A stretch of DNA of 64,000 bases, from the IMG/VR virus record IMGVR_UViG_3300021197_000882; one strand, written 5' to 3'. Position 1 is the first letter of the stretch. Each line of letters begins with the position of its first letter. This document shows positions 1 to 64,000 of this stretch, piece after piece. The stretch comes from an uncultured virus (IMG/VR IMGVR_UViG_3300021197_000882). Its lineage: Duplodnaviria; Heunggongvirae; Uroviricota; Caudoviricetes. The notes under the pieces were generated by a model. It was not told the DNA's origin, searched no databases, and was given only the letters and a program-made list of their open reading frames with translations. The position numbers and the translations under genes were made by a program.

Positions 1-10002: not shown

Positions 10003-10211
10003 TGAGGAAGGCAGTTAGAACAGGAAATTGCCCTCCTCATTTTATGCCAAAAATAATTGTATATACTTTAGCAACTGCTTTTTCTATAAGCCCTTTAGAG
10101 GTTTATAGGATGCCAGCAAGTCTAGTTAAGGAAATGTTATTTATACATCAAACGGTTAAGGAACTTGAAGCAGAAGAGATGGATAAGGCCCAAAAGGGCG
10201 TAAAAATGTAG
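9999..10211 (+). CDS. tail assembly chaperone frameshift extension (gpT-like)
   Basis: -1 frame relative to upstream ORF; LATAFSISPLEVYRMP resembles gpT-type segments. Confidence 0.75.
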   Translation: MMRKAVRTGNCPPHFMPKIIVYTLATAFSISPLEVYRMPASLVKEMLFIHQTVKELEAEEMDKAQKGVKM

Positions 10212-10221
10212 AGGGGTTAAT

Positions 10222-12504
10222 TTGTCAACAAAAGGAAATGCTATGAAAGGCGCACAGGCTAAGGCTAATTTAAGAAAATTAGGCCTAGCAGGATTGCCCG
10301 AACTAATACAAAATATTAGTGACACTATGGTTGGCCTTCAAAACAATATGTCAAAAACAGAAAAGGATTTTAAGGACTTTACTAGAACTCTTTCAAAACA
10401 AAACGAAACTACTGAAGAAGGCTCAAAGAAAGTAAATAAATATGGTAAAGAAGTTAATTCTATGGGTATTGCTATTACTAAGGCTAATAAGCGAACTTCT
10501 ATACTAAATAGCGCACTTAAGAAATTAAGTGCTTATGATAAACCGAAAACCTTTGAGTTATTTAGTCCTAAATCCTTTAAGGCATATATAGATGCAGGAG
10601 GTTCAGGATTTGAATACTTTGCTGAATTCTTAACTAATAGTAGAGAAGATATAAGAATTATGTCTTTTGAAGCGGCTAAATTAAGAAGGTTCGTTTTTGG
10701 TTTCATTCCCGGCGGTTTCACCTTTTTGAGTAAGATAGGATTTACTCTTCAATTTATAGGAAGCACATTAAGGACATTTTTGCCAAGAACTGCCAAAGAC
10801 CTAAAGGAAAACACTGATGAAATGGGTAAGTTCCAAAAAGCAATAGGTGGAGTATTTGGGTTTTTAGGGGGCAAAAGAGGAAAGGATGCGTTTAAGAATC
10901 CAATAAAAGGCATGAGTGCTTTTATTAAGAAAAGAAAGCAAGTAAATAAATTAGCAGACAATTCCAATACTGATAAACTAGCATTCTCTAATTTCTCTTT
11001 AGATACTGCTAAGGATTCTAATGTCAAAATGAGAAGTCCGGTAGGAACTACTGAACTAGAGGGAATTAAAAAATTCGGTAAGCAATCTACCATAATGAAA
11101 TTAGCCCAAAGAAAAATAGATAAAAGAATTGCTAAGGAACAAAAAGTCGCCTTTAAAAAACAAATAAGCAATAGGAAAAGACTTGCCAAACTAAGGTTAG
11201 ATGGTGAGAAAAAATACGGGGAAGAGATAAAAGAATTAAATGAGAAACTTCGTAAAATAGAAACAAAAGCCGAACAAAAGGCTATTGCATTTGCAGAAAA
11301 GAAAAGAAAAGAAGGAGCAATATCTACTTTTGATGAAGAGGTAGAACTCATCAATAAAAAGCGAAAAGAACTTATAAAAGGGGCTATGGAAGACCCTAGA
11401 GGAAAAAAGATTGCTAGAGACAAAACAAGGGCTATTTCTAGAAGAGAAAAAATGCGAAGTAAGTATGACGCAAGAGAAGCCGATATGGATAAAGTCGGTA
11501 AAGAAAAGGGTTTGACTGCTAAACACTTTGAGAAGATATCCTTCAAAGTAAATGCCAAAAGAATGACCAAACTTCTTAATTCTAAACCGATTAAATTATT
11601 TAGAAAGGTGGGTAGTGCTATCTTTATGATTTCTAGAAAGGTTGGGTATTTCTTCTTAGGATTTTTAGCCTTTGTTGTTGGTATGTTTTTATTGCTTAAA
11701 TTAATTGGCCCCGCTTTAAAGGCCTCTTTTGACGCAATTAAGACGGTGTTTTTGTTTGGTCTTAGTATGATATTACCTGCTATTTCTACAATATGGGAAG
11801 GGCTGAAAGGTCTATGGAATGTAGCCTTTAATGGAGGTAGTTTAACTGACTTAATCAATAGCCTTGTTACTTTAGCATACGGCATATTACAGTTAGTTTT
11901 AGGCGTGGCTATAGCGACTCTAGGAGTAGTAATTACTCTAGCAGTATCTACACTATTTAACGCAGGTAAAAAGATAGGTGAAAAACTAATAGAAGTGGCG
12001 CAGAAAGGAAAAACGGCTCTAGCGGCGGCGGCTGTAATTGGCTTTATTCTTTGGTGGTATACTGCTCCTGTATGGTTAGTTGCCCTAATTGGTTTTGTTG
12101 TTTACAAAGCAGTAAGAATTCTAATAAAAGACGGTGTGGACGGATTAAAAGATGCTGTATTAAAGGTCAAAGTGTTAGAAAAGGTAAGTAAGGGTCTAGG
12201 TAAGGTTAAAGATAAAGTTACAGGTCTTTTCGAAAAGAGAGCAACTGGTGGTATAGTAGGACAGGGAGAAACAACTCTTGTTGGAGAAAGAGGGCCGGAA
12301 TTAGTTAAATTACCTGCGGGTTCTAGAGTTTATACTAATAGTCAATCTAGGCAAATGTCAGGCTCTACGGTAAATAATTTTAACATAACCGTTAATGCTA
12401 AAGATACTTCTAAGGAAGAAATGAGAAGAATGGCTGATGAGATAGGAAAAATGGTTAGTTATAAAATAAATAGGCGTTCTTCTTTTAGAAATTCGATATT
12501 GTGA
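10222..12504 (+). CDS. tail tape measure protein
   Basis: 760 aa, TTG start after GAGGGG; helical with hydrophobic segments; C-terminal RATGG...VGERGPEL motif typical of tape measures. Confidence 0.85.
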   Translation: MSTKGNAMKGAQAKANLRKLGLAGLPELIQNISDTMVGLQNNMSKTEKDFKDFTRTLSKQNETTEEGSKKVNKYGKEVNSMGIAITKANKRTSILNSALKKLSAYDKPKTFELFSPKSFKAYIDAGGSGFEYFAEFLTNSREDIRIMSFEAAKLRRFVFGFIPGGFTFLSKIGFTLQFIGSTLRTFLPRTAKDLKENTDEMGKFQKAIGGVFGFLGGKRGKDAFKNPIKGMSAFIKKRKQVNKLADNSNTDKLAFSNFSLDTAKDSNVKMRSPVGTTELEGIKKFGKQSTIMKLAQRKIDKRIAKEQKVAFKKQISNRKRLAKLRLDGEKKYGEEIKELNEKLRKIETKAEQKAIAFAEKKRKEGAISTFDEEVELINKKRKELIKGAMEDPRGKKIARDKTRAISRREKMRSKYDAREADMDKVGKEKGLTAKHFEKISFKVNAKRMTKLLNSKPIKLFRKVGSAIFMISRKVGYFFLGFLAFVVGMFLLLKLIGPALKASFDAIKTVFLFGLSMILPAISTIWEGLKGLWNVAFNGGSLTDLINSLVTLAYGILQLVLGVAIATLGVVITLAVSTLFNAGKKIGEKLIEVAQKGKTALAAAAVIGFILWWYTAPVWLVALIGFVVYKAVRILIKDGVDGLKDAVLKVKVLEKVSKGLGKVKDKVTGLFEKRATGGIVGQGETTLVGERGPELVKLPAGSRVYTNSQSRQMSGSTVNNFNITVNAKDTSKEEMRRMADEIGKMVSYKINRRSSFRNSIL

Positions 12505-12513
12505 GATGATTAG

Positions 12514-13167
12514 ATGACAGATTATGTGTATTTGAAACTACAGAAATTCAGTGGTAGTGATTTAACCATAGATACTATTCCTTTAAAAGTCACCTCTGCC
12601 GCTTTTAGCGTAGATAAGACAATACCAAATCTTACTATTCCCTTTGCAGGAGTAGGTTTCGGTCAGGCTAAAACCATCGCTCTTGATACTGGCAAAGCAG
12701 AAAGAAGATTGAACTTGACTGGGTATATAGTGGACTCAGTTCTCAAAAGAAGCCACACTAGAGTAGACCCAAACGATAGTGCCTCTGCTGTAAAAAGCCT
12801 AAATTTTACATCACAGGAAATTGCACAACTTATTGCTTCGGGGGTAGATGCTACAGGAATAAATGAATATCAATCTTTTCAAGAGATAACTATCTTAATG
12901 GACTCTAAGGTCGATAAAGCCTATAATCAAAGAACAGATACGGTTCAAATACCTTTTACCTTCAAGGCTAGAGGAGATGGAGGAGGAGGAACAGCACAGG
13001 AAAAATTAGACAATGAAGGTGCTTTTTTGGCTAAGGACACCTTTCCAACTTCTGTAACAAGTACAGGGTTGAAAGGATATGTTTCTAGTTTTGGTTTTTC
13101 TTTCGATGCTGAAACCGTTGAAATTGAATTTACTATGGAATTTACCATAGCAGATGTATTACCTTGA
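12514..13167 (+). CDS. putative distal tail (Dit-like) protein
   Basis: first gene after tape measure, 217 aa beta-rich. Confidence 0.55.
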   Translation: MTDYVYLKLQKFSGSDLTIDTIPLKVTSAAFSVDKTIPNLTIPFAGVGFGQAKTIALDTGKAERRLNLTGYIVDSVLKRSHTRVDPNDSASAVKSLNFTSQEIAQLIASGVDATGINEYQSFQEITILMDSKVDKAYNQRTDTVQIPFTFKARGDGGGGTAQEKLDNEGAFLAKDTFPTSVTSTGLKGYVSSFGFSFDAETVEIEFTMEFTIADVLP

Positions 13168-13176
13168 GGTGAATAA

Positions 13177-14418
13177 ATGTATAATGTATTTGTAGGAAAA
13201 CAAAGAAGTTTGGTATTTCCTGTAATGTGTAATGGTTTTGCTACTATTGATTATGCAGAAAATATACCCGATGCTGGAACTTCTAGCGATACTACTGATG
13301 ATGTTACTTATGGAATATGGGCGCATACAGGTTCGTTTACAATAGAAGCGATAATTACTCCGTATGATATAATGGGGGCAGGAACTAATGTTAGCGGTCA
13401 AGCGGCAGTTCCTAATAGATTAACTTCTAAGAAAATATTTCCGGCTCATTTAGTTACTGAAACTAATGACGCTGTTTTACAAGGAGAGACATATTTAGAT
13501 AAAACAGAAAGAGATACTCATGAAATGGCTATTTTTCACAGCACTAATTTTTCTTTGTTTCTAGTAAATGAAGCATTGAATTCCAATTTTACTGGTACAC
13601 ACCCTAACTCTATGACAGGTAGAACTAGAAACAATCCTGCTAGATACAAAATTATGGCTAAGATAAAAATTGGCAGTAGTGCAGTTAGGACATTTACTAG
13701 CCCTGTTGTTATAGAACCAAATCGTTCTTCTTTTGTTAAGTATTCTAGTGATGATGATTTAACTGGGTTAGTAAATGGTAGAACTGAATATATCAAAATT
13801 GGTGATGCTACTTCTATTGCGGCTAGTGGAACTAGCGACCCCGCTTTGGGTTTTGGTGGAACGGAAGCAATACTTTTTTCTTCGTTAGATACTACGGAAG
13901 TTCCGATTGCTAGTAATGGTAAAACGGATATATTCATAAGACAAAATTCACAATACATAAACATAGGATTTGTTGTTGCTTTAACAGGTGGAAATAGAAT
14001 CCACTTTCCAAATAATAGCGTTTCTTCGGAGAACGAAGCGATAATAAATGCTGGATGTGAGGTGTTTGTTAGAGGAAAGGCTGACCCCGCTTATGTAAAT
14101 AATTCATTTCATATAGCCTGTTCATTTGATAATACTAGTAGGGAGGTCTCTATTTATATAAATGGGTCTAGAATATTACAAGAAACTCATCAAGATAGTG
14201 GTAATTTTATCTTTGCTAGAGAAAACTTGTATCTTGGTGCTAATGGTGGTGGAAGTACAGGGGCAGGTTCAGCAAGTACAAATAAACAATTTATGGGAGA
14301 GTTTCATGAGTTATCAATAGTAAATAAAAGAAAGGATGTGTTTTCTACTTTAACCAATCTTACTCCAACTTATAGTGATGCTTTGGTCTATCTTAGATTT
14401 GAGGAGGTTGATGAGTAA
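13177..14418 (+). CDS. tail protein with LamG/concanavalin-like domain
   Basis: SFTIEA...FHIACSFD...IYING...LYLGA...FMGEFHEL LamG pattern. Confidence 0.75.
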   Translation: MYNVFVGKQRSLVFPVMCNGFATIDYAENIPDAGTSSDTTDDVTYGIWAHTGSFTIEAIITPYDIMGAGTNVSGQAAVPNRLTSKKIFPAHLVTETNDAVLQGETYLDKTERDTHEMAIFHSTNFSLFLVNEALNSNFTGTHPNSMTGRTRNNPARYKIMAKIKIGSSAVRTFTSPVVIEPNRSSFVKYSSDDDLTGLVNGRTEYIKIGDATSIAASGTSDPALGFGGTEAILFSSLDTTEVPIASNGKTDIFIRQNSQYINIGFVVALTGGNRIHFPNNSVSSENEAIINAGCEVFVRGKADPAYVNNSFHIACSFDNTSREVSIYINGSRILQETHQDSGNFIFARENLYLGANGGGSTGAGSASTNKQFMGEFHELSIVNKRKDVFSTLTNLTPTYSDALVYLRFEEVDE

Positions 14419-17400
14419 TGCCATTCAATATAGAACCTTCAGCCCCCACTCAAGTGAATGCTGGAAAGTCTGAAGATGCGCCTACTAATACTAAGTTTAG
14501 AAATACAAGTAGCGTTGCAGATGACCATTTTGTTTCTATAATAGTGATGGCAGATGATAGCCTTAGTGCTAGTATGACAATAGGTACGGAACTAAGTAAT
14601 GATGCTACAACCAAAGGATTTAGAATAAAAAGCGATTCCACTTTAACATTTAATAATTTTGATACAGTAGACTACTTTGTATTAGTTCACTCCGATGATG
14701 ATAAGAAACACCACTTTGCTAAAGTAACTAATCTAATTGTAGAAGATGACGGTAATGGAACTAGCACTTGCGATGCTTTTGAGTTTGAGCCGAAGTTGGG
14801 AAATGAAATACCGAAAGGGACAAAGTATAGAATCATTACAGGAATAAATGATACTAATAATAAAATAGTTGCTCTATCGGTAGGGCTAAAACAAGATGAT
14901 GATAGTGCTAATTTAAAAAATGGAGCAGTTTGCGCTAGACCACTGTTTTATTTCTTTAATGATAGGTTAGACAAAAAGAACGAACTAGACCACAATACCA
15001 AGTATTACGCTTTGGGAAAAATGGGAAGTTCTACTACTGTTACTATTGCTCAACATGCTTCCGATGGAATCACTTTTAGAACAGTTTCGGATTTTGGTAA
15101 AAGAATAGTAGACTACAGTAAATATTCTTTAGTTGTTAATATGACTGATAAACTTAGAACATTAGACGAAAGTAGCGGCGGAAGTAATACCTCTAATGAA
15201 GGAGGCACTGTTACTATTGATTACAATGATTACAAAGATGCCTACATTAATGCTAGAAGAAGTAGTGATAATTCCATAACAACTAGAGATACTTTAGGAC
15301 AGACTAGATATTTACACTACGATTATTCTCCCGAAAAATCTAATCTTGTTACAGCAGTAATAGATAATGAAACTAGAGATTCAATCAATCAAGGTAGTTT
15401 TTCAGAAACTAGAATAGTAGATAATGGAAGAATAATGAATAAAAAAATAGATGTCTTTGACCCGTACAAGGTTAGAAATTTATTACACAGGGCTAACTTA
15501 GATGCGTTTGTAAACCTAAAGGCTTCTTTTGTCTCCGAGGCATCGGCAAATGTCTTTAACATTAGAACTGAATATGACTTAGCAACTGTATTAAATGCAG
15601 GTGATGAAGTAAAGATACAAGATAAGATAATGCTAGTGTCTAGTATGGGTTCTTTTACTAATGCGGCAACGCTACAAACTCTAACGGTTAGAGCAGAAAA
15701 AAGAACAGAGAATGCTCAATCATTTACTTCGTTAAGTTTTACTCCTACTGCTGACGATATTCTTTCAAGAAGGGCATATAATCCTACTGATAATACTATC
15801 ATAACTACAATGAATTTAATCAATAGAACAGATAATTTAGAAATTTTATTTAACTCAACTAATGAAACTAAACTACTGGCTACGATTTCAGCAGTAGATA
15901 AAGATAAATCTATGATGACTGTTTCTTATACAGGAGATAGTTACTATGCCAATCCTTTAGAGTTTATTAGAGGAGAATACACTGTATATTCACTTAAGTT
16001 TGAAGGAGAAGTAGAACAAATAAATACTGTTAAAGAAGACTCTCAAACCTTTTTGGATATAAAGGGAAGAGATAAACTAAACAAATTGCTATCTCCTATT
16101 ATTAACAAAGATACTGCATTTAGCGAAGATATTATTTATTCTAGCAATAGTCCTACTAATACATTAGTTAGCGTAAATCTAGGGTCTAGGACTACCAATG
16201 ATGCAGTTGGAGGTTCTTTGAAAACGGCGGTAATTACTAGTGCTACTGCCCCAGTAGCCGTTGGAGATAAGTTATTCACTCAAAGAGGCTTCATAGGTAA
16301 GGTTTCAAGTTTAGGAAGTCACTTTTTAGGCGCACCACTTCATCTAATTAATTTTGAAACTGGACTACTTTCTATGGTATTATCATCTGATACTGTTTAT
16401 ATTGAAAGTGAGAAAAACTATATGTTTACTAAAGCACTAGGTTCATCAAACTTTGCTAGTGCTTCTCCCACTTCTTTAGTAGGTTCAGCAGGTAAGGGAT
16501 TAATTTTTACTGCGGGTAATGCCATAGATTCTACTGGGGCTGAAGTTTCCGCACTTCCAAATACTAGTTCTAATTCCGATGAAAAAGCGATAGGGTATGA
16601 GATAAATTCTCCTAAGAATATAAAATTAGACAGTGCGTTTGAGTGCATATTAAAAGATGAAATTGGTGGAGGGACTACATCTACTTTTGATACTGTTAAT
16701 ACTTTAATAGATTTTGAAATAGTTTCTACTTCTAAAAGAGATAATGTTACTCAAATAGAATTAGCACCTTATGTTCCTATAACTTTAGGAAGGTCTGTTG
16801 ATTTTCAAGGAATTAAGGCACAGAGAATAGAGCAAGAAACTAGCGTTGCTTTAACAGTTACGGCCAACAAAAGTTCAGGGGAAGTTGTTGTAGAAACGAC
16901 TAATACAGGAGCAGGATTTTCTAACATAAAGATAGGAGAACCTTTGTACGGAAACTGTTTTCAAGGTTCACAAACGGAAGAAGAAGGTTTTCTTGGGTAT
17001 GTAGTAGACATAATAAAATTTGAACAGAAGGCTAGTCATATTAGTAGTGGCAATCCTGCCGCTAATACTACTACTCATCAAATCGTAGTGGATAGAAATC
17101 AAAGTAGTGCAGGAAACAGAATAGATTTAGATATAGGAGATGAAATATTAGTTTCTACAAGAAGCAGAAACCATGTTAATTTATCTAATACTGCGCATCT
17201 ATGGGGGGGAAAAATATTTTCGATACCTCATCAAAAACACATTTCTACTGGTCTAGTTCCTTTTAATGCAGTAAGAACTTCAACTACTGATTTTATTTCG
17301 GAGTTTGGTAATCCTTATTATAAAACAATTAATGTAGATACTTTTAGGCTTGGAACAGAAGACCTACATTTTGATAATGTATTCGGGTCACTTAGTTTTG

Positions 17401-20400
17401 ATTTTGCCGGAAAATATAGCGGAAGAATGACTCCTATTAAGAAAAATTTTACTTCATATAAATTTTCACCAAGAGTAGGAAATATGTCTATAACTGAAAT
17501 AAATCAAAGAGGGTCTAATGAAGAGATGCCCTATGATAAAAGAGGCCATGTTAGTATTTACGGCTCCAATATATCTAATATGAGAAGGCAGGGTAGGGAC
17601 TTGACTACTAGTTTAATACACCCCGATGTTAGGGCTAGTAGAGATACCGTTGGAAGAAAGCATCTTTTTGAAAGTGTAGATGATTCTTTCCCAAGATTGT
17701 TTTTCTATATTACTTCTGACCTTCTACCGTATTCTTCACTTAGAACAGACAGCATTTTTCACGAAGACGGTAGTAGTAGTGCTACTAAATCTTTAACAGG
17801 CTATAAATTATTTTTAACAGATAATTCTAATAAAACCGATTCAGACGGTAATTTAATACTAAAGGACAGTAACTTTCAAAGTTTATCTTTTACTACTAAT
17901 AGTGATATTACTAAACTAAAGCGTTTTGGATTAATGAGATTAACAGAATGTGTTTACGATGAGTATTTTAATTTAATTAATCCTGAAAAATCCACAGAGG
18001 AAATATATTTTAATTCTCCTTTTGGTCTTGGTTCTATATGCCATCGCTTAACTTCTACAGGCGAATTAGGAACTACTCTCACTATAGATTCTATAGGTAT
18101 AAATTCTCTAGGCAATCCAGCGAATCAAATTATTTTTACTAGCCCAGTTAAGTTAATGGCGGGAGATAAAATATTCATAGGAGCAGAATTTGTTGGTACT
18201 ATTAATGCGGATAGTGGAAGTGCTATAGCAACACATGCTACCAATGGTGCTACCTTCACTCCTAGTATGGATAACAATACTAATAGGGCGGCTGTTAGAC
18301 TTACTGATGTTTTTCAAGCAACTACTTCGGGTAGGAAAAAAGATGATAGTATATTTGGTAGTAACAATACTGCTGATTATCATCCATTAAAGGGTGCTAT
18401 TATACCTAAAACCAGTAACTATAATTATGGTGCTTCGGGAAGTACAGCATTTGTTGATAACGATGATACTGCTATTAATTTGGAAGTCAATAGTGAGGTG
18501 GTTTTACCTAGTATTTTTGGAAGTGGTGCTAATAGTTTCCTAACTAATTCTATTTATCTAGGGGGTTTGAACTATAATGCACAAGGAAGGTCAGTTAGTT
18601 ATGTTTTAGGTAAAATGCTGGCATTACAATCTGATGTAGGTAATCCACATGGGGGTTTAATAGGAGTAGTTTTAGATACCTATTCAATAGAAAGTGGAAC
18701 AGGTTCTCTTAAGGTAGGAGATACTACAGATGTATTAGGAACAGGTTCTATTAAAAGAAGCGGCCTAGTTTTAGACCCTACTTCTTCTACTATTCCTAGA
18801 GAAATCGTAACTTTAACTTCTACTACTCACCATCAAGAAAGACTATCACCATCAAGAAATACTGCTCATGATTATTCTAGTGATAGTAATAGAGACAGTC
18901 CTGCCGATGGAGCATATTTAGGATTTAAGTTAAGACTATTTCGTGCTTCTTGGTCTGCAATTGAAAGCACAGTTGCTTCTTCTAATGGTAATATATACAA
19001 GTATACCATACCTGTTAATGGAAAAGGCGCACCTCCCAATCCGGATGAAGAACTAATGGCTTGGTTAGATTTAGTGGACTTAACAGGTTGCTACTTAGTC
19101 CCCGAAGTAAACACAGGAACTCAAACAGTAGATGCTATAGGGGGCATAAGTTTGGGCTTAGGTCATTTAGCCGACCCTATCTATATTTATTCTCATGAGG
19201 CGGCTACAATAGAACAACAAGACGGTACAGCAAGTGTAGCGATACATACTAGTTCTCAATTGGATAATGGTAGGGCGTATAGAGTTATGCAACCTAATGC
19301 TAATTGTTTATTTGAAACTCATCCGGATGAAATACAACTAAACACTCTAAGACCCGAATATACTAAACAAGCAAATAGCACGGAAATGTATAATGTAAAA
19401 AATAATAATTATTTTTACCATGAAGGAGGGGAAAATGATGCTAAATCCGGTTCTGAGGGAGTTCTATCTATGTTTGTTATGGTAGATGTAGACAATAAAA
19501 GTGGCGGGGGGAATTTAGTTGTAAATAATGCTAATACAAGAACTCTTCTTCCTTCGGATAAATATGAACTATATATCAGCGATGGGGATAATTCAATAAA
19601 AAGAACAGTACATTCGGTAGGTGGTAATGAAAGCCATGCCTTAGTAATACCGGATAAGGTTGCACTAAATGGCATTGTATCTCTATCAGAAACATTAGTA
19701 TTAGATTCCTTAGAAGAACTAAAAATAGACCCGACTAGAGCCTGTATTGGCTCTACGGTAGCAATAGCAAATGAAGCAGAAGAATTACTTAACGAATTAT
19801 TTGAAGAAGAGGGTTTGACTTTTGATAATACCTCCCCAACATATCCATTATTTATCGCTCCTAAGTTTACGGGTACTTCGTTATTTTCCGCAATTAATTA
19901 CATATTGGAAAGAAAAGATTTGGCTTTAATAATAAATCAGAATTCTTTTACTGTTAAAACTAGAGAAGATACTATTTTTAGAACTAATATTTTAGTAAAT
20001 GATGATAAAATTATAGATTATGAAACGATAGATAGTGGCTTTGATTTCTATAATCAAGTAGTTGTCTACGGTTCTTCGCATAAAGCGGATAGGAAGAACT
20101 TGACTAGCATACAGAAAATAGGCAGAAAAACATTAGAAGAAGTTGATTCATCTTTAATAACACAACAAGATGTAGATGAAAGAGCAGGTAAATTGCTAAG
20201 ACTACATGGAAGCCTTGATAAAAAAATTAAGGTTAGAGTTATACCAACAGGACATGAACAACTAAGAGCAGGAGATATAATACAATTTGAATCTAAGCAA
20301 GAGAATATAGGTTTAGATAATTATATTGTATTAGATATAACTCATCCTATTAGTGGTTTTGTTACAATAGAGATGGGTAAATATTCTAAGAAACTAGAAG

Positions 20401-20660
20401 ATGTATTTGCAGAACTACTACTACAATCACAGTCTAATTCAAATAAATTACGGGCATTGTCTTTCAATGAAAAGGGTCTATCAGTAGACTTTTTAGAGAA
20501 AGTAAAAATAAAAGAAATGGCACTATTGATTCGGACTAGGGCATCAACAGGGGCTTTCCACCTAGGATTTGCGGCAACACTAAATACAAACGCCAACACA
20601 TTTGGATTTGCAGATGGAACTATCACGCTCACTAATTTATTAGAGGAGGATTTGTTATGA
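14418..20660 (+). CDS. large tail tip/hub protein
   Basis: 2080 aa; FEGEVE..IKGRD and C-terminal NQVVVYG...LRAGDII hub-like motifs; synteny. Confidence 0.65.
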   Translation: MPFNIEPSAPTQVNAGKSEDAPTNTKFRNTSSVADDHFVSIIVMADDSLSASMTIGTELSNDATTKGFRIKSDSTLTFNNFDTVDYFVLVHSDDDKKHHFAKVTNLIVEDDGNGTSTCDAFEFEPKLGNEIPKGTKYRIITGINDTNNKIVALSVGLKQDDDSANLKNGAVCARPLFYFFNDRLDKKNELDHNTKYYALGKMGSSTTVTIAQHASDGITFRTVSDFGKRIVDYSKYSLVVNMTDKLRTLDESSGGSNTSNEGGTVTIDYNDYKDAYINARRSSDNSITTRDTLGQTRYLHYDYSPEKSNLVTAVIDNETRDSINQGSFSETRIVDNGRIMNKKIDVFDPYKVRNLLHRANLDAFVNLKASFVSEASANVFNIRTEYDLATVLNAGDEVKIQDKIMLVSSMGSFTNAATLQTLTVRAEKRTENAQSFTSLSFTPTADDILSRRAYNPTDNTIITTMNLINRTDNLEILFNSTNETKLLATISAVDKDKSMMTVSYTGDSYYANPLEFIRGEYTVYSLKFEGEVEQINTVKEDSQTFLDIKGRDKLNKLLSPIINKDTAFSEDIIYSSNSPTNTLVSVNLGSRTTNDAVGGSLKTAVITSATAPVAVGDKLFTQRGFIGKVSSLGSHFLGAPLHLINFETGLLSMVLSSDTVYIESEKNYMFTKALGSSNFASASPTSLVGSAGKGLIFTAGNAIDSTGAEVSALPNTSSNSDEKAIGYEINSPKNIKLDSAFECILKDEIGGGTTSTFDTVNTLIDFEIVSTSKRDNVTQIELAPYVPITLGRSVDFQGIKAQRIEQETSVALTVTANKSSGEVVVETTNTGAGFSNIKIGEPLYGNCFQGSQTEEEGFLGYVVDIIKFEQKASHISSGNPAANTTTHQIVVDRNQSSAGNRIDLDIGDEILVSTRSRNHVNLSNTAHLWGGKIFSIPHQKHISTGLVPFNAVRTSTTDFISEFGNPYYKTINVDTFRLGTEDLHFDNVFGSLSFDFAGKYSGRMTPIKKNFTSYKFSPRVGNMSITEINQRGSNEEMPYDKRGHVSIYGSNISNMRRQGRDLTTSLIHPDVRASRDTVGRKHLFESVDDSFPRLFFYITSDLLPYSSLRTDSIFHEDGSSSATKSLTGYKLFLTDNSNKTDSDGNLILKDSNFQSLSFTTNSDITKLKRFGLMRLTECVYDEYFNLINPEKSTEEIYFNSPFGLGSICHRLTSTGELGTTLTIDSIGINSLGNPANQIIFTSPVKLMAGDKIFIGAEFVGTINADSGSAIATHATNGATFTPSMDNNTNRAAVRLTDVFQATTSGRKKDDSIFGSNNTADYHPLKGAIIPKTSNYNYGASGSTAFVDNDDTAINLEVNSEVVLPSIFGSGANSFLTNSIYLGGLNYNAQGRSVSYVLGKMLALQSDVGNPHGGLIGVVLDTYSIESGTGSLKVGDTTDVLGTGSIKRSGLVLDPTSSTIPREIVTLTSTTHHQERLSPSRNTAHDYSSDSNRDSPADGAYLGFKLRLFRASWSAIESTVASSNGNIYKYTIPVNGKGAPPNPDEELMAWLDLVDLTGCYLVPEVNTGTQTVDAIGGISLGLGHLADPIYIYSHEAATIEQQDGTASVAIHTSSQLDNGRAYRVMQPNANCLFETHPDEIQLNTLRPEYTKQANSTEMYNVKNNNYFYHEGGENDAKSGSEGVLSMFVMVDVDNKSGGGNLVVNNANTRTLLPSDKYELYISDGDNSIKRTVHSVGGNESHALVIPDKVALNGIVSLSETLVLDSLEELKIDPTRACIGSTVAIANEAEELLNELFEEEGLTFDNTSPTYPLFIAPKFTGTSLFSAINYILERKDLALIINQNSFTVKTREDTIFRTNILVNDDKIIDYETIDSGFDFYNQVVVYGSSHKADRKNLTSIQKIGRKTLEEVDSSLITQQDVDERAGKLLRLHGSLDKKIKVRVIPTGHEQLRAGDIIQFESKQENIGLDNYIVLDITHPISGFVTIEMGKYSKKLEDVFAELLLQSQSNSNKLRALSFNEKGLSVDFLEKVKIKEMALLIRTRASTGAFHLGFAATLNTNANTFGFADGTITLTNLLEEDLL

Positions 20661-21004
20661 TAACAGAAAAATTACAGGAAGAAGTAGCCGAACATATTAA
20701 AAGTTTAATGTTAAAAGCAGATGTCGGGCAGGGAGGAAATTCGACTAATCCAATAAGTGATACATTGGATGTTCCTTTAGGATTGACTATTACACCTACT
20801 AAAAGCAGTTCTACTAGTAATGTGATAGAGGCTAAGATTTCTATTGCCGGAACTTCTTTAAATGGAAATATAATAAGGGAAGTAGGTCTGTTTAATCACG
20901 CTTCAGCAAATCAAAATATGATTCAAAGAATTAACTTTGATGCAATTGGCCCGATTGCTAATGATGCTACACTAGAAATTTTTATTATTATGGAGGTAGA
21001 GTAG
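20657..21004 (+). CDS. tail/baseplate-associated protein
   Basis: NGNIIREVGLFN motif as in fibre-anchoring domains. Confidence 0.6.
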   Translation: MITEKLQEEVAEHIKSLMLKADVGQGGNSTNPISDTLDVPLGLTITPTKSSSTSNVIEAKISIAGTSLNGNIIREVGLFNHASANQNMIQRINFDAIGPIANDATLEIFIIMEVE

Positions 21005-21005
21005 A

Positions 21006-22721
21006 ATGGTAANNNNNNNNNNNNNNNNNNNNNNNNNNNNNNNNNNNNNNNNNNNNNNNNNNNNNNNNNNNNNNNNNNNNNNNNNNNNNNNNNNNNNNNN
21101 NNNNNNNNNNNNTGCCGGAGATACTACAATAGAAAACAAAGTAGCGGATAAAGACATTATTTTCAAAGTGAATGATGCTACCGCAGGTACAGTTGTGGAT
21201 AGATTGATTTTGTATGGTGATAACGACGCATCTTATCCAAATACAGAAGTAAAGATAGAAGGTTCACTGTTAGTCACAGAAGATGTAACAACAAATAAAC
21301 TTTCTATTGGATATGGTAATTCTCCTTCTACTGGCGTAGCACAAATATCCTCTTATTCTGCAACTGAGGACATAGCATTTACAGCAGGTTCGGGTAGTCC
21401 TGAGAGATTAAGAATAAAAGCAGCAGATGGAAAGGTAGGTATCGGAACTACTACTCCTTCTTCTTCTTTAGAGATACAGGATGGTTTAACCACTACGGGG
21501 GCAGTATTAACTCTATCAACAAAAGAACCAAGTGTTGTAGCAAATGATGTATTAGGTCAAATTAACTTTCAAGCCCCATTAGATACAGGAGCAGATTCGG
21601 ATTTGGTAGGTGCATCTATTCAAGCATTAGCAACCGCCACATTTAGCGATACTGTAAATGCAACAGATTTAATTTTAAAAACAGGAGCAAGTGAAACTGC
21701 TACTGAAAAGATGAGAATAACTTCTGCCGGTAATGTTGGTATTGGAACTAACGCTCCTTCTAATCCCTTGCATGTTGTTGGGAATACACTGATTGGAGAA
21801 ATTACTGGGACTTATGGAACTGCTCCTAGAAATTTAAATCTAGTTGGCCCTACTGCCGTTATGAGAGTGGCAAGAACCCATGCGACTAATGCCCCTGCTA
21901 TTGAGTTACTACAACTTAGTGCTAATGGAAATACTATGGAGTCTTATTGGGATATATTCACAGATGCAGATACATTGAGGTTTAGAACTAGAATACAAGG
22001 TTCAGCACCAAGCCAAAGCACAAATGATGTTACTGTTTTAACCATAAAAGAAAGTAATCAAAATATTGGTATTGGAACTACTACTCCTCTTAATTGCCTT
22101 CAAATTAATCACCTTGGTAATGATGAAGATAATGGGATAATGATTGTTAGAGCAGATGGCTCAACTACTGATGGAGATTTACTTGGTGGAATTGGTTTTG
22201 ATTCTACTGATGGAAATGTGCCAAGTTCCGTATTGGAAGCGTCGGCGTTTATTGCTTCTATTGCAACCGAAGACCACGGAACAGGAGATAAAGGTGGCAA
22301 TCTTAAACTCGGTGTATCGTTAATTGATGAAAATGACGATACAGTTTCAACTATTGTAGCAAATGTAGGGCAACCCGATACTATCGCTAATGCTACAACT
22401 CATGCAGGATTAAATTCTAGGGCGACAACTGCTGTTGTTGCGGCGAATACTTATGCTCCTACCGTTGGAGATTCAGGAACATTGGTTATCTTTACTCATG
22501 CTAACTCTAATCTAACTTTACCTTCTGTAAATAATACTACTAGTGTAGGAGTTCAATTTACAGTATTTAATGAAACAGGTTCAACAATTAGCGCACAAAT
22601 AGCGGTTTCTAATTCTGCCACTATTAATGGTGGTGCGGCTAGTGCTTTAGACGATATAGAAACCTATAAAGCCGCTACTTTTATTTGTAGTGGAAACAAT
22701 ACTTGGATAAGAATAGGGTGA
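21006..22721 (+). CDS. tail fibre protein, interrupted by assembly gap
   Basis: three G[KN][VI]GIGT-x-x-P repeats; continuity across the N-run is not established. Confidence 0.75.
   Translation: MVXXXXXXXXXXXXXXXXXXXXXXXXXXXXXXXXXXAGDTTIENKVADKDIIFKVNDATAGTVVDRLILYGDNDASYPNTEVKIEGSLLVTEDVTTNKLSIGYGNSPSTGVAQISSYSATEDIAFTAGSGSPERLRIKAADGKVGIGTTTPSSSLEIQDGLTTTGAVLTLSTKEPSVVANDVLGQINFQAPLDTGADSDLVGASIQALATATFSDTVNATDLILKTGASETATEKMRITSAGNVGIGTNAPSNPLHVVGNTLIGEITGTYGTAPRNLNLVGPTAVMRVARTHATNAPAIELLQLSANGNTMESYWDIFTDADTLRFRTRIQGSAPSQSTNDVTVLTIKESNQNIGIGTTTPLNCLQINHLGNDEDNGIMIVRADGSTTDGDLLGGIGFDSTDGNVPSSVLEASAFIASIATEDHGTGDKGGNLKLGVSLIDENDDTVSTIVANVGQPDTIANATTHAGLNSRATTAVVAANTYAPTVGDSGTLVIFTHANSNLTLPSVNNTTSVGVQFTVFNETGSTISAQIAVSNSATINGGAASALDDIETYKAATFICSGNNTWIRIG
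21013..21112. other. scaffold gap of 100 N
   Basis: run of N; the round number suggests unknown true length. Confidence 0.97.
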
Positions 22722-22725
22722 TTGA

Positions 22726-23544
22726 ATGGGTTTACATTGGCAATTCGGAGTTGTTCAAAATCAAACCGCTACTGGTGGCGGCGGTGGTGGCGGTAGTAGT
22801 GCAACCGGAAATGAATTAATACAAATGGCTACTAATCCAACTGGTTTTTATCCAAATCAAATAGTGGCATCATCGGGACAGGCTTTAGAATTCGGTTTCA
22901 ATAATCCGCTACATCATCCTACTAGTCCTATGCATGCTAGTAACTTCTTTAATGGGGATATAAACACCGCAGTAGACTCTTTAGAGGTAGAAATAGAAAA
23001 CTATAGTGAAGAAATAGGTTCCGACTTCTTCGCACAACTCGGCTATTCAACCGGAACTAGCCCAACAAGAGATATTGTGCATGTTCCTTTTAGCAGATTC
23101 CAATTCTGCTCTAATGTAAACAATAATGGTTATCATCCCAATTCTAAACCCAGATTACTAATTGGCGGCTACATAAGAGGTTGGGATAGTCCCAGTACAG
23201 CAAACAATAGTGGATTAACTTCTCCAACTTGGACTGTGAATAGTTCTGCTTTAATCAGCAGTAGCATAAGCAATGGTTGTAGTGTGAGTTTAGTTGATGC
23301 AGTAAATACTAGAGTAAATACCCAAGACAATAGGTTTTCCACTAACGCTACTGGAATCTATGTTAATAGTGGAACAACAACATCTTCGTTTAAATTATTA
23401 GAAGTAACTTTAGTCGCAAGTGGAAAAAGCGTCCAATGTCCCGCCGTCGGTGACACCTTTACTCTTAGAGTTAAAGCCGATGGAACAATGGCGGGTGCCG
23501 CACAAACACAAAGAAATTTTGACATAAAGGTGACTTGGGTTTAA
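22726..23544 (+). CDS. putative receptor-binding/fibre-associated protein
   Basis: poly-Gly linker near N-terminus, Ser/Thr/Asn-rich beta body; follows fibre gene. Confidence 0.55.
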   Translation: MGLHWQFGVVQNQTATGGGGGGGSSATGNELIQMATNPTGFYPNQIVASSGQALEFGFNNPLHHPTSPMHASNFFNGDINTAVDSLEVEIENYSEEIGSDFFAQLGYSTGTSPTRDIVHVPFSRFQFCSNVNNNGYHPNSKPRLLIGGYIRGWDSPSTANNSGLTSPTWTVNSSALISSSISNGCSVSLVDAVNTRVNTQDNRFSTNATGIYVNSGTTTSSFKLLEVTLVASGKSVQCPAVGDTFTLRVKADGTMAGAAQTQRNFDIKVTWV

Positions 23545-23669
23545 TGTTGATTTTGTGTCGTTTGGTTTTACTTTTTTCAATCGGTTTTATTTTAGGCTTT
23601 GTTGCTATTTACTTAACTTACGATAAAAAACAAACTATAGGGTTTATTATACTAGATGAAGAAAACTAA
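23544..23669 (+). CDS. 41 aa single-TM peptide (not in ORF track)
   Basis: MLILCRLVLLFSIGFILGFVAIYLTYDKK...; TAATG overlap with upstream stop. Confidence 0.5.
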   Translation: MLILCRLVLLFSIGFILGFVAIYLTYDKKQTIGFIILDEEN

Positions 23670-23743
23670 AACTGAGCCTTCTAATTTAATCGAAAATAAG
23701 GGTTTTTTCTCTTAATTTAAAAATTGGCGATTTTTAAAAAACC

Positions 23744-23789
23744 AAAAAAAAAAGCGGCAGAGGAGAGTTTTATTTCTCCTCTACCGCTT
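23744..23789 (-). terminator. hairpin plus poly-U terminator at convergence of the two arms
   Basis: AAGCGGCAGAGGAGA / TCTCCTCTACCGCTT stem; the C-A mismatch becomes a U-G pair on the - strand, followed by a U-run. Confidence 0.75.
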
Positions 23790-23927
23790 AGTCTTACTAG
23801 ACCAAACAACTAAACAATGTCTACATTCCCACAAATTAATCTGTTCATTAGAACCTAGATAGAATCCTCTAATCCTTCTAGGTATTGTTAATTCATTACA
23901 ATACACGCAAACTTCTTTTAATGCCAT
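23781..23927 (-). CDS. 48 aa zinc-ribbon protein (not in ORF track)
   Basis: CVYC...WECRHC; start overlaps upstream stop. Confidence 0.6.
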   Translation of the reverse strand: MALKEVCVYCNELTIPRRIRGFYLGSNEQINLWECRHCLVVWSSKTKR

Positions 23928-24079
23928 TACTTAACGCCTTTGTTGTCTTCTCGCATCAAACGCTTCATATAGTCTTCAACGCTTTGGTCGGTTATATTAG
24001 AACCACCAAATGCGGCAAAGAATAGAAGCATAAGAACGATTAAAAAAGCAACAAGGCCGAACCAATCCCAACCTGTCAT
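23927..24079 (-). CDS. 50 aa single-TM protein (not in ORF track)
   Basis: MTGWDWFGLVAFLIVLMLLFFAAFGGS...; coupled on both sides. Confidence 0.65.
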   Translation of the reverse strand: MTGWDWFGLVAFLIVLMLLFFAAFGGSNITDQSVEDYMKRLMREDNKGVK

Positions 24080-24708
24080 CACCAATCAACCTCCAATTCT
24101 TTATGTTCTCCCTTATCAATAGAGAATGCTTTTATCTTACCTTCACTTTTTCCTATTTGCCATAAATCATAAACTAATTGAGTATCTTTCATACAATACT
24201 CTACTACTTCATCAAACTGACCCATCTTCCATAGTCTAGGAGCATCGGCACTTTCCATTAATTTAGAATCGTTCATCGTACATTTTACTAAATTCTTAAG
24301 TTGGAATCTTTCTTTATGTTCCTTTAACAGAATCTTAGAAGTATCTATGTATTGCTTATTTTTAATATACTTATTAATACAATAGATATCCATAGAGTCT
24401 CTAAGAATAGGTAAATCAAAGGCGGCTATATTATGCCCTAGTAATTTAACACCTTTTTCAAAACTGTCGTCTAAATCATACTTTAGTTCTCTAAGAGATT
24501 TAATTACATGGCCGGATTTAGCAAAATTATCTACTCTTTCATCGACATAAACAGTTCCATTACTGCCATCCCAAGTAGCCACTGTAGATACTTGAAACAT
24601 ATGGGTGTTTCCGAAACCACCTATTTCATGTGACATATTTTTAGTTTCTATGTCAAGTGCCAAGACTGACATAGTATCACTTGCCATCGGCAGACCAAAG
24701 TTTAGCAA
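24079..24708 (-). CDS. DEDD-type (DnaQ/RNase H-like) 3'-5' exonuclease
   Basis: LDIETK, GHNIAAFDLP, YCMKD motifs; true start probably about 20-40 nt further in. Confidence 0.85.
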   Translation of the reverse strand: MLNFGLPMASDTMSVLALDIETKNMSHEIGGFGNTHMFQVSTVATWDGSNGTVYVDERVDNFAKSGHVIKSLRELKYDLDDSFEKGVKLLGHNIAAFDLPILRDSMDIYCINKYIKNKQYIDTSKILLKEHKERFQLKNLVKCTMNDSKLMESADAPRLWKMGQFDEVVEYCMKDTQLVYDLWQIGKSEGKIKAFSIDKGEHKELEVDW

Positions 24709-24904
24709 TCTTTTGTTCTTCTTTGTCTTCTTTAGGTTCAGGTGTTCCAGTTTTTCTCTTTAGAAACGCTACTATTTGATTACCCGCAACAAGAAGCATG
24801 GAACAAGTTTCCCATCCTTCTTTACCGTAGTTATCTAACGATTCTATTATTACTTTTGGCCCTTTACTTACTTCAAACACTAAAAATGTATTTTCCCATG
24901 TCAT
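24677..24904 (-). CDS. DUF4177-like small protein
   Basis: WE...LDNYGKEGWE...FLKR pattern. Confidence 0.6.
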   Translation of the reverse strand: MTWENTFLVFEVSKGPKVIIESLDNYGKEGWETCSMLLVAGNQIVAFLKRKTGTPEPKEDKEEQKIAKLWSADGK

Positions 24905-26490
24905 TATTCTTCACCTTCTTTCTTTTTTAATCGTATATAATTACTTCTGCCTTCTCTAATCTCTTCAAACAGTTCTTTTGCATGTTTTTTGTAGACTTCG
25001 TATGCTTGTGACCTTGATAGTTTTAATTTGTCTTTGGCTTTCAGCATATACATTTTCTTATTTACAAAGCCTTTGTCATCCTTCTTCATTTCATCATAAG
25101 TTGAGGTAAACATAGTTAGATAAGTTTCTCCTGCCTTTGCTGTTGTCGGCTTTCTGCTTCTCAGGCTTCGCTCTAACCACTCTAACAATGTTTTATAACA
25201 TTGTCGGACAATTAGACCTGCTGAACGAACATTGTTCTCTGTAACCTTGAATCTATCTTCTTCTTCTCTCTCAAGTGTTTCTGCTATGCAACATAAAGTA
25301 GACACTTTCATCAAAGTCACCATTATTCTAGATAGAAAGGTTCCGGCCAACTTTGATACCTTTTCATTAGTACCTTTCATCTCACGCAGTAATTGTTCAT
25401 AGGCAGTAATTATACTGGAACGATATTCGTCGGTATATTCTATCGTTAATAGGGGATTGCCGCCTTTTTCATAAAATCTTTTTCTAAGGGCTTTGTAAAT
25501 CTTAAACATATCCTCTGAAAAATTGTCTACTGGCTCCTTTACCTCCTCAATAGTTCCCGATTTACGGTATTGCTTTAGACGCATTTCATGTTGTTTATAG
25601 GCAGGAACTTCCCAAATATACAATAGCATTCTTTGTAATACTCCCTTCTCTGCCATTACTTGATTAATGTTGTTAGGAGGATAAGTTGTGGCAAACACCG
25701 ACCTCATGGCATAGCAATTCATTATTCTACCTTGTTGAGAATCTAAGGCTTTACTAATTATCCACCCTTTACCGGCCAAAGAGTTCATGAAGGTATTTAG
25801 ATATACAATAGAATTTTCTTTGTGTTGAGATTGTTTGAAGATGCCCGAATATTCGAACTCATCCCAATGGGCTAACCCCATTCCTTCCAATACTCCTGCT
25901 CTACGCTTAAAATCCCTGTCTCCTGCATCAGTTAAGATTTGGTCAAACTTACCAATTAAAGAAGAATCAGTATAATCTATAACACTAAAGGTATTGAATT
26001 TTACAGGGTTGTCTTCGTTGTCTCTAAGGGGCAAACCGTTGGGACTTTCTTCACTAAACCGCTTTCCTCCTACCTTAGTATCGGGGTCTATAAACGGAGG
26101 GTGTAGTCCTTCTGTATTTATTTTATCAAATACGGCTTCCGATACTCCTTCTACAAAATTCCATAAGGTAGTTTTACCAGTTCCCGAAGTTTGAACCCAA
26201 CAAAAGTGGACTCTAACATCTTCATGGTTTCTGCCATTTGGTATATGTGCAAAGTCTTTACATATATTTCCTAATATAGTAAAATAACTTATACTAGCCG
26301 GTATTGCGTTATAGTGAGAAACTTCTTCAGCAGACTTAACATATTCTAAAACCGCCTTTGGTAGAGATTCTTTATACGCTCTCTCTTGCTCAACTAATAC
26401 ATTGTCATATTCTTTATAGTCGTCTATGTCAGCATACAGTTCTTGATTTCCTTTTATTTCAAATTCATTATTATCGTTATTTTCATTCAT
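24904..26490 (-). CDS. AAA+ ATPase, divergent MCM-like replicative helicase candidate
   Basis: Walker A SGTGKT, Walker B HWDEFE, LQRM arginine-finger-like motif, probable C-terminal winged helix; adjacent to primase. Confidence 0.65.
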   Translation of the reverse strand: MNENNDNNEFEIKGNQELYADIDDYKEYDNVLVEQERAYKESLPKAVLEYVKSAEEVSHYNAIPASISYFTILGNICKDFAHIPNGRNHEDVRVHFCWVQTSGTGKTTLWNFVEGVSEAVFDKINTEGLHPPFIDPDTKVGGKRFSEESPNGLPLRDNEDNPVKFNTFSVIDYTDSSLIGKFDQILTDAGDRDFKRRAGVLEGMGLAHWDEFEYSGIFKQSQHKENSIVYLNTFMNSLAGKGWIISKALDSQQGRIMNCYAMRSVFATTYPPNNINQVMAEKGVLQRMLLYIWEVPAYKQHEMRLKQYRKSGTIEEVKEPVDNFSEDMFKIYKALRKRFYEKGGNPLLTIEYTDEYRSSIITAYEQLLREMKGTNEKVSKLAGTFLSRIMVTLMKVSTLCCIAETLEREEEDRFKVTENNVRSAGLIVRQCYKTLLEWLERSLRSRKPTTAKAGETYLTMFTSTYDEMKKDDKGFVNKKMYMLKAKDKLKLSRSQAYEVYKKHAKELFEEIREGRSNYIRLKKKEGEE

Positions 26491-27176
26491 ATTTTCACCT
26501 TGTTTTCGGAGTTTAAAGTAGAGAGTATTCTTTTAGATAGGGTGTCTCCAAACCCTTCTAATTTACACAATTCTGAAACTGTGCATTCTCCTATTTCCAT
26601 TATAGAACCGAAGTTCTTAATTAACAATTTTGCTTTTTTTATTGATACTCCTTTTATACTAGTTAGTAAATCTAGTCTAAGGTCATCGGTTGATAGCCTT
26701 TTGTGTACTTGTGGTCTTATAGTGTCTCTATTAACAGGTTTTACTTTACTAACAGAGGTTATAACTAAAGCCGCCTCTTCCTCGGATTTTAACCATATTG
26801 GTTTTATGTCCGTATCTAATATAATTCTAGATAGTGCGCCTAAGAACTTGTTGTGAAATAATTTTATTCTACCATGTACAGGTAGATTACTCCTACTATT
26901 TTCTATTACTTTCATTATTGCTTTATCTAAATCGCCATAGATAAGTAATATGTTATTCTTATAACATCTGTCCATGTTATCTAGTTGAGTCCACATTCTT
27001 TTACTTAGAACAGAACCCAAAAAATCTACTGCTGATTTGGCTTCAAAACATACATCATCATAGACATAATCTCCGACTTCTATCCACTTAATATCTGTTT
27101 TAATATTAAGAGACTTAGCCTTCTTTTTTACTAGGTCGGCTAGCAAAGATTTTTCTCTTGAGTCAATTGTCAACAC
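26487..27176 (-). CDS. ERCC4/XPF-family nuclease with HhH domain
   Basis: IDSRE, GDY, EAKSAVD motifs; two HhH motifs IKGVS and LEGFG. Confidence 0.9.
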   Translation of the reverse strand: MLTIDSREKSLLADLVKKKAKSLNIKTDIKWIEVGDYVYDDVCFEAKSAVDFLGSVLSKRMWTQLDNMDRCYKNNILLIYGDLDKAIMKVIENSRSNLPVHGRIKLFHNKFLGALSRIILDTDIKPIWLKSEEEAALVITSVSKVKPVNRDTIRPQVHKRLSTDDLRLDLLTSIKGVSIKKAKLLIKNFGSIMEIGECTVSELCKLEGFGDTLSKRILSTLNSENKVKI

Positions 27177-28212
27177 TTGAATACCTCCAACATTTTCCTA
27201 TGCACAAACCTTCGTTAATTAACTTATCACAGTGGGGGGTATTGTAGTTTCCATAAACAGTAAACTTAGCATGGTTTTTCGTAGTAGTCTTATCCCAATC
27301 TAGCCAAGTATCTTGAGAGTTAGCGAACACCCTTTCTAACTCGTCTACTACTAGATTTAAAGTATCTTCCTTTTGCTTAAGGGTAGTCAAGTTTTGATAT
27401 CCTGAAATCAAGTCACGATACCAAGATACTAGGTATGCTCTAGATAGATGAGAGGGGTTCTCTGTCATTACTGCGTTGTAAAGACACGGTAGTATAGGCA
27501 TAGAACCTAGTGTTTTAGGAACAGTCACTTCACCGTCTATCTCTCTTAATGGAGGGGAAGTAGGGAAGACCGCTTTATGTTTACCATTTATCTTTCTCTT
27601 TGGGCTTCTAGGTTTTGTGGCTAGGTTTAGTATTTCTTCCACACTTAGATTAAGGTCATCTTCGCATAAAGGAATACAGAATAACATTTCTCCGTTGGCG
27701 TTAGTCGCTGACATATTTACCGTATTCGGCATCCTTCTAAGTCTAGTGGTTTGACCAACTCTCTCATCTAGTGTATTATTGAATCCTCTATTGTAGCCTA
27801 AATAATGCTTGGCCTGTCTAAAATAATACTGTATGTTTCTTATAGTGTCTGTTACCTCACCGTGTACAAATAGATGGAATCCTCTACCCGAAAAGAAAAG
27901 ATTGTAATTGGCTTCTTTAACAAAATCAATTACACATTTTGTATCTTCCCAAGCCTTTTTCAAGTCTTCTTCATGTGCATCAAAATCAAAGAATATTCTG
28001 TTTAGAATAACAGAGGAGTCTACCTTCGCAGTCTCGCTAAACTCATCAAAATCGTACACTGTAGTATAGACATTAGCCTTACCATTATGCGAACTTACAA
28101 ACCTTTGAAATTGTTTCTTATTCCTTACTATTATTCTTTTCATCTGTGGTGCGTTCTTTATGTGACTTCCTGCCCACATTTCCCTCGGAAACTTCATTTT
28201 TATTACCTCCAA
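27163..28212 (-). CDS. archaeo-eukaryotic primase, PriS fused to PriL-type Fe-S domain
   Basis: FFDFD, FSGRGFH, RLRRMPNTVN; C-terminal LPC...PHC...GLC.GKC. Confidence 0.9.
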   Translation of the reverse strand: MEVIKMKFPREMWAGSHIKNAPQMKRIIVRNKKQFQRFVSSHNGKANVYTTVYDFDEFSETAKVDSSVILNRIFFDFDAHEEDLKKAWEDTKCVIDFVKEANYNLFFSGRGFHLFVHGEVTDTIRNIQYYFRQAKHYLGYNRGFNNTLDERVGQTTRLRRMPNTVNMSATNANGEMLFCIPLCEDDLNLSVEEILNLATKPRSPKRKINGKHKAVFPTSPPLREIDGEVTVPKTLGSMPILPCLYNAVMTENPSHLSRAYLVSWYRDLISGYQNLTTLKQKEDTLNLVVDELERVFANSQDTWLDWDKTTTKNHAKFTVYGNYNTPHCDKLINEGLCIGKCWRYSSVDN

Positions 28213-28483
28213 AATTTACTGTTGCTCTACTGAGCATTATTTTTATTTTATCCGCTACTTCTGCTTTTAGACTCATTAATACTAATTCTGCTATTGCTTG
28301 TTCTATAGGAACTCCTACGAAAGATTCGTTTATTCTCAGTTCTTTTATGAGATTATATCTTTCTTCTAAAGTTAGTTCACCCATTATTTCTCTAGAAAGA
28401 GTTTCTATGGTTGCTTGTATATTACTTATTTCTTGAAAAGTCCAATCTTTACCTAGAACTTTATTTTCTATTATTTTATTCAC
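28118..28483 (-). CDS. hypothetical protein
   Basis: 121 aa ORF, GTG start after GAGG. Confidence 0.65.
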   Translation of the reverse strand: MNKIIENKVLGKDWTFQEISNIQATIETLSREIMGELTLEERYNLIKELRINESFVGVPIEQAIAELVLMSLKAEVADKIKIMLSRATVNFGGNKNEVSEGNVGRKSHKERTTDEKNNSKE

Positions 28484-28589
28484 GCCGTCACTTCCTCATA
28501 TCTATTCATTAGTATCTCAGCCAATTCGTATTGACCTAGATGCTGTATTATTGTTATAGCGTCTATTGCTATTTGGTTGATTGAATCAT

Positions 28590-28838
28590 TCATACTTTAG
28601 CCTCCTTGAATACTACCATATAAGGTTCTTTATGTTTCATAAGTAGCACACTATGTTCGCAATCTTCGCCATTAATTTTCTGAGTTTTTACCCAGTCGGT
28701 TATCTCTTCATACAATTTCATATTGTATTCAAGTTTGGTTGGCCTTAAACGAATTCTAGCAAAGGTTTCTCCATTAGGAGACTTATCATATTCTACAATA
28801 GCGTTTCCGTTATCAAATTCTAAATTCATGATATCCAA
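28590..28838 (-). CDS. hypothetical protein
   Basis: 82 aa ORF within operon. Confidence 0.6.
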   Translation of the reverse strand: MDIMNLEFDNGNAIVEYDKSPNGETFARIRLRPTKLEYNMKLYEEITDWVKTQKINGEDCEHSVLLMKHKEPYMVVFKEAKV

Positions 28839-29728
28839 CTCTCTAAGTTACCGTCACAAATAGCAAAATAACTACAGTGAGCGCAAGTTTTGTAAAAGTA
28901 TTTAGTACCAAAATGGTCTTGTTCATAAGCATGAAGAAGTTTAGCAAGATTGTTCTTAACAGAGGTCATAGTTCTTGTCTTAACTGGCTCTACTTGGACA
29001 TGGTTAGATACAGGATAGTACCAACCCCAATGGGTTATAGGCATATCTTTACTTAAGCCGAAGTTTTCTAAAACTGTGTCAGTCGCACTCTCTAGTAGTA
29101 GTTGATAGAAAGCCATTTCTTTACGCATACTTGTTGCCTTGTAGTCTTTCCATCCACCAGTCTTGTATTCAAAGAGAATAATTTTTCCGTCTTCTACGAA
29201 GATTCTATCTATTATCCCCTGTATATGTATTACATAATCTCTAGTTAAGGGAAACTTTTCATTAGTATCTGCCGCTATTGTTATCTCTGCATCAAACATT
29301 CCTTCATTTACAGCAGGTAAAAATTCATGAACTTTATTTTCTTTCTGTGCATCAATAAACCTCTGTGCTTCAAAGGCCGCAACTGTTAAAGAAATATCAT
29401 AATAGTCATCTATTGGCATTAGTCCAGTACAGTATTCTAAAACTTCTTGCTCATCCATAGGGGCTGCTTTCTTGATGTCGAATATATTAAAGAAATCTTC
29501 TCTATGGTTGTGTAAAACAGTTCCCTTTAACATGGCTTCAGTAGTGTCTTGAGGCAGTCTTTCTATGTAGTTAAACTCGTACTTCTTTGGACACCAATCG
29601 AAAGAACCTAGTGAAGATTTACTTACCTTCAATATGGGTTCTTCCGGCTTATTGTAATTCTCAGGTTTCCATTTGTATGTGTATTTTTTCATATTCTTTA
29701 TTTCATTTTCATAATTCATTAAAACCAC
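28826..29728 (-). CDS. Cas4-like PD-(D/E)XK exonuclease
   Basis: WCP, GTVLH, GIIDRI, EYKTG, YQL and C-terminal CxxCxxxxxC Fe-S staple. Confidence 0.88.
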   Translation of the reverse strand: MVLMNYENEIKNMKKYTYKWKPENYNKPEEPILKVSKSSLGSFDWCPKKYEFNYIERLPQDTTEAMLKGTVLHNHREDFFNIFDIKKAAPMDEQEVLEYCTGLMPIDDYYDISLTVAAFEAQRFIDAQKENKVHEFLPAVNEGMFDAEITIAADTNEKFPLTRDYVIHIQGIIDRIFVEDGKIILFEYKTGGWKDYKATSMRKEMAFYQLLLESATDTVLENFGLSKDMPITHWGWYYPVSNHVQVEPVKTRTMTSVKNNLAKLLHAYEQDHFGTKYFYKTCAHCSYFAICDGNLESWIS

Positions 29729-30612
29729 TCTCCTAGTGTTTTTTGTATTGTTCCTGTTCTTATGTTAGATATATCCCAATTCATAGCCCTGTATATGGGT
29801 TCTGCTTTTTTTACCACTTGTTCCGAATAGTGTTTCCAATCGGGAGAACAGTTTTCAAAGTCCTTATAGTTAGACCCCGACATATACTGTACTTGTTTTA
29901 CAGCCTTAGTCAAAGGATGTATAAAGGTATCTTTGCTTACTACCTTTAGATATAGATAAGAATCATCGAAGTTGTTCAAGTTATTTTGGCAAGCATAGAT
30001 TACTCCTGCTATTCCTGAACCTATACTGGGATTTCTATCCTCTAAGGTCTTAAAGGAAGAGGGACTTGCACTACATTTCTTACAATAATTTACCTCTTCC
30101 ATTTCTCTTAAATCATACTTAGTACGACAGTTCGGGCATTTCACTGTGAATCTGTCTTCTCTAAGCCTACTTCTTTTGATAACATTCTCTATAGGATAAT
30201 TTCCTTCAACAACATTTCTAAAGGTATTACTTAGTCTAGAGTTTATTTCTTCTAGAGAGTCTTGAGATACCCACCACTTCAAAACATTAGTTTGAACTTC
30301 TTTGGATAATTTAGTTTCACTTACTCTCTTAGCAGTAAATCCAGTCATGGTAAACTTAGGCTCATCAAGCCATTTACCGTCCTCCCAAGTAATCATCCCT
30401 GCATTTCTATTCTTAGTTGTTCCAACACCCAATGCTGAGTAATATTTTTCAAACTCCAACACTACTGGGTGTTCTTCTAGGTTCATGATATTGGGGAAGT
30501 GTTCTCTTACACTAGACTCAATCTCTTTAATTGCTTCTTCTGCTTTCTCAACAGAATCTATTTGCACATATATTGAATCTGTGTGTCCATAAACTACCTT
30601 CATGTTAATCAC
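29719..30612 (-). CDS. polB: family B DNA polymerase, C-terminal subunit
   Basis: YGHTDS motif C, LEFEK, KNRNAG; CPNC...CKKC zinc-finger insertion. Confidence 0.9.
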   Translation of the reverse strand: MINMKVVYGHTDSIYVQIDSVEKAEEAIKEIESSVREHFPNIMNLEEHPVVLEFEKYYSALGVGTTKNRNAGMITWEDGKWLDEPKFTMTGFTAKRVSETKLSKEVQTNVLKWWVSQDSLEEINSRLSNTFRNVVEGNYPIENVIKRSRLREDRFTVKCPNCRTKYDLREMEEVNYCKKCSASPSSFKTLEDRNPSIGSGIAGVIYACQNNLNNFDDSYLYLKVVSKDTFIHPLTKAVKQVQYMSGSNYKDFENCSPDWKHYSEQVVKKAEPIYRAMNWDISNIRTGTIQKTLGEWF

Positions 30613-30806
30613 TTTCTAAGTGTGTGGCAAGGATAGTATTGTACATCGTAGCCATTAGACTGTTTTATTAGAAATTCTTGTATTTCTCTTACCGCTTTTC
30701 CAACTTTATTAGTATTCTCTAATTGTTGTTCTAGTTCATCCAAGTCATTCTCCAATCCTTTAATCTTCATTTCTAATTCTTCAATTTTCTTATCTTTATT
30801 ATTCAT
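30609..30806 (-). CDS. small coiled-coil protein
   Basis: heptad pattern; coupled ORF. Confidence 0.65.
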   Translation of the reverse strand: MNNKDKKIEELEMKIKGLENDLDELEQQLENTNKVGKAVREIQEFLIKQSNGYDVQYYPCHTLRK

Positions 30807-30937
30807 ATTATCACCGTTACTATTGTTATGATGGTTATGATGTTTACGATATTTACCATCATCAATATCTTATTGCTTCTTGCTATCATAGCAAGTAAGT
30901 CTTCTAGCAGTTCATTAGTCTTATCCATCATTGACAT
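30803..30937 (-). CDS. 44 aa protein with C-terminal TM helix (not in ORF track)
   Basis: MSMMDKTNELLEDLLAMIARSNKILMMVNIVNIITIITIVTVII; ATGA overlap with next gene. Confidence 0.55.
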   Translation of the reverse strand: MSMMDKTNELLEDLLAMIARSNKILMMVNIVNIITIITIVTVII

Positions 30938-31091
30938 GACTATCTGCTCCTTGTTTTATTTCAATAATAGTTGCTTTACGCTTTAAGTTAGTTAGCATTT
31001 CTATTATATCTTTAATATCTTTTTCTGTTTCTTTCCATGTTTCTTCACTATCGTATTCTACTTTAGTGGTTATGTACTTTGTGTATTTCAT
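30921..31091 (-). CDS. 56 aa hypothetical protein (not in ORF track)
   Basis: GGTGA RBS, MKYTKYITTKVEYDSEETWK... Confidence 0.55.
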   Translation of the reverse strand: MKYTKYITTKVEYDSEETWKETEKDIKDIIEMLTNLKRKATIIEIKQGADSHVNDG

Positions 31092-31354
31092 TTACTCACC
31101 TTCCTGTATCTTCCGTCTCCCAATCCTTCTAGGTCTTTTTTCTTAGATAGAATCATACCTACTGATTGTGTGTTTCCAATATATCGACTAGTACCCTTTA
31201 GTTCTATAACCTTGGAAACCACATTACCTACAGTAAATTCGTTTTCCATCAAAGGTATCACTTCATCAATCCATTTTCTAAAATGTTTATTCATTCCCAT
31301 TTTCTTTACGCTCCTCTTCTGCCGCACATCTCTTACAGTATACTTTGCCTTCAA
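31088..31354 (-). CDS. small basic protein, possible winged helix
   Basis: 88 aa, TQSVGMILSK...GDGRY. Confidence 0.55.
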   Translation of the reverse strand: MKAKYTVRDVRQKRSVKKMGMNKHFRKWIDEVIPLMENEFTVGNVVSKVIELKGTSRYIGNTQSVGMILSKKKDLEGLGDGRYRKVSK

Positions 31355-31362
31355 ATTCCGGC

Positions 31363-31833
31363 CTACATCTCAACGGGGTTTTGCACTTCATTATCTAGCC
31401 TCTCCTCAAACTTCTTTATTTGATTTTTCATTCTTGTGTTAGAACTCTTGTAGCCCTTTACTAATTTAGTTAGTTCCTTGACTTCTTCCTGTGCTTTCTT
31501 TGATTTGCTCATAGAAGATACAACTATGTCTTTTAATTGACTAATCTTTTCATCAAGGATTTTTTCAATAATAGGGTCAAGCCCTTTGGTTATTTGATGC
31601 TGAACTTCTACTGCGATAGTGCTATGTAATACATCAACAGAAGTTGAAAGCCCTTCGACTTTTTTATCTAATCTATCTATGTTTTTAATAACATTCTTAG
31701 CAGTATTAGTCATAACCTTATATCTATTTCTCCCCCCACTACCTCTACAGTCGGGGCATATTGTTTCTCTTGATTTCATAGAAAACTTTCTAAAAGTCTC
31801 TCCACAATCTCTACATACTCTGGTCATACTCAT
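31363..31833 (-). CDS. zinc-ribbon plus coiled-coil protein
   Basis: CRDCGETF...CPDC followed by long heptad helix. Confidence 0.7.
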   Translation of the reverse strand: MSMTRVCRDCGETFRKFSMKSRETICPDCRGSGGRNRYKVMTNTAKNVIKNIDRLDKKVEGLSTSVDVLHSTIAVEVQHQITKGLDPIIEKILDEKISQLKDIVVSSMSKSKKAQEEVKELTKLVKGYKSSNTRMKNQIKKFEERLDNEVQNPVEM

Positions 31834-33515
31834 ATTTTCAACTCCTTTGCTTTGAATGCCGCTAATCTAATTGCTTCTCTAGCACTAGCAGTAATGCTAG
31901 CGGCTAGGTCTACATCAGCCCATCCAAATCCTTGAAATGCTAATACACCATAGAAAGAGGCCATTAGTCTTTTAATTGCCATTTGGTTGTTGTGCCATTT
32001 TTGATAGTCTTCTTTATTATCTGCACTTCTCATAAACTGTTTGTATTTGTTTCTCATTTCCTTTAGTTCTAAAAGTGCTTTAGGTAATAGGCCTAGTTCA
32101 TCTGTTTTATAGTAAAGCATATTTGTTTTAGTAACAGGAGTAAAATCTCTAGGTACTGCTATGTTTACTGCAAACTCAGTAGGTTCATTAGACTTAGTTT
32201 CCCAAGAAATGTTCCTAGCAATCATCATTGAAGGATATAGTCCAGCAAAGTCGAAAGCCGCCACATTTAGATGTAGTCCTTGGGTTTGTTCACTTAGTGG
32301 GTCGTAAATCATAGCACCATCGTATTCTCTTCTCTCTACATTTCTATCGCCAGTAGGTGCTTTCCACCATGCATTTCTCATAAAGTAGATAGAACCCATA
32401 TGGCTAGCATAAAAGCAAGCATCGAAGGGAGCCTTTAGAAGTCTCTGTAAAGCAATAATAGCCTCACTACAAAAATTAGTTTCGTCTATTCTTACTAGAA
32501 GTTCTACATCAACTAATGCATAATTTAAGTATGCTTCCGTATCTTCTAGCCATCCTCTACGATAGAATTCATTAGGGTCTTCGAACTTAGTATTCATCTG
32601 TTTACCTTCATCAAACAATAGTTTGGAAACATAATCTAAACTTAGTGATGGTAGTGTTCCTCTTTGAGAATCATTCCATTGCCTCTCAAATGCCAAGTCT
32701 AGGTTGAGAGTTATTCTTCCTGCTATTGGTTGTTCAATAGAAGAAAAACCATTCTTCTTAGTATATTCAAGTTTGTCATTCTTTCCTAATTTTATTCCTT
32801 TAACATAATTAATAGGAGACATAATCAAAGGATTAATGTCTAATGCACAACACCGTTCTAATAATTTAGGAATATCTGCAAAGTTACCAAACCAAGCAAT
32901 AAGCATATCGGGGTCTTTGTCTACCATTGTATAGAGGAAATCCTCAATCATATCCTTTTCATTATTATAAGCCATCATATGTGCAACTTTATCTGTAGAC
33001 ATTTTAAATCCGTCATATGGTTCTTTATTAGGAAACCAAGCCCACTGATAGTATTCTTTATCATAATTATCATACATTACAATAGTAGTAATACAACTAT
33101 CATGTTGTCCACCCTGTTGCCATTCCATATCCCAGTACCACTTACGCATATCGTATTCAGGCATTTCTTCTATTTCATCGACTGCGTATCTAAAGGTGTA
33201 AGGGACATCTGCCTCATAAGTTTCTCTAAACCTATCCTTAGCCTTTCTATCTGCTCCACTTTCATAGTACACCTTTACTAGTTTATTTCTTTGTAGATTG
33301 TAGAATTCTCCTTCTTCATACTCAAATTCTCCTTGAATATATTTAGAGACTTGATAGTGAGGAGGTCTGCTTTCTGTATCTTTGACAAAGAAGTAAGGCC
33401 TAAATCTAAGTTTCTCTTCTTTTTTAACGCCGTTTTCTCTCCATGATTTATATATTAGTTTGTTATTTTTATTGGCATTAATTATCATTTTAATCTCCTC
33501 TAACTCTCGGCGCAC
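31830..33515 (-). CDS. polB: family B DNA polymerase, N-terminal subunit (exonuclease plus motifs A and B)
   Basis: WDMEW ExoI, YALVDV ExoIII, FDFAGLYPS motif A, QMAIKRLMASFYG motif B; ends before motif C; start probably ATG 33488. Confidence 0.92.
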   Translation of the reverse strand: MRRELEEIKMIINANKNNKLIYKSWRENGVKKEEKLRFRPYFFVKDTESRPPHYQVSKYIQGEFEYEEGEFYNLQRNKLVKVYYESGADRKAKDRFRETYEADVPYTFRYAVDEIEEMPEYDMRKWYWDMEWQQGGQHDSCITTIVMYDNYDKEYYQWAWFPNKEPYDGFKMSTDKVAHMMAYNNEKDMIEDFLYTMVDKDPDMLIAWFGNFADIPKLLERCCALDINPLIMSPINYVKGIKLGKNDKLEYTKKNGFSSIEQPIAGRITLNLDLAFERQWNDSQRGTLPSLSLDYVSKLLFDEGKQMNTKFEDPNEFYRRGWLEDTEAYLNYALVDVELLVRIDETNFCSEAIIALQRLLKAPFDACFYASHMGSIYFMRNAWWKAPTGDRNVERREYDGAMIYDPLSEQTQGLHLNVAAFDFAGLYPSMMIARNISWETKSNEPTEFAVNIAVPRDFTPVTKTNMLYYKTDELGLLPKALLELKEMRNKYKQFMRSADNKEDYQKWHNNQMAIKRLMASFYGVLAFQGFGWADVDLAASITASAREAIRLAAFKAKELKI

Positions 33516-34296
33516 GAAGCAAAACTCTATCTTCCGCTACTAAGATAATAGGGGAATCATCCTTTGATAGAAGGATTAAATCGGATGTTTTATCAAAGAA
33601 AGAATATAGAGGAGAAGTGAAACTGACTGACGCTTCCCCTACTAAGATTGCTTCATCTTGTATAGTGTGTATGTATTCTTTGTTTGGTAAAGTAGAGCGA
33701 ATATCGAATATGCCCGCCTCTTGTCCTATAGTCAATTCAAAGATACCTGTTCCTATTAGTTCACAGGTTTTTAGAGCCTTTGTGAATTCTACATTATTGA
33801 ACATAGAAGCACACTCTAGTTGGGTTTTGTTAAACATAGGTAGTTCTTCTGAATTAACTATGTCTTCAATCCTAGAGTAACTGTTGAATTGAGATAACAT
33901 AGTCCTCATAGAATATATGGTCTGTAGATTATCGGGCATTTGAATCAACGGTATTTTAACTATATTAGTATCGTCTTCTGTTGATATCTCTAACTGCGCT
34001 TGGTCTATTTCTAGTCGTAGATTACCGCTAAAGGACTTAAGGAAAGGCATTATCTCCTTAAACATAAAACAAAATGGATTGTTATTTGCTTCTTCAACCT
34101 CGTTTATTTCTACACTTAGTTTCGCCATAGTTGTTGCATCACCATTCATAAAGTGAAGAGAACCTTCATCTACATAAGATATAACAGACTCTCCTAATGA
34201 AGACGAAGAAAAGCCACTTACTGTAACATACTTACCCTTCATCTGCATACTTTCTAAACTGCTAAGTAGTGCGCTAGTTTCTATTTCAAAATTCAT
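33490..34296 (-). CDS. pcn: PCNA-like sliding clamp
   Basis: 268 aa acidic protein of PCNA size ending SPIIL...LLRAPRV; between polB and RFC. Confidence 0.72.
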   Translation of the reverse strand: MNFEIETSALLSSLESMQMKGKYVTVSGFSSSSLGESVISYVDEGSLHFMNGDATTMAKLSVEINEVEEANNNPFCFMFKEIMPFLKSFSGNLRLEIDQAQLEISTEDDTNIVKIPLIQMPDNLQTIYSMRTMLSQFNSYSRIEDIVNSEELPMFNKTQLECASMFNNVEFTKALKTCELIGTGIFELTIGQEAGIFDIRSTLPNKEYIHTIQDEAILVGEASVSFTSPLYSFFDKTSDLILLSKDDSPIILVAEDRVLLRAPRVRGD

Positions 34297-35108
34297 ATAT
34301 TTCCCTCTCTTAGTTCTTTAAGACCGTTCCACTTTACATTACCGCTAGCAATCTCTAGAGATTCCCAAACCTTACCTACTAGTTTAGTATTAGATTTACT
34401 ACTCTGTAGTTCTGCTTTATAGACAACATCGTTCTTTCTTTTAGTTCTTCTAGTGTGTATAATTTGGTGTAACATATCTCCCAAATTATGCCAGTTAGGT
34501 TTAGCCCCTATTACTTCACCAGTTGCCCCATAATCCGGCTTAGAGTGAGTAATGTATATTTGGTCACAGTTTAGATTTAGAGACATCTTAAGCAAAGAAT
34601 AGAAAGGAGCATTTCTTTTACCCCACTCAAACTTCATCTTTTGTGGTTTACCAATCTTAGAACTTCCTGTAACATGAAGTGTACAGCAGTCAAGCCATTT
34701 GTCTACTCCATCAAACACAAATAGGACATCTTCCCCTGCTTCTATTTTTGATTTAACAAAAAGAACAAAGTCTTCCGAGTTTGCTTCGGACTTTTGTATA
34801 TCTAGTTCTCCATTTTGGTTTCTTATTTCAGGATTCCATAAAGTAATTCTATCAGTCATTTCGTGGTTTTGTCTCCATGTTGGTTCACAACCATTATCCC
34901 AATCTAAAACATAAATTTGTTTATTTGGAAAGTCTAAGGCTAGACCACTCTTAACAGTTTTAGGTTCACCCCAAATACCACAAAGAAGTCTATTGTTTCT
35001 AGACAACCTAGTGGTTGTTTGTTTCTTTAGTTTATCCGCAAACGCAATAACTCTAGCGTTATTTGTCATTTGCTTCGCATTTTCTTTATTTGTTTTTATA
35101 TTCATCAT
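34293..35108 (-). CDS. RecA-fold ATPase (RadA/Sak4-like recombinase)
   Basis: variant Walker A GEPKTVKS, LDWD, Walker B FVFDG, YITH; near SSB gene. Confidence 0.75.
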   Translation of the reverse strand: MMNIKTNKENAKQMTNNARVIAFADKLKKQTTTRLSRNNRLLCGIWGEPKTVKSGLALDFPNKQIYVLDWDNGCEPTWRQNHEMTDRITLWNPEIRNQNGELDIQKSEANSEDFVLFVKSKIEAGEDVLFVFDGVDKWLDCCTLHVTGSSKIGKPQKMKFEWGKRNAPFYSLLKMSLNLNCDQIYITHSKPDYGATGEVIGAKPNWHNLGDMLHQIIHTRRTKRKNDVVYKAELQSSKSNTKLVGKVWESLEIASGNVKWNGLKELREGNI

Positions 35109-35113
35109 TTTAA

Positions 35114-35377
35114 TTACCTCTTTAATTGGTTTAATTCGTTTTCTGTCATATCAATATCTCTTATATTAGACCAAGTATATACTATATTCTTTAGTTCACT
35201 TAGGCTTCTAGCCACATATCTAACGAATCTTCCCGATTCGGTTTCACCAAAGTATAGTTTTAACCAATACTCATCTTCTTTAGATTCGTTTTCTTTATAT
35301 GAAATAAAAGAAACATCTTCTAGAGATATAATATAACTGTTTTTCTTAATTAGTAGTTTATTTTGTATTATAGTCAT
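35114..35377 (-). CDS. hypothetical protein
   Basis: 87 aa, AAGGAG RBS. Confidence 0.65.
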   Translation of the reverse strand: MTIIQNKLLIKKNSYIISLEDVSFISYKENESKEDEYWLKLYFGETESGRFVRYVARSLSELKNIVYTWSNIRDIDMTENELNQLKR

Positions 35378-35486
35378 TGTAAATTCTCCTTATAGGAATA
35401 GGCTTCGCACCTAGTTGAGCATCAATTACTTCCACAAGTTCATACTTACACTTGCCAACAAACGGAGGAACCCGTTGGAATTTAAA

Positions 35487-36728
35487 TCATAGCCATTCGT
35501 CGTAGTTCTCCTCACTCAGCCTTTCGCTAATTTCCGGAGCAAGCCCTATCTTAGAAAGACAGTGCATTCCCGCAACATTGATTGTTACTGGGTCTGCTTC
35601 TCCATCAATTACTCTTTGACTGGTTCTTCCTACTACTAGGACTTCTGAACCTATTCCGAAATCAATATCAAATGATTCGGGAATCCAACAAGTAGTTGAT
35701 AGACTGCCATCTTCAAAAGAAGAAGAATCCATTTCTACTGATAAATCTGTTATGTTCAAGATTCTGTTTCCATTAGATGTAGGTACCATGTTAAGACTAA
35801 TTACTGACCCTTGCGTAATCACATATCTTTCCTTAGCAGGAAGATTTTGATTTAGTATGTGTACTCTATCTAAATCTATTAGGTCACAACTGTTATCCTC
35901 AAAGTTGTTTTGTACAAATTCCAGCATGTCTAGCACACCTACATTGACATAGTTATCATCTTCGGGATTAACATCTTCGCATCTTCTTAATGTCTTCAAG
36001 GTTGTTTCTGTTGCACCATAGATATCAGTTCCGTTGGAACCCGCTACGCAAGTAAACTGAACCCAGTCAAATGTACTAGGTTTGAAGTCTACTCCTTTAT
36101 TCTTATAGGAAAAGAAGTAAGGTTGCATATCTTCAACTTGGCCTGTAATAGTACCAAAGAAGATTCCTATTCTTCGCATTAGTTCTGTTGGTAGTGGTTT
36201 ACCGTAGTCTTTGTTTTTGCCACCGTTCATGTAAACAGCAGTATTATCTAAAGGAATAAAGATTCTACCATCTTCACTTTCTTCCGCACCTGCGGGTAGT
36301 TTAGATATAGTTGCTTCTCTATATTCTCCTTCGTGATATCTAGAAACTAGATACCCTTTCTCTGTTTCTTCTGCAACGGCAACAAAGCCCTTTTCTAAAG
36401 CGTTATCAGAATCTCTCATAAATTCTTCTTTTGCTTTCATTCTGTTCCATGCCATCATATCTCTAGGTTCTTCTAGGGACACAAAGAAGCCCGTAGCGGT
36501 CTTAAACAAATCGTTGTTACCACCATTGGTAGAAGTGTTGGTATTTACCATCCTTCTTTTATTGGCTACATAGTTTCGCCAAAGACCCTTAGCAATAGGG
36601 TTGGTTGGCTCTAAACCATTTTCGGCACAAATCTCTATTAATTTTGCCGAAGCCTCTTCTTCGTTCATGCCTATATATGGCAAACTTTTCATTATTTCGT
36701 TTTTCATTTCTTCACTTATGTTATTCAT
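35487..36728 (-). CDS. RPA-like ssDNA-binding protein (OB folds)
   Basis: NRILNITD...TCW...GSEVLVVG OB-like strands, acidic-aromatic tail EENYDEWL; GGAGG RBS; replication cluster. Confidence 0.65.
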   Translation of the reverse strand: MNNISEEMKNEIMKSLPYIGMNEEEASAKLIEICAENGLEPTNPIAKGLWRNYVANKRRMVNTNTSTNGGNNDLFKTATGFFVSLEEPRDMMAWNRMKAKEEFMRDSDNALEKGFVAVAEETEKGYLVSRYHEGEYREATISKLPAGAEESEDGRIFIPLDNTAVYMNGGKNKDYGKPLPTELMRRIGIFFGTITGQVEDMQPYFFSYKNKGVDFKPSTFDWVQFTCVAGSNGTDIYGATETTLKTLRRCEDVNPEDDNYVNVGVLDMLEFVQNNFEDNSCDLIDLDRVHILNQNLPAKERYVITQGSVISLNMVPTSNGNRILNITDLSVEMDSSSFEDGSLSTTCWIPESFDIDFGIGSEVLVVGRTSQRVIDGEADPVTINVAGMHCLSKIGLAPEISERLSEENYDEWL

Positions 36729-36750
36729 GTTTTTTACCTCCTGTGTTTCT

Positions 36751-37662
36751 CTAAAGTATTTGCCCCACCATCCATGATGCTAATACCTTTGGAGTCATTG
36801 TAGAAGAACGCCATTCCGTTTCTCCTATTACTCGCAGTAACTTAAATTTCTGCGTTGTGTCAAATCCCGTAGAACTGATTACTACATCGTGTAATCCGTT
36901 ACAAATTTCTTTCATAGTCCTACCCTCGTAAATTAAATTGTGAATATCAGTTATTGTGTTGGAATTTTTATTGGTTATTTTTATTAGTATTTTTTGATAT
37001 TCTTCGAGACCGGATTCTATTTGTTTTTTCAATGTGGTCTTGCTTGATTTGGCGGCCTGTAATTCAGTAATCGCCCTGCGCAAGTCTCCGTTCATCGAGT
37101 ATATAAAATCTCTCAAATCTTCTTCTTGAAAGTGTTCTATCCTTTCACTTTTTAGTATGTCGCCTACTACTTCTAGCATAGCATCATTAGCCAGTGGCTT
37201 GAAATTGTAGTTAGCGCATCTACTCTGTAGTGCAAAAATAATCTTGTTCCTGTCATTACAGGTTATTATGAATCTAACATTTTCAGCATACCTTTCCATA
37301 ATTCTCTTTAGAGCATTTTGGGCATCGCTAGTCATACCATCCATTTCATCTAAATGTATTACTCTAAACGGAGCATCGCCCAAGGTCATGCTTTGGGCTA
37401 CATTCTTTATAGTGGTTCTAACAGTTTCCAACTTCCTATCATCGGAAGCATTTATTTCCACATAGTTATTTTTAAAATTATCTTGTAGAATAGCCTTAGC
37501 CAAAACAATACTAGCCGCAGTCTTACCTGTACCGCACTGGCCGTACAATAATAGATTGGGCATATTGTTTTCCTGCACCCAATGATAAGCATCTGTTGTA
37601 AAGTTTACTTGCCCTCTTATATCTGTTAATTTATTTGGTCTGTATTTCTCTGTCCATAACAT
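36751..37662 (-). CDS. rfcS: replication factor C small subunit
   Basis: WTEKYRP, GQCGTGKT, EINASD, LDEMD, AQNALKR, LQSRC, GDLR. Confidence 0.96.
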   Translation of the reverse strand: MLWTEKYRPNKLTDIRGQVNFTTDAYHWVQENNMPNLLLYGQCGTGKTAASIVLAKAILQDNFKNNYVEINASDDRKLETVRTTIKNVAQSMTLGDAPFRVIHLDEMDGMTSDAQNALKRIMERYAENVRFIITCNDRNKIIFALQSRCANYNFKPLANDAMLEVVGDILKSERIEHFQEEDLRDFIYSMNGDLRRAITELQAAKSSKTTLKKQIESGLEEYQKILIKITNKNSNTITDIHNLIYEGRTMKEICNGLHDVVISSTGFDTTQKFKLLRVIGETEWRSSTMTPKVLASWMVGQIL

Positions 37663-37780
37663 ATTTATTCCTCCTCTAATTTAATTAATTCTTGTTGTAT
37701 TGATTCATAGTCGGGTAGTAATACTCCACCTAACCAATAGAGAAACAATACGGTTATTGCCCCTACTAATAATTCTAACA

Positions 37781-38047
37781 TTATCTATTCCCCCATATTA
37801 TTTGTTTTAATTTAGCACAATAACTAACTTTACGATATCTTTTACTTAGAATCATTTGTAGTTGATGGCTAGTAGGTAGGCCTTTTTGCGCTCTCCTTCC
37901 AGTTGAAGTCAAAGCATTATTTAGTTTGTATTTTATTTCTGAAGTTGTTAAATTTTCTTCATCTAACATCTTGGTTATTCTGTTTATCATTAATTTGTTT
38001 TTCATTATTCTCATCTCTGTTTTTATGTTGGGAGCAGTATTTATCAA
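37781..38047 (-). CDS. small basic protein, possible winged helix
   Basis: LTTSEIK...PTSHQLQMILS; start probably ATG about 38005. Confidence 0.55.
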   Translation of the reverse strand: MINTAPNIKTEMRIMKNKLMINRITKMLDEENLTTSEIKYKLNNALTSTGRRAQKGLPTSHQLQMILSKRYRKVSYCAKLKQIIWGNR

Positions 38048-38237
38048 TAGTTATTTTTCTACACCTTTTACCAGTGGATTTGGTAATAGCCTCGCAAAAG
38101 TATTTATCCGGTAAATTTTCTCTATCGTTTACACAAGTAAAACATAGGCTTGTGGATGTTTTACTTCTACTTGGTTTAGGAGGCCTCATACCTTTTCCGC
38201 AATAAACACATCTGCTCCCGTTAATTGTGTGCTTCAA
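37959..38237 (-). CDS. double zinc-finger protein
   Basis: CVYC...CFTC and CEAITKSTGKRC...YCSQH. Confidence 0.7.
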   Translation of the reverse strand: MKHTINGSRCVYCGKGMRPPKPSRSKTSTSLCFTCVNDRENLPDKYFCEAITKSTGKRCRKITIDKYCSQHKNRDENNEKQINDKQNNQDVR

Positions 38238-39076
38238 AGGAAATCACCTAGAGTTTTTTGATACTTCTCAGGTCTTTTTAGTTTCTTTAGTTTGATTTTT
38301 TCGCCAATACCTAAACTGCGGTATTCTAGATTACTCATTTTAGTTCCTACAAAGGACTTAAACTCATCATCAAGTAGTAGTTGTTTGAATACTCGGTAGT
38401 CCTTTATCTTTAATTTCCTTGCTAAGTAAGGCATCTTAGAATAGGCTTTTCTTTTAGGCATTTCTGTTCTACCAAAGTGCTTACCGTCATGGCTGTAACT
38501 TAGTATTTCATAGAAATAGTTAATGTTCCATCTTCTTTTAACTACCCTATCAACGAACATTATCTTATTAGGGTGTATATTACTATCTAACCAAGATAGA
38601 ATTTGTATGTCGCTAGGCTTGTTGTATTTTAACAACTCGCAAACTAGGTCTCTGTCAGTAGACCTTAGAAAATCTTGCACAAGAGAAAAGGTATCTCTCT
38701 CATAAGAGTTAGGTGCTTCGCTTCTAGGAGCAAGGTTGGCTATATTTTCTCTTAGATAGTTTTCTTTGTCGGCTCTTTTTATCTTACACATTGCCTTTAT
38801 TTGTTTAGGTATAGACTTTTGATTTATAGAAGTCATAATCAACTTACCACGATAAGTTCTAATTATTGTTAGAATAGATTTACTATCCGGTTTGAAATGA
38901 ACATCTTCAATTATCAGTCCACTTTCCACAGGTAGCGAAAATATATCTATATCACAGTCGTTTGCATAAACTACTTTAGCATTAGGTGAAAGTTTCTTGG
39001 CTTTGGTGCTTTTTCCAGTTCCGTACTTTCCTACTATTATTATTGGTTTTTCTTTATTTATATTTATCAATCCCAT
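38234..39076 (-). CDS. degenerate RFC large-subunit-like AAA+ protein
   Basis: GKYGTGKS, LIIEDV, WLDSNI; near rfcS. Confidence 0.65.
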   Translation of the reverse strand: MGLININKEKPIIIVGKYGTGKSTKAKKLSPNAKVVYANDCDIDIFSLPVESGLIIEDVHFKPDSKSILTIIRTYRGKLIMTSINQKSIPKQIKAMCKIKRADKENYLRENIANLAPRSEAPNSYERDTFSLVQDFLRSTDRDLVCELLKYNKPSDIQILSWLDSNIHPNKIMFVDRVVKRRWNINYFYEILSYSHDGKHFGRTEMPKRKAYSKMPYLARKLKIKDYRVFKQLLLDDEFKSFVGTKMSNLEYRSLGIGEKIKLKKLKRPEKYQKTLGDFL

Positions 39077-39474
39077 TACAAGACCTCTTTTAATTTTAAA
39101 ATTTCATCTAGCCCGTTTAGAGTTAGATGTTTTTTTGTTGTTATTATTTCTAATAGTTTCTCAAATAAGTGTTTATCAAACTTATTAGTCGGAGCATTCT
39201 TAGGAAGAAGATTTTCTATCTTAACTAAGTCGCTTATCCTACCAATAGATAATATTGGTTTAGGCCTGTTCTTACTCTCGACCACTCTAATTTTAGAATG
39301 TATTTGATGTTGCATTAAACTCCGATATACTGCTTCCAAGTATTCGGGGCTTCCTCTTAATATCAATTTTATTTTGAGAGAATAACCTAATTTATAGGTA
39401 ATGTCCCGACTAGCATTTATTTGTAGAGTCGCATTAGATAGTATTATTCCGGCTAATGTGTCTTTACTATACAC
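39076..39474 (-). CDS. LAGLIDADG-fold protein with degenerate catalytic motif
   Basis: N-terminal LAGIILSNA and C-terminal KKHLTLNGLDEILKLK typical of single-motif LAGLIDADG proteins. Confidence 0.7.
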   Translation of the reverse strand: MYSKDTLAGIILSNATLQINASRDITYKLGYSLKIKLILRGSPEYLEAVYRSLMQHQIHSKIRVVESKNRPKPILSIGRISDLVKIENLLPKNAPTNKFDKHLFEKLLEIITTKKHLTLNGLDEILKLKEVL

Positions 39475-39835
39475 CCGAATCTCCCCTTGTATGTCCTACA
39501 AACTCACACTTGAACCTTAGAAAGTTTAGCCCATCTAATACAACATCTGTTAGTAGTTCTTCTATGATAGCATAGCCTCCCGCAAAAACAAATTTGATAC
39601 TAGTTCCTCTGTAAGCGTTTAAGGCTCTTGCTTCTTCTTCGCCTATGTAGTCAACCGCTATCGCTACTTTATCAAAGGTGCTATATTCAGCAGTTACCAT
39701 CAGTCCTTTTATTAAGAGATTAACATCGTCTTCCTGCACTTCACCGTACACAAAGAAAGAATAAATGTCTACATATCCATATGTGTCCATCCATTCAGGA
39801 ATTTCAGGTGCTTGTGGTATGTTTATAGTTGTCAT
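39467..39835 (-). CDS. acidic hypothetical protein
   Basis: 122 aa, GGTGA RBS. Confidence 0.65.
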   Translation of the reverse strand: MTTINIPQAPEIPEWMDTYGYVDIYSFFVYGEVQEDDVNLLIKGLMVTAEYSTFDKVAIAVDYIGEEEARALNAYRGTSIKFVFAGGYAIIEELLTDVVLDGLNFLRFKCEFVGHTRGDSGV

Positions 39836-39854
39836 TAAATAATCACCTTTACTG

Positions 39855-41390
39855 TTATTCGGAATATAATTTAATTAGGCTATCTAGAGTGTCGCAGTCT
39901 GCTACAAATTTATCTTCCCTAATTCTTTTACATCTTGGGAACCTAAGACCATAGTTTCCCTTTTCATCCATTGATACTAAATCTGCTGATACTTCTAAAA
40001 CTGTTCTTGGTAGTAAAAAGTAAATTCCACCAGAAAATTTCTCAACATTTTTCCGTAGTGAATTGGTTAATTCGTATAATTCCTCATCGGAGAAACCAGT
40101 ACCAACCCACCCTACAGGATGGAAACCAGTTTCGCTTTTAACACCAATATTAAAACTGGCAAATACATTTGATTTATTTCCTTGACCATATTTGGCACCT
40201 ATAATAGCGACATCTAATTCAATGCGGGGAGGTTTGTATTTAGCCCACCCTACGCTTCTTTTACCTGCCTCATAGGGTAAACTAGCATCTTTGACAATGA
40301 TGCCCTCAAAACCATCGTTAATTGCTCTATTATAGAATGCTAGAACATCACCGCCCTCTTCCATTCTATGTGCTTGGTCGGGGAGTTGTGAAAACTTACC
40401 TAATCTATCGCTATAAGATAAGTCCATTATAGTTTCATTACCAACCTTAAGGCAATCAAATATAACCCACTTAACTTTCACTTTCTCTCTTGCTTCTGCA
40501 TGATTCTTAGAATGAACTCTTGTTCCCATTAGTTTATGTTCGGCAGGAGAACCATCATCGTTAATTGGATATATTTCACCATCAAGAATACAATCTACTT
40601 CATACTCTCTAACTCGCTCTACAACATCTTGAAACTGTGGCGTAACAATAGAACCTTTGCGATTAAAGATAATTACATTATCATCTTCTTTATGTATTTG
40701 ATATCTGTTACCGTCATACTTATAGTCTACAATCTTATTCTCCGGCCACTTATTCATAGGGACTTCTTTTGCTAACATTGGTTTAACAAAGGAGCCATGA
40801 GATAAGTTACAGGGAGGTACTTCTTTCATTTCATAATACTTTATTGTATTACTAAAAGAATTAAAGTTTAGATGTTGCTTAACAACTTTAACTTTCTTAC
40901 CATAATGTTTAGCAAGAATTTTTGTTAGTTGTCCCTCTTTGATATTGTTTCTAGGTTTTCTAATTAAGAACCTAAAGAACCATTTTCTTTCTAAGTCTGA
41001 CATCTGTAGAGTTACCTCTTTAACCAAGTCAAAGGAAGAACCCGAAGATTTGCCGCAATCCAATTGTAGAATATCTATAATCTGTTTTATTGTTAGATTG
41101 GAAACTTCTTTAGAAGCCTCTAGGAAATAAATAGCACTACCTATATCACCGTAACTAGATACTGCTCTTTCTACTTCTTCATCAAATAAATCAAATATTT
41201 TGGCTACCCATTTTACTACCTTAGCATTACCAATGTTATTCTCCTCTAAGTCTAGAGAGAGAAGTTTGAATAGATTTTCTTTATTTTGAAAGAGGGATAA
41301 TTGTCTTGATACTAAAACAGTTTGTGTTGTGGGTATTAGGTTGGATGTTTGTTCTAGTAGTCTACATAATTTTATCCATGTATCGGTCAC
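39855..41390 (-). CDS. lig: ATP-dependent DNA ligase
   Basis: PMLA, KYDGNR, LDGEI, EGIIVK, WAKYK, VGTG, LRFPR..RIREDK. Confidence 0.96.
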   Translation of the reverse strand: MTDTWIKLCRLLEQTSNLIPTTQTVLVSRQLSLFQNKENLFKLLSLDLEENNIGNAKVVKWVAKIFDLFDEEVERAVSSYGDIGSAIYFLEASKEVSNLTIKQIIDILQLDCGKSSGSSFDLVKEVTLQMSDLERKWFFRFLIRKPRNNIKEGQLTKILAKHYGKKVKVVKQHLNFNSFSNTIKYYEMKEVPPCNLSHGSFVKPMLAKEVPMNKWPENKIVDYKYDGNRYQIHKEDDNVIIFNRKGSIVTPQFQDVVERVREYEVDCILDGEIYPINDDGSPAEHKLMGTRVHSKNHAEAREKVKVKWVIFDCLKVGNETIMDLSYSDRLGKFSQLPDQAHRMEEGGDVLAFYNRAINDGFEGIIVKDASLPYEAGKRSVGWAKYKPPRIELDVAIIGAKYGQGNKSNVFASFNIGVKSETGFHPVGWVGTGFSDEELYELTNSLRKNVEKFSGGIYFLLPRTVLEVSADLVSMDEKGNYGLRFPRCKRIREDKFVADCDTLDSLIKLYSE

Positions 41391-41749
41391 TCCTCTTCCT
41401 CCTTAGTATCTACTACTGTTAGTAATCTCAAGAAATTAGATATCATTTGTTGCACTACTTCAACTTCTTCATATCTTTCTTGTTCTAGAAATCTATGCAT
41501 TAGATGAATTAAAGATGCTTGGGTTATGGCAGGACTCACCTTGGCTAAGTTCCCGTTACTGTATATTTCCCAATAGCATACAAATATCGCTCTTGCTAAA
41601 TAATTACCTTGCTTTACATCTGTCCATCCTTGATTGAAGTGGTCTAACGCTAGACCATCTAGGTTCTTCTTATACTGTAAAGTCCAGTTATCAAATTTCT
41701 TATTGTTGTTACATATTAAAAATAATTTATTAAAGTTCATTGTTCTCAC
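41387..41749 (-). CDS. hypothetical protein
   Basis: 120 aa coupled ORF. Confidence 0.65.
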   Translation of the reverse strand: MRTMNFNKLFLICNNNKKFDNWTLQYKKNLDGLALDHFNQGWTDVKQGNYLARAIFVCYWEIYSNGNLAKVSPAITQASLIHLMHRFLEQERYEEVEVVQQMISNFLRLLTVVDTKEEEE

Positions 41750-42005
41750 TATCCATTGCTTTTCTCATTGTTAGATAGAACTTACCGAAGTATAGTTCTA
41801 TATGTTCTTCTGTCATTCGACAACCCCTGCCGGAGTTTGGTGGCACCTTCATATTGTTTTCTAAAAAATACGAAAACAAATCTAATATTTCATGTGCCTT
41901 TTTAGAGTATTCCTCTAATGCTTTTGGTGTATGTTGCCTAAGTTGATTAGCACTTTCTAAACTTCTCTTGGCAAATTTCTTACTTATTCCTTTAGTTCCC
42001 GTCAT
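41730..42005 (-). CDS. hypothetical protein
   Basis: 91 aa coupled ORF. Confidence 0.6.
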   Translation of the reverse strand: MTGTKGISKKFAKRSLESANQLRQHTPKALEEYSKKAHEILDLFSYFLENNMKVPPNSGRGCRMTEEHIELYFGKFYLTMRKAMDSENNEL

Positions 42006-42198
42006 CTAATTCACTCCTTAGTATATTTAGAAGAGTTTTGGCTTCTTCTATGTTTAGCCTAATTCCCTTGTTAGTGGGTTTTTCATTTCTATGCCACCTA
42101 ATATCCATGACCTCTATGTTCCAGTAAACACCTCTTTTTACCAAAACTTCTTGATTAGCATCTCTAATCACCCTGCCTACTATTGGCATTTCACTCAC
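41992..42198 (-). CDS. PC4-like ssDNA-binding protein
   Basis: MDIRW...KPTNKGIRL signature. Confidence 0.8.
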   Translation of the reverse strand: MSEMPIVGRVIRDANQEVLVKRGVYWNIEVMDIRWHRNEKPTNKGIRLNIEEAKTLLNILRSELDDGN

Positions 42199-42592
42199 TT
42201 AACCACCCCTGTTTGAAAGTATCGAGTTCTTTTCTAGAAGTAAAATATCTAGGGGTATCAAGTTCATCTAGTCTATTTACTACCCAACAGGCACCGCCCA
42301 AAGATGATATCTGTACTACTTCATACTGACCATTATTTACCTGTATTATTTCTTTGGTGTTAATCTCAGGAACTAGACCATATTTCTTAGTTACTTCGCT
42401 TGCTATATCGTGTATATTTTCAACAACATATTTGATAATGTGCGCTCTTTGTATTGGTATCTTTGGTGCAACATCTATTGCTAAGTTACCTGTCATTTTA
42501 CAAACAACACATTTGTTGCCTTTACAAATAGGGCATTTGATTTGCGCTTTATGTGGCGCAGGTAGTGTTACTGTTACTGCTCTCTTCTTCAT
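42191..42592 (-). CDS. zinc-finger protein
   Basis: CPICKGNKCVVCKMTG. Confidence 0.7.
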   Translation of the reverse strand: MKKRAVTVTLPAPHKAQIKCPICKGNKCVVCKMTGNLAIDVAPKIPIQRAHIIKYVVENIHDIASEVTKKYGLVPEINTKEIIQVNNGQYEVVQISSLGGACWVVNRLDELDTPRYFTSRKELDTFKQGWLSE

Positions 42593-42683
42593 TTCTCTTC
42601 ACCTTCTAGACAGACCTTACATTTATTATATCTTCTAGCATAGTATTTAGACATATTTCTCCAACAAGTGGGGCATTTCAATT

Positions 42684-44213
42684 CTATGCCTCCGGCAATA
42701 ATACTGCTACATCAGTAGAAAAGAATAGTTGAGCAATAGACATAGCCGCTAAAAAACTACTCTTAGTTACCTTTACTGGGTCAAATACTCCCGCCTTAGA
42801 TAGATTTTCTACCTTATTAGTTAGGGCATTAAACCCATGACCTTTGGCAATATTCTTTCTAACCTGCTTATCATTAATATTGTCCATCAAATCATCTCTA
42901 CCACTATTTTCTAGTAGGGTTAGATAAGGTGCTTGTAATGCTTCTTTAAACCAATTGTATTTGGAAGGAATAGTATTACAAGCATGAATTAAAGTCAGTC
43001 CTCCACCAACTACAATGCCCTCCTCTAAAGCCGCTTTGGTAGCATTAAGAGCATCGTCTAATCTCTCTTTCTTTTCTCGCATTTCTATTGTTGAAGATGC
43101 CCCAACTTTAATTGTAGCAACTCCTCCCTTTAGTCTAGCAATACGAGTTTTGATTCTGTCTGCTTGATGTCCATGTACTTCATCAAGAGTTTTTGCTAAC
43201 TCTTGTATTCTGTCCTCAATAACTTCTTTGTCTGTAGGAGTACCGATAAAGGTGGTCTTCTCTTTTGTGATTATTACTTTATCACAAGTACCAAACGATT
43301 CATCGACAAATATAGTTGGTTTGTCCTTTGTCTCCGAGGCGAACAAGTAGCCGCCTAATACAGATTTTAAGTCTAATAACTCATCCAACTGAGCATCACC
43401 GAAGTTGGGTGCAAGAATTACTGAACAGTTTACAGTATTGTTAATGATGTTCATTAGTAGATTATTCATGGCTGAACCATCCATTCCTTTACATAGAATT
43501 AAAAGAGGTCTTCCTACATTAGTAGAATACTCTAACATTGGTATTAAGTCTTTAAAGGCTTGAAGAGATAGGTTAGACAGGAAAATTATAGGATTGTCAT
43601 AAACAACTCTACCTCCGTCGGTATTGCACATTAGATGGCTAAGATATCCTTCGTTAATTTCTAATCCTTCTCTTAGAGACAATTCTGTTTTGTAAGAATT
43701 AGATTCTTCTACGGTAATTATACCGCTTCTTCCTACCATGCCAACTGCTTCATTAATCAATGAACCCATTTCACTATCATTATTTGCCGCTATTGTGGCG
43801 ACATCTAGAACATCTGTATCTTTTACTTCTTTAGCACTGTTCATTAAGTTTTTAACAACCGTGTCTTTAAGTCCATTAAGAGTTTTGTTAAATGAATGAA
43901 TGTCCTTAGCATCTGCGTCTAACATTTTATGACATAACGCTTGAGCCAAAACACAAGCAGTTGTAGTTCCATCGCCTGTTTCATCTTGTGCTTGACTTGC
44001 TAAGTTTTGAACTAGTTGAACTCCCATATTAACATAAGGGTCTTCGTCGCTAATATACTTAGTAATAGTAACTCCGTCATTAATAATAACAGGAGGATTA
44101 CCTTGCAGTATAACTGTTTTGGCTTGTGGGCCAAGTGTAGGTTTTACTGTTTCTGCTACTAAATCTATTCCTTTCAAAATCTTTTCTTTTACTTCTGCTC
44201 CTTTAATTATCAT
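42684..44213 (-). CDS. groEL: group I chaperonin GroEL
   Basis: TLGP, NDGVTI, GDGTTT, APNFGD, ERLDDALNATKAALEEGIVVGGG, DPVKVT; no GGM tail. Confidence 0.96.
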   Translation of the reverse strand: MIIKGAEVKEKILKGIDLVAETVKPTLGPQAKTVILQGNPPVIINDGVTITKYISDEDPYVNMGVQLVQNLASQAQDETGDGTTTACVLAQALCHKMLDADAKDIHSFNKTLNGLKDTVVKNLMNSAKEVKDTDVLDVATIAANNDSEMGSLINEAVGMVGRSGIITVEESNSYKTELSLREGLEINEGYLSHLMCNTDGGRVVYDNPIIFLSNLSLQAFKDLIPMLEYSTNVGRPLLILCKGMDGSAMNNLLMNIINNTVNCSVILAPNFGDAQLDELLDLKSVLGGYLFASETKDKPTIFVDESFGTCDKVIITKEKTTFIGTPTDKEVIEDRIQELAKTLDEVHGHQADRIKTRIARLKGGVATIKVGASSTIEMREKKERLDDALNATKAALEEGIVVGGGLTLIHACNTIPSKYNWFKEALQAPYLTLLENSGRDDLMDNINDKQVRKNIAKGHGFNALTNKVENLSKAGVFDPVKVTKSSFLAAMSIAQLFFSTDVAVLLPEA

Positions 44214-44440
44214 TCGTCATCCTTCTCCTGTATTACTGCCATAATAGAATTCTTGTGTACTAAGAAATAGTCACCATAAGTATGTTGTTCGTGTGCTTGA
44301 GAATATAATACTCTCTTCCCTCTAAGTTTCTTATCGGGTGCATCTACTACTAGTCCTACATTACCTGCATCAATCATTAATCCACTTGCTAGTTTCTTTG
44401 TTGTTCTTTCTAGAACAACCCAATCTCCGTATGCTTTCAT
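44210..44440 (-). CDS. groES: co-chaperonin GroES-like
   Basis: GDWVVL...ASGLMI...IMAVI; directly upstream of groEL. Confidence 0.8.
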   Translation of the reverse strand: MKAYGDWVVLERTTKKLASGLMIDAGNVGLVVDAPDKKLRGKRVLYSQAHEQHTYGDYFLVHKNSIMAVIQEKDDE

Positions 44441-44964
44441 TCAATATTCCTCCCGTTTTCTTCCCATTGCTGAGTGTAATCTAGAAAGTTACCTTCTTGA
44501 TATACATCTAACTCATGAGGTCTATCTTGAGTCCAATGACCATAATGTTCTACTCCACCTAATACATAGGCTTCTTTCATAATGGGTTGCCAAACTTTGA
44601 CGGTTCCTATATCAGTTCCGCTAAAATAAGCACTACCGAAAGGATGAGTATGAATCCAACACTCAACAGGTAATTTCATTCCAACAGGATTTATTTGAAA
44701 GTCTACATATCCTGCTGTTCCAGTTGAAACATGAATATCTCTATTACCATCAATAACAACTTGAACTTCTAGATGAGGTAGAATCTCAGTAGAGGCGTAC
44801 CAAATAGATTCGAACATTTCTTTGATATCTTTTGTTTTATCATAACTATCTATGATATGCCTTTCTGCTAGAAACCTATGTTCCTTTAGTTCTTCCATAT
44901 ACTTTTCATATGAACTATCGTCATTATTTATTTCGTCAAAATATTTATCTTTCATTTTACTCAT
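44437..44964 (-). CDS. JAB/MPN+ (JAMM) metalloprotease
   Basis: E...WIHTHP...FSGTD = E-HxH-x7-S-x2-D motif. Confidence 0.88.
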   Translation of the reverse strand: MSKMKDKYFDEINNDDSSYEKYMEELKEHRFLAERHIIDSYDKTKDIKEMFESIWYASTEILPHLEVQVVIDGNRDIHVSTGTAGYVDFQINPVGMKLPVECWIHTHPFGSAYFSGTDIGTVKVWQPIMKEAYVLGGVEHYGHWTQDRPHELDVYQEGNFLDYTQQWEENGRNIE

Positions 44965-45518
44965 ACATTCACCACCTTAAAGTCGCATACTTCTTCATCG
45001 TTGAAGTATCTTTGAATCCACTGTGCGCCCATTCCTGCAATAGCAACTTGCATAAAATGAACTCCTTCATTACTTCCATCCCACGAATCTCCTTGACAAG
45101 AGAACGAACCGTCTTTACCGGCCAATAAACTTTCATACATCTTAATGTCGGCTTTATGGCTCACAAGTGCGGCATTCCTACCTTGCGCCCGTAGGTCTAA
45201 CCATTTAGTCTTTGTGTTATACATAGTTCTTCTAAGGCCTAAATTGTCTACACAACAAATAACCAAATCATATCCTTGCATTTGTTTTTCAGTTAGAATA
45301 GGGTACGGAGAAGAATTTACAATACTTTCATGTTTGCTAAACACGGCCTTTGCTTTGTTCGTCCCTACATCATCAGCAGTAAAGTTTTGATATGGTATAT
45401 TCTTTGTTTCTACAATATCGGGGTCTGCTACTGTTATGTTATATAATTCTACTTTATCTAAAAGTGGTATCAAGAAACTCCCAATACCACCTGCTCCAAT
45501 CACTAATACTTTTCTCAT
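44961..45518 (-). CDS. ThiF/E1-like ubiquitin-like-protein activating enzyme
   Basis: VIGAGGIGS, DPDIVETKNIPYQ, K, CCVDN..LR; candidate catalytic Cys in FSCQ. Confidence 0.9.
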   Translation of the reverse strand: MRKVLVIGAGGIGSFLIPLLDKVELYNITVADPDIVETKNIPYQNFTADDVGTNKAKAVFSKHESIVNSSPYPILTEKQMQGYDLVICCVDNLGLRRTMYNTKTKWLDLRAQGRNAALVSHKADIKMYESLLAGKDGSFSCQGDSWDGSNEGVHFMQVAIAGMGAQWIQRYFNDEEVCDFKVVNV

Positions 45519-45529
45519 TTTAATTCCTC

Positions 45530-45649
45530 CTAATAATATTTTTCGCTTTGCTCGTTATAGCCACAATCTTTACATTGGACTCCTTCATAATTTTCTGTCT
45601 CCCATTCAAACATTATTCCATCACATCTTGGACATCTATATTGTTTCAT
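45530..45649 (-). CDS. 39 aa zinc-ribbon protein (not in ORF track)
   Basis: MKQYRCPRCDG...QCKDCGY; GGTGA RBS. Confidence 0.65.
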   Translation of the reverse strand: MKQYRCPRCDGIMFEWETENYEGVQCKDCGYNEQSEKYY

Positions 45650-45651
45650 AT

Positions 45652-45861
45652 TTATTCACCTCTACTAATTATTCCTTTATCTAACAACTCTTGGTAGTTA
45701 TCCATCCAACTACCTAGAATCTTTATTGCTTCTCTTCGGCCTAAGCCAAACTCCTCTCTCAAATATGGAGTAGCACCAAACATATTGGTTACTCCACTTT
45801 GCCGTAATTCTTCTAAATACACATAGTATTCAGTCCATTCTTCTTTTATTTCTTTACTCAT
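45652..45861 (-). CDS. small helical protein (DUF5049-like)
   Basis: LEELRQSGVTNMFGA motif. Confidence 0.65.
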   Translation of the reverse strand: MSKEIKEEWTEYYVYLEELRQSGVTNMFGATPYLREEFGLGRREAIKILGSWMDNYQELLDKGIISRGE

Positions 45862-45870
45862 TTTAATTCC

Positions 45871-46704
45871 TCATATTAATTGTTTTCCTTTTATTTGTTC
45901 TGTGCTTACTAAACCTATTAGATTCAGTAATTTCTTGCCGGTGTTCCTTATCGTCCATCTAGTTAATCTAGACTTTTCGTGTATTACTTGGCAGGTAATA
46001 TCGCTTCTAAGATTTATATTTGCTGCTAACCAACATATAGAAGCGGGATAACTAGTAGGTATGTTAAATCCGCTTTCTTCTATTATAGGACAGAAGTATT
46101 CATGAACTTCTATTGCCTGTTTGGTAAACATAGCATCGCTCGCTATTATTGATGCTAGTCTTTCTATTTCATAGACAGGAGTTGGTCTTTTATTAACAGT
46201 GCCGTAGTGCTTCTTAATTTTCTTTACTATTTTTATTACCTTAGCCTTCTCACTATTGAATTCAATGGAGCATATATCACTGTAGTTCACAGGAGTATTA
46301 TTTTCTAATAAACAATAGTATACTACAGCACTTGCTCTGTCTTCATAAGTATCTCTAGTAGAGAATATATTCTTTTTATACAAGGCCATATAGATTCCTT
46401 CGCATCTGAGTTTTAGTGACTCAGCACTACTAAAGTTAGCCAATAGTATTTTACAGAAAGAAAGCCCTTGCAGTATATGACTAGGAGTAGAATTATAATA
46501 TCTTCTACCTTTACCAATGGTAATAGAACCCAAGGTTCCTTTATCCGGAGAGTGGTTGCTCCCACCTCTAACAGTTTCTTCGAATATTTCTGTTATTATG
46601 ACTAGCCCACACTCATCGCATACCATTTCGCCTAACCTTTCATCGAAAGATATTGCTTTACTATTGCACTCATTGCAGAAATTTATCGACTCTGTTAGCA
46701 TCAA
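45871..46704 (-). CDS. tfb: transcription initiation factor B (TFB/TFIIB)-like protein
   Basis: CNEC...DERLGEMVCDECGLVI zinc ribbon, LGS, two degenerate cyclin-like repeats. Confidence 0.82.
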   Translation of the reverse strand: MMLTESINFCNECNSKAISFDERLGEMVCDECGLVIITEIFEETVRGGSNHSPDKGTLGSITIGKGRRYYNSTPSHILQGLSFCKILLANFSSAESLKLRCEGIYMALYKKNIFSTRDTYEDRASAVVYYCLLENNTPVNYSDICSIEFNSEKAKVIKIVKKIKKHYGTVNKRPTPVYEIERLASIIASDAMFTKQAIEVHEYFCPIIEESGFNIPTSYPASICWLAANINLRSDITCQVIHEKSRLTRWTIRNTGKKLLNLIGLVSTEQIKGKQLI

Positions 46705-47881
46705 TTATTTCTCCTGTAAATGCCTTGTCATCCAATCTACATTTGTTCTCATCTATCCCACTTAGATAGCCTCGAATTGTACTTACTCTCTTAAGCATAA
46801 GAATGTCGTTAAGAGTAGCAAAGGCTCTAGCACACATTTGGTCTCCTAGTGGAGCATCTTTAGACATATTATCTATACAAATCGGCCCTTTCCATGTAAG
46901 AACTGTATTATAGATAGGCTCTCCTTCTTCATCTTCACTCGCATAGTCCTCTTTAGTGCCTAAGACATAAGTAGAAACTCTTTGAGTACCTGAAGTTGCG
47001 CCGTTATCTCTAATAAACCAATCATATCCTTTTCCTCTAACTAACATACCATCTAGTTTCTCTCCGGATTTTTTGTAGACCAAGGTTATTTTATCCGAGA
47101 ACTGTTTTGCTAAATCTTGGACTAACTCTTTTGCTCTTTTCTCAATCAAGTCAGCAGTTCTGTTTTGTTCTAAGAACGGTATCATCAATTCCATTTCACT
47201 ATGAGTTGGTACTCTACCAACGGTGTCTAAAAATAATTTTTTTGGTGAACAATACTTCCATTTTCCCGTCTTCTTTCCGTGTAAGAAGAAGGAACAAAAG
47301 GAGTTTATCTCTTTTGCTTTCATAGTACCCCAAATACCATCGCTTAATTCAATGGCATATTCGTCAGAGCCTATTTGTTGAACATTGAGCCTTACTTCTA
47401 CTCTTTCAAAATCCTTGTAGAAATTATAGGGCATCTTGTTCTCTAAGACATATCTAATATCTTCGGAAATATTCAGTGATTTAAGTAAAGTTCTTTGAAG
47501 TTCTAGTTTATTGTCCGTCCAAAGAGATTTGATTAGAACTCTAGCGAGTACACTAAGCATATGATTAAAACTCACAGCCTTGCCATTCATATAGTATCTA
47601 GACGAACCTTCTAAAAGAATAGGTACGGAGCCTATTTTAAAGTACATTTCTTCCAGTCTTTTTAGTCTACCCTTTCCTAAATGTTCTTTGAAGTAATCCT
47701 TTACTCCATCTAAAACAGGGTCTTTGCTTCTACTGTTTCTAATACTAATTGTACTACCACGCCACAAATAGGCAGAACCTTCCCATGTTATTACTGTTTT
47801 TCCTAGAACATCATTACTGTCGTCCGGAGTTGGTATTACTATATTTGCTTCTCTTTCTATTTCTATTTCCATTATAATCAC
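46670..47881 (-). CDS. hypothetical protein; C-terminal GPICID resembles an E2 catalytic-Cys context
   Basis: 403 aa ORF is solid; the E2 resemblance rests on one short motif and its neighbours. Confidence 0.6.
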   Translation of the reverse strand: MIIMEIEIEREANIVIPTPDDSNDVLGKTVITWEGSAYLWRGSTISIRNSRSKDPVLDGVKDYFKEHLGKGRLKRLEEMYFKIGSVPILLEGSSRYYMNGKAVSFNHMLSVLARVLIKSLWTDNKLELQRTLLKSLNISEDIRYVLENKMPYNFYKDFERVEVRLNVQQIGSDEYAIELSDGIWGTMKAKEINSFCSFFLHGKKTGKWKYCSPKKLFLDTVGRVPTHSEMELMIPFLEQNRTADLIEKRAKELVQDLAKQFSDKITLVYKKSGEKLDGMLVRGKGYDWFIRDNGATSGTQRVSTYVLGTKEDYASEDEEGEPIYNTVLTWKGPICIDNMSKDAPLGDQMCARAFATLNDILMLKRVSTIRGYLSGIDENKCRLDDKAFTGEIIDANRVDKFLQ

Positions 47882-47992
47882 ATCATATATACATTCTTTT
47901 TTTCTTTATCACAAACTATGTGACATTCGTTTTTTATTTCTATCATGTTCGTGAGTTGGCCACCGCAAACTCTACATCTAGTTGCTATTTTT

Positions 47993-48379
47993 CTATTTCT
48001 TGTGCTTTGTTGATATTTCGGGTCTTTTTCTTTCAATTATTTCACCTTCCATTTTTATTTTAGTTTCACAAATAATACAATTATCATTACAATTATGGTT
48101 ATGATAATCTAACATTTGCTTAGTTTCTTTTACTTGTTTAATTAAGTATTTCTTGAATCCGATGTCTATTGCTTCTTGTATATTATACAACTCATCTAAT
48201 CTACAAAAATCATAATATAAATTAGATATTTTGCTAGCATCGGTATCGAATATATCTTTAAATTCATCAATCACATTGATTGAGTTCTTCATAATTATTT
48301 TACTTTCCATAGAGAAGTCTCTCATAATGAAAAGCATTATTGTTAGTGCTTCGTTATATTTTTTAACGAGGCTAGGCAC
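47993..48379 (-). CDS. hypothetical protein
   Basis: GGAGG RBS, GTG start, HNHNCNDNCIIC cluster. Confidence 0.6.
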   Translation of the reverse strand: MPSLVKKYNEALTIMLFIMRDFSMESKIIMKNSINVIDEFKDIFDTDASKISNLYYDFCRLDELYNIQEAIDIGFKKYLIKQVKETKQMLDYHNHNCNDNCIICETKIKMEGEIIERKRPEISTKHKK

Positions 48380-48572
48380 AACTAGTCCTCCTGTAATGTA
48401 AACAACTTTTCTAAGGTTGTTATTATTTTTACACCCCTATCGACATCCTTTTGTGTCAATCTATCGGTATGCAACATTTTCTTAAGTTCCTTGAACGAAT
48501 CTGCAACTATTTGCCTATTATTCATAATTGTTTTGAGTAGGATAAGGAACATAAACCTATCGTTTTGTGAGA

Positions 48573-48602
48573 GGTAGACCCAAGCCCCTTTATGGGTCTA
48601 CC
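48573..48602 (-). terminator. 10-bp hairpin downstream of ubiquitin-like gene (terminator or processing site)
   Basis: GGTAGACCCA / TGGGTCTACC perfect inverted repeat. Confidence 0.55.
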
Positions 48603-48633
48603 CCTCTGAGGGAAAGAACAGATAATTACCTAA

Positions 48634-48840
48634 TCAAAGGTTGCCTCCAACAATAGCGTTTACTAGGTCTACTGTCTCAACAGCATCCCAGTTAATTTCG
48701 GCTATATCTTCTCTACTTACCATTTCTCCATCAACGAAGCACCAGTGTGTAGGGTGAGTCTCTATCTGTTCAATTATGCTAGTAGATTCTAGCATTAAGT
48801 CAGTGTGTCCTGTATCATTCATTATTCTTAATCGTATCAT
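48634..48840 (-). CDS. ubiquitin-like beta-grasp protein (ThiS/SAMP-like) with GG-NL C-terminus
   Basis: 68 aa; FVDGEMV...VDLVNAIVGG-NL; GGAG RBS and own TATA box. Confidence 0.82.
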   Translation of the reverse strand: MIRLRIMNDTGHTDLMLESTSIIEQIETHPTHWCFVDGEMVSREDIAEINWDAVETVDLVNAIVGGNL

Positions 48841-48878
48841 ATTTTCATCTCCTGTATTTGTTCTCTCTTCTCTCCACT

Positions 48879-48886
48879 ATTTAAAC
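48879..48886 (-). promoter_or_regulatory. archaeal TATA-box promoter for the ubiquitin-like gene
   Basis: TAGTTTAAATA on - strand; same 11-mer at 54961-54971 upstream of ORF 54938. Confidence 0.6.
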
Positions 48887-49002
48887 TATTCACACCTTAA
48901 GGCTAAGAGGTGCATAAATTAAAAGCAGGGGTAGCAATAGCAACGCCCCCACTAACACAAAACAATAGCCAATTACATCGCATATTGTCCATTTTTCTTC
49001 GG

Positions 49003-49263
49003 TCATTCCAAATCACCTGTTGAATTATTATTCCATTCTTGGTCATCTTTTTCAAATGCTCTCTGCTCTACCAAAAAGGATGTTAAAAGTTCATCCATCT
49101 TGTCTTGTAGACTATGTACTACACCGGAAATAGTTTTACGGTATAGACTAATCCATATCTTATGATATGAATTAATCACAATCTTAGGTCTGTCGCTTTC
49201 TGTTTGGCTTATTATTATCGGTGGCATTTCTGCCGAGTTTATTATTCTGTATTCTACTTCCAT
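49003..49263 (-). CDS. hypothetical protein
   Basis: 86 aa, GGAGG RBS. Confidence 0.65.
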   Translation of the reverse strand: MEVEYRIINSAEMPPIIISQTESDRPKIVINSYHKIWISLYRKTISGVVHSLQDKMDELLTSFLVEQRAFEKDDQEWNNNSTGDLE

Positions 49264-49265
49264 TT

Positions 49266-49592
49266 TTATTCCTCCTTGAGTGCATCGGCATATCCTTGAC
49301 CTAGTATCATAACTCCTCTAGTGTTCTTGGACATAACGATTTCGTCTAACCTATCTAATTTATCGGTTGGGTTAGCATCAACCGAGTTTACAATAAATTC
49401 TGCTAGTAATATAGCAACCTTTACTGGACTTACATCTCTAAACAACTTGTATAGGTGTTCTGTTATATTATCCCTATACATATCATGGTACTTACAATCT
49501 AAACATTCTTCTTTGACTACACATTCATAAGTATAATCTGACTTTAAATACCATCCTTTTCCTTCACAAACTTCACAATTCTTCAAGTACAT
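49266..49592 (-). CDS. zinc-finger protein
   Basis: CEVCEGKG...CLDC. Confidence 0.65.
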   Translation of the reverse strand: MYLKNCEVCEGKGWYLKSDYTYECVVKEECLDCKYHDMYRDNITEHLYKLFRDVSPVKVAILLAEFIVNSVDANPTDKLDRLDEIVMSKNTRGVMILGQGYADALKEE

Positions 49593-50217
49593 TCCTCCTA
49601 TATTCTTCTATTTTCTTTTGATATGCTTCTCTAACGGGTGCATATTTCTTTGCTATGTGGTCTTTTGGCCACCATGTAGGCTTATCTCTACCTTTCCAGT
49701 TAGCAAAAGACCATTTTGCTTCTAGATAATAATGTTGATAACTTTTCTCAACAAAGTTCCAATCGCTGAGGTTGGGGTAATCTTCTCTATTTAGTCTATA
49801 AACATCAAACATAGCAATAGAAATAGGTGTTGCTAAAGTCCAATCACCGTCAAAATCTACTGATGTATGTAATATTCTATCCTGAGAACCATGTCTTTTA
49901 CCGTATCTATGAGTATATTCATCGCACATTGCTAGAGCATGGTGGTATAACCACATTGTATTATCTATATTCTGTCTAGCCCATATCGTACTAGGGTGAT
50001 TAAGCATAGCAGGTTTCATTAGAATAGAGTTACTTTCTTCATGATATTCTTTTAGTTTAGCAAGGCTAGGCTCATAGCCAAATCTTAGCACAAACTCATT
50101 GAATAAATCATTAGTGTGTAGCATTTGACAACTCTCAGTTGGCATTTTAACAATGTGTTTATCTATCATCTGTAATACAGAAGTGAAAGGGTTTCTTGAT
50201 AGTGCAAATATATTCAT
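49573..50217 (-). CDS. pyrimidine-dimer DNA glycosylase-family protein
   Basis: MNIF...DKHIVKM..ESCQML...NHPSTIWAR...EYTHRYGKRH. Confidence 0.8.
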   Translation of the reverse strand: MNIFALSRNPFTSVLQMIDKHIVKMPTESCQMLHTNDLFNEFVLRFGYEPSLAKLKEYHEESNSILMKPAMLNHPSTIWARQNIDNTMWLYHHALAMCDEYTHRYGKRHGSQDRILHTSVDFDGDWTLATPISIAMFDVYRLNREDYPNLSDWNFVEKSYQHYYLEAKWSFANWKGRDKPTWWPKDHIAKKYAPVREAYQKKIEEYRRNVLEEL

Positions 50218-50456
50218 TCTTCTTCACCTATTATTGAGTCGTAGTGGTCTAGTGCTTGAACATAGGTTGTGCAAGTTATGGTTAAATCATCTCTTCTAAC
50301 CTGCCAATCATTACCGTCATGTGGTTCTCTACCATCCCAAATTTCATCTTTGAAGAATAGCATCATAGATACTACATCTTCAAAAATGTATATTACTTTC
50401 ATAGCGATAGTTCCATCGTTATATATTGTATTCCCAAATTCTTGTTTTACTTTCAT
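50214..50456 (-). CDS. hypothetical protein
   Basis: 80 aa, GGAG RBS, coupled. Confidence 0.6.
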   Translation of the reverse strand: MKVKQEFGNTIYNDGTIAMKVIYIFEDVVSMMLFFKDEIWDGREPHDGNDWQVRRDDLTITCTTYVQALDHYDSIIGEEE

Positions 50457-50761
50457 ATTTTCATTCTCCTTTTTGATATTTCATACGCCTTTGAGTGCTT
50501 ATACCCAAGGGCGATTAGTTTTTTGAATACTTCTATTCTTCTCTGTTCCATCTTAACGCCTCTTTGTAGAAACTCAGGTTTGTATTGATGTTGTTTGTGC
50601 TTAGGTATAATCTCAAACATTTTCATGTTCAATCGCCTCTTCTTCACAGTAATTATGGTCGCCACATTTGTCGCACATACCACAGTCGGGGCAAAGTATT
50701 CTTTCATGGTTAAACCTGCTACCACAGTTATAACATTCAAACTCGTATTTGTCTGTGTCAA

Positions 50762-50980
50762 TCATTCAATCACCTTCTTTTGTGACCAGTATTGGTAAGT
50801 TAGCATTGCTGTCTTTAGCAAATTGTAGTTGTTTGCACTTGGGTTCTTTATGAAATAGTCTGTCGCCATAATTAATGTTTCATTTGAATTTATTTTCGCT
50901 TGCTCTACTTCTTTTTTTGGAGCAGGTTCGTAAACCGCACCAAAGGCTTCTGTTATTATTTCGTATATTTTTTCTTCCAT
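50762..50980 (-). CDS. hypothetical protein
   Basis: 72 aa, GGAG RBS. Confidence 0.6.
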   Translation of the reverse strand: MEEKIYEIITEAFGAVYEPAPKKEVEQAKINSNETLIMATDYFIKNPSANNYNLLKTAMLTYQYWSQKKVIE

Positions 50981-50982
50981 TT

Positions 50983-51210
50983 TTATTTCTCCTTAATTAG
51001 TGGTGGGATGTAATCTTTATCATAAAGAACAAACAATTCATTATGACAGTGACTACATAATTGAACTAGAATACTATCTTCTATTTCTTCTAGTTCCATA
51101 GTTTTGAATTCCATAAATATCAAGGAGGATGCCACCAATCCACACTTGTAACATTTAGGAACTTTTTCTTTTCGTTCTTTTACAAAGAACTGCTTTAGCC
51201 AATTAAACAT
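50983..51210 (-). CDS. small zinc-binding protein
   Basis: CYKC...CSHC. Confidence 0.6.
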   Translation of the reverse strand: MFNWLKQFFVKERKEKVPKCYKCGLVASSLIFMEFKTMELEEIEDSILVQLCSHCHNELFVLYDKDYIPPLIKEK

Positions 51211-51222
51211 ATTATCAACTCC

Positions 51223-51314
51223 AATGGGGGGAATAGCGGGTCATGTATGAAAGAGTAGACCCTACGAGTTTGTCGAAAGGAAATTGCTATTCATTACTCT
51301 CTTAAAACCCCATT
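51223..51314. ncRNA. candidate pseudoknotted intergenic RNA element
   Basis: three nested stems and one crossing stem readable by eye (see findings). Confidence 0.5.
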
Positions 51315-51319
51315 TAGTT

Positions 51320-52564
51320 TCAGTCCTTTTGCTCCGCTAATAGCCGACTAATCAACTTAGAAGCGGCGTGTTTGGACTTAACAGAATCAGTGTTCTCATA
51401 TCCTAAGTTTATTAGGAATTTAATTTGTTTTGGCGTAGCGGGAGAAACAAGAACTCTTCGTAGAGTTTGTATCTGTCTGTCGGATAGTTCTTTTTTTCTC
51501 GACATTTGAGTTTTAATACTACTCAAGAACTTCCTTTCCCACTCATTAGTTGCTGTATCTAAATTAAATGCCTCTATACCGTAGTATTGACACATTTCAT
51601 CAAATGCGGCATCATTAGATTGAAGATTGGCTTCTTCTCTAGCCTTTTGTACTAACGCTTCTTTCTTTTCTGCTAGTCGTCTTTCTTCTCTTCTAATTCT
51701 CCTTTCTTCTTCTCTAGCGGCTTCTGCGGCTTCTCTAGCAGGTCTTTCTTCTTCCCACTTTCTATTTCGTTCTACCTCTTCTGCCTTTCTTTTTTCAGCA
51801 ATCATTCTTCTACGATTAGCAATTTCAAGTTTCTTCTCCTCAAGTTTTAATTGGGACTCATGAAACTTAGCAATACCGTCTTTGTGTCTTAGGAATAAGA
51901 GATTAATATCGTCCATAAGTTTTTTGTTAGGATAGCCGTGAACTCTTTGTTGGTTCTTTGGGTTATCCGGATGGTTCCATCTCCAAACAATAGAAGCCAT
52001 TTGGTAGTTAGGGTCTCCAAAGATTCCTTTGCCCTTCTTTCTTAGAATAAGTTTTCGTCTGCTCATTTCTAGTGAACTGTCCCAATACCAATCTGCTGTT
52101 CTAGTGTTAGTCCATAAATCATATTCTTTTACAAAGTCAAATCTTTCTTCAAATTTCTCTCCGTTTTCAGCCCACCATGCTTCTGCTTTCATTGAACCTA
52201 CTCTAACTTTAATCCATTCTGCGACCTGTTCATCAGTCACTAAACCTACATCTATCTTTAGTTCTTCAGCAATTTGCCTCATAATTAGATAAGAATTAAT
52301 ATGGTCACTACCTACAACTTCTTCATTACCATTCTCGGTGTTTCTAATATGAAAGTGATATACAATACCATGACCACATAAACAGTGATTTTGGTGTTCT
52401 GTATTACTAACCCATTCGGGTGTTTGACCATTACCACTCCACCAAACATTACCAGTTGCTATCCATTCGTGTTTAGCCTCATCGTAATTATCTGATACTG
52501 ATAATTCTAGCATTCTTCTCTTTAGGATTCTATCCCATCTTCCTTCTCCTAGTTCTCTTTTCAT
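51320..52564 (-). CDS. hypothetical protein with N-terminal Zn motif and charged helix
   Basis: CLCGHGI...VGSDH; E/R/K-rich helix; C-terminal ATPKQIKFL. Confidence 0.75.
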   Translation of the reverse strand: MKRELGEGRWDRILKRRMLELSVSDNYDEAKHEWIATGNVWWSGNGQTPEWVSNTEHQNHCLCGHGIVYHFHIRNTENGNEEVVGSDHINSYLIMRQIAEELKIDVGLVTDEQVAEWIKVRVGSMKAEAWWAENGEKFEERFDFVKEYDLWTNTRTADWYWDSSLEMSRRKLILRKKGKGIFGDPNYQMASIVWRWNHPDNPKNQQRVHGYPNKKLMDDINLLFLRHKDGIAKFHESQLKLEEKKLEIANRRRMIAEKRKAEEVERNRKWEEERPAREAAEAAREEERRIRREERRLAEKKEALVQKAREEANLQSNDAAFDEMCQYYGIEAFNLDTATNEWERKFLSSIKTQMSRKKELSDRQIQTLRRVLVSPATPKQIKFLINLGYENTDSVKSKHAASKLISRLLAEQKD

Positions 52565-52728
52565 TTTCTTCCCTCCTTAATATCTTGATACAGGTCTTTT
52601 ATTATTCCATCTACTAAACCTGTCAAGTCCATTTGTATTAGTTCTGCTAATAGTTCTTTTAATTCTTTTTCTTCTAGCAAGTCAATTATCATTTGACTTT
52701 TGCTATCATATCCAAGTTTCTCATACAT
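52561..52728 (-). CDS. 55 aa acidic protein (not in ORF track)
   Basis: MYEKLGYDSKSQMIIDLL...; GAGGG RBS and ATGA overlap. Confidence 0.55.
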   Translation of the reverse strand: MYEKLGYDSKSQMIIDLLEEKELKELLAELIQMDLTGLVDGIIKDLYQDIKEGRK

Positions 52729-52737
52729 ATTTTTCCC

Positions 52738-54180
52738 TCATACTTTCTTTGGTCTTTCACCAACATAGAATAGATTCTTCTTTGCTCTTGTTATGGCCAC
52801 ATAACATATATTATTTTCTTCTTGTCCACCTAAAGGATGTGGCATTCTTTCTGTTGCTAGAAGATAAACATTGTCGGCTTCTAGTCCTTTGGCTTTGTGA
52901 ACTGTTGAGAGCATAATCTCTCCTTCATCATTACCATCAAATACTCTTTTAATTTCTTCAATGATTCCACCAACGGTTGTTGTTTTGTGAGCGAAGATAC
53001 TTATACAATCTTTCCTGTCTTCTAAAGCAAGAGCCTTTGACTTCTTTTCTTGTTGAATAAATCGGTTGTAATTATACTTGAAATCCGATAAATACAGACT
53101 CCAAAATTCATCACTACCCATTTGGTGATTCTTGGTTACTTTCTCTACAGAATTGATAAGTCCCTTAGTCATATCTCGACCTAGAATATAGGCTGATTTA
53201 CCTTGACTAATCAAATCATAGAATGCGCTAACCAATGGTGCATTGTATCTACAAAGAACCATATCGTTTCTTTGAGGAGTAAATGGCGCAAATTCATTTA
53301 CGCTACCGTCTTCTGCATCATCATGAGCATAGAATTCTTTTACATATCTGTTTGCTTCTGCAACTACTGATGTAGGGCATCTCCATGTAATACTTAGTGA
53401 AAAGTCATTTACTTCTCTTTCTCCTTTCTTAACTAGTCTGTCTCTAAACATAGACATTGAATTAGAATCTGCTCCTCTAAAGCCATAGATTGCTTGGTTT
53501 CTATCACCAACAATAATGCATCGACCACCATTAACACAGCGAGAAATAAGTTCTCTTTGTGCTTCATTGAAGTCCTGTGCTTCATCTACAAACATTACAT
53601 CATAATGAGGTAGTGGGTATTCGTTTACCAATGGTAGCCAAATCATATCATCAAAATCAATTATCCCTGTCTGTGTCCTACACATATTTAGGATGGCAGG
53701 GATAGATTGTATTGAAAGAGTTTCTTCTCTGTCCGAATTGAAATTGATATTGTACTCATCAATCAAACTTAGAATTGATTTGACATCTTTACCTTCAATC
53801 ATAGAACCCTTGACTAGAGATACTAGTTTCTTCAAAGGTACCACATTGAAATCTTTACCTAGCAACTCACGAATGATGTTTGTTAGTTTGTAGTTGTTTA
53901 CTTTAGTTTTGATACCTGCTTTTCTTATTGCTGCAAAACCAAATGCATGAAATGTTTTTGCTTCAACATCTTCCGGCAGTCTCTTTTGTAGTTCGTTTGC
54001 GATAGATTTGTTGAATGCTAAGAAAGCGGATTTTTTACCGTCTATTCTTTTTGCTCCTTCAACTATAGTGAATGTCTTTCCTGTTCCTGCACCGGCATTT
54101 ACCATTACATGACCTTCACCATTTTCTATTTCATTCCATATTGCTTCCTGTTCTTGTGTTCCTGTTATCATATTTTTCAC
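52738..54180 (-). CDS. UvrD/Rep-family SF1 helicase
   Basis: AGAGTGKT, VDEAQD, VGDRNQAIYGFRGA, STVHKAKGLE, YVAITRAK. Confidence 0.95.
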   Translation of the reverse strand: MKNMITGTQEQEAIWNEIENGEGHVMVNAGAGTGKTFTIVEGAKRIDGKKSAFLAFNKSIANELQKRLPEDVEAKTFHAFGFAAIRKAGIKTKVNNYKLTNIIRELLGKDFNVVPLKKLVSLVKGSMIEGKDVKSILSLIDEYNINFNSDREETLSIQSIPAILNMCRTQTGIIDFDDMIWLPLVNEYPLPHYDVMFVDEAQDFNEAQRELISRCVNGGRCIIVGDRNQAIYGFRGADSNSMSMFRDRLVKKGEREVNDFSLSITWRCPTSVVAEANRYVKEFYAHDDAEDGSVNEFAPFTPQRNDMVLCRYNAPLVSAFYDLISQGKSAYILGRDMTKGLINSVEKVTKNHQMGSDEFWSLYLSDFKYNYNRFIQQEKKSKALALEDRKDCISIFAHKTTTVGGIIEEIKRVFDGNDEGEIMLSTVHKAKGLEADNVYLLATERMPHPLGGQEENNICYVAITRAKKNLFYVGERPKKV

Positions 54181-54195
54181 TTTCCTTTCTGTGGT

Positions 54196-54415
54196 GAAAC
54201 CTTAGTGGCAACTGCCGCATTTGGAATTAACCAAACCGCATTACTTCTTTGTCGCCCATGTTGCCACTAAAGTTTCTGTGACTAGTGTATTGATTAAACT
54301 CATCAATGCTGATGGTTGGCACAATCCCGTTCTAGTCACCCTTGGATGGGGGGGTTGCATTATACCCCCACCCCATGAGGGTCGAACCTTGTTTGAAACA
54401 ATGAAAAAGGTTTCA
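54196..54415. ncRNA. candidate structured RNA or leader upstream of helicase
   Basis: four consecutive stem-loops, including an 11-bp and an 8-bp perfect stem. Confidence 0.5.
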
Positions 54416-54437
54416 CTAAATCTATAAGTCTAATGAA

Positions 54438-54938
54438 TCAATACAGTGAGGGAATTCTGCCATCCCACTCACCACTTTCTACCATAGAGTTGAGCGTGTC
54501 TCTTAGTCGTTTTACCATAACTCTAGAATAGTCCTCTACTCCGTCATAGTTTCCACCGCCACTCTTTTGATGTTTCTTTAGAATCTTTTCGTAATATGGC
54601 CTACTTTCGAAAAAGGTTGCATAGTCATCATGAGCATCTATACAAATAGAGTCTATTGATATTCTAGCATGGGCTGGGTGCTTTGATTTAAGCCCTCTTC
54701 GGAAAGGTGTCCCATTTCTATTCTTTAGCATGTCCTTGATGCTTTTCTCAACCCTTCCTCTTTCTTCTACCATTGACTTACCCAACTCGATATTCATATT
54801 CACAATATCAACAATTGATTTAGGTAATTCAGCCTCTTTCATGAATTCTGTAGCATCGTAAACTAATGCTTCCCATGCGTTATTTTCTGCCTGTTGTTGG
54901 CTATTTGTCTCTGCTATTTCTTCATCCTCTTTGCGCAT
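54438..54938 (-). CDS. GGNY-family paralogue 1, probably leaderless
   Basis: shares NIELG, GGNY with ORFs 55746 and 56556; TTTAAATA about 25-30 nt upstream of ATG. Confidence 0.75.
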   Translation of the reverse strand: MRKEDEEIAETNSQQQAENNAWEALVYDATEFMKEAELPKSIVDIVNMNIELGKSMVEERGRVEKSIKDMLKNRNGTPFRRGLKSKHPAHARISIDSICIDAHDDYATFFESRPYYEKILKKHQKSGGGNYDGVEDYSRVMVKRLRDTLNSMVESGEWDGRIPSLY

Positions 54939-55099
54939 AACACAAAATAAAGGCTTCCCATATTTAAACTACCCTATTGTTTATTATATTCTCTGTTTCG
55001 CCAATTAATGCAATTAGTGTAAAAAACCCATACGGTTAAAATATATTTCGTTAAGCAAACTAAGAATAAAGACAAAACTAAGAATTTATCTTATTTGGC

Positions 55100-55400
55100 T
55101 ATGTGTCCGGAAAATACATCCTGTCACCGGATATTGGGTTATGCAACATAACTGGTTCATAATGAGGTCAAACCTGCATATTTATTCGTCCTGTCCTGTC
55201 CGGACTTACCCCCCTCTCTCTCTCTCTCTACTACTCTCTACCTCTCTAGGGGATAATAACAATAGAATGCTATATACCCTACCGGATATATAGGATATAG
55301 GATATATTAATATTATATATTAATAATGTTACATAACTACTACACTATGCCTTTCTTATGTCCTATCCGGCCTTTTTTTCACCACCGGACGCATCCACCA
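55100..55400. repeat. cluster of CCGG(A)/TCCTGTC/TAGGATA short repeats and a (CT)n tract
   Basis: CCGG at 55107, 55127, 55200, 55282, 55367, 55385; TCCTGTC three times; CT microsatellite about 55214-55229. Confidence 0.7.
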
Positions 55401-55632
55401 ACTTTGAAAGATTGAGTCTCAGGGCATTCTGACGATTTTGCACCCTTCGATATCTATCCTATATAGTATAGTAATATAGTATATAATAATAACATATTTA
55501 TTCACATAAGTTCAATTGAAAAGGGCTATGAGTTTAATGGCCTTATTTAGAGAATATATTTCTATACTAATTAGTGTAGATAAGGTGGTTAGTTTTAGGA
55601 GTCGCCTATGTTTAACGACTACTCTTCCCACA

Positions 55633-55642
55633 ACCATATGGT
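55633..55642. promoter_or_regulatory. palindromic box ACCATATGGT, copy 1
   Basis: core CCATATGG recurs four times in 3 kb, always just upstream of a transcription unit. Confidence 0.65.
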
Positions 55643-55745
55643 ACTAAGTGACACTTTGTAGAACGGCATACCTTAAATCAACCACCCATATAGTTAGTGC
55701 TTCGAAGGGAATAAGAGGCACCACCACTAGAAAGGAAGTGAAAAA

Positions 55746-56342
55746 ATGCAAGAAACAAGATTTATAGAAAACGCTGCGAAGGTAGAAGCATGGATTAATG
55801 CTCTACCGGAAGAAGTCACTACGGTTCGTAAGAATCAAATGAGGCTCAACCAAATAACCGATAACATTGAACTGGGTCTAGATGATTCAGCAGATGATGA
55901 GGAAAGAACACTTTGTTGGACTACTATGTCCAAGAATGGTGCATACTTTGCTAAAAACTACTCTACGCTTGAGGCATTCCCAAAAGCGAGAATGGGACGA
56001 GCAGACAGGTACCCAACCGAACTCCGAATTATAATGACTACTTCTTCCCAAGAATACAAGAGTGCTTTACTGGCTCTCCCTACTGAAGTCCAACAGATGC
56101 TAATTAACTACAACCTCCCACATGGCAGAACTGGCGGAAATTATTCAACATATGAGAATTATGTTGACCATTTGGTCAGTGTTTCAGTTAGAAACATGGA
56201 AGCCTCCATTGATGAAGGTCGAAACATAGTCGATAAAAAGGGTGTTTGGGTCGTTAAAGAGGGACTACCTCAAATGACTCCACCACCAACAAAAGAAGAG
56301 AAAGAAGCCGCTATTGCTAAAATAGAGGAGTCTAATGAGTGA
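55746..56342 (+). CDS. GGNY-family paralogue 2
   Basis: NIELG, LCW, FPKARMGR, GGNY, RNM...EGR. Confidence 0.8.
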   Translation: MQETRFIENAAKVEAWINALPEEVTTVRKNQMRLNQITDNIELGLDDSADDEERTLCWTTMSKNGAYFAKNYSTLEAFPKARMGRADRYPTELRIIMTTSSQEYKSALLALPTEVQQMLINYNLPHGRTGGNYSTYENYVDHLVSVSVRNMEASIDEGRNIVDKKGVWVVKEGLPQMTPPPTKEEKEAAIAKIEESNE

Positions 56343-56368
56343 TTCTCACTTATTCCCTTCGTCGCCCA

Positions 56369-56420
56369 AACGGGAGAACTGATTAATTTCGGTTCTCCCG
56401 TTCCTTTTTTTTATTTTTTT
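56369..56420 (+). terminator. hairpin plus T-tract terminator
   Basis: AACGGGAGAACTGA / TCGGTTCTCCCGTT then long T-run. Confidence 0.85.
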
Positions 56421-56463
56421 AACTTTTTAGCCCCTCACCACCCAGCAAATAACAAAGTAAGCA

Positions 56464-56477
56464 CAACCATATGGTTG
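56464..56477. promoter_or_regulatory. palindromic box CAACCATATGGTTG, copy 2
   Basis: 14-bp perfect palindrome upstream of ORF 56556. Confidence 0.65.
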
Positions 56478-56555
56478 CTTTGCATACCTTAGAACCTATA
56501 ATATACCCACCTGTACTATTAGTGCTTCGAGTGGTAGTAGACTCAAAACAAGGAG

Positions 56556-57101
56556 ATGAAAAATATGAAAGTAGAAAATTGGATGAAGATGTCAACTCAA
56601 GTACATGCTTGGTTGGCTAAAGAGAAAAGAGGCGCAAGGGGTAAAATTATTGGTCTACAACTGGAACTAGGTGATGATGTTGTAAACGATGTTGATTTTA
56701 CCACTGAAGAAAAAGAAGAAGAGTTAGGCCTATGTTGGTCTGTTTGTCGAGATAACGGTAAGAGATGGGATGATTTCCCAAAAGCGAGAATTGGTCGAGA
56801 ATCAATTTTACCTGTCGAATTGTCGGGTATTGCCGAGACTGCAATGACTCAACTTCAAGATGCATTTGCCAACTTGCCTACTAATGTAATTACTATTCTA
56901 TTGAATACATTTTACATGGGATTAGGTAGAAGAGGCGGTAACTATGAAACCATTGATGATTTAACAGGATATGTTCAAAATCATTGTATGCGTAATATGG
57001 TTACAGCATTTAAGGAAGGAAGATTTGTCGAAGGAGACGAAAACGGACTACCAAAGGTAGAAGCACCACCTTTGAAGAATAACTCGGAGGAAGCCGAGTA
57101 A
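56556..57101 (+). CDS. GGNY-family paralogue 3
   Basis: QLELG, LCW, FPKARIGR, GGNY, RNM...EGR; AAGGAG RBS. Confidence 0.8.
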   Translation: MKNMKVENWMKMSTQVHAWLAKEKRGARGKIIGLQLELGDDVVNDVDFTTEEKEEELGLCWSVCRDNGKRWDDFPKARIGRESILPVELSGIAETAMTQLQDAFANLPTNVITILLNTFYMGLGRRGGNYETIDDLTGYVQNHCMRNMVTAFKEGRFVEGDENGLPKVEAPPLKNNSEEAE

Positions 57102-57135
57102 GCGTGAGTGAGTTTACTACCACTCGTCGCCCATA

Positions 57136-57184
57136 GCGGGAGATTAGATGAAATACTCTAGTCTCCCGCCATTTTTTTTATTTT
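57136..57184 (+). terminator. hairpin plus T-tract terminator
   Basis: GCGGGAGATTAGA / TCTAGTCTCCCGC then T-run. Confidence 0.85.
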
Positions 57185-57211
57185 CATCACGATTTAAGTA
57201 ATGCAAAGCAT

Positions 57212-57223
57212 TACCATATGGTA
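57212..57223. promoter_or_regulatory. palindromic box TACCATATGGTA, copy 3
   Basis: 12-bp perfect palindrome preceded by GCAAAGCA. Confidence 0.65.
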
Positions 57224-57277
57224 CTAGGATTCCTTTGGAAGCCGACATACCCTAAGAAAACCGTGATTAATATTAAC

Positions 57278-58045
57278 ATGTCAGTAATATACAGAAGAAC
57301 ATTTAACCTAACCTATAGTAATGGAGAAACCATTACAGATAGTGAAAAAGCACTATTTTGGAACTACCTAAAAGACCATCAAGTATTTACTACTTGTAAT
57401 CCAACAGGCGAAAACCATTTTGGTGCAGAAGTAATACAAGATAACAAAGTGGAATATCAACTATGGCTAGATGACGAAACACCAGTAGGTGAACCATTAG
57501 ACTATCTTATGTATGTTCATTCGACTATGGCTACCTTTAAGGAAGTCTACCCTAATATAAAATACACCCATAAAGAAGTTGTTGGGGATGTAGAAGTAAT
57601 GATTCTACCGGAAAACAGGACTCTTATTCTTAGCAATAAGGCACTTGCTTCTTTAAGTCACACTAGGGCATCTACGGATAATATTGTTCTTGCCTACCAT
57701 GACGAAGAAATAGTAGTTAGAGTATCAGTTTGGTTTCATTCTTGGGGTGGCGGTATTGATTTAGATTTTAATATAGAATACCGTACTGATAGACCGGCGA
57801 TTAAACTTATGGTTGAGAAAACTATGACTGATGTACCTAATTCAGTCATGGGTTTTATCCAAGCAAGAGTAGAAGAGGCAATATCATTTTCCTGTAATAA
57901 TCAATCTATTGTAGATAATCCCACAATAGACTGTAACTTTGAATGCGTTAATAGTTCAAAGAGTGAATGTGATATTAGCGTTGTTAATAAAACAAGAGAT
58001 GCAATAAAGATATACCGAAAGAGATACGGGAGTGAAGAAGAATGA
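57278..58045 (+). CDS. hypothetical protein
   Basis: long ORF; the track start at 57218 is the ATG inside the palindrome, so ATG 57278 is more plausible. Confidence 0.7.
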   Translation: MSVIYRRTFNLTYSNGETITDSEKALFWNYLKDHQVFTTCNPTGENHFGAEVIQDNKVEYQLWLDDETPVGEPLDYLMYVHSTMATFKEVYPNIKYTHKEVVGDVEVMILPENRTLILSNKALASLSHTRASTDNIVLAYHDEEIVVRVSVWFHSWGGGIDLDFNIEYRTDRPAIKLMVEKTMTDVPNSVMGFIQARVEEAISFSCNNQSIVDNPTIDCNFECVNSSKSECDISVVNKTRDAIKIYRKRYGSEEE

Positions 58046-58188
58046 CAACATATAAAATAATAAGATTTAGAGAAGGAAGAGGAAAAATGACAATAAAAAC
58101 GGGTTTAACTTTAGAAGAAGCACAAGCCCATTGTCAAGATGATGAAACACATGGAGATGGTTGGTTTGACGGTTACACTGAAGAATAA
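58042..58188 (+). CDS. 48 aa hypothetical protein (not in ORF track)
   Basis: MTTYKIIRF...TGLTLEEAQAHCQDDETHGDGWFDGYTEE; ATGA overlap. Confidence 0.65.
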   Translation: MTTYKIIRFREGRGKMTIKTGLTLEEAQAHCQDDETHGDGWFDGYTEE

Positions 58189-58304
58189 ACTCATTAACAT
58201 TGTATCACTTGAATGTGCTAGAACAGACCATAGTTTTGACTTAGCACATTGTAAGATTTGCATGAAGAGAAGAAATTCCTAACTGACAAAAAGAACAGTC
58301 TTTG

Positions 58305-58540
58305 GCGGTTTACCTGTTTATTAAATTAAACCGTCGCCCATTCCAATAACCCGTAAGGTGGCCACTTAAGTTATAGTGAAACAAAGGCGAACATCTTAGA
58401 TGAACTCTACTAAGAGTCGAACGAATAGATTAATTATGCTAGAGTTACAATACTAGTTATGTAACTACAATAGCATCCCTTATTCAGAATCAACGCATAG
58501 ATAGTCTAAGATTAGTAGCCGGAGTTTCATTTTGTTTTTT
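58305..58540 (+). ncRNA. candidate multi-stem non-coding RNA
   Basis: several nested stems in an ORF-free stretch ending in a T-tract. Confidence 0.45.
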
Positions 58541-58571
58541 TACTAATCGGTATGGGGTGTGCAAAGCACAA

Positions 58572-58579
58572 CCATATGG
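58572..58579. promoter_or_regulatory. palindromic box CCATATGG, copy 4
   Basis: preceded by GCAAAGCACAA as in copies 2 and 3. Confidence 0.6.
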
Positions 58580-58807
58580 CTTTGTTTTCCAAATTTTTTA
58601 ATTTAAACTTTAAAGATTAGACTAAAAAGTCTATTATTTAGCCATTAAATTACCCTATTATAGAGACAATTACTATAAATGATGGCTAACTAGCCTCACA
58701 TTAGATGACACCCAGTATGGCTTTATCTAAAACGGACAATACTATTACTGGAAGTTACTAAAAGGTTAAGCATTATACTAAAAAGGCTGATTACAGAGGA
58801 ATAAGTT

Positions 58808-58957
58808 ATGAGTTGGAAGGATATAATTAAAACTAAAGAGCAGGAAGAAGAACTACCTGAAGATGTAAAAAGGGCTAGAGAGAGGATTAAACAAGGATTA
58901 CCTTCAAAAGAACAACCTCTTATTCCTCAATTTGAAGAACAAAGAACTACTGCTTAG
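58808..58957 (+). CDS. tagged array member 1 (MSWKDIIK), 49 aa (not in ORF track)
   Basis: ATG AGT TGG AAG GAT ATA ATT AAA ... TAG. Confidence 0.65.
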   Translation: MSWKDIIKTKEQEEELPEDVKRARERIKQGLPSKEQPLIPQFEEQRTTA

Positions 58958-59122
58958 AAATACTTAACTTTAATTTAGAACATAAACATTAAACAACAAA
59001 CAAATAAAGGATTTGATTTAAATGATATACTTTTATTCTGTAAATACAAAGTTTAAACTAAAAAATTTCTCGCTAGTGACAAACAAATTCCGCCACATTT
59101 TTCGAGAAAAAAGGTGATTGAC

Positions 59123-59359
59123 ATGACATGGAAAGATATACTAAAGTTTAATAAAAAATCCCTTGCGGATATAGCAGAAGAAATGGATAATATGATGGGT
59201 GGAAGAACTAAATTCCGTGAAGCCTATGAAGGCGGAAGATACGGTAATGATGAACAAGCCAAAACAAAAATGCTTATGCTATTAGATGAATTAAAAGATA
59301 CCGATAATTCAAAGGCAGGGCAACTAATTAATCACATTAAGGCTATGCCTTCCTTTTAG
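59123..59359 (+). CDS. tagged array member 2 (MTWKDILK)
   Basis: AGGTGA RBS, shared N-terminal tag. Confidence 0.8.
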   Translation: MTWKDILKFNKKSLADIAEEMDNMMGGRTKFREAYEGGRYGNDEQAKTKMLMLLDELKDTDNSKAGQLINHIKAMPSF

Positions 59360-59394
59360 AAAAAAATCCGCCACAAATTTTTGGAGAAATTAAT

Positions 59395-59766
59395 ATGACA
59401 TGGGAAGACATATTGAAAAGGATAATTAAAACCCACGAAGACTACAAAATGTATTTTAGTTTCTTTGATGGTGAGGCTTTACCATTTGGTTCAGTTGTTG
59501 AATATACAGGTTCAAGGAAAATACCCTTACCTACAGGTGTCATGAGGAATGAGGGCTACCCAGAAATAGTAAAAGGAAATCGGTATAAAATCGGTGGAGC
59601 AGATTATAGCACACTTATTGGGGATTATGTTTTAATTGCCGAAAATGATAGTGGCTTTGTATCTCTACCAAGAAAAATGATGGTGAGAGAAGGGCGAAAC
59701 TTTAAAGTAATATCTAGGGGTTCAGAAGAACAGCGCAATAATTCAGTTCCTCCGAAAAGTAGGTGA
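59395..59766 (+). CDS. tagged array member 3 (MTWEDILK)
   Basis: GGAG RBS, TAATATGACATGG junction. Confidence 0.8.
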   Translation: MTWEDILKRIIKTHEDYKMYFSFFDGEALPFGSVVEYTGSRKIPLPTGVMRNEGYPEIVKGNRYKIGGADYSTLIGDYVLIAENDSGFVSLPRKMMVREGRNFKVISRGSEEQRNNSVPPKSR

Positions 59767-59771
59767 ATAAT

Positions 59772-60179
59772 ATGACATGGAAAGATATACTAAAAGCACC
59801 GTTTGATGCTAAGAGAAGAAATAGGGCTTTGGATGAAAGAGATAAGGCCGAAAGAGAAGTTGAAGCAACTAGACCTAAAGAGGATTTATCTACCGATATT
59901 TCCACCTTTGCCTCTAAGTATATTGACCCGCAAACTAATGAATTTGGGGCAGATGATAGGGCTTTTGCCACTAGCGGTTTTTCTAGAGGGGTAAGTGAGG
60001 ATGCTTGGAAGCCATTTACTGAACTGGTAAAAAAACATGGTATAGATAAACTAGAAGAAGAATTGGGTAAGTTATACAATACTAAGGTGTTTATTTCACA
60101 TAGAGATGTAGGCACAGACCTTGAGGATTATGTTATTGATATAGGACATGATTATGAAGGGAAATATAAAGGTGAATAA
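59772..60179 (+). CDS. tagged array member 4 (MTWKDILK)
   Basis: AGGTGAATAATATGACATGG junction. Confidence 0.8.
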   Translation: MTWKDILKAPFDAKRRNRALDERDKAEREVEATRPKEDLSTDISTFASKYIDPQTNEFGADDRAFATSGFSRGVSEDAWKPFTELVKKHGIDKLEEELGKLYNTKVFISHRDVGTDLEDYVIDIGHDYEGKYKGE

Positions 60180-60180
60180 T

Positions 60181-60507
60181 ATGACATGGCAAGAAGAGAT
60201 TAGAAAAAACGCATTAGATGGAAGCGATATGGCAGATGATGAATATAGTTACTATTATGGTGATGGTTCGGAAAGTGAAGGTTATAGAAATCCACCTAAA
60301 GGGGCAAAAAGATTAGAACGAGTTAAGTCTGCTTGGGATAAAATAGAAGAAGCATTTGATAAAATACAAAGTGCTTTATCATGGACTCACCCCGATGACT
60401 ACCAATATTTTAGCAGGGAACTTAGGGATTTGAAGAAAGAAATAATGGGACTTAAACAAGAGGCTTTTGACCATCATGGCGGTAAAAAAGATTTTCCAGA
60501 CAATTAA
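60181..60507 (+). CDS. tagged array member 5 (MTWQEEIRK)
   Basis: AGGTGAATAATATGACATGG junction. Confidence 0.8.
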   Translation: MTWQEEIRKNALDGSDMADDEYSYYYGDGSESEGYRNPPKGAKRLERVKSAWDKIEEAFDKIQSALSWTHPDDYQYFSRELRDLKKEIMGLKQEAFDHHGGKKDFPDN

Positions 60508-60519
60508 GGGTTGAGTAAT

Positions 60520-60930
60520 ATGACATGGGAAGATATAGTAAAGAAAGACCCAAAACAAGGGCCAAGAAGAAATATTAAAATGTTAGAGGAATTAAATCAA
60601 AAGGAACTTGATAATATGGAAAATGGCCTCATGCAGATTGCTGACATTTTTAATAAGAATGCTAAATATCTAAAACAATTAGTAGGTAAAGAAGAAGCCC
60701 AAGAGGTAGTAGGAGGAATAGTCGGTGCTTTGAGGGTTTATGCTAATTATCTTAAATATGGTATTGGTGATTCAACAGATAATGTATCGCCAACAGACGG
60801 CCAACGAGCCGGAGACATGCAGGGATATGGCGAATTTGCGAGAAGAAATATGGAAGGCAGAAAGTATCTTGAAAGACGAGCCAAAGAATATACCGATTTA
60901 GCAGATGATTTAATGCAGTCTATTAGGTGA
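60520..60930 (+). CDS. tagged array member 6 (MTWEDIVK)
   Basis: GGGTTGAGTAATATGACATGG junction. Confidence 0.8.
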   Translation: MTWEDIVKKDPKQGPRRNIKMLEELNQKELDNMENGLMQIADIFNKNAKYLKQLVGKEEAQEVVGGIVGALRVYANYLKYGIGDSTDNVSPTDGQRAGDMQGYGEFARRNMEGRKYLERRAKEYTDLADDLMQSIR

Positions 60931-60935
60931 GTAAT

Positions 60936-61304
60936 ATGACATGGAAAGATAATATTAGAAAAAAAATAAGTTTTAAAGATACCTTATCCGACGAAGGCAG
61001 TAGGAATCCAAATGCAGGAAAAGAAAGTTATATGGCTACTAAAGAAATATTAAAAAACCTAATGGAAGAAGTAGATAAAATACCTGAAAGTGTATTACAA
61101 ATATTGACTACTCCTGCAAAAGAACTGATTTATGAAGGATTTTATGGTAGGGAGAAAATAGAGTCTCAATTAGAAAGAAAAATAAGAAACATACTTAAAG
61201 GGACAAGGAAGTATGATTTCATGCAAGATTTGATGCAAAATGAAATATTTGCTTCTGTTTTAGGCGATATGAAATACGATTTAGAATACACAAGAGATGA
61301 ATAA
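60936..61304 (+). CDS. tagged array member 7 (MTWKDNIRK)
   Basis: AGGTGAGTAATATGACATGG junction. Confidence 0.8.
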   Translation: MTWKDNIRKKISFKDTLSDEGSRNPNAGKESYMATKEILKNLMEEVDKIPESVLQILTTPAKELIYEGFYGREKIESQLERKIRNILKGTRKYDFMQDLMQNEIFASVLGDMKYDLEYTRDE

Positions 61305-61305
61305 T

Positions 61306-61638
61306 ATGACATGGCAAGGTATAATAAAAATAAGCACAAAAGATGCAGTAGCAGACGCAAGGCGATTTATGCCCGAAGTAGCAGGAGAAAGGAATAAATT
61401 ATTTTCTAAAAAAAGAGATGTATTATTTGATTATGAAGATTTTGTAAATGAGGAAAGAGAGGGGTTTTTTCAAACTGAGCGTGGAAGAAAATTTAAAGAA
61501 GTTCTTGAAGAGGCATATGACCTACTAGACTATTATGAAAATTCCTATATGGGGGATGAGTCAAAGTTAGAAAATAAACTAAGTGATGATTTTACTCCGT
61601 TTTTAGTGCATTTAAGAGAACTTGCGAAGATAAATTAA
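61306..61638 (+). CDS. tagged array member 8 (MTWQGIIK)
   Basis: GAGATGAATAATATGACATGG junction. Confidence 0.8.
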   Translation: MTWQGIIKISTKDAVADARRFMPEVAGERNKLFSKKRDVLFDYEDFVNEEREGFFQTERGRKFKEVLEEAYDLLDYYENSYMGDESKLENKLSDDFTPFLVHLRELAKIN

Positions 61639-61663
61639 AGAAGGCTAAAGGGAGATAGATAAT

Positions 61664-62518
61664 ATGACATGGCAAGATATTCTTAAACGCCTAAGTTCTT
61701 ATGAAAGAGCAACTGCTGAAGAATTTGCCTTTGAGGAGTTATTTAAAAATAGAAGGAATATTAAAATTCCTAAAAAGAAGAAAGGTGGTGAAATAGACAC
61801 TAGTAGTTTTTATTCAAGACCTGCTCAAAGGGATGAAGCCGCAATTCAAAGAAAAAAGGACATGCCAGTAATGCAAACATCAATGACTGAAACATATGAG
61901 GGCGTGATGGAAAGAGTAGTTCATTCTCCCAAAGGCGGATTAGATAAGGTATTTGAAGAAATAAAGAAAAAGTATATTAAATACAATCAAGATACTAAAG
62001 AACTAGTTGATAAATTGCTGGCCGATTACAAAGAGTTTGGTGACGACAAAGAAAAAATAACAATAATAACAAAGAAACATTTGGAAAAAACTGAGAAAGT
62101 AGGAGATAACTATGTAAAGTCAATAGAGCCTCCTTTAGAAAGGTATTTGAAAATATCCAAAGATATTAGAAACAACATAGGGCTAAAGGGAGGAAACTTA
62201 GGTAATGATGCTCACATTAAAACACTAAAAACAACAGTGTATCGTGAGTTTAAATCCAAATTTGACAGACAGCCTAGAGGTATGAGTCAAGAAGATTATA
62301 AAAGAGTAAAGCCTCTAGTAAATAAAATAAAATTAACAGGGGAGCAAAATGCGAAACTTAAATCTGATTTGGCCGAATTAAAAGATACAATAAAAACCCA
62401 CTTAAATCAAATAAATACTTTTGTTGAATCTAGAAAGGCTCAAACAGAATTAAGTCTTTATGACCCAACAACCAAAAGTGCAGAGGACTTCGGGGCAAAC
62501 CGATATAGCATAGATTAG
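61664..62518 (+). CDS. tagged array member 9 (MTWQDILK), helical
   Basis: GGGAG RBS, TAATATGACATGG junction. Confidence 0.8.
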   Translation: MTWQDILKRLSSYERATAEEFAFEELFKNRRNIKIPKKKKGGEIDTSSFYSRPAQRDEAAIQRKKDMPVMQTSMTETYEGVMERVVHSPKGGLDKVFEEIKKKYIKYNQDTKELVDKLLADYKEFGDDKEKITIITKKHLEKTEKVGDNYVKSIEPPLERYLKISKDIRNNIGLKGGNLGNDAHIKTLKTTVYREFKSKFDRQPRGMSQEDYKRVKPLVNKIKLTGEQNAKLKSDLAELKDTIKTHLNQINTFVESRKAQTELSLYDPTTKSAEDFGANRYSID

Positions 62519-62527
62519 GTGAATAAT

Positions 62528-62935
62528 ATGACATGGCAAGATATACTAAAAGTTAAGAGAACTACTAAGTTGCTAAATGCTAAGAAAGTAAAAGAATATA
62601 TTGATAAAAGGATGGCAAAATATCCCGATTCCCCACCTAGTAATCAAAGTATTGCTAGGGTTTTGAATATGTCTCTTGATGATGTAGAAGAAGCAGTTCA
62701 AGCAATAGAAGAAGCATATGAGGATTTACCTACCAGATTACAGAAGTATTGTGAAATGCACCGTAATGACCCCGAACCTATTCCTATTCCTATGAAAGAA
62801 AAGATGGGTAAGAAGAAACTTGTTGGTGGTCAAAAGAAATTAGATACCGATAACGACGGCGATATTGACGCAAAGGATTTGAAGAGGCTAAGGAAAAAAC
62901 CAAAAAAAAGCAAGGGTAGGGGATTTACAAGATGA
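62528..62935 (+). CDS. tagged array member 10 (MTWQDILK) with HTH-like segment and EF-hand-like loop
   Basis: PSNQSIARVLNMSLDDVEEAV; DTDNDGDIDAKD. Confidence 0.8.
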   Translation: MTWQDILKVKRTTKLLNAKKVKEYIDKRMAKYPDSPPSNQSIARVLNMSLDDVEEAVQAIEEAYEDLPTRLQKYCEMHRNDPEPIPIPMKEKMGKKKLVGGQKKLDTDNDGDIDAKDLKRLRKKPKKSKGRGFTR

Positions 62936-63039
62936 CACGGTGTAATAACTTAGATGCTTGGTTTGATGTTCAGTCAAAGAAGGTTGATGAGGTCGAAAAG
63001 AAAACCAAGAAAGATTTTGTGACAGGTGGTAAGAAATGA
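62932..63039 (+). CDS. 35 aa untagged ORF inside the array (not in ORF track)
   Basis: MTRCNNLDAWFDVQSKKVDEVEKKTKKDFVTGGKK; ATGA overlaps at both ends. Confidence 0.55.
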   Translation: MTRCNNLDAWFDVQSKKVDEVEKKTKKDFVTGGKK

Positions 63040-63307
63040 GTTGGAAAAATATCTTAAAAGAAGACTTGTCTACCGAAGTCGCTTATGCTTTACTTCCTAT
63101 TTATGATAGTATAGATAAGGTGTATGATTCTGAAATTATTGAACATCATCAAGGTAGCGACGGGGTTCTTAACGAAGGAGATGTTGAATCTTTAATATCG
63201 TATTTACTACAAGATATAGAAAAGGAAAGCGACGAAGCCTACGAAAAGATAATGGAATCCGTAGATGAATTAAGAAAGATAACAGGTGGTAAGAAATGAG
63301 TTGGAAA
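63022..63307 (+). repeat. 26-bp perfect direct repeat flanking member 11
   Basis: ACAGGTGGTAAGAAATGAGTTGGAAA at 63022-63047 and 63282-63307. Confidence 0.9.
63036..63299 (+). CDS. tagged array member 11 (MSWKNILK), acidic
   Basis: AGGTGG RBS, shared tag. Confidence 0.8.
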   Translation: MSWKNILKEDLSTEVAYALLPIYDSIDKVYDSEIIEHHQGSDGVLNEGDVESLISYLLQDIEKESDEAYEKIMESVDELRKITGGKK

Positions 63308-64000
63308 TATATATTAAAAGAACGAAATCCGTTTATGAATAGATTGGAAGATTCGTTAAAGAAGTTGGCTAGTGCAGTCGGTAGCAGGGGAATTTATGTA
63401 GATACTGCTAAAAATCTAGTAAGTGAATATATTATGAAATTAGAAGGGACTGACCTTTTATCCGTTCCTCAAATAGAAGAATATATGTTAGAGGCTTTAA
63501 CAACGCCAATTAACTACTTTAGTGAAAAATTAAAAGATGAGAGTTTTAGAGAGGAAATACAAGAAATAGCAGATATCGGTGAATTATCCGTTAAGGAAGA
63601 GGAAGATAATCCGGATATGGAGAAATTCAACCTTTCTCCTAAACAAATAGAATTGGTCAAAAAAATAGGAAATCAAATCTTGGCTCAAGTAATAGAAATG
63701 GCTAGTGATAAGTTGTATGCCATGACTGGTAAACTAGAGCAGGAGATAAGGGATAGAAGAGAAGATTTAACCGAAGAAGATGAAGAGGAAATAGAAAGAA
63801 TATCCGTAAATGAAAGAAAGGTCATAAAAACCATACGAGGACTAATACGAGATAAAAGATATAAGATAAATTATACCTTGAATGTGAGTCAAGATATGAT
63901 TAAACTGGAAGTATTAGAAAGGATGCGATTCGCTAGTAGAATGACATCTAAAGATGACGAACTATATCCAATAGAGACAGATGCTTTTGCTCAACACTTC
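63296..64000 (+). CDS. tagged array member 12 (MSWKYILK), truncated by window end (not in ORF track)
   Basis: frame is open from ATG 63296 to 64000. Confidence 0.8.
   Translation, partial: MSWKYILKERNPFMNRLEDSLKKLASAVGSRGIYVDTAKNLVSEYIMKLEGTDLLSVPQIEEYMLEALTTPINYFSEKLKDESFREEIQEIADIGELSVKEEEDNPDMEKFNLSPKQIELVKKIGNQILAQVIEMASDKLYAMTGKLEQEIRDRREDLTEEDEEEIERISVNERKVIKTIRGLIRDKRYKINYTLNVSQDMIKLEVLERMRFASRMTSKDDELYPIETDAFAQHF

Follow-up and report, generated by a model that had tools for sequence, protein, structure and literature searches.

Gene content and layout of the locus

The DNA analysed here (a 64,000-nucleotide stretch, referred to as the window) carries three minus-strand genes for a small beta-grasp protein with a C-terminal Gly-Gly motif (Ubl), an E1-like adenylating enzyme and a JAMM/MPN+ metalloprotease (JAB) (Table 1). 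These genes had been picked out in a first-pass annotation from the sequence alone, and the open reading frames (ORFs) of 68, 185 and 175 aa lie where it placed them, with features (ThiF bits, folds and motifs) that exceed chance. By its gene content the window belongs to a head-tailed ocean virus of the magrovirus type, whose likely hosts are Marine Group II (Poseidoniales) archaea; profile scans detected a split PolB, RFC, an ATP-dependent ligase, ERCC4, UvrD, GroEL and a tail tube protein, in agreement with magrovirus gene content as given in the available part of PMC5434244. Related contigs in IMG/VR are about 90-97 kb long. The three genes lie within the replication/early block of the window, outside the tail module, and no paper in the literature library searched joins 'magrovirus' and 'ubiquitin'.

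Table 1. Positions of the genes and sequence elements around the Ubl, E1 and JAB genes in the window
Feature	Position	Strand	Basis
Candidate archaeal TATA-like element, TTTAAATA, ~40 nt upstream of Ubl ATG	48878..48885	-	read directly from sequence
Ubl precursor, 68 aa, beta-grasp; C-terminus AIVGG then NL; no lysine	48634..48840	-	ORF, model and alignments
14-bp stem-loop, beginning 28 nt past Ubl stop codon	48569..48606	-	folding against shuffles
Conserved 403-aa ORF between Ubl and E1; Cys335 invariant in GPICIDN motif	46670..47881	-	alignment
TFB/TFIIB-like protein, 277 aa, zinc ribbon	45871..46704	-	Pfam Zn_Ribbon_TF 5.6e-7, 29.4 bits (cut-off 29)
Minimal E1-like adenylating enzyme (ThiF/E1), 185 aa, MRKVLVIGAGGIGS..., SFSCQ	44961..45518	-	ORF, Pfam and alignments
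JAMM/MPN+ metalloprotease, 175 aa, HTHPFGSAYFSGTD	44437..44964	-	ORF, motif and model
76-aa ORF and GroEL, directly downstream of JAB	42684..44440	-	profile scans

The E1 and JAB genes are directly coupled, as first described, the E1 stop codon overlapping the JAB start codon by 4 nt (ATGA), and the reported TATA-like element can likewise be read upstream of the Ubl gene. The supposed single transcription unit is not supported, given the stem-loop after the Ubl stop codon (-27.3 kcal/mol, z -3.12, with 0/200 shuffles folding as well) and the five or six other ORFs that separate Ubl from E1 over about 3.1 kb, a distance that in relatives varies between 2.3 and 7 kb. Two of the intervening genes, for the 403-aa protein and the TFB-like protein, are each present in 80/80 Ubl-bearing loci; the former has no match in Pfam, PHROG, PADLOC, NCBIfam, PDB sequences or Atlas, and the NCBIfam match of the latter covers the TFIIB N-terminus only. 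Downstream of JAB, where a GroES/GroEL pair had been proposed, GroEL is well supported (Pfam 2.5e-44, PHROG 1.3e-110, NCBIfam 4e-126), but the 76-aa ORF gave no Cpn10 signal in profile scans. A role of TFB or GroES/GroEL as partners of the Ubl system is unsupported, and they are better described as members of a conserved gene block. The possible E2 was not borne out either, with no candidate among the 86 window ORFs scanned, and an E3 was not found in the window.

The three proteins

The Ubl ORF ends in ...NAIVGGNL. Its AlphaFold model (pLDDT 85.3) has the order strand-strand-helix-strand-strand-helix-strand, followed by a disordered tail (residues 65-68), and the best 50 Foldseek matches are all ubiquitin, NEDD8 or ISG15 (best E 3.9e-3, prob 0.99, TM 0.47). 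With VIA, a Z of 5.3 was obtained both for MoaD (6jc0_A, the best match, 25% identity) and for the bacterial Ubl 8tyz_B, with CysO, TtuB and MOCS2A also among the matches, so that model, Foldseek and VIA agree on the predicted beta-grasp fold. The Pfam scan gave no ThiS/MoaD match. The GG is invariant in alignments of 18, 26 and 80 relatives, and across both viral clades G11, G65 and G66 are the only invariant columns. What follows the GG is variable: among the 80 loci the tail has no residues in 16, one in 1 and two in 63 (19 different dipeptides). The Ubl has 0 or 1 lysine, and Ubl chains are therefore unlikely.

The E1 is matched by Pfam ThiF at 55.6 bits (5.4e-15; cut-off 28.1) and carries GAGGIGS, D32/D34, K39, YQNF, K55, D91, R96, R110 and S140-C141-Q142. 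The SCQ and the nucleotide-binding (adenylation) residues are invariant across the viral and phage clades, down to about 30% identity, and Cys141 presumably lies in the crossover loop, judging by the spacing in MoeB/ThiF. Profile matches in the PDB include 9egc, Cap2, UBA5, MccB (2e-7), SUMO and NEDD8 E1s and MoeB, with alignment to solved E1s spanning the N-terminal ~100-130 aa only. The enzyme is unusually small, without N-terminal helices and without a C-terminal Ubl-binding or zinc domain, and in its NxxRQ motif the usual Arg is replaced by an invariant Tyr; because of these departures its chemistry may differ from that of usual E1s.

A complex prediction with the E1 and Ubl residues 1-66 scored 0.36 (best of three controls, 0.03), in a range (0.60 or under) that holds only 18/157 solved complexes yet both of the mismatched pairs that reached the mark, which 116/157 solved complexes and 2/215 mismatched pairs reached overall. 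The runs share at least 95% of their contacts, with a partner pLDDT of 82 or more. The prediction thus lends weak support to the pairing, and the pass may mirror likeness only, since solved E1-Ubl complexes exist.

The JAB consists of an N-terminal helical hairpin and a catalytic core with E66, H105, H107, S115 and D118, and its E..HxHx7SxxD motif is invariant in alignments of 20 and 40 sequences. Pfam Prok-JAB stays below its cut-off (17.9 vs 25 bits). The model (pLDDT 86.2) adopts a JAMM/MPN fold, its top Foldseek matches are JAMM/MPN proteins, and VIA places it nearest to PfJAMM1 (5ld9_A, Z 7.6, rmsd 3.2, 105 aligned), with Cap3 (9ild_A) at Z 7.0, Rpn11 at 6.7 and the bacterial Ubl deubiquitinase 8tyy_B at 6.1. 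The proposal that the NL extension explains the presence of a JAB is only partly right: the JAB is also kept in the 16/80 loci whose Ubl stops exactly at GG, and tail trimming therefore cannot be its sole job.

Occurrence in viruses and in likely hosts

Related viral loci were collected by the Ubl profile alone (80 loci, of which 73 extend 9 kb or more downstream), and in 73/73 of the latter both E1 and JAB are present on the same strand. Among loci collected by E1, tblastn detects the JAB in 45/48; two of the three misses are truncated where the contig stops, and in the remaining one, L047, a divergent JAB lies immediately upstream. L047 is one of ten bacteriophage-like contigs in which Ubl, JAB and E1 form a contiguous cassette, and the two Ubl families are related by hhalign (prob 98.6, E 1e-15). 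Relatives also contain domain fusions, namely Ubl-Ubl-E1 (two cases) and E1-JAB (four cases), as well as Ubl-GG fused to C-terminal domains of 150-300 aa (five cases). The strict co-occurrence, the phage cassettes and the fusions support a functional link between Ubl, E1 and JAB. Redirection of the host proteasome, one purpose suggested in the first-pass annotation, is not supported as the general one, since homologous cassettes occur in phage-like contigs whose ORFs, on reading, include a sigma-70-type factor as well as a PolA-type polymerase.

Diverged homologues are found in Poseidoniales, the order of the likely hosts, as tandem poly-Ubl genes (2-3 repeats, each with a VGG end), as neighbouring E1 and JAB genes and as fusions of the types Ubl-Ubl-E1 and E1-JAB, in clusters that carry the NCBI names Poseidoniales or Poseidoniaceae. 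Across a sample of 401 genomes, all from a single archaeal phylum, Ubl was detected in 56, E1 in 60 and JAB in 59, and all 56 Ubl-positive genomes are also E1-positive. The E1 tree resolves viral, cellular and phage sequences into three separate, deeply split clades, the viral and cellular ones being divided by long stems (2.4 and 2.9 substitutions per site). Judged by these comparisons the virus is not bringing in a foreign pathway, because cells of the likely host order possess a homologous system, a point absent from the first-pass annotation; the virus retains an old, separate copy of one that hosts also have. New here are the contiguous cassettes of these three genes in bacteriophage-like contigs, the diverged homologues in the genomes of the likely host order, and the split of the E1s into three clades for viruses, cells and phages.

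Proposed protein tagging and alternative functions

The best reading of the gene set, to which we give somewhat better than even chances, is protein tagging that needs no E2, as in SAMP/TtuB-type systems. More specifically, the beta-grasp protein would be synthesised as a precursor ending in AIVGG-NL, the JAMM protease would cut off the two-residue tail and thus expose the Gly-Gly, and the E1 would adenylate the Ubl C-terminus using ATP and probably then load Cys141, as family chemistry suggests. The activated Ubl could be passed to lysines of viral or host proteins without a dedicated E2, as with SAMP/UbaA and Thermus TtuB/TtuC, and the same JAMM enzyme might reverse the tag. Although we infer every catalytic step, the virus probably tags proteins with its own Ubl set, because the set also occurs in bacterial viruses and in likely host cells. 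Conjugation rather than sulfur transfer is further favoured by the tandem poly-Ubl precursors, by JAB retention in tail-less lineages and by the absence of sulfur-transfer genes (see below). Points against tagging are the lack of an E2 or E3 in the window, the atypically minimal E1, the few Ubl lysines, the weak complex prediction, the sulfur carriers among the precedents, a ThiS auto-name for a related cluster, and a desulfurase neighbour in the host lineage.

Among known systems, the archaeal SAMP/UbaA/JAMM system, as set out in the available parts of PMC4443979 and PMC4895103, offers the comparison with Haloferax volcanii (SAMP1-3, the E1 UbaA and HvJAMM1), where a small GG beta-grasp modifier, one E1-like enzyme and a JAMM/MPN+ protease likewise operate with no E2/E3. 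The host domain is Archaea in both cases, and the best structural match of the JAB is PfJAMM1. By contrast, the window E1 has 185 aa vs ~270 aa, reaches 31.8 bits against a UbaA cut-off of 450 and lacks both the N-terminal helices and a C-terminal domain; the set is virus-encoded, and the Ubl shows no detectable sequence kinship to ThiS/MoaD families and has tandem poly-Ubl genes as its cellular homologues. The bacterial Bil (BilABCD), Bub and CBASS Cap2/Cap3 systems also keep Ubl, E1 and JAB deubiquitinase genes together; the Ubl model resembles 8tyz_B, the JAB resembles Cap3 and 8tyy_B, and Cap2 and PADLOC E1-E2 models are matched by the N-terminal part of the E1. Those systems are cellular antiviral defences with an E2, either separate or fused to the E1, whereas the window set is virus-carried and its Ubl and JAB have no match in a PADLOC scan.

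Sulfur carriage is an unlikely alternative, but one with several points of contact. JAB would trim the Ubl, E1 would adenylate it and a host sulfurtransferase would make a C-terminal thiocarboxylate for donation to a small molecule, tRNA or nucleotide, conjugates, if any, being side products. Ubls with GG plus a tail that are accompanied by a JAB and an E1 do include sulfur carriers (QbsE/QbsD/QbsC, CysO/Mec+), and thioquinolobactin synthesis provides a precedent for the combination of masked GG, JAB and E1. As in these systems, and in ThiS/ThiF, MoaD/MoeB and TtuB/TtuC, the window has a GG beta-grasp protein, for which MoaD, CysO, TtuB and MOCS2A are among the structural matches, and the ThiF, MoeB and UbaA models give the E1 similar weak scores. 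A related 2xUbl cluster is auto-named 'sulfur carrier protein ThiS' by JGI, and the poly-Ubl gene adjoins a PF04463 2-thiouracil desulfurase family gene in 2/2 host-lineage contexts examined. For some sulfur-carrier Ubls, the available part of PMC1779556 describes a JAB that strips the residues past GG before E1-like adenylation. Against such a role, and as the first-pass annotation had noted for the vicinity, no sulfurtransferase, rhodanese, cysteine desulfurase, PAPS-reductase/TtuA-type, other sulfur-acceptor or cofactor gene was found among the 86 window ORFs, and Rhodanese, PAPS_reduct, ATP_bind_3 and Aminotran_5 were matched in 0/3 complete relatives, with control profiles matched in 13-14/14 genomes. 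The E1 has no rhodanese domain and falls far below the ThiF and MoeB cut-offs, the Ubl has no Pfam ThiS/MoaD match, and sulfur donation would require a host acceptor enzyme that tolerates a very divergent carrier. In addition, tandem poly-Ubl precursors, present among the homologues, are typical of stoichiometric modifiers and not of catalytic carriers.

Instead of running a pathway, the viral Ubl, E1 or JAB could mainly serve as decoy, competitor or deconjugase against host poly-Ubl/E1/JAB tags, and the targeted host system might itself serve in antiviral defence, as bacterial Bil and CBASS Cap2/Cap3 do. We regard such interference as rather improbable. A homologous system does exist in genomes of the likely host order (56-60/401 in the phylum sample), the JAB is kept where there is no tail to trim, and its model resembles Cap3 and a bacterial Ubl deubiquitinase. 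The retention of all three parts in 73/73 loci, however, is more in keeping with a working pathway than with an antagonist made of one protein, the long E1 stems suggest separate, possibly orthogonal, viral and cellular systems, the cellular E1-JAB pair sits among housekeeping genes outside any defence island, and PADLOC does not match the Ubl or JAB.

Very improbable is a function without tagging, in which the Ubl would be a JAB-released assembly or chaperone-like factor (cf. lambda, where the available part of PMC1779556 proposes release of the Ubl tail assembly protein I by the JAB of protein K) or the E1 would perform MccB-like nucleotidylation or cyclisation: the MccB match, the minimal E1 and the Ubl-GG fusions, where JAB would just free two proteins, are outweighed by the position of the genes in the replication/early block rather than the tail module, by the invariance of the SCQ Cys and adenylation residues, and by free-standing, repeated Ubls whose invariant GG fits activation of the C-terminus for transfer.

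Related genes in other viruses

E1-like genes are also known from other viruses. The Asgard virus 'Nidhogg' encodes ThiF/E1 homologues, for which use of host ubiquitin was proposed (10.1101/2021.07.29.454249); it resembles the window in this respect and differs in that only E1 homologues are reported in the available part of that source. A ThiF protein (gp76) with a metalloprotease (gp77) is reported for a crAss-like phage. In crAss001 and DAC15 an adjacent pair of JAB-like and ThiF genes lies in the replication module, and a shallow look identified no GG-Ubl beside this pair. The crAss-like proteins are about twice as long as those of the window, and the window E1 shares 27% identity with a DAC15 protein over 97% of the E1 length.

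Gene layout

The three genes singled out in the first-pass annotation, which code for a ubiquitin-like protein (Ubl), a ThiF-type E1 enzyme and a JAMM protease (JAB), were all recovered as open reading frames (ORFs) where it had placed them on the minus strand (see the table below), and the stop codon of E1 and the start codon of JAB overlap as ATGA. The further claim that they form a single transcription unit could not be upheld. The strand is common to them, but a stem-loop follows the Ubl stop codon and a gap of about 3.1 kb holding several ORFs separates Ubl from E1, so that the three genes do not evidently share a transcript.

Features of the Ubl, E1 and JAB neighbourhood in the window
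Feature	Position	Strand	Description
TATA-like TTTAAATA	48878-48885	-	About 40 nt upstream of the Ubl start; read directly
Ubl	48634-48840	-	68-aa ORF; C-terminal end NAIVGGNL
Stem-loop, 14-bp	48569-48606	-	3' of the Ubl stop; -27.3 kcal/mol, z -3.1, shuffles as good 0/200
39-aa zinc-ribbon ORF (CPRC...CKDC)	45530-45649	-	Stops 11 nt short of the E1 start; GGAGG follows
E1	44961-45518	-	185-aa ORF; start MRKVLVIGAGGIGS; contains SFSCQ
JAB	44437-44964	-	175-aa ORF; contains HTHPFGSAYFSGTD
76-aa ORF	44210-44440	-	Directly before GroEL; tblastn match in 41/80 loci
133-aa ORF	42191-42592	-	N-terminal CPICKGNKCVVCK zinc knuckle; 71-95% identity in relatives
68-aa ORF	41992-42198	-	Downstream of GroEL, after the 133-aa ORF; PC4/p15 match below threshold

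The Ubl, E1 and JAB proteins

An AlphaFold model of Ubl built on an 18-sequence alignment (pLDDT 85.3) has the order strand-strand-helix-strand-strand-helix-strand, with the final four residues disordered. When this model was compared with the PDB by Foldseek, the top 50 matches consisted entirely of ubiquitin, NEDD8 and ISG15 (best E 3.9e-3, TM 0.47; probability 0.91-0.99 across the 50). The VIA structure search, which is independent of Foldseek, placed MoaD (25% identity) first together with a bacterial Ubl, both at Z 5.3, ahead of Fubi, ISG15, CysO, TtuB and SAMP1, over a whole range of Z 5.3-4.1. Such scores are modest, as one would expect of a 68-residue domain, but the match list is uniform nonetheless. 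Model topology and both searches thus agree with the earlier proposal of a beta-grasp protein, and the modelled fold is that of the beta-grasp. At the sequence level Ubl is recognised by nothing in Pfam, PHROG, PADLOC or NCBIfam, its profile finds nothing below E 0.5 among PDB sequences, and a word-index search returns 9 close relatives only. A Pfam match to the PinA inhibitor (19.7 bits against a cut-off of 27) was taken as chance.

The C-terminus was compared over the best 80 of the 194 Ubl-encoding stretches found by an Ubl profile search. Among these best 80, AIVGG is conserved and the GG is invariant in every locus (80/80), whereas the residues after it vary freely: none follow in 16 loci, one in 1 and two in 63, the latter with 19 different dipeptides. 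The GG is invariant in the phage-clade Ubls described below as well, so that its loss among homologues, which would have counted against the first-pass annotation, is not seen. A conserved GG with a short, freely varying tail is what marks out an Ubl made as a precursor and then processed, and this comparative sequence evidence is the strongest available for Ubl. The protein has 0 or 1 lysine.

The assignment of the second gene to the ThiF/E1 enzymes stands, as Pfam ThiF (PF00899) matches residues 3-141 above its cut-off (55.6 bits against 28.1, E 5.4e-15). The NCBIfam subfamily models score far below their cut-offs, namely UbaA with 31.8 bits (450), ThiF with 43.3 (275), MoeB with 26.8 (266) and PRTRC ThiF with 44.2 (145), and only the N-terminal ~100 aa are covered, so that E1 does not appear to be a MoeB, ThiF or UbaA equivalog. 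Profile matches in the PDB (9egc, Cap2, UBA5, MccB, the SUMO and NEDD8 E1s, MoeB and ThiF) are restricted to the first ~100-130 residues. GxGGIGS, D32, D34, K39, Y43-Q44, F46, K55, D91, R96, D108, R110, G113 and S140-C141-Q142 do not vary across 26 close and 15 distant sequences; the glycine-rich nucleotide-binding loop and the acidic and basic ATP/Mg ligands are thus kept, and an alignment to 9egc shows that the N-x-x-R-Q motif has the invariant Tyr43 in place of its usual Arg. S140-C141-Q142 is invariant across both E1 clades in a region that aligns to no solved E1, and Cys141 is presumably the crossover-loop cysteine, judging by the spacing in MoeB and ThiF. E1 is a minimal enzyme of its kind: with nothing ahead of the first Rossmann strand and only ~45 aa beyond Cys141, it lacks both the N-terminal helices and the C-terminal domain that MoeB, ThiF and UbaA possess.

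PDB 9egb/9egc/9egd, the best solved-structure sequence match of E1, are named 'THIF-type NAD/FAD binding fold domain-containing protein' and have 7 and 14 chains; a literature search found no paper naming 9EGB, 9EGC or 9EGD.

When E1 and Ubl(1-66) were submitted to complex prediction, the pair scored 0.36, against 0.03 for the best of 3 controls, with at least 95% contact agreement between runs and a partner pLDDT of at least 82. The mark used is reached by 116/157 solved complexes and 2/215 mismatches, and at scores of 0.60 or under by only 18/157 solved complexes together with both passing mismatches. The predicted complex is thus a slight hint of pairing, and its pass could reflect likeness to solved E1-Ubl complexes.

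The third protein falls below the cut-off of Pfam Prok-JAB itself (17.9 bits against 25, E 0.003). Its motif E..HxHx7SxxD (E66, H105, H107, S115, D118) is invariant in 20 and in 40 sequences, and its model (pLDDT 86.2) consists of an N-terminal helical hairpin and a core. With this core, VIA finds PfJAMM1 (Z 7.6, rmsd 3.2, 105 aligned), RadC (7.4), Cap3 (7.0), Rpn11 (6.7) and AF2198 (6.4), while JAMM/MPN proteins lead the Foldseek results (best E 2.2e-3). Motif and fold bear out the proposed JAMM protease, and JAB is a JAMM/MPN+ metalloprotease by its zinc-site motif in sequence and its MPN fold in the model. The sequence is very divergent; hhalign of viral and phage-clade JABs aligns the motif alone (prob 28%).

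Linkage in viruses and phages

The expectation that the three genes co-occur in related viruses was borne out. Among the best 80 of 194 Ubl loci, E1 and JAB lie on the Ubl strand in all 73 loci with at least 9 kb of downstream sequence (73/73), E1 at 2.3-7 kb and JAB at 3.3-8.7 kb from Ubl; the remaining 7 end at contig edges and hold neither gene (3), E1 only (2) or both (2). Starting from 48 loci selected by E1, tblastn finds JAB in 45, the misses being 2 contig ends and 1 divergent JAB, and Ubl in 25, with the upstream sequence missing in 17; for three complete genomes, Ubl turned up at a greater distance upstream.

A distant E1 relative (34% identity) leads to phage-like contigs of 60-230 kb, in which a sigma-70-type factor and a PolA-type polymerase were recognised by eye from ORF sequences. 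Ubl, JAB and E1 are adjacent in ten of these loci (L047, L053, L055, L059, L060, L061, L064, L070, L071 and L072), and the phage-clade Ubls end in GG, GG+1, GG+3 or a GG-linked fusion to a 150-160-aa domain. By hhalign the viral and phage Ubl families align over 68 columns (prob 98.6, E 1e-15), and judged by this profile comparison they are related. A profile search over 1.84 billion representatives gave 419 clusters with E<=1e-3 and, under the stricter limit of E<=1e-10, 141. These include triple and double tandem Ubls, in which every repeat ends in VGG and a short linker, Ubls followed by a C-terminal domain, and an Ubl-Ubl-E1 fusion (cluster P0027); no IMG/VR relatives were found to give context for the poly-Ubl cluster P0010 or for this fusion. 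E1-JAB fusions of 409-422 aa with an Ubl gene in front are encoded at four further loci (L194-L197). Co-occurrence, contiguity and fusion show that Ubl, E1 and JAB belong together.

Other mini-E1 and ThiF arrangements were also seen. A third mini-E1 subclade (SSCQNPFQI), at loci L063 (~3001-3573), L073 (~3929-4498) and L074 (~3995-4564), lacks both Ubl and JAB over the nearest 3-4 kb and is always followed by a 775-792-aa ORF. In crAss001 and DAC15, which are cultured crAss-like Bacteroides phages, JAB-like and ThiF-domain genes adjoin in the replication module (gp77-gp76, L066:1756-4154, and gp89-gp88, L065:2051-4160, respectively). Their JAB-like proteins match Prok-JAB at 4.9e-4 and 6.5e-5, both below cut-off, and the ThiF-domain proteins, which GenBank names 'thiamine biosynthesis protein', match at 8e-16 and 2e-14.

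Virus, host and a cellular counterpart

Marine Group II archaea, which are uncultured, count among the most numerous archaea in the surface ocean. The window (GC ~0.35, no tRNA genes found) encodes, according to Pfam and PHROG, a tail tube protein, a split family-B DNA polymerase, an RFC-like clamp loader, an ATP-dependent ligase, ERCC4 and PD-(D/E)XK nucleases, a UvrD helicase, a TFIIB-like protein and GroEL, and the related IMG/VR contigs are about 90-97 kb long. PMC5434244 describes magroviruses as head-tailed and assigns them to archaea of Marine Group II (Poseidoniales), and because gene content and relatives fit that description the window is read as magrovirus-type. Its host would then be Marine Group II, an assignment borrowed from PMC5434244 and not drawn from the window itself.

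Members of the poly-Ubl and fusion clusters are named by NCBI as proteins of Candidatus Poseidoniaceae or Poseidoniales MAGs, and some of these lie on contigs of 1.4-1.66 Mb. Within a sample of 401 genomes of one archaeal phylum (that of a MAG labelled G006; cut-offs E<=1e-20 for E1 and E<=1e-8 for JAB), for which the label 'host lineage' rests on NCBI cluster names and the published virus-host assignment, Ubl occurs in 56, mostly with 2-3 copies per frame, mini-E1 in 60 and magrovirus-type JAB in 59. E1 is present in 56/56 Ubl-positive genomes, and E1 and JAB occur together in 58; the exceptions (four E1-only genomes without Ubl, two E1-positive without JAB, one JAB-only) are incomplete MAGs. 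E1 and JAB adjoin in 26/27 cellular loci, the 27th running off a contig edge. On one contig of 2.06 Mb, poly-Ubl (at 111 kb) and E1-JAB (at 507 kb) lie among ordinary cellular genes, those for GDP-mannose dehydratase, GST, a fatty-acid oxidation enzyme, glycosyltransferases and a wyosine radical-SAM enzyme, and the cellular neighbours are syntenic in a second genome (GC 0.48-0.53). This contig and the cellular synteny argue against stray viral contigs in MAG bins as the source of the core result. A different, eukaryote-like DUB/RING set has been reported from one Marine Group II single-cell genome (PMC4327156).

A quick IQ-TREE search over 74 E1 rows, with SH-aLRT as the only support and the phage clade chosen as root, groups 36 viral (support 98), 27 cellular (100) and 11 phage rows (96), with stems of 2.4 and 2.9 substitutions per site. 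Three separate clades on long stems indicate that the viral set is old and monophyletic and was not recently captured; given the long branches, the deep order of the clades is unsure.

Poly-Ubl genes with 2 tandem repeats (L172:8124-8732 in the host-lineage genome G235 and L173:8200-8637 in G047) share a neighbourhood conserved in both, with a 2-thiouracil desulfurase (PF04463) plus DUF1722 protein and an AAA/RFC-like ATPase, which possibly hints at thio-nucleobase metabolism or an unfoldase link.

Proposed mechanism and its alternatives

By analogy with characterised systems, JAB would cleave after GG, trimming tails and splitting repeats and fusions; E1 would adenylate the GG carboxylate of Ubl; and Cys141 would take Ubl as a thioester or support a persulfide. 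The first-pass annotation had explained JAB by the masking NL tail. This holds in part: JAB is kept in 16/80 tail-less loci (best 80 of 194), which speaks for a second role beyond trimming, and JAB likely also reverses conjugates. The favoured outcome is an E2-independent attachment of Ubl to protein lysines, like that of SAMP/UbaA or TtuB, since the Ubl family includes tandem polyubiquitin-like precursors, viruses of two domains carry the three genes as a set complete in itself, and no sulfurtransferase or acceptor enzyme was found among the 86 window ORFs scanned or in three complete relatives.

That last point bears on the main alternative, in which Ubl would be a sulfur carrier of a ThiS/MoaD-type pathway. 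Sulfur carriers with a masked GG have precedents, MoaD, CysO and TtuB are among the structural matches of the Ubl model in VIA, a related Ubl cluster bears the automatic name 'ThiS', and 2-thiouracil desulfurase adjoins the cellular poly-Ubl in 2/2 contexts. Against it, as previously noted for the surroundings of the genes, no partner enzyme occurs among the 86 window ORFs scanned, and Rhodanese, PAPS_reduct, ATP_bind_3 and Aminotran_5 are found in 0/3 complete relatives, with controls positive in 13-14/14 genomes, although host enzymes could still serve. Ubl may also serve both as a tag and as a sulfur carrier, a duality shared by SAMP, Urm1 and TtuB.

The possible E2 of the earlier annotation did not materialise. 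Neither UQ_con nor Prok-E2 occurs among the 86 window ORFs scanned, and Pfam, PHROGs, PADLOC and NCBIfam name no E2 among the ORFs neighbouring Ubl, E1 and JAB; a UQ_con search of three complete relatives also found nothing, but its control gave 0/14 genomes and it is uninformative. An E2 recognisable by its fold alone may still be present. The conserved 403-aa neighbour, present in 80/80 loci (best 80 of 194) with an invariant Cys335 in GPICIDN, gives no detectable E2 signal: Pfam finds no E2 family in 16 members, the family profile has 0 matches among PDB sequences, and neither this nor the 128-aa ORF has a usable Atlas match. Redirection of the host proteasome may occur in the archaeal host and is unlikely as a general purpose given the Ubl-JAB-E1 cassettes of phages.

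The C-terminal part of the 403-aa ORF has weak matches in 3/5 host-lineage genomes (E 4e-5 to 6e-4; L214:1462-2157 in genome G247, L215 and L216), which in 2/3 genomes lie ~9-10 kb from a canonical ThiF-family gene of ~400-440 aa, a nearness that may be coincidence.

Relation to known systems

In cells, Ubl-E1-JAB triads include sulfur carriers (Qbs, TtuB), archaeal sampylation (SAMP) and the bacterial antiviral Bil, Bub and CBASS systems. Prokaryotic systems of this kind have been described since PMC1779556. Specifically, the present set differs from the known ones in its 185-aa E1 with no E2 found, in an Ubl family without sequence link to ThiS/MoaD or ubiquitin, and in being carried by a virus beside a diverged cellular copy with poly-Ubl genes. 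In the open-access literature searched, nothing was found that joins magrovirus with ubiquitin, or Poseidoniales, virus and ThiF. Ubiquitin, ThiF and JAB are absent from the main texts of the magrovirus papers PMC5434244, PMC11706807 and PMC10160649, the jumbo-phage survey PMC7824862 has no JAB or ThiF, and the available part of an Asgard-virus preprint (10.1101/2021.07.29.454249) has E1 homologues only.

We tentatively propose, with rather more doubt than confidence, that Marine Group II and its viruses share an undescribed, E2-less, polyubiquitin-like tagging system built on an E1 of ~190 aa, of which magroviruses keep a long-diverged and possibly orthogonal copy that tags host or viral proteins during infection. 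If this is true, the related cassettes in large bacteriophages would make virus-run Ubl tagging widespread in viruses of both prokaryotic domains, and a complete, stably inherited viral set would turn the roles round, the tag belonging to the virus and not to the host. The tandem poly-Ubl and minimal E1 that the hosts appear to encode would provide a simple model, not described before, for ubiquitin-type signalling without E2 or E3, and with parts this small (68, 185 and 175 aa) the use of Ubl tags by prokaryotic viruses becomes testable at the bench.

Other genes of the neighbourhood

TFB and GroEL, put forward earlier as partners of the Ubl system, are conserved neighbours only. The call of GroES for the 76-aa ORF next to JAB was dropped, as Cpn10 is absent in Pfam and the best PDB profile match is CarD (E 0.23); magroviruses probably lack GroES according to PMC5434244. 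The 39-aa zinc-ribbon ORF, considered as a missing zinc domain of E1, is kept in 2/46 related loci only and was rejected.

The 133-aa zinc-knuckle ORF is the best-conserved protein of the neighbourhood, exceeding GroEL, and has no family match in Pfam. The 68-aa ORF that follows it has a PC4/p15 match of 21.5 bits, below the Pfam cut-off of 25; PC4/p15 is a single-stranded-DNA-binding transcription coactivator.

Most of 41 JAB-relative sequences end in EEE. This was rejected as a docking signal because it is unspecific: Glu is the last residue in 22/84 of the window's coding ORFs, 3 of which end in EEE, at an overall Glu content of 7.5%. The excess of Glu ends probably arises as a side effect of stop-start overlaps with the next gene or of ribosome-binding sequences rich in purines.

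Follow-up and report, generated by a model that had tools for sequence, protein, structure and literature searches.

Covarying 5′ and 3′ untranslated regions point to an RNA clamp at the mRNA ends of a gene family in a magrovirus-like virus

Introduction

The closest known cases to the structure reported here are the helix joining the 5′ untranslated region (UTR) to the 3′ UTR in the hbs mRNA of Bacillus subtilis and hok tac/fbi. In the hbs mRNA, the 14-bp helix is described as modulating cleavage by RNase Y (PMC5737220). For hok, the account describes a 5′ element which in the nascent RNA pairs with the region immediately downstream, while in the full-length RNA it pairs with the 3′ end (PMC9841398). 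The stabilisation of archaeal mRNAs and the protection of their ends are little understood. One relevant enzyme, the 5′-3′ exonuclease aRNase J, is described as conserved in Euryarchaeota (PMC7144898).

We have analysed a window of 64,000 nucleotides from an uncultured virus (IMG/VR record IMGVR_UViG_3300021197_000882), in which two adjacent genes carry complementary UTRs. The virus resembles magroviruses, which are tailed viruses of Poseidoniales. These hosts, the marine group II archaea, are uncultured and abundant in the ocean. Literature searches gave no publication on the structure and none linking magroviruses with UTRs.

Results

The virus and its gene content

Among the 58 ORFs scanned in the window we recognised PolB, a clamp loader, an ATP-dependent ligase, XPF, a thermosome-type chaperonin (Cpn60/TCP1) and a TFIIB zinc ribbon. 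The nearest relatives of the PolB are found in haloarchaeal tailed viruses, with about 25% identity. Relatives of the two units described below occur on contigs of 91.7-96.9 kb. Magroviruses are described as being of marine origin and as having genomes of about 90-100 kb, which code for a chaperonin and for replication proteins of archaeal type (PolB, RFC, ATP ligase) (PMC5434244). The window is from a magrovirus-like tailed virus of marine archaea, the likeness being to this published description. Deposited phage genomes gave no match, neither in a nucleotide search with region 52001-60000 nor in a protein search with the unit 2 protein.

Two paralogous genes with complementary flanks

The first-pass annotation had described two ORFs, each bracketed by complementary UTRs. 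Both brackets exist (all coordinates refer to the + strand), but the second ORF had been started at 56556 while its homologues begin at ATG 56565 (MKVENW...), which is probably the true start. Unit 1 consists of ORF 55746-56342 (198 aa) with its flanks, and unit 2 of ORF 56565-57101 with its flanks; the latter ORF has 178 aa if read from the conserved start, while its longest frame begins at 56556. The genes are paralogous and each is probably a transcription unit of its own.

Upstream of unit 1, the palindrome core ACCATATGGT (55633-55642), embedded in CAAAG..ACCATATGGT..CTTTG, is a candidate regulator site, and the same palindrome precedes unit 2 (56466-56475). Exact copies of ACCATATGGT are restricted to 55633, 56466 and 57213, a copy with one mismatch occurs at 58571, and the motif is kept upstream of the units in relatives. 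A TATA-like promoter box, CCTTAAAT in unit 1 (55671-55678) and CTATAATA in unit 2 (56496-56503), occupies positions -28 to -21 relative to G55699 and G56524, respectively. The outer flanks had been claimed to be identical, and indeed TTAGTGCTTCGA on the 5′ side (55694 and 56519) and TCGTCGCCCA on the 3′ side (56359 and 57124) are exact at both units, with exactly two copies each in the window.

The predicted 5′ ends of the mRNAs read GCUU (55699-55702 for mRNA 1, 56524-56527 for mRNA 2). The 5′ arms follow, with 13 nt in unit 1 (CGAAGGGAATAAG, 55703-55715) and 18 nt in unit 2 (CGAGTGGTAGTAGACTCA, 56528-56545). In unit 1, the Shine-Dalgarno-like sequence AGGAAGUGA (55733-55741) is outside the clamp; in unit 2, the 5′ arm stops 4 nt short of the Shine-Dalgarno sequence AAGGAGAUGA (56550-56559). 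The 3′ arms begin 7 nt past the stop codon in unit 1 (CTTATTCCCTTCG, 56349-56361) and 8 nt past it in unit 2 (TGAGTTTACTACCACTCG, 57109-57126). The sequence confirms that the arms of unit 1 are exact reverse complements and that those of unit 2 form 17 Watson-Crick pairs and one G-U pair on the + strand, both as originally noted.

Beyond the 3′ arms lies the conserved 3′ flank UCGCCCA (56362-56368 and 57127-57133), part of which closes the helix. In unit 1, G55699 and C55700 pair with C56365 and G56364, and the next two bases, U55701 and U55702, form a 2x2 internal loop with C56363 and U56362; in unit 2, G56524 and C56525 pair with C57130 and G57129. The outer helix in the window thus has 2 bp beyond a 2x2 loop. 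The terminator that had been noted behind the 3′ flank corresponds to a strong hairpin followed by T8 at both units, which may act as terminator and 3′-end cap: hairpin 56369-56402 with T8 at 56405-56412 in unit 1 (feature 56369-56412, -24 kcal/mol, z -5.7), and hairpin 57136-57169 with T8 at 57172-57179 in unit 2 (feature 57136-57179). In unit 1 the hairpin begins 3 nt past the helix and in unit 2 it begins 5 nt past it, so that neither is flush. For the 84-nt 3′ region of unit 2 (57099-57182), the fold has -35.5 kcal/mol (z -7.7), with a short local stem also formed across the 3′ arm.

Taken within the window, the repeats are only modestly above chance. Inverted repeats of such size are common there (112 pairs); the unit 2 arms rank 15th and the unit 1 arms are absent from the 25 longest pairs. 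Compared with mononucleotide shuffles, the UTR duplex of unit 1 has -27.7 kcal/mol versus -19.0 +/- 3.5 (best shuffle -30.9), and that of unit 2 has -40.3 versus -20.3 +/- 3.9 (best shuffle -31.6), so that unit 2 is significant alone and unit 1 weakly. The case for pairing is therefore based on placement, on the shared flanks and on conservation in relatives. For both window RNAs at full length, the minimum free energy fold as well as the centroid fold contains the clamp. Flanking-region pairs of other window genes, namely the distant paralogue 54438-54938 on the - strand, the neighbouring operon 57280-58188 and the small ORF 58808-58957, score like shuffles in all three cases.

Conservation and covariation of the helix in relatives

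A helix between the 5′ and 3′ flanks is present in 103 of 105 distinct homologous units, with 58 distinct arm pairs and helix models of 14-28 bp (median 20). The first-pass annotation had described covarying stems and had asked for a covariation test. Covariation was tested on an alignment of 66 distinct units, with 500 shuffles and with slid partners as controls. In this alignment 85.8% of the cells are paired compared with 68.8% after shuffling, a level that is reached by none of the 500 shuffles. The covariation score is 0.499, with 0.186 for shuffles (0 of 500 reaching the observed value) and 0.09-0.19 for slid partners, but shuffle controls overstate significance since the sequences are related. 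Covariation thus exceeds both types of control, and 13 of the 14 pairs of the main helix vary on both sides. Cognate duplexes have a mean of -30.1 kcal/mol, compared with -16.4 for 956 cross-unit pairings.

RNA from the + strand is favoured by the excess of G-U over A-C: there are 92 G-U pairs versus 10 A-C 1x1 mismatches, and within the aligned main helix the numbers are 22 and 9. The opposite strand folds only a little less well (-29.2 against -30.1 kcal/mol), with the + strand ahead in 63 of 103 units. Together with covariation and the folds of the window RNAs, this excess supports the panhandle looping out the whole ORF that had been proposed.

The helix has a common architecture. The main stem of 9-18 bp differs in sequence between paralogues and viruses while complementarity is kept. 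The outer helix is GCU/AGC in most relatives and GC/GC in the window, and many relatives have an inner helix of 3-5 bp, which sets in immediately past the stop codon. The outer pairs show conservation of sequence and not covariation: G-C is found in 56 of 66 units without any change, and C-G in 52 of 66 with a single change. At nucleotide 4 a mismatch is kept, 57 of 65 cells being unpaired as U-U, U-C, A-A, C-C or A-G. The reading of the inner loop as a K-turn with tandem G-A was dropped, the loop sequences being variable by eye (GA/AA, CGG/GGC and others).

The clamp uses the whole 3′ UTR. In 58 of 103 units, pairing of this UTR sets in with the base directly behind the stop codon, and in 95 of 103 it does so within 3 nt. 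Helix and hairpin adjoin without a gap in 56 of 103 units, and another 15 have 1 nt between them. The partner of the 3′ arm is the 5′-terminal arm, 19-44 nt upstream of the ATG. Two units deviate. In relative L008 (gene 416-1024), 5′ arm and promoter have been lost to upstream ORFs while the 3′ arm is kept; therefore, either the clamp is dispensable there or the contig is chimeric. Unit L097 (4132-4696) has no convincing helix.

Promoter and predicted transcript ends

When 66 units are stacked without gaps on an invariant G, which has a pyrimidine before it in 65 of them, all 66 show the conserved block AACCTTAT at positions -30 to -23. From archaeal promoter architecture we infer that this block is the promoter. 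As the box is in fixed register, the G is likely the first transcribed base, and the promoter spacing places the start of the window mRNAs near G55699 and G56524, i.e. at the first base of the helix. This fits the previously proposed start near GTGC, with the G of GC at 55699 and 56524 as the probable +1. In the neighbouring gene, the same box is found 21 nt before ATG 57280, as expected for a leaderless mRNA.

Contigs from RNA libraries (4 runs from 4 studies) cover only 55979-56204 and 56541-57127, at a depth of 2-5. One contig reaches 57127; neither this edge nor the uncovered stretches are evidence on transcript ends. Back-spliced joints, which had been suggested as a sign of circularisation, were not seen in the four contig sets, where coverage is very thin.

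Alternative local pairing of the 5′ end

The 5′ end can also pair locally. In 57 of 66 units a local hairpin starts at nucleotide 1, with 72.2% paired positions compared with 67.5% for shuffles (0 of 500 reaching the observed value) and 21-34% for slid partners, so that the support for this alternative is modest. Compensated variants occur (GCAUCG/UGAUGC, GCUAUG/UGUAGC), and nucleotide 4 has a partner within the local hairpin in each of 57 cases out of 57. The 5′-terminal 5 nt are predicted to be mostly paired in either state, the unpaired probability being 0.35 with and 0.20 without the 3′ UTR (22 of 66 units sampled). A local hairpin at the 3′ side mirroring that at the 5′ end was considered but is weak, with 3-4 bp, and not general.

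The encoded proteins

The proteins of units 1 and 2 share 30% identity (E 5e-24), and the ORFs of the family code for soluble-looking helical proteins of 168-202 aa. Pfam and PHROGs assigned no family to the two proteins or to the distant paralogue, and Pfam gave nothing above threshold for 39 distant family members. A PDB profile search had 0 matches. An AlphaFold model is helical (pLDDT 83); Foldseek found no match to it at E <= 0.001. The ESM Atlas gave no usable match. The best VIA-align result (Z 9.3) is uninformative, as it consists of generic three-helix bundles covering only residues 2-75. The family is conserved in magroviruses and probably highly expressed.

Discussion

A clamp that may seal both mRNA ends

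We consider it rather probable that the helix is an RNA clamp which seals both ends of the mRNA, with each paralogue being its own unit, and that it serves message stability and perhaps ribosome reuse. The mRNA would begin at the invariant G of GCUU, with its first bases paired to the 3′ UTR. Going inward, a short outer helix would be followed by the mismatch at nucleotide 4, by the main stem of 9-18 bp and often by the inner helix of 3-5 bp. The 3′ strand would end beside a G+C-rich hairpin, which is followed by a U-run. As the 3′ strand adjoins the hairpin, the whole 3′ UTR together with the 5′ terminus could form a single stacked, closed structure from which the ribosome-binding site and the ORF are looped out. 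The clamp would seal the 5′ end, and clamp and hairpin together the 3′ end, against RNases that attack from the ends, such as aRNase J and the exosome, and a message with sealed ends may be long-lived. In nascent RNA, or when a terminating ribosome has melted the 3′ strand, the 5′ end could refold into the local hairpin GCUUC...GAAGC, with the arm in its loop. Since the stop codon is located beside the 5′ UTR, ribosomes might be reused on the same message, a second benefit that is speculative. Several observations count against this reading, namely the short outer helix of the window and its hairpins that are set off from the helix, the two deviating units, and the small difference between the strands on folding. 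Simple end protection gives no explanation for the retention of the nucleotide 4 mismatch.

That mismatch is one reason to ask whether a protein binds there. The terminal helix (GCU-U-C / G-U-AGC with its kept mismatch) would then be a candidate site for the arginine-rich product of the gene itself, in an autoregulation, or for another viral or host factor, and the variable stem would present it. The outer pairs are conserved in sequence, the mismatch persists even though the same base pairs in the local hairpin, and in the window the clamp was found on this gene family, while three other flanking-region pairs score like shuffles. However, the 5′ side may be kept as promoter initiator and the 3′ side through its pairing to it, and the gene product has no recognisable RNA-binding fold or family; we regard such a site as unlikely. 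A processing or ligation site is improbable. The 5′ end lies against the base of the 3′ hairpin, as at a nick in an otherwise unbroken helix; after trimming of the U-tail and the 5′ triphosphate an RNA ligase might circularise the mRNA, or an endonuclease might cut the helix. The frequent flush junction and the predicted pairing of the first transcribed base fit this idea, as does the known occurrence of circular RNAs and of RNA ligases among archaea. On the other hand, the junction is not flush in the window, no joint was seen in the thinly covered contigs of the four RNA libraries, and no RNA ligase or RNase was recognised in the 58 scanned ORFs. RNase III is not known from most archaea, which also counts against this reading. 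The bulge-helix-bulge of archaea consists of two 3-nt bulges on opposite strands with 4 bp between them; such a motif, which would be a site for circularisation by EndA and RtcB, is not visible by eye in the helices, which have only 1x1 or 2x2 mismatches and symmetric inner loops. The proposed likeness to an acceptor stem ending in CCA is not supported either: relatives do not keep the CCA but carry CCCC, and this C-run mostly makes up the 5′ strand of the hairpin that comes next. ARAGORN found 0 genes in the window. An Rfam search, which the first-pass annotation had proposed, gave no relevant match, applying the gathering threshold to the whole window and E <= 1 to 54100-59200, where only a gyrA RNA matched at chance level (E 0.42).

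The architecture parallels that of hok (PMC9841398), and in unit 2 the 5′ arm nearly reaches the Shine-Dalgarno sequence, as would suit a switch of the hok or icaR type in which the full-length mRNA, while closed, would be stable yet give little translation, and removal or opening of the 3′ arm would end this state. Yet the arms do not include the ribosome site, and in the folding models of 22 of 66 units the unpaired probability of the Shine-Dalgarno sequence is 0.47 at full length and 0.46 without the 3′ UTR (more open in 6 units, less open in 7), the start codon being open as well (0.70 versus 0.72). The predicted access is thus unchanged by the clamp, the ORFs encode helical proteins of 170-200 aa and not small toxins, and a switch of this type is very unlikely. 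Least of all do we expect the arms to act as DNA, be it as terminal inverted repeats of a mobile cassette, an alternative already raised in the first-pass annotation, or as recombination or cruciform sites. Inverted repeats do bracket a gene, the units are tandemly duplicated, and in one relative the 5′ side has been replaced exactly up to the ribosome site. But 160 of 160 copies are in one orientation, no empty site was encountered among the loci examined (viewed incidentally), and no transposase or integrase was recognised adjoining the units. The 5′ arm fits exactly between promoter box and ribosome site, as does the 3′ arm between stop codon and terminator. In addition, G-U exceeds A-C, and the 58 arm variants covary where recombinase sites would be expected to be conserved in sequence.

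The clamp as preferred here can also be read as a closed loop, with the first transcribed nucleotide stacked on the foot of the 3′ hairpin while the stop codon lies beside the 5′ UTR, which would allow handback of ribosomes or sealing of the nick to a circular mRNA. This we hold to be unlikely. If it were true, terminating ribosomes could return to the beginning of the message that they had just translated, or trimming of the ends and sealing could result in a circular, exonuclease-proof mRNA, and either would be a way of managing mRNA ends not described for archaea or archaeal viruses. Supported by covariation, the clamp itself begins with the predicted first nucleotide and takes up all of the 3′ UTR, and it is therefore a directly testable handle on 5′-end-dependent decay in Euryarchaeota, on the coupling of termination and initiation, and on co-transcriptional refolding, with the local hairpin forming first and the long-range clamp later. 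The clamp also marks a conserved and probably highly expressed magrovirus gene family, and its simple design could be transplanted to reporters.

Comparison with known systems

Conserved complementary termini that close a long RNA are also described for the panhandles and cyclisation sequences of RNA viruses such as orthoflaviviruses, where they serve the replication of an RNA genome (PMC12168079), whereas the clamp belongs to mRNAs of a dsDNA virus. The interplay of haloarchaeal 5′ and 3′ UTRs in translation (Brenneis and Soppa 2009, PMC2636863) is archaeal too and involves the joint action of both UTRs, but the part of that account considered here describes no conserved base-paired clamp of the kind found in the window units. 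In icaR of Staphylococcus aureus, the 3′ UTR likewise pairs intramolecularly with the 5′ UTR (PMC3868564, PMC7821165). There, a UCCCC anti-Shine-Dalgarno motif is reported to mask the ribosome site and to create an RNase III site (PMC7821165), while in the viral units the ribosome site is outside the helix and the 3′ arm pairs with the 5′-terminal arm instead of the Shine-Dalgarno sequence.

For hok of plasmid R1 and related type I toxin mRNAs, pairing of the 5′ end with the 3′ end of the full-length RNA is described as stabilising the message (PMC9841398, PMC6733600), as we propose for the clamp, and an alternative local partner of the 5′ element in nascent RNA is described for hok and predicted for the clamp. 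The closed form of hok is reported to hide the ribosome site, with 3′ trimming activating translation and antisense binding (PMC9841398). In the clamp, by contrast, predicted access to the ribosome site is unchanged, and products of the size found in this family are not small toxins.

Two features of the hbs type, namely complementary 5′- and 3′-UTR segments of the same gene and pairing that is maintained in relatives, are present in the viral family. As described, hbs has a long-range helix of about 14 bp between the UTRs of a monocistronic mRNA, just before the terminator, with a ribosome site that is left free and a link to protection from RNases (PMC5737220, PMC7821165). The clamp as predicted here has a like arrangement, and protection is its proposed function. 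The hbs helix is bacterial and belongs to one gene, and close relatives are reported not to conserve it (PMC7821165). The clamp differs in belonging to an archaeal virus, in starting at the predicted first nucleotide, in using the whole 3′ UTR, in its conserved mismatch and in being maintained with 58 arm sequences across a gene family.

Tandem units with complementary untranslated regions

The locus holds a tandem pair of units, both on the + strand. In unit 1, the flank word TTAGTGCTTCGA (55694-55705) leads into the 5' arm CGAAGGGAATAAG (55703-55715), and a Shine-Dalgarno-like AGGAAGTGA lies between this arm and the ORF (55746-56342), which is followed by the 3' arm CTTATTCCCTTCG (56349-56361), a second flank word TCGTCGCCCA (56359-56368) and a 14-bp hairpin (56369-56402) with T8 behind it. 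Unit 2 consists of TTAGTGCTTCGA (56519-56530), an 18-nt 5' arm (56528-56545), the Shine-Dalgarno sequence AAGGAGATGA, an ORF ending at 57101, the 3' arm (57109-57126), TCGTCGCCCA (57124-57133) and a 13-bp hairpin (57136-57169), again followed by T8. As the homologues begin at the second ATG of its longest frame, the ORF of unit 2 most likely starts at 56565.

Most of what the first-pass annotation had described in these units was borne out. The arms pair at 13 of 13 positions by Watson-Crick pairs in unit 1, and by 17 Watson-Crick pairs and one G-U in unit 2. The outer flanks are indeed identical, TTAGTGCTTCGA and TCGTCGCCCA each occurring exactly twice in 64 kb, and the hairpin after the 3' flank is present in both units. 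The proposed panhandle, which loops out the ORF, agrees with covariation in relatives and with prediction: in RNAfold models of the full predicted mRNAs (717 and 657 nt), the helix formed by the arms, here called the clamp, is part of the MFE and centroid structures of both units.

On the window alone, the arms are not shown to be above chance. Among 112 pairs of inverted repeats of at least 12 nt within 3 kb, the arms of unit 2 rank 15th and those of unit 1 are absent from the 25 longest. Of the two UTR-UTR duplexes, that of unit 2 is well separated from mononucleotide shuffles (-40.3 versus -20.3 +/- 3.9 kcal/mol), and that of unit 1 only weakly so (-27.7 versus -19.0 +/- 3.5 kcal/mol, best shuffle -30.9). 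What is unusual is the placement of the arms, the sharing of the flanks and their conservation: the two proteins are only 30% identical, yet 12 + 10 flanking bases are identical.

Conservation and covariation of the clamp

In metagenome contigs, a family profile search detected 224 relatives and 80 of them were retained; 21 viral-contig loci were added. From these, 175 gene copies were extracted; 158 have at least 100 nt on both sides, and 147 of the 158 reach at least 150 bits, corresponding to 105 distinct flank pairs. The helix has been upheld in evolution: it occurs in 103 of the 105, and its covariation exceeds that of shuffled and slid controls. One exception, contig locus L097 (4132-4696), has no convincing helix. 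In the other, L008 (416-1024), a unit 1 gene, two co-directional upstream ORFs replace the promoter and the 5' arm (region 1-450) while the 3' arm is kept; the break lies exactly at the ribosome site with the 3' flank retained, and the contig is either naturally rearranged here or assembled from two sources.

The arm pairs come in 58 distinct versions, with an ungapped core of 9-18 bp (median 14) and a full model of 14-28 bp (median 20). Covariation was scored on a 17-pair structure in an alignment of 66 distinct whole units. Paired cells amount to 85.8% versus 68.8% after shuffling, and the covariation score is 0.499 versus 0.186; neither value is reached in 500 shuffles, a control that overstates independence as the sequences are related. 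Sliding the partners by 1-3 columns reduces the score to 0.09-0.19. Cognate arms form duplexes of -30.1 kcal/mol, versus -16.4 kcal/mol for 956 random cross-unit pairs. Even allowing for kinship, the number of different compensated stems is large.

Counted from the 5' end, the outermost pairs are G-C, C-G and usually U-A, which are conserved in sequence and hardly covary. Nucleotide 4 is opposite a mismatch in 57 of 65 cells (U-U 46, U-C 5, A-A 3, C-C 2, A-G 1). Inward of it lies the covarying main stem, with two-sided changes at 13 of 14 pairs. Many units have an additional inner helix (e.g. AGCA/UGCU) whose 3' strand starts directly after the stop codon; of 103 units, 58 have their first paired 3'-UTR base at +1 and 95 have it within 3 nt. 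Downstream, a G+C hairpin follows the helix directly in 56 of the 103 and after 1 nt in 15, with U-rich sequence behind it. The window units are a variant: next to a 2x2 loop, their outer helix has just GC/GC, and their much longer hairpins start at a distance of 3 nt from the helix in unit 1 and 5 nt in unit 2.

Transcript start and neighbouring genes

The block ACAACCTTAT is conserved and ungapped at -32 to -23 from the invariant G of 'GC' in the 66 units, its A+T-rich part at -26 to -23, and a pyrimidine precedes this G in 65 of 66. Such spacing is that of an archaeal BRE/TATA promoter with a pyrimidine-purine initiator. The TATA-like boxes from which the transcript start had been placed, CCTTAAAT (55671-55678) in unit 1 and CTATAATA (56496-56503) in unit 2, thus lie at a fixed distance from the invariant G, and from this spacing and the initiator the +1 positions are most likely G55699 and G56524. 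The G at the predicted +1 is the first base of the helix.

The next gene serves as an internal check. It is listed as an ORF from 57218 (to 58045), but conservation with relatives begins at ATG 57280 (MSVIYRRTF...), probably its start; it has no 5'/3' clamp. The same box type ends 21 nt upstream of this conserved ATG, and its mRNA is therefore likely leaderless.

The palindrome ACCATATGGT (55633-55642, 56466-56475, 57213-57222, 58571-58580), part of the longer inverted repeat CAAAG(Y)A..ACCATATGGT..(T)GCTTTG, precedes four consecutive rightward units by 45-65 nt and is absent from the rest of the 64 kb. Matches with at most one mismatch number 7 versus 1.9 expected, and relatives keep the motif. 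It may serve a set of co-regulated, perhaps early, genes as an operator or activator site. Just 11 nt past its last copy begins one half (58591-58611) of a 21-nt, A+T-rich, 95% complementary inverted repeat that encloses the small ORF 58808-58957 (other half 59048-59068); given this proximity, the 5' repeat is probably upstream of the promoter, and the UTR duplex of this ORF is at chance level. Four successive small ORFs at 58808-60179 (+), with near-identical N-termini (MSWKDIIK, MTWKDILK, MTWEDILK, MTWKDILK), are by sequence a tandem protein family.

To the left, a third, very distant paralogue (54438-54938, - strand; HMM E 8.6e-6) has the GGGNY motif in common, lacks a clamp and has a different promoter region. 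The noncoding segment 3' of it (54200-54425, - strand) folds at -70.8 kcal/mol (z -3.1; one shuffle in 200 does as well) and gave no relevant Rfam match; one of its stems looks compensated by eye in two relatives, L002 and L003 (AACCUU/AAGGUU versus AACAUUG/CAAUGUU), and it is a possible small structured RNA. A nearly identical translation-initiation region, CACCAC(T)AGAAAGGAA(A)GTGAAAAA, belongs to unit 1 (55722-55745) and to the divergent helicase gene 52738-54180 (- strand; 54173-54196), and forms an inverted repeat in the window.

Protein family and virus

Of 1.84 billion representatives, 123 clusters belong to the protein family at E <= 0.001; it has no relative in Pfam, PHROG or PDB. Its conserved motifs are FPxAR(R/I/M)GR and GR(T/R)GG, and the AlphaFold model (pLDDT 83) is helical and matches only generic helical bundles.

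Besides tail genes, the window has a replication module of archaeal type, which comprises a family B polymerase encoded by two ORFs, a clamp loader, an ATP-dependent ligase, an XPF/ERCC4 nuclease, primase-like proteins, a thermosome-type chaperonin and a TFIIB zinc-ribbon protein. The polymerase is nearest to haloarchaeal tailed viruses (~25% identity); between its ORFs (29719-30612 and 31830-33515, - strand) lie a 156-aa ORF (31363-31833) and about 750 nt, an arrangement that might be due to an insertion or an intein-like segment, or might mean that the polymerase is genuinely split. Loci related to this one are carried by marine viral contigs of 91.7-96.9 kb, and searches of the deposited phage collection gave no nucleotide or protein match to the locus. 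Magroviruses of marine group II archaea are described as having a thermosome subunit in groups A and D (PMC5434244), and the window matches the published description as far as descriptions can be compared.

Possible function of the clamp

We read the element as acting as RNA. The alternative raised in the first-pass annotation, that the arms are DNA inverted repeats, is disfavoured: all 160 of 160 high-scoring copies have the same orientation (two in tandem at 54 loci, one at 52), no recombinase was found near the units, and the arms fit precisely into the interval from promoter to ribosome site and that from stop codon to terminator. Across the per-unit duplex models there are 92 G-U pairs and 10 A-C mismatches, and in the main helix of the alignment 22 and 9; the opposite strand is only slightly worse (-29.2 versus -30.1 kcal/mol), a strand test that is moderate and indecisive. 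The acceptor-stem-like end with CCA, also proposed there, did not hold up, as the CCA is not kept in relatives and neither ARAGORN nor Rfam gave a relevant hit.

Just past the 5' arm lies (U)GAAGC, which is able to pair with the 5'-terminal GCUUC(G); the 5' UTR alone can therefore fold as a hairpin with the arm in its loop. This hairpin, of at least 4 bp from nucleotide 1, occurs in 57 of 66 units, with compensated variants (GCAUCG/UGAUGC, GCUAUG/UGUAGC, GCUCC/GGAGU, GACUUC/GGAGUC), and is lacking in unit 2 of the window. Its columns are paired in 72.2% versus 67.5% when shuffled (0/500) and 21-34% when slid, which is modest support. All 57 local hairpins have nucleotide 4 paired, yet the long-range helix has it mismatched, so that the mismatch in the clamp looks to be under selection. 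In a rival reading, the conserved terminal helix would be a protein-binding site, which would account for the kept mismatch. The flush, nick-like geometry of helix and hairpin suggests a processing or ligation site, but no RNA ligase was recognised among 58 window ORFs, no bulge-helix-bulge was seen by eye, and no joints appeared in the thin coverage by contigs of four RNA-labelled marine libraries (four studies). These contigs cover parts of both ORFs at 90-99% identity, too sparsely to show transcript ends or joints, and indicate presence in RNA libraries only, with DNA carry-over possible.

Pairing probabilities, computed for a sample of 22 units out of 66, disfavour a translational switch. 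For the full-length RNA and for the RNA lacking its 3' UTR, the unpaired probability is 0.47 and 0.46 for the Shine-Dalgarno sequence (more open at full length in 6 units, less open in 7) and 0.70 and 0.72 for the start codon, which suggests that the clamp is not designed to mask the ribosome site. For the five 5'-terminal bases it is 0.35 and 0.20, and in these models the 5' end appears to be paired at all times. A terminating ribosome covers the first bases past the stop codon, so every round of termination would be expected to melt the clamp's inner portion, during which the local hairpin may take over the covering of the 5' end. With the stop codon brought near the 5' UTR, reinitiation might also be favoured. 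We consider protection of the mRNA ends the best-supported reading. The clamp would shield the message from RNases that attack its ends, for instance aRNase J, described as a 5'-3' exonuclease conserved in Euryarchaeota (PMC7144898).

Comparison with known long-range UTR helices

Long-range helices between 5' and 3' UTR occur in bacteria, in hbs, icaR and hok. In main texts, none was found described for archaea or archaeal viruses, no paper was found to connect magroviruses with UTRs, and the broader literature gave bacterial and haloarchaeal work only; the portion of the Philosof magrovirus paper covered here (PMC5434244) mentions no promoters, hairpins or inverted repeats. In hok mRNA, the 5' tac is reported to pair first with the sequence that directly follows it and, later on, with the 3' fbi (PMC9841398), a two-state design which resembles the local hairpin and long-range helix of the clamp family. 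The clamp differs from hok and icaR in that it does not seem to hide the ribosome site. Like the 14-bp helix described for B. subtilis hbs (PMC5737220), it joins 5' UTR and 3' UTR, and hbs would be its analogue in end protection.
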